From Fidelibacterota bacterium (lineage in GTDB: Bacteria; Fidelibacterota; Marinisomatia; Marinisomatales; TCS56), in NCBI GenBank assembly GCA_043822705.1, contig JBDRBK010000058.1:1-10570 (forward strand): DNA of 10,570 nucleotides, given 5' to 3'. Each line of letters opens with the position of its first letter. The first letter of the stretch is position 1. Position numbers and translations under genes: made by a program. Under the pieces are notes generated by a model. The model was not told the origin of the DNA. It searched no databases and saw nothing but the letters and a program-made list of their open reading frames with translations. Below, piece after piece: positions 1-10,570 of the stretch.

Positions 1-170
1 ATTTCGCCCTTGTCGATATTGACGATAACACTGCAATTATCAGAATCGCCGCGCTGCTTTTCGATTATGTACAGGAATAATTGCTCGATAATCGAACCAA
101 GCTCCGAACGTTCCACGTTTTTCTCACGCGCTATCTCTGAAAAAACCTCAATTAACTCCCGGTTAATCAA
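1..170 (-). CDS. nusA: Transcription termination/antitermination factor NusA, N-terminal part (runs off the window edge)
   Basis: Not in the ORF track; translated by hand from a TTG at 170: MINRELIEVFSEIAREKNVERSELGSIIEQLFLYIIEKQRGDSDNCSVIVNIDKGE. This matches the NusA N-terminus (I.REK.I/V ... V.ID.GEI). A GGAGG Shine-Dalgarno sits at 181-177, and the position directly after rimP is canonical. Confidence 0.93.
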   Translation of the reverse strand, partial: MINRELIEVFSEIAREKNVERSELGSIIEQLFLYIIEKQRGDSDNCSVIVNIDKGE

Positions 171-182
171 AAATGACCTCCG

Positions 183-626
183 TTAACCCTTGAAGGAAAT
201 TATTATGTTGGCATTAATAATCTGATCAAACGGGACGAACAAATCCTGGCGATTGCTGGTATTGACATAAATTCCCGTTTCATCCACTCGTGTCAGTTTG
301 GCGATCAGCTCCTTTTCGGACAATTGTTCCGAAAGTGTTAATTTTAGTTTCCGGTTAATATTTTTACGATACTGAAAGGGAAACCGGAGTGGTGCCTCGA
401 TTCCCGGGGAAGTGACCTGCAGTCGATACCCGTCGGGAAATTGAGCAATCATCTCACTGGCGCCGCGCAGTATCCGGGTTATCCGCGTAACCAGGTCCAG
501 CGATACCGGTAATTCGGAATCGATCACCACTTTGAGGGGTGATTCGATTCCGTCACCGCGGACTTCCAGTACTACGACTTCCTCGGCCGCGATCACATTC
601 TTTACTATTTCCAGTAATTCCGGCAT
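183..626 (-). CDS. rimP: Ribosome maturation factor RimP
   Basis: Motifs 'LKVVIDSE..VSLD', 'YRLQVTSPGIEAPL' (canonical Y.LEVSSPG.ERPL) and 'QYRKNINRKLK'. The gene lies directly upstream of nusA. I prefer the ATG at 626 to the track start at 677, because 627-705 holds a leader hairpin and a promoter. Confidence 0.92.
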   Translation of the reverse strand: MPELLEIVKNVIAAEEVVVLEVRGDGIESPLKVVIDSELPVSLDLVTRITRILRGASEMIAQFPDGYRLQVTSPGIEAPLRFPFQYRKNINRKLKLTLSEQLSEKELIAKLTRVDETGIYVNTSNRQDLFVPFDQIINANIIISFKG

Positions 627-636
627 AACTTTCAGT

Positions 637-669
637 AAAAGAAAAGTGGGCTTTGTCAACCCACTTTTC
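637..669 (-). terminator. Terminator-like leader hairpin upstream of rimP (rimP-leader-type attenuator)
   Basis: The minus strand reads GAAAAGTGGG-TTGACAAAG-CCCACTTTTC-TTTT. This is a perfect 10-bp stem with a U-rich 3' side, lying between the promoter and the rimP ATG. Confidence 0.75.
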
Positions 670-676
670 AGCCCCA

Positions 677-705
677 ATTTTACTTGAATTTATTTATTTT
701 AACAA
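677..705 (-). promoter_or_regulatory. Putative sigma70 promoter for rimP-nusA
   Basis: Minus strand TTGTTA (705-700), 17-nt spacer, TAAAAT (682-677). The predicted start near 670 falls immediately before the leader hairpin. Confidence 0.6.
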
Positions 706-710
706 GCCAA

Positions 711-1400
711 TTATCGACGATCCGCCAGCATTTGTAATTTGCCTGACATTTCTTCCGCCTGCCGTTTTACACCGGTCGGCAGCGCCTCTTCCGCCAATAT
801 TTTAGTGATTATTCGTTGGGCTTCTTCCAACTGTCCCTGTTCACTGATAAGACCCGCTAATAACAGTTGCTTATTGAACTGGTCCGATTTGGTGCCGGCG
901 AATTTCACTGCCGCTTTCATCTTCGTAATGGCTTGTTCCAGATTGCCCTCCTGATGATATATATCAGCCAGAATGCTGTAGGCGTTACTGGTCAGCAAAT
1001 CCACCTTGGATGCCTTGACGAAGGTTTCCAGGTTTTTCCGGGCTTCAGCGAGCTGACCCTGATCGAATTTGATTTTACCCAGGTAATAGACCGCCAGCGT
1101 GCCTTGATCGGTCTTACCATATTGGTCGTTGACATATTCGAACTGGAATCGGGCGTTATCCAGATCACCCTGCGAGTACGCCACCAACGCTTTACCGATG
1201 GCGGTCTGCGCTTCGCGGTTGGCGGTCGAGAAACGACCGATCAACAGGATCGCGGCCACGACAACGACCACTACCACTCCCAGAGCGCGCAGCAGCACGG
1301 GCCGGTTTTCGGCAATATAACTCTGGACTTTGTAGGTCGTTTCCAGCAATGGATCACGTTTAATTTCTTTGATAGTTATCTTTTTTCTTGGTTTCAGCAT
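711..1400 (-). CDS. Membrane-anchored tetratricopeptide-repeat protein (YfgM-like architecture)
   Basis: A basic N-terminus is followed by one hydrophobic helix (ALGVVVVVVVAAILLI) and TPR-like helices (A..AYSQGDLDNA, AVYYLGKIKFDQGQLAEA, AYSILADIYHQEGNLEQA, LLAGLISEQGQLEEA). Confidence 0.8.
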   Translation of the reverse strand: MLKPRKKITIKEIKRDPLLETTYKVQSYIAENRPVLLRALGVVVVVVVAAILLIGRFSTANREAQTAIGKALVAYSQGDLDNARFQFEYVNDQYGKTDQGTLAVYYLGKIKFDQGQLAEARKNLETFVKASKVDLLTSNAYSILADIYHQEGNLEQAITKMKAAVKFAGTKSDQFNKQLLLAGLISEQGQLEEAQRIITKILAEEALPTGVKRQAEEMSGKLQMLADRR

Positions 1401-1492
1401 TTTCGTTCCTGTTTATCCGAGCAATACAAACTCATAATTTCCGCTTGGCGGTCGTTTAGTCAATTATCAAATCCAACCGGGATTTAACACAG

Positions 1493-1566
<74 letters not shown>

Positions 1567-1621
1567 AGCCGGTGAAATTAATTACTTTCAATGGTCTATT
1601 AAAAGACCGAATCCGCCCTGT

Positions 1622-2632
1622 TCAATCCGCCTCATGTTTCAGGTCGCGGGTCATCAGGTTGCGGACCGCCTGCACCGGTTCCAGACCTTTGAACAGTACT
1701 TTATAGATCACTTCCGAAATCGGCATCTCCACCTGATATTTAAGGCGCAGCTGATGCACGGATTCGGCGGTCTTGACACCTTCCGCCACCATTTTCATCT
1801 CTTGCAGGATATCATCCAGCTTCCGCCCTTTTCCGATTGCTTCACCGACGAAGCGGTTCCGGCTGTGGCGACTGAGGCAGGTAACGATCAGATCGCCGAC
1901 GCCGCTCAGACCGCTGAAGGTATCGCGCCGGGCGCCCATTTCCATTCCCAAACGGGTGATTTCGGCAATGCCGCGGGTCATCAGGGCGGCCTTGGTATTG
2001 TCACCGTAGCCGATGCCGTCACAAATGCCGGCGGCGATGGCGATCACATTTTTCAGCGAACCACCTAATTCCACACCCAGGATATCGTCGTTGGTGTATA
2101 CGCGCATCACCGGACTGGAAAATATTTTCTGCACCTGGTGCGCCGTATCCAGCGATCGTGAGGCCGCCACCAGCGTAGTCGGCATCTGCCGCGCCACTTC
2201 CTCCGCATGGCTGGGACCGTACAGGGTGACGATCCGTTCCGGCGGGATTGCTCCCACGGCGCCGATCACCTGACTCATGGTGAGCAGCGTAGCATTTTCC
2301 ACGCCCTTGGCCAGATTGACGATAACCGTCTCCTTGCCGAGGAATGGTTTAATCTCACCCATGATCGGCCGGACGATATGGGACGGGACGGCCACGATCA
2401 CCATTCCGGCGCCGGTCACGGCCGCCGCGAGCGATCCGGTAAACCGCATCGCTTCCGAAAACACCAATTGCTCGATGAACGGATGCCGGCGGCTGCGGAT
2501 CATTTCATCCAGCTCGTCCGGGAATTTGTGCCAGGCAATTACATCATGACCGGTATCGGTCAGCATCTGGGCGACGGTACCGCCCCAGGAACCGCATCCG
2601 AGTACAGCGATTTTCCGCTTGTATCTGCTCAT
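1622..2632 (-). CDS. gpsA: NAD(P)H-dependent glycerol-3-phosphate dehydrogenase
   Basis: Rossmann motif GCGSWG plus the GpsA signature motifs 'AVPS', 'AKGVE', 'GPSHAEEV', 'GVELGGSLKNVIAIAAG', 'GDNTKAAL.TRG', 'G.GDLIVTC.S.HSRN' and 'VAEG'. Confidence 0.97.
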   Translation of the reverse strand: MSRYKRKIAVLGCGSWGGTVAQMLTDTGHDVIAWHKFPDELDEMIRSRRHPFIEQLVFSEAMRFTGSLAAAVTGAGMVIVAVPSHIVRPIMGEIKPFLGKETVIVNLAKGVENATLLTMSQVIGAVGAIPPERIVTLYGPSHAEEVARQMPTTLVAASRSLDTAHQVQKIFSSPVMRVYTNDDILGVELGGSLKNVIAIAAGICDGIGYGDNTKAALMTRGIAEITRLGMEMGARRDTFSGLSGVGDLIVTCLSRHSRNRFVGEAIGKGRKLDDILQEMKMVAEGVKTAESVHQLRLKYQVEMPISEVIYKVLFKGLEPVQAVRNLMTRDLKHEAD

Positions 2633-2645
2633 ATATTTCCGGGAA

Positions 2646-4439
2646 TCAAGTTTGGTACAGTTGTTCTATCTGCGCGGCGTATTTCTGCTCCACGACCTTG
2701 CGTTTGACCTTCAACGACGGCGTGATTTCACCACCGGCAATCGTCCACAGGTCCGGCAGCAGGGCGAATTTTTTCACCACCTCGTAGCGGGCGAACCCGG
2801 CCATATTCCGTTCCACTTCCTGCTGGAATAATTCCTGTACGTGCGGCTCCTGCAGCAGGGCCGTATAATCAGTGACCGGAAGACCGTTTTTCTCCGCCCA
2901 GGTCGTCAGGTTTTCCTGGGACGGCACGATCAACGCGCTGATGAAATTCCGGCGGTCACCGATCGCCAGGCACTGCTCGATATATTTCGACATGATCAGG
3001 GCGTTCTCCAACTGGGACGGCGCAATGTTCTTGCCACCGGAGGTCACGATCAGGTTTTTCTTGCGATCGGTAATCACCAGGTACTGGTCCTCGTCCAGGT
3101 GGCCGATGTCGCCGGTGTGGAACCAGCTGTCGGCGTCGATCGCCTCGGCCGTCGCCTCGGGATTTTTGTAATATCCCAGCATTACGTTATCGCCTTTGCA
3201 GAGGATTTCGCCATCCTCGGCGATCCGCACTTCGACCCCCACGATCGTACAGCCGACGGTGCCAAATTTGTACAGTTCCGGGCGGTTGACCGTAATCACC
3301 GGACTGGTTTCGGTGAGACCATAGCCTTCCAGGATCGGAATATCGGCCGAGGCGAAGAATTCGCCGATATCCTTGGACAGGGGCGCACCGCCGGACACGA
3401 AGTAACGGAGTTTGCCGCCGACCCGCTCTTTGAGCTTGGAGAAAACCAGCTTATCGGCCAGGGCGAATTTTGTCGCCAGGAAACCGGTCGGTTTCTGACC
3501 GCGGGTCAGATACTTGGCCGCCTGCCTGCCGACCCCCAGTGCCCAGTAGAATATCTTCTGCCGGATAGCCGGGTCGTTACTGACTTTTTCCAGCACGCGA
3601 CCGTGCACTTTTTCAAAGAACCGCGGCACCGCCACGACCACCGTCGGGTGTACTTCCAGCATATTGGCGGCCACGGTCTCCATGTTTTCGGCAAAATAGA
3701 CCGTGCAATTGGCGGAGAATGCCGCCAGGTGCCCCACCATCCGCTCAAAACTGTGACTCAGCGGCAGGAACGACAGGAAGACATCCTGTTCGCTGATATC
3801 GATTGCCTTGCGGCCGTCGTTAATATTGGAGGCCAGGTTCTTGTGCGAAAGCATCACCCCCTTGGGATTCCCGGTGGTTCCGCTGGTATAGATCAGGGTC
3901 AGCAAATCGTCCGGCTTGATCGACAAGGCGCGTTCCTTGAAGTCAAATCCGGCCTCGCTCCGGTAAGCCTTTCCGGTCTTGATCAGGTCGCTGAAAGCAA
4001 TAACGCCGGCTTCACCGCCGGTTTTATCATTCATGACGACGATCGTCTTGAGCACCGGGCTTTTCCCGAAAAATTCCATGACTTTGGCCACCTGTTCCTC
4101 ATCCTCGGCGAAAATCAGCCTGGATTCGGAATTTTCGACAATATACTGAATCTGGTGGGCGATCAGTGTCGGGTAGACCGTTACCGTAGCGGCGCCCAGC
4201 CCGGTGATGGCGTAGTCGCTGAGCGCCCATTTGGACTGGTTAGTCGAAAGAATCGCCACCCGGTCGCCCGGTACGACACCTAACTTGGCCAGTCCGTAGG
4301 CCAGGGCCTCGACGGTGGCGCCGGCCTCACCGTAGGTCGTCTGGCGCCATTCGCCGTCGATTTTATCAAAATAGGCCGGGTGGTCCGGCAGGGCCGCCAC
4401 CGAATTCAAAAACATCTCTGCGATAGTCTGAAATGCCAT
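2646..4439 (-). CDS. Long-chain-fatty-acid--CoA ligase (AMP-dependent synthetase, FadD/FAA1 type)
   Basis: AMP-binding motif YTSGTTGNPKG, plus 'LSFLPLSHSFER', 'SGGAPL', 'EGYGLTETSP', 'GWFHTGD'-like SWFHTGDIG, 'ITDRKKNLIVTSGGKNIAP' and 'TPSLKVKR'. A strong GAGGAGG SD lies at 4452-4446. Confidence 0.93.
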   Translation of the reverse strand: MAFQTIAEMFLNSVAALPDHPAYFDKIDGEWRQTTYGEAGATVEALAYGLAKLGVVPGDRVAILSTNQSKWALSDYAITGLGAATVTVYPTLIAHQIQYIVENSESRLIFAEDEEQVAKVMEFFGKSPVLKTIVVMNDKTGGEAGVIAFSDLIKTGKAYRSEAGFDFKERALSIKPDDLLTLIYTSGTTGNPKGVMLSHKNLASNINDGRKAIDISEQDVFLSFLPLSHSFERMVGHLAAFSANCTVYFAENMETVAANMLEVHPTVVVAVPRFFEKVHGRVLEKVSNDPAIRQKIFYWALGVGRQAAKYLTRGQKPTGFLATKFALADKLVFSKLKERVGGKLRYFVSGGAPLSKDIGEFFASADIPILEGYGLTETSPVITVNRPELYKFGTVGCTIVGVEVRIAEDGEILCKGDNVMLGYYKNPEATAEAIDADSWFHTGDIGHLDEDQYLVITDRKKNLIVTSGGKNIAPSQLENALIMSKYIEQCLAIGDRRNFISALIVPSQENLTTWAEKNGLPVTDYTALLQEPHVQELFQQEVERNMAGFARYEVVKKFALLPDLWTIAGGEITPSLKVKRKVVEQKYAAQIEQLYQT

Positions 4440-4475
4440 GATAATCCTCCTCTTTGCGAAACTGAGTCAAATATA

Positions 4476-4505
4476 TTGACATTATATTAAGAGATTATTC
4501 AAATT
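4476..4505 (+). promoter_or_regulatory. Possible promoter for tRNA-Leu
   Basis: A perfect TTGACA sits at 4476-4481 in an AT-rich intergenic region. The -10 match is weak (TCAAAT or CAAATT at 17-18 nt). Confidence 0.35.
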
Positions 4506-4530
4506 TTCGCACTCGTTTTTTACAGGATAT

Positions 4531-4614
4531 GCCGGGGTGGCGGAACTGGTAGACGCGCTGGTCTCAAAAACCAGTGGGAGCAATCCCGTGCCGGTTCGAT
4601 TCCGGCCCTCGGTA
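4531..4614 (+). tRNA. tRNA-Leu (anticodon CAA)
   Basis: Sequence GCCGGGGTGGCGGAACTGGTAGACGCGCTGGTCTCAAAAACCAGTGGGAGCAATCCCGTGCCGGTTCGATTCCGGCCCTCGGTA. Anticodon arm is CTGGT-CT-CAA-AA-ACCAG, the long variable arm is GGGA-GCAA-TCCC, and the T arm is GCCGG-TTCGATT-CCGGC. CCA is not encoded. Confidence 0.97.
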
Positions 4615-4634
4615 CTGCGGCAATTCCGACGAGC

Positions 4635-4663
4635 AAAGGGTCTCACCAGAGGCCCTTTTTGTT
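4635..4663 (+). terminator. Rho-independent terminator after tRNA-Leu
   Basis: AAAGGGTCTC-ACCA-GAGGCCCTTT followed by TTGTT. Confidence 0.85.
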
Positions 4664-4934
4664 AGCTTCCGTATAATCAGATAACACCTGCTCATATTAG
4701 TTTTTATCAAAGTAAAGATGCAGTATTATCAGAATATTCGATCAAGGACGCTAAGGTCGTTGTCTATAACCTGCAACATTTCTAGGCAGTCACCTGTTCG
4801 ACCTAGATATGTGCATCGAGGACTCCAAGGTCATTCTTGTGCACACCAGCTCAATGACAACAGGTCATTATACCGAAGTACAATTGGGCACGATTCGACA
4901 CTGTATCAACAAACAATGATAAACAAAATTTAGG

Positions 4935-4980
4935 TTGTAATATGTAGTCAGGTAATATATTTTCAAATACAACAGGGAGG
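4935..4980 (+). promoter_or_regulatory. Putative promoter and RBS of the islet operon
   Basis: TTGTAA (4935-4940), 17-nt spacer, TATTTT (4958-4963). An SD GGGAGG lies at 4975-4980, ahead of the ATG at 4986. Confidence 0.5.
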
Positions 4981-4985
4981 GATTA

Positions 4986-5252
4986 ATGGCTAAGGATACC
5001 AGTACAGAAATAAAGTCTCAGAAAATAGAAATTGAGGTAATAATACCTGACGAATTACCTGTTATTTATTCAAATTATGCAGGTTTTTTTGCATCTAATA
5101 CTGACTGTCTCATCGATTTTGGTCTGCGAGATAATCTGGGAAAGGCAAAAATAATGACAAGAGTAATAATGAGCCCTGAGCAGACAAGAGTATTTGCAGA
5201 AAAATTGAACGGATTATTGGATGCTATAAACAAAAAGAATGAACAGCAGTAG
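4986..5252 (+). CDS. DUF3467-like small protein
   Basis: The pattern 'IYSNYA....S.TD.LIDFG ... AKIMTRVIMSPEQTRVFAEKL' resembles the DUF3467 consensus (YSN...S..EF.LDF...RV.MSP..AK.L). The gene has a strong SD. Confidence 0.75.
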   Translation: MAKDTSTEIKSQKIEIEVIIPDELPVIYSNYAGFFASNTDCLIDFGLRDNLGKAKIMTRVIMSPEQTRVFAEKLNGLLDAINKKNEQQ

Positions 5253-5270
5253 TATTCGTTTTCTGTTATA

Positions 5271-5600
5271 ATGTCCCAGCGTAAGCCTAATTATCTTTTT
5301 ACAGCAATCGATCCAGAAAATCGTGCCATTCATATGGCAGATCATACAGCTGATCATATTATAGCTGAACATGGATCAGCATCTCTTGACATTCCAAAAA
5401 TTAAAGAAACAATCGAGTCTCCAGATTGTATAAAAGAGAGTGAGTTGAACCCGGAATCACTGATCTATGTTCCAACCACTGAAACAAATAAGGACTTTAA
5501 CGTCACTACATTAATTGGTCCAGAATTTGCAGATGGAATTGTGACTTCGTCATACATTTCGAGTAGAGCGCTTAAAGGGAAAATAGTGTGGAAAAAATGA
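5271..5600 (+). CDS. Putative RNase toxin with a RelE/BECR-like fold (PBECR2/DUF4258-like partner of DUF2283)
   Basis: The pattern 'DP.NR.I.M....ADHII.EH ... IKETIESPD.I ... LIY ... GIVTSSY ... KGKIVW' resembles the HI...H / Pd.i / vvTAy / G..iW layout of small BECR-fold nucleases found upstream of DUF2283 genes. Its stop overlaps the next start (ATGA). Confidence 0.65.
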   Translation: MSQRKPNYLFTAIDPENRAIHMADHTADHIIAEHGSASLDIPKIKETIESPDCIKESELNPESLIYVPTTETNKDFNVTTLIGPEFADGIVTSSYISSRALKGKIVWKK

Positions 5601-5857
5601 AACCTACTAGAATAGCATACGATGATTTTGCTGATGTTTTATACATCACGTTCGGAAAAGCTAAATCAAGTATTGTAGATCCAATCACTGATAGCGATCT
5701 GATTAGAGTTAATACTACAACACATGAAGTTGTTGGCATTACGCTCATAGCTTATAAGAGAAGATATAAAAGCGATCCTCCAAAAAGCTACACATCTGAT
5801 ATTCGCCAAATTGTAGATAATCTATTGGCTGAACATAGAGTATTATTCGCAAATTAG
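5597..5857 (+). CDS. DUF2283-domain protein (predicted antitoxin)
   Basis: 'IAYDDFADVLYITFG ... LIRVN..THEVVGITL' matches the DUF2283 pattern (YD.EAD.LYI.F ... G.VVGI.I). The ATG at 5597 overlaps the upstream TGA (5598-5600), so I prefer it to the GTG at 5588. Confidence 0.85.
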   Translation: MKPTRIAYDDFADVLYITFGKAKSSIVDPITDSDLIRVNTTTHEVVGITLIAYKRRYKSDPPKSYTSDIRQIVDNLLAEHRVLFAN

Positions 5858-5910
5858 CTGTACCATAATCGTACAATATCAATCCATCACCACATATTAC
5901 TTGACTTCCA

Positions 5911-5967
5911 TTAGTCTTAAAAACCAGTCCTCTTCGAAATGTGCAGGTTCGATTCAAGCTCGTGTTA
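5911..5967 (+). pseudogene. Degenerate 3' portion of a tRNA-Leu (anticodon TAA); att-like relic
   Basis: Aligns without gaps to tRNA-Leu at an offset of 1353. TAGTCTTAAAAACCAGT vs TGGTCTCAAAAACCAGT gives 15/17. A 12-nt variable region follows with no identity. GTGCAGGTTCGATTCAAGCTCGTGTTA vs GTGCCGGTTCGATTCCGGCCCTCGGTA gives 20/27. The stems are broken and no D arm or 5' acceptor strand is present. Confidence 0.75.
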
Positions 5968-6011
5968 TTAAAAGCCGGCTCACTCCGATACAGCTTTTTC
6001 AGCATAATCGT

Positions 6012-6039
6012 AAATAAAAAGGGCCGCTGCCGCGGCCCT
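6012..6039 (-). terminator. Rho-independent terminator of the minus-strand gene ending at 6063
   Basis: Minus strand AGGGCCGC-GGCA-GCGGCCCT followed by TTTTATTT. Confidence 0.85.
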
Positions 6040-6062
6040 GAAAAAAATCATGCAGGACGAGA

Positions 6063-6602
6063 TTATTTTTTCTTCTCGCCTTCCTTCTCTAGTACTTTTG
6101 CGTTCAATTTGTTGACGTCACTCTGGATCGCGGCCACGGCCTGTTCGATGTCGGAAAGCTGCCGCGTCAGGCGCCGGCGATAGGAATCAAAACTTTCCTG
6201 CAGGTCGCGCTGGTCGCGTCCCAGGTCCGCCAACTCTTTCTCCGTTTTGCGCTGGAAATCGTCCAGGTTGAACTGCACCTCATTGATCAGGACGGCCAGC
6301 GAATCGGTATTCCTGTCGATCAGTTCGGTGTTGCTGATGATATCCTTCTGGGCCTTGGCCACATGTTTGCCGCGCCCGATGAATTCGAGATTGAGTTTTC
6401 GCAGGTCTTCCCGGAATTCGGTGTTTACCATATCCACATGCGTATTGATGATCGGTTCTTCCACGCTGGCTTTCTTGTACAGGCTCTCGGAGGCCAGAAC
6501 GGCCATGATATCCAATATCTGGGTATAAGTATACTGAATATAGCCACCGCCGATAAGTAAAACGATTATCAACCCAAATATGATTTTATCCTTAGCACTC
6601 AT
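6063..6602 (-). CDS. Hypothetical protein with an N-terminal TM helix and a long coiled coil
   Basis: An IIFGLIIVLLIGGGYI anchor precedes a heptad-rich charged C-terminal region. There is a GGGGA SD upstream, host-like codon usage and a terminator downstream. Confidence 0.8.
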   Translation of the reverse strand: MSAKDKIIFGLIIVLLIGGGYIQYTYTQILDIMAVLASESLYKKASVEEPIINTHVDMVNTEFREDLRKLNLEFIGRGKHVAKAQKDIISNTELIDRNTDSLAVLINEVQFNLDDFQRKTEKELADLGRDQRDLQESFDSYRRRLTRQLSDIEQAVAAIQSDVNKLNAKVLEKEGEKKK

Positions 6603-6623
6603 AGTATCCCCTATTTGTGGTTA

Positions 6624-6947
6624 TTAGCCCAAAGCCTCCAGCTTTTTCTCCCATTTACTCTTGGAAGAATCGTCTTCCGTAGGTTCAGCAAGAGACGATT
6701 GATCGGGTCCGGATTTTCCGGTTTTAATATCCTGGAGCATTTGTTGTTTCAACTCCAGGTTTTCCTTCAGTTGCAGCATCAGTTGGCTGACTTCGTCATT
6801 AAAATCCTTGATGGTATTCTGAAGCCGGTCCACCAGTTCGTCCATCAATGCTTTGCCGTAGGTATCATTGATGCCAACCAGCAAATCATCCAGTTTTGCG
6901 GACAGATAATCCCGGCGACCTTCTTCTTTTTGAAAATCTAATGACAT
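6624..6947 (-). CDS. Hypothetical small acidic helical protein
   Basis: A 107-aa ATG ORF of natural composition, co-oriented with the next gene and 21 nt from it. Confidence 0.75.
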   Translation of the reverse strand: MSLDFQKEEGRRDYLSAKLDDLLVGINDTYGKALMDELVDRLQNTIKDFNDEVSQLMLQLKENLELKQQMLQDIKTGKSGPDQSSLAEPTEDDSSKSKWEKKLEALG

Positions 6948-7073
6948 TTTTCTAATCGAGTTTAGCTACGCTAAGGTCAAATTTAAAATCGAATTTATTT
7001 AATCCAGCGTCAAAAAACATCCAATGATTGACTGCGGCGATCGGCCGGTCTGATACTGTACAGCGACGGAACA

Positions 7074-7529
7074 TCAGTCCGACCCGGTATATTCACTGTA
7101 TCCCAGGCGCCGGAACTCCCGCTCGACCGGTTCCATGATCCGCCCCTGCAGCGCCAGTGGCAGGCGGTCCTGAACATCGGTATCCACCATGGATTTGCCA
7201 AAAAGCGACAGTTCCGATCCACGTTTATAGATGAATTGTTGCGCGCTGATGAAAACCTCGATCCGGTCGGCAACCCGCACGATCAAAACATAATCGTAGC
7301 GGCGCAGGGAATATTTTGCCGACTGCAAACCGGTGGCGATCAGATTACTCTCGGGTGCGTAGACATCGATCTGGTAACCCAAATCTTCCAGGACCTGCTT
7401 GGTGGTGGTCAGCGCCGCCGCCTGATAGCCCGGGTAATCGAATTTCCAGGCCATGCGGGGCGCATCCGGGCAGGAAGATAGCTGTATCGCCAGGACGATG
7501 GCGCCGACGGCCCGCAGATTACCGATCAT
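7074..7529 (-). CDS. Hypothetical lipoprotein
   Basis: The signal peptide ends in a lipobox (LAIQLSS-C, Cys20). The gene starts 6 nt after the stop of the preceding gene. Confidence 0.75.
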   Translation of the reverse strand: MIGNLRAVGAIVLAIQLSSCPDAPRMAWKFDYPGYQAAALTTTKQVLEDLGYQIDVYAPESNLIATGLQSAKYSLRRYDYVLIVRVADRIEVFISAQQFIYKRGSELSLFGKSMVDTDVQDRLPLALQGRIMEPVEREFRRLGYSEYTGSD

Positions 7530-7535
7530 GCCGGA

Positions 7536-8459
7536 TCAGTAAATGTCAAATATGCTGGGTAATTTATCCGCCCGTTCCGACAACGGCTGGTAATACAGGT
7601 AGTCAGGATTGTAATAGACCAGCTTCAGCATGCTGTGATTGCCTTCGAATATGGGCAGGTTGAAACCACTGTACTGGACCAGACTGCTCAACAGCAATTC
7701 GATCCGCACCGGTATCGGCGCCCACGATGAACGATAGAACGCGCGGGTAAAATTGACATCCAACTGGTCGTTGTACGACGGTGACGGTCCGGTGAACAGT
7801 TGATTCGTATTGACCGGGAAGCCGTAGATTTCCGAGATATTTTTTTCGATCCGCGAGAAAAGTTCGATCTGTTTGTCAATATCATTCTGATCGATCATGA
7901 AATCCAGTTCCACTTTCCAGAAGCCGCTGTCGGCAAAGTGATAGGACATTTCGACGTTATCCGGACCCAGGCGGACGGCCAGACGAATGACCAAGCTGTC
8001 GCGGGCGATGATCGATTTAGCGTAGGCCAGCCGTGGCAGGGTGCCCTTGGGACTGCCCCAGCGAAAGCTTTTATAGCCATAGCTGAGTTCCATCGGTAAC
8101 GGACCAATATCCTGCCGGATAAAATTCAAATCGGCGCTCAAATCCGGTTCGGGCGTCGGAACAGCCACCGGAATCTCTTCAACCGTGGTTTCGCTCACCA
8201 GAGTCGCGACGGCAATCTCATCGACAGCCGTATCACTGACCACAGTTTCCATGACCAGAGTGTCTGCCGGTACTTCCGGCAGCGTATCAGCCTCGGCGAA
8301 TTCCGCCAGCGAATCGATCGCCACCGTGTCCGGATCCAGCGCCTCGGAACCGGCGGTCAGCATTTCACTGACCGGATCGGTCAGGAGACTGTCATCGGCA
8401 CTGATCTGGGCAGAAAGAAAAGCGCCGCAGAGTAATGCTATGCCGAAAAGATATCTCAT
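7536..8459 (-). CDS. Hypothetical secreted protein with an acidic low-complexity N-terminal linker
   Basis: A Sec signal peptide (MRYLFGIALLCGAFLSA-Q) is followed by a D/E/T/V/A-rich region of about 90 aa and a globular C-terminal domain. A GAGGAG SD is present. Confidence 0.85.
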   Translation of the reverse strand: MRYLFGIALLCGAFLSAQISADDSLLTDPVSEMLTAGSEALDPDTVAIDSLAEFAEADTLPEVPADTLVMETVVSDTAVDEIAVATLVSETTVEEIPVAVPTPEPDLSADLNFIRQDIGPLPMELSYGYKSFRWGSPKGTLPRLAYAKSIIARDSLVIRLAVRLGPDNVEMSYHFADSGFWKVELDFMIDQNDIDKQIELFSRIEKNISEIYGFPVNTNQLFTGPSPSYNDQLDVNFTRAFYRSSWAPIPVRIELLLSSLVQYSGFNLPIFEGNHSMLKLVYYNPDYLYYQPLSERADKLPSIFDIY

Positions 8460-8520
8460 CCTGATACTCCTCTAATTTTTTCAGCAAACAATCGAATTAG
8501 CCATTGCTGCATGGCAGGTC

Positions 8521-8549
8521 AAAATACATCTACGGTAAACTTTTCGCAA
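8521..8549 (-). promoter_or_regulatory. Putative sigma70 promoter upstream of the 8459 gene
   Basis: Minus strand TTGCGA (8549-8544), 17-nt spacer, TATTTT (8526-8521). Confidence 0.5.
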
Positions 8550-8560
8550 GTTGTAAAAAT

Positions 8561-9535
8561 TTACCTAATTATTGTTCCGATCCGATTTAACCGGGGCAGC
8601 CAGGTGGTGAAGTCCAGCGACATATAGGAAAAAACCGCCTCGCCCAGGATATGGCAACGCGGCACAAAACCCCAGTAGCGCGAATCGGCGCTGTCGTCGC
8701 GGTTATCGCCCATCATCCAGTAATAATCCTGCTCGACGACATATTCCTTCAGCGCACTGACCGGTACTTCATCCAGATACAGCGATTCAATGACTGTCGG
8801 ATCAAATTTAATCAACCAGGGGGTCAGTTTGGTCCCCTGCGGAAAATATTCGCTCTGGATTTTGGCCGGCGCCGTATGTTTTTTCCGGCGGATCACGTCC
8901 TGCGGTTCGAACATGGTGAATTCATACTCAATATCGCCGCGCCGGACGGTGACGGCATGATGGTCCATCAGCATGATCGGAACCAGGTAATCCCAGCGGG
9001 TGTCGGCATCCAGCCGGATAGCGTCGCCCTGCCGGGGAATCCGCAATTCCTTGAAATAATCCCGGTTGCCCTGGTCACTGAGGAAGATTCCGCTCTGCTT
9101 CAGGTTCGACGGCAGCGTCGGCGCAACATATTTGCCTTCCGGCGGGAGCTTGAATTCGCGGCCGTTTACGTACAATTGTTTGGCGATCACCTGGACCGTG
9201 TCGCCGGGGCCGGCCACACAGCGCTTGACATATTTCTGGAATATATCCCGGGGATATTTGAATATGGTCACATCGCCCGGTTGCGGTTCCCGGAATTCCG
9301 GAAACTGGATGAACGGTATTTCAAAACCGATATCGGTATAGGGAATTCCCACCCATTCGGGTGTACGCATGCCGTATACGAATTTGGAGCCGATCAGAAA
9401 ATCACCGGTCATGATCGTGTTTTCCATGCTGCCGGTCGGGACGATATAGGCTTCGATAATGGTCGCTTTTAGCGTGAATGCGATCAGTATGATAATGCCA
9501 ATGGACTTTATTTCGCGGATTACTTTTGATTTCAT
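8561..9535 (-). CDS. lepB: Signal peptidase I
   Basis: Catalytic Ser box 'VPTGSMENT..GD', Lys box 'YVKRCVAGPGD' and box E 'MGDNRDDSADSRYWGFVP'. It has one N-terminal TM helix. Confidence 0.96.
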   Translation of the reverse strand: MKSKVIREIKSIGIIILIAFTLKATIIEAYIVPTGSMENTIMTGDFLIGSKFVYGMRTPEWVGIPYTDIGFEIPFIQFPEFREPQPGDVTIFKYPRDIFQKYVKRCVAGPGDTVQVIAKQLYVNGREFKLPPEGKYVAPTLPSNLKQSGIFLSDQGNRDYFKELRIPRQGDAIRLDADTRWDYLVPIMLMDHHAVTVRRGDIEYEFTMFEPQDVIRRKKHTAPAKIQSEYFPQGTKLTPWLIKFDPTVIESLYLDEVPVSALKEYVVEQDYYWMMGDNRDDSADSRYWGFVPRCHILGEAVFSYMSLDFTTWLPRLNRIGTIIR

Positions 9536-9585
9536 GATGGTGAATTTACTGTGCTTCCCCGATAGGAAATATCCAAAAATGATGA

Positions 9586-10518
9586 TTAATCCAACCTGAT
9601 ACCGCGGTAATGTTGCAGACGGGGTGCGCCCTGTCCGAGCCGCACCGTGATGACATCCAGCCGCAGGTTTTTGGCCGAATTGTTTTCCATCAGGTAATAT
9701 TCGATGGCATGCTGGATTCGGTTCAGTTTGGTACGATCGACTTTCTGTTCGGGAGTGCCCAATTGCTCTCTGGTTATGGTTTTTACTTCGACAAAAACGA
9801 TTTCCGTGGCCGTCTCGGCGATGATATCCAGCTCGCCGTGGTTACCGCAGATTATGTTGGTTGCGGTAATCGACAGACCCTGTTTCAGCAGTTCCAGACA
9901 GGCCAGCCTTTCCCCCCACCAGCCGATCCGGCGCTGTTTCCTCAACCAGCCGATTGTCGGCAGATAATCCGGTACCGGCCGGAAGCTGCGGCGATGAATC
10001 GGTGTGGCCAGGTATTCTTTCAATGCCGTTAGATGCTGCGGTGTTCCATAACCTTTGTGTTGAGCGAAACCATATTCCGGGAAAATCCGGTCCAGCTCCA
10101 GCATGTGGCGGTCGCGGCTGACTTTGGCGACAATCGAGGCGGCCTTGATACAATCGACTTTGGCGTCACCACCGATGATTCCCTGGTTGGGGATAATCTG
10201 GGTCGGCAGACCATAGCCGTCGACCAGTGCCCAGTCCGGCCGGATTGCCAGTCGCCCCAGCGCCATCTGCATCGCTTTGTAGGTCGCCTGCAGGATGTTC
10301 AGACGGTCGATCTCCGATTCGCCGACCCAGCCGATGCCGATCGCTCTAGCCTGCCGCTGGATTTCCTCAAATACTTTTTCGCGGTTGCGGGCGGTCATCT
10401 TCTTGGAATCCGCCAGACCGATGATACCGTGATCGTCCGGCAGAATCACCGCCGCCGCGCAGACCGGTCCGGCCAGTGGGCCTCGTCCGGCTTCGTCAAC
10501 ACCGGCGATTATTTCCAT
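9586..10518 (-). CDS. rnhB: Ribonuclease HII fused to a C-terminal YraN (UPF0102) domain
   Basis: RNase HII motifs 'AGVDEAGRGPLAGPV', 'DSKK', 'LVDG', 'GDAK...IKAASIVAKVSRD', 'HKGYGT..H' and 'HRRSF'. These continue in frame into the YraN motifs 'G.WGE..A', 'GELDII', 'IVFVEVK' and 'R.DVI.V'. The start is uncertain: I chose the ATG at 10518, but the frame is open to the window edge. Confidence 0.92.
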   Translation of the reverse strand: MEIIAGVDEAGRGPLAGPVCAAAVILPDDHGIIGLADSKKMTARNREKVFEEIQRQARAIGIGWVGESEIDRLNILQATYKAMQMALGRLAIRPDWALVDGYGLPTQIIPNQGIIGGDAKVDCIKAASIVAKVSRDRHMLELDRIFPEYGFAQHKGYGTPQHLTALKEYLATPIHRRSFRPVPDYLPTIGWLRKQRRIGWWGERLACLELLKQGLSITATNIICGNHGELDIIAETATEIVFVEVKTITREQLGTPEQKVDRTKLNRIQHAIEYYLMENNSAKNLRLDVITVRLGQGAPRLQHYRGIRLD

Positions 10519-10570
10519 GCCAGCTCGCGGATTTTCCGGCCATCGCTGCCCAACCACAGGGCGCCGGAAT

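Follow-up and report, generated by a model that had tools for sequence, protein, structure and literature searches.

The window, i.e. the whole stretch of DNA analysed here (10,570 nucleotides), represents an entire contig (C58) of a 3.34-Mb genome with 52.7% GC. It harbors a cassette of less than 1 kb with three small genes, which is located downstream of a tRNA gene. The following features are relevant:

4531..4615, + strand: tRNA-Leu(CAA), anchor of the variable site, outside the insert (ARAGORN)
4637..4663, + strand: hairpin and T-run after the tRNA, probably the native tRNA terminator (seen in the sequence, absent from the terminator scan)
4684..6011, no strand: low-GC insert carrying the cassette, 1,328 bp, with a short imperfect ATAATC repeat at its flanks
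4975..4980, + strand: Shine-Dalgarno motif GGGAGG of gene 1, 5 nt before the ATG
4986..5252, + strand: gene 1, DUF3467 protein of a mobile subfamily, 88 aa (Pfam, structural model)
5271..5600, + strand: gene 2, predicted RNase toxin with PBECR2/3-like BECR fold, 109 aa; His29, His34, Ser93
5588..5857 from GTG (89 aa) or 5597..5857 from ATG (86 aa), + strand: gene 3, DUF2283-like predicted antitoxin
5914..5955, + strand: degenerate remnant (3' half) of a tRNA-Leu(CAA)-like gene within the insert, at its right end; probable att-site scar

The organization of the cassette is as described in the original prediction: the three open reading frames are co-oriented, 18 nt separate genes 1 and 2, genes 2 and 3 overlap by ATGA at 5597-5600, and gene 1 is preceded by a Shine-Dalgarno motif. 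According to the alignment, the start of gene 3 that matches its homologues is the GTG at 5588. Similar features are found at the related cassettes reported below, since the small coupled genes 2 and 3 overlap in 16/16 loci with room downstream and Shine-Dalgarno-like motifs are present in 13 of the 14 upstream regions tested. The putative promoter of the trio could not be confirmed, because a consensus scan revealed none on the + strand upstream of gene 1 of the window and the best candidate was not better than shuffled sequences (p 0.365). Promoters above chance (shuffle p≤0.05) were detected in five of the 14 upstream regions, namely L093, L072, L064 and the near-copies L067/L068; a common palindrome or operator above chance was not found in these 14 regions. 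The trio had been described as the only convincing coding content of the islet; the only other + strand ORF (4718-4933, 71 aa) showed no family match in four libraries.

The insert differs markedly in base composition from its surroundings (36.4% GC vs. 52.7% in the rest of the window), and an empty site exists: in one contig of run X2 (depth 6), which is approximately 94% identical on both flanks, position 4683 directly abuts 6012. A similar post-tRNA hairpin is present in the same-family genome G227, in which 52 nt lie between the tRNA and the following core gene, i.e. the site is empty as well. The flanking core gene was found in seven of eight same-family genomes, with an empty site in one (G227), unrelated genes in four and another context in two cases; none of the eight genomes contains the cassette nuclease. 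Given the low GC and the patchy occurrence, we infer that the cassette was gained rather than lost at this site. The previous view of a tRNA-anchored islet remains valid regarding a discrete low-GC insert with an empty relative, but the insert is situated downstream of the hairpin of the tRNA and outside the tRNA gene. Classical integration inside the tRNA can be rejected, as the junction of the empty site is located 68 nt beyond the tRNA, past the hairpin. The scar at the right end aligned locally to tRNA-Leu(CAA) with a score of 32, whereas 300 shuffles reached 27 at most, and the alignments of four other tRNA-Leu genes to it were not above their own shuffles. As the insert begins past the tRNA hairpin, this scar probably arrived with the insert and stems from an earlier element that targeted a tRNA. 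In four same-family genomes (L139-L142), this position beside a 179-aa core gene is occupied by a different low-GC gene set each time, which characterizes it as an insertion hot spot. Furthermore, the hairpins at 4637-4663 and 6013-6039, which flank the insert, are 78% reverse-complementary and stand face-to-face at the empty site.

The family labels initially given to the three genes could be corroborated: the DUF3467 match of gene 1 is above the Pfam cut-off, and the PBECR and DUF2283 matches of genes 2 and 3 are below it and are supported by homologues. Gene 2 matched PBECR3 with 15.9 and PBECR2 with 15.6 bits (cut-offs 30 and 27.1, respectively). A full HMMER scan with gene 2 resulted in 32 proteins at E≤0.001, 31 of which were used for alignment A2 after one 66-aa fragment had been left out; 23 of these 31 relatives showed a PBECR2 match (E≤0.01). 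A word-index protein search matched only genes 1 and 2 of the window itself. The structural model of gene 2 (pLDDT 88.5) gave its best match with the CdiA-CT toxin 7m5f (Z 7.6, which is under Z 8; rmsd 3.6, 91 aligned residues) and also matched BrnT (3u97, Z 6.7), colicin D (Z 5.6), other CdiA toxins and RelE. The best 10 VIA structural matches were all BECR-type toxins, Foldseek returned no match for this model at E 0.001, and searches with profiles of all three genes found no sequence relatives in the PDB. Hence, the earlier assignment as BECR/RelE-like can be maintained with regard to the BECR fold, but the model places gene 2 nearer to the colicin/CdiA/BrnT side of BECR than to RelE. The active site of PBECR proteins consists of a His within the N-terminal helix along with a C-terminal Ser/Thr (Iyer et al., 2017, PMC5512222). 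In the model of gene 2, H29 is found in helix 24-34 and S93 in strand 89-97. Both His residues of the HIIAEH motif emphasized in the original prediction, H29 and H34, are invariant in 15/15 cassette members, which all have Ser or Thr at position 93. As modelled, gene 2 is a colicin/CdiA-like BECR protein with an intact PBECR His plus Ser/Thr site. Since the characterized colicin-like BECRs mostly cut tRNA (bioRxiv 10.64898/2026.08.28.747851), our guess is that gene 2 could be a tRNase. The window copy is atypical, because its gene 2 is acidic, compared to 12/15 basic homologues, and deviates from two motifs of the family, and its gene 1 is devoid of the C-terminal tail of the family. This copy may be weakened, though all frames are open.

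The same trio was also found in unrelated bacteria. Among 401 genomes of the host phylum, presumably Marinisomatota, 10 were matched by the A2 profile, and the two closest, which belong to another family, possess the same three genes. A DNA pattern of the gene-2 motif yielded 26 genome and 50 metagenome loci, and a BECR ORF was present in 51 of these 76. All 72 BECR ORF matches in L006-L094 were then ranked by the A2 score alone, which displayed a gap between 68 and 96 bits. Every one of the 18 gene-2 ORFs with at least 95 bits (16 distinct, window included) has DUF3467 directly upstream, at a spacing of -23 to +18 nt. A DUF2283-like gene is located downstream of 16 of the 18, and the remaining two are situated at contig ends. 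Below the gap there are 54 BECR ORFs (45 distinct, some of them fragments of one broken gene). DUF3467 was found upstream of 0/39 of the lower-scoring BECR ORFs with at least 300 nt of upstream sequence and at 0/11 further low-scoring loci from the Desulfobacterota phylum. Among the distant BECR relatives with room downstream, 30 of 38 are followed by a DUF2283-like gene and are without DUF3467. The original prediction of a dedicated third component was to be abandoned if gene 1 homologues never accompanied the gene 2/3 pair; the association was found in 16/16 distinct closest relatives vs. 0/50 distant ones. In a tree of the 16 cassette gene-2 proteins and 17 chosen two-gene relatives, the 16 occupy one side of a branch with 96/96 support. 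Because they form one clade, the association reflects one origin and not 16 independent events.

All three genes are under purifying selection (dN/dS <1 in seven pairs); the values range from 0.06 to 0.78 in the closest pair and stay below 0.3 in the other six pairs, with one value saturated and the pairs not independent. The between-gene distances are correlated with rho 0.54-0.69 (n 14), or 0.29-0.62 without four near-copies. In the pruned set, gene 1 tracks the other two genes weakly (rho 0.29 and 0.33, compared to 0.62 for genes 2/3). Moreover, gene 1 of the window groups with L065 (97/94) and gene 2 with L007/L008 (100/99), and this discordance is a hint that first genes may have been swapped between cassettes. 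The neighbors, which often belong to mobile elements, differ at every locus and include a phage integrase, a prohead protease, ArdC, a transposase and an AEP primase (23 proteins scanned), and no defence-island neighbors were identified around the cassettes. PADLOC 2.0 families were matched by neither the window trio nor three other trios. The nuclease had no match in viral contigs or in phage and plasmid records, although the latter query missed the Anoxybacillus copy described below, and gene 1 was likewise not matched in viral contigs. Neither the G401 phylum (401 genomes, best score 62 bits) nor the G402 phylum (301 genomes) yielded the cassette-type nuclease. Taken together, the three genes form a fixed unit which is mobile and under selection and whose BECR site is intact.

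Another copy of the trio became apparent from the DUF3467 side. A plasmid search with the DUF3467 protein of locus L148 (see below), in which the nuclease played no part in the selection, found two records, and the better one, the plasmid NZ_CP015439.1 of Anoxybacillus amylolyticus, encodes DUF3467, a PBECR2-like protein and DUF2283 in this order (L153:2489-3370). This trio is flanked by a CI/LexA-type repressor on one side and a recombinase on the other, with an adjacent antirepressor, i.e. it lies in a prophage. The slot between repressor and integrase is a known location of prophage defence genes. The Anoxybacillus nuclease matches PBECR2 with E 1.2e-4, scores 64.6 bits on A2 and is unresolved relative to the 16-member clade. 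As it falls into a score band otherwise without DUF3467 and is not placed in the clade, the score gap cannot be taken as a sharp limit, and the trio extends beyond the loci captured by the DNA pattern. A second query also gave two records, and the one inspected is a core copy beside rpsL.

These findings bear on a reading without any toxin, according to which the trio would be an accessory operon for RNA processing or of a prophage, or else a selfish cassette that gene 1 has long accompanied as a passenger, with a window copy that is possibly decaying. The lack of PADLOC matches and the motif losses specific to the window copy are consistent with it, and one origin plus co-inheritance is sufficient for the co-occurrence inside the clade. 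However, gene 1 is under purifying selection, the order of the trio is kept across 26-46% protein identity and also in the Bacillota prophage, the nuclease of which is not resolved within the clade, and the fold neighbors of gene 2 are almost all toxins, so that we regard this explanation as improbable.

Gene 3 of the window matches DUF2283 (PF10049) with 18.4 bits (E 0.0024), which is under the cut-off of 23. Since 13 of 14 cassette gene-3 homologues match DUF2283 at E≤0.01 and the Anoxybacillus gene 3 reaches 40.9 bits, it can be regarded as DUF2283-like. No DNA-binding or HTH family was matched in Pfam by gene 3 of the window or its homologues, and a comparison of genes 1 and 3 indicated no relationship. 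The tail past the DUF core comprises 32-48 aa. A cassette-specific ChAD tail was considered and rejected: the two-gene relatives have tails of similar length, hence no ChAD-like addition is evident. Some care is needed with the family name, as the domain of the ICE activator FseA presumably is a differently numbered DUF. The label DUF2283 is applied to FseA in PMC4755241. Several two-gene relatives (L010, L013-L015, L133) have stops within or beside the nuclease match and an intact DUF2283-like gene, which fits the expectation if toxins decay first.

Genes 2 and 3 are likely toxin and antitoxin, respectively. One may ask if gene 1 is instead the antitoxin or a co-antitoxin, with roles split as in HipBST and gene 3 being accessory or both being needed. 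Gene 1 is present in every clade member, and at most loci its overlap with gene 2 (-1 or -4) couples the translation of the two. But 30/38 distant BECR relatives keep the DUF2283-like gene in the absence of DUF3467, and the distances of gene 2 are followed more closely by those of gene 3 than by those of gene 1, hence there is little probability that gene 1 neutralizes the nuclease.

Gene 1 matches DUF3467 (PF11950) with 31.2 bits (cut-off 25), and this family was matched by 15/15 cassette gene-1 homologues, which matched no other Pfam family. In Marinisomatota, DUF3467 is near-universal and almost always single-copy (342/401 genomes). The genome of the window carries its own core DUF3467 on contig C128 with 98 bits. 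None of 27 core DUF3467 loci has a BECR or DUF2283 neighbor. In the tree, core and cassette copies are split with 100/99 support, and the cassette copies as one clade are unsupported. The possibility that gene 1 is a copy of the core DUF3467 of its host was ruled out, because it is distinct from the C128 copy in the tree. Judged from sequence comparison, gene 1 represents a mobile paralogue of this near-universal gene, which is otherwise single-copy. The core DUF3467 gene (L001:5901-6622, G000:C128; L100-L126) follows, in most of the inspected Marinisomatota loci, a conserved small acidic protein with two CxxC motifs, which has no Pfam match. In family f2, DUF3467 is absent from 37/37 genomes.

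The model of gene 1 (pLDDT 83.9) consists of three strands and a long helix. Its best fold matches are COMM domains, Pur-alpha from Borrelia and PC4 with middling Z scores of 5.0-6.2, and Foldseek gave no match at E≤0.001. SecB was not among the fold matches listed. All three of these folds form dimers. PC4 and Pur-alpha are single-stranded nucleic acid binders, and PC4-like homodimers bind ssDNA or RNA (PMC7549692), whereas COMM domains and COMMD-like proteins seem to be without a DNA/RNA-binding surface (PMC13392464). Hence, the fold is compatible with an adaptor as well as with a regulator. The same toxin-antitoxin core could therefore be combined with a gene 1 product that regulates the operon or senses single-stranded nucleic acid of phages as a PC4-like, ssDNA/RNA-binding dimer. 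PC4 and Borrelia Pur-alpha (Z 5.0-6.0) represent the top Foldseek rows for gene 1, gene 1 comes first in the operon, and gene 3 has no DNA-binding family match; moreover, three-component systems with a separate regulator exist, in which omega or PaaR serve antitoxins without a DNA-binding domain (PMC3920263). However, COMM domains score as high as PC4 and Pur-alpha against the model, which has three strands compared to four strands plus helix in the PC4 repeats (PMC7549692), and the net charge of gene 1 is near neutral (-3 to +5 across homologues). The near-neutral charge, the lack of a shared operator in the 14 upstream regions and the HTH protein that is paired with DUF3467 at L148 make us lean to the adaptor and regard the regulator as the main rival, albeit a rather unlikely one.

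Locus L148 was found when 401 genomes of another phylum were searched with the cassette profile of gene 1, which gave five matches at E≤1e-17; four of them group with core copies, and the fifth is L148. Here (L148:398-1806, G588:C10), a 158-aa toxin-like gene is followed by an HTH_3 protein, the tail of which is long and polar, and then by DUF3467, which has a long, unstable branch in the tree. The first gene had no match in Pfam, PADLOC or PDB and is, from its general appearance, presumably RelE/HigB-like. The locus is single, and its first gene was absent from 70 other genomes searched. As the antitoxin-like protein of L148 has its own DNA-binding domain, DUF3467 would be dispensable there as a repressor, in the position of SecB in the toxin-antitoxin-chaperone (TAC) systems. 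By its gene order, L148 thus resembles the TAC systems, DUF3467 taking the place of SecB.

The TAC systems (HigBA-SecB/HigC, MqsRA-SecB) are the obvious known systems for comparison. Like the cassette, they consist of three genes with a BECR-fold RNase before the antitoxin, include a small third protein with relatives in a housekeeping family and occur in prophages. In contrast, the third protein of the cassette is encoded by the first gene and belongs to DUF3467, with fold matches of the PC4/COMM type, the toxin is PBECR/colicin-like and not HigB or MqsR, and the antitoxin is DUF2283 without HTH and without a cassette-specific ChAD-like tail. Hence, the HTH plus ChAD extension of TAC antitoxins is lacking in gene 3, compared to the HTH_3 and long polar tail at L148. 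The likeness to SecB put forward in the original prediction can be kept as an analogy of roles only, since PC4, Pur-alpha and COMM domains are the folds that gene 1 matches best. Omega-epsilon-zeta, PaaR-PaaA-ParE and HipBST share with the cassette an extra first gene and an antitoxin without a DNA-binding domain (PMC3920263, PMC7180214), but in the cassette the toxin precedes the antitoxin, the toxin and antitoxin families are others, and gene 1 is not HTH/RHH by Pfam. The phage-type RNases PBECR2/PBECR3, CdiA-CT and colicin D/E5 correspond to gene 2 in the fold and in the N-helix His plus C-terminal Ser/Thr (PMC5512222), whereas gene 2 is a stand-alone cytoplasmic operon gene and does not form part of any polyvalent or exported protein, and in the window it stays below the Pfam cut-offs of the PBECR families. 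Genes 2 and 3, including their order and overlap, recur in the BECR-DUF2283 pairs (30/38 distant relatives), which differ by being without DUF3467 (0/39, plus 0/11); a literature search found no paper testing these pairs. Many Actinomycetota-type genomes (L023-L044, L046, L075, L086) contain high-GC pairs of BECR and DUF2283-like genes, sometimes in tandem, or a lone duplicate DUF2283-like gene. No description of the trio was found in the full-text literature, from which subscription papers are mostly missing, and the supplements or neighbourhood pages of the BECR preprint might list it. DUF3467 is scarcely mentioned in the full texts searched, and queries for PF11950 and for PC4-like proteins combined with toxins gave no matches. 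The cassette is a real, recurring and apparently undescribed three-gene module, predicted to function as a three-component variant of toxin-antitoxin systems, which is not a TAC by its antitoxin.

Among the possible readings, we tentatively prefer, at somewhat less than an even chance, a mobile, toxin-first type II toxin-antitoxin operon with a DUF3467 adaptor or chaperone that stabilizes the antitoxin and whose titration by phage or stress frees the RNase. As the recurrence data show, one branch of the BECR-DUF2283 pairs has taken up a DUF3467 paralogue as fixed first gene. According to the model, gene 2 would act as a metal-independent BECR endoribonuclease, most likely a translation blocker that cuts tRNA, as judged from its modelled fold and conserved site. 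The DUF2283 protein, translationally coupled to gene 2, would neutralize it by binding, as the near-universal pairing suggests. Folding or stability of the antitoxin would be maintained by the gene 1 product, a small, probably dimeric adaptor or chaperone. If a phage protein or stress titrated this product away, the RNase would be set free and growth arrest or abortive infection would result, i.e. the logic of TAC with a different third protein. We are rather confident that gene 1 is a dedicated part of the system. Arguments for its action on proteins and not on nucleic acid are evenly balanced, and an anti-phage role of the whole system falls just short of even probability. A further-reaching idea, which we regard as speculative and rather unlikely, is that DUF3467, a core gene of Marinisomatota and other phyla, acts like SecB, without being SecB, as a small chaperone or adaptor and that its mobile paralogues were recruited repeatedly as sensors of anti-phage toxin-antitoxin systems (BECR-DUF2283 and the L148 toxin-HTH pair), which would constitute a second, convergent TAC-like class.

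The cassette provides a testable role for two unstudied families, DUF2283 as antitoxin and DUF3467 as a near-universal gene of the host phylum. In TAC, phage sensing has been found in the third components (PMC11980606), and a third component with a different fold would represent a new sensing or control module. Since A. amylolyticus DSM 15939, the source of one copy, is a named strain available in culture and the cassette is so small, such tests would be cheap. As an additional observation in the window, the single open frame at 9586-10569 on the - strand seemingly joins the N-terminal and C-terminal parts of two proteins, which we take to be RNase HII-like and YraN-like, respectively, from their motifs.
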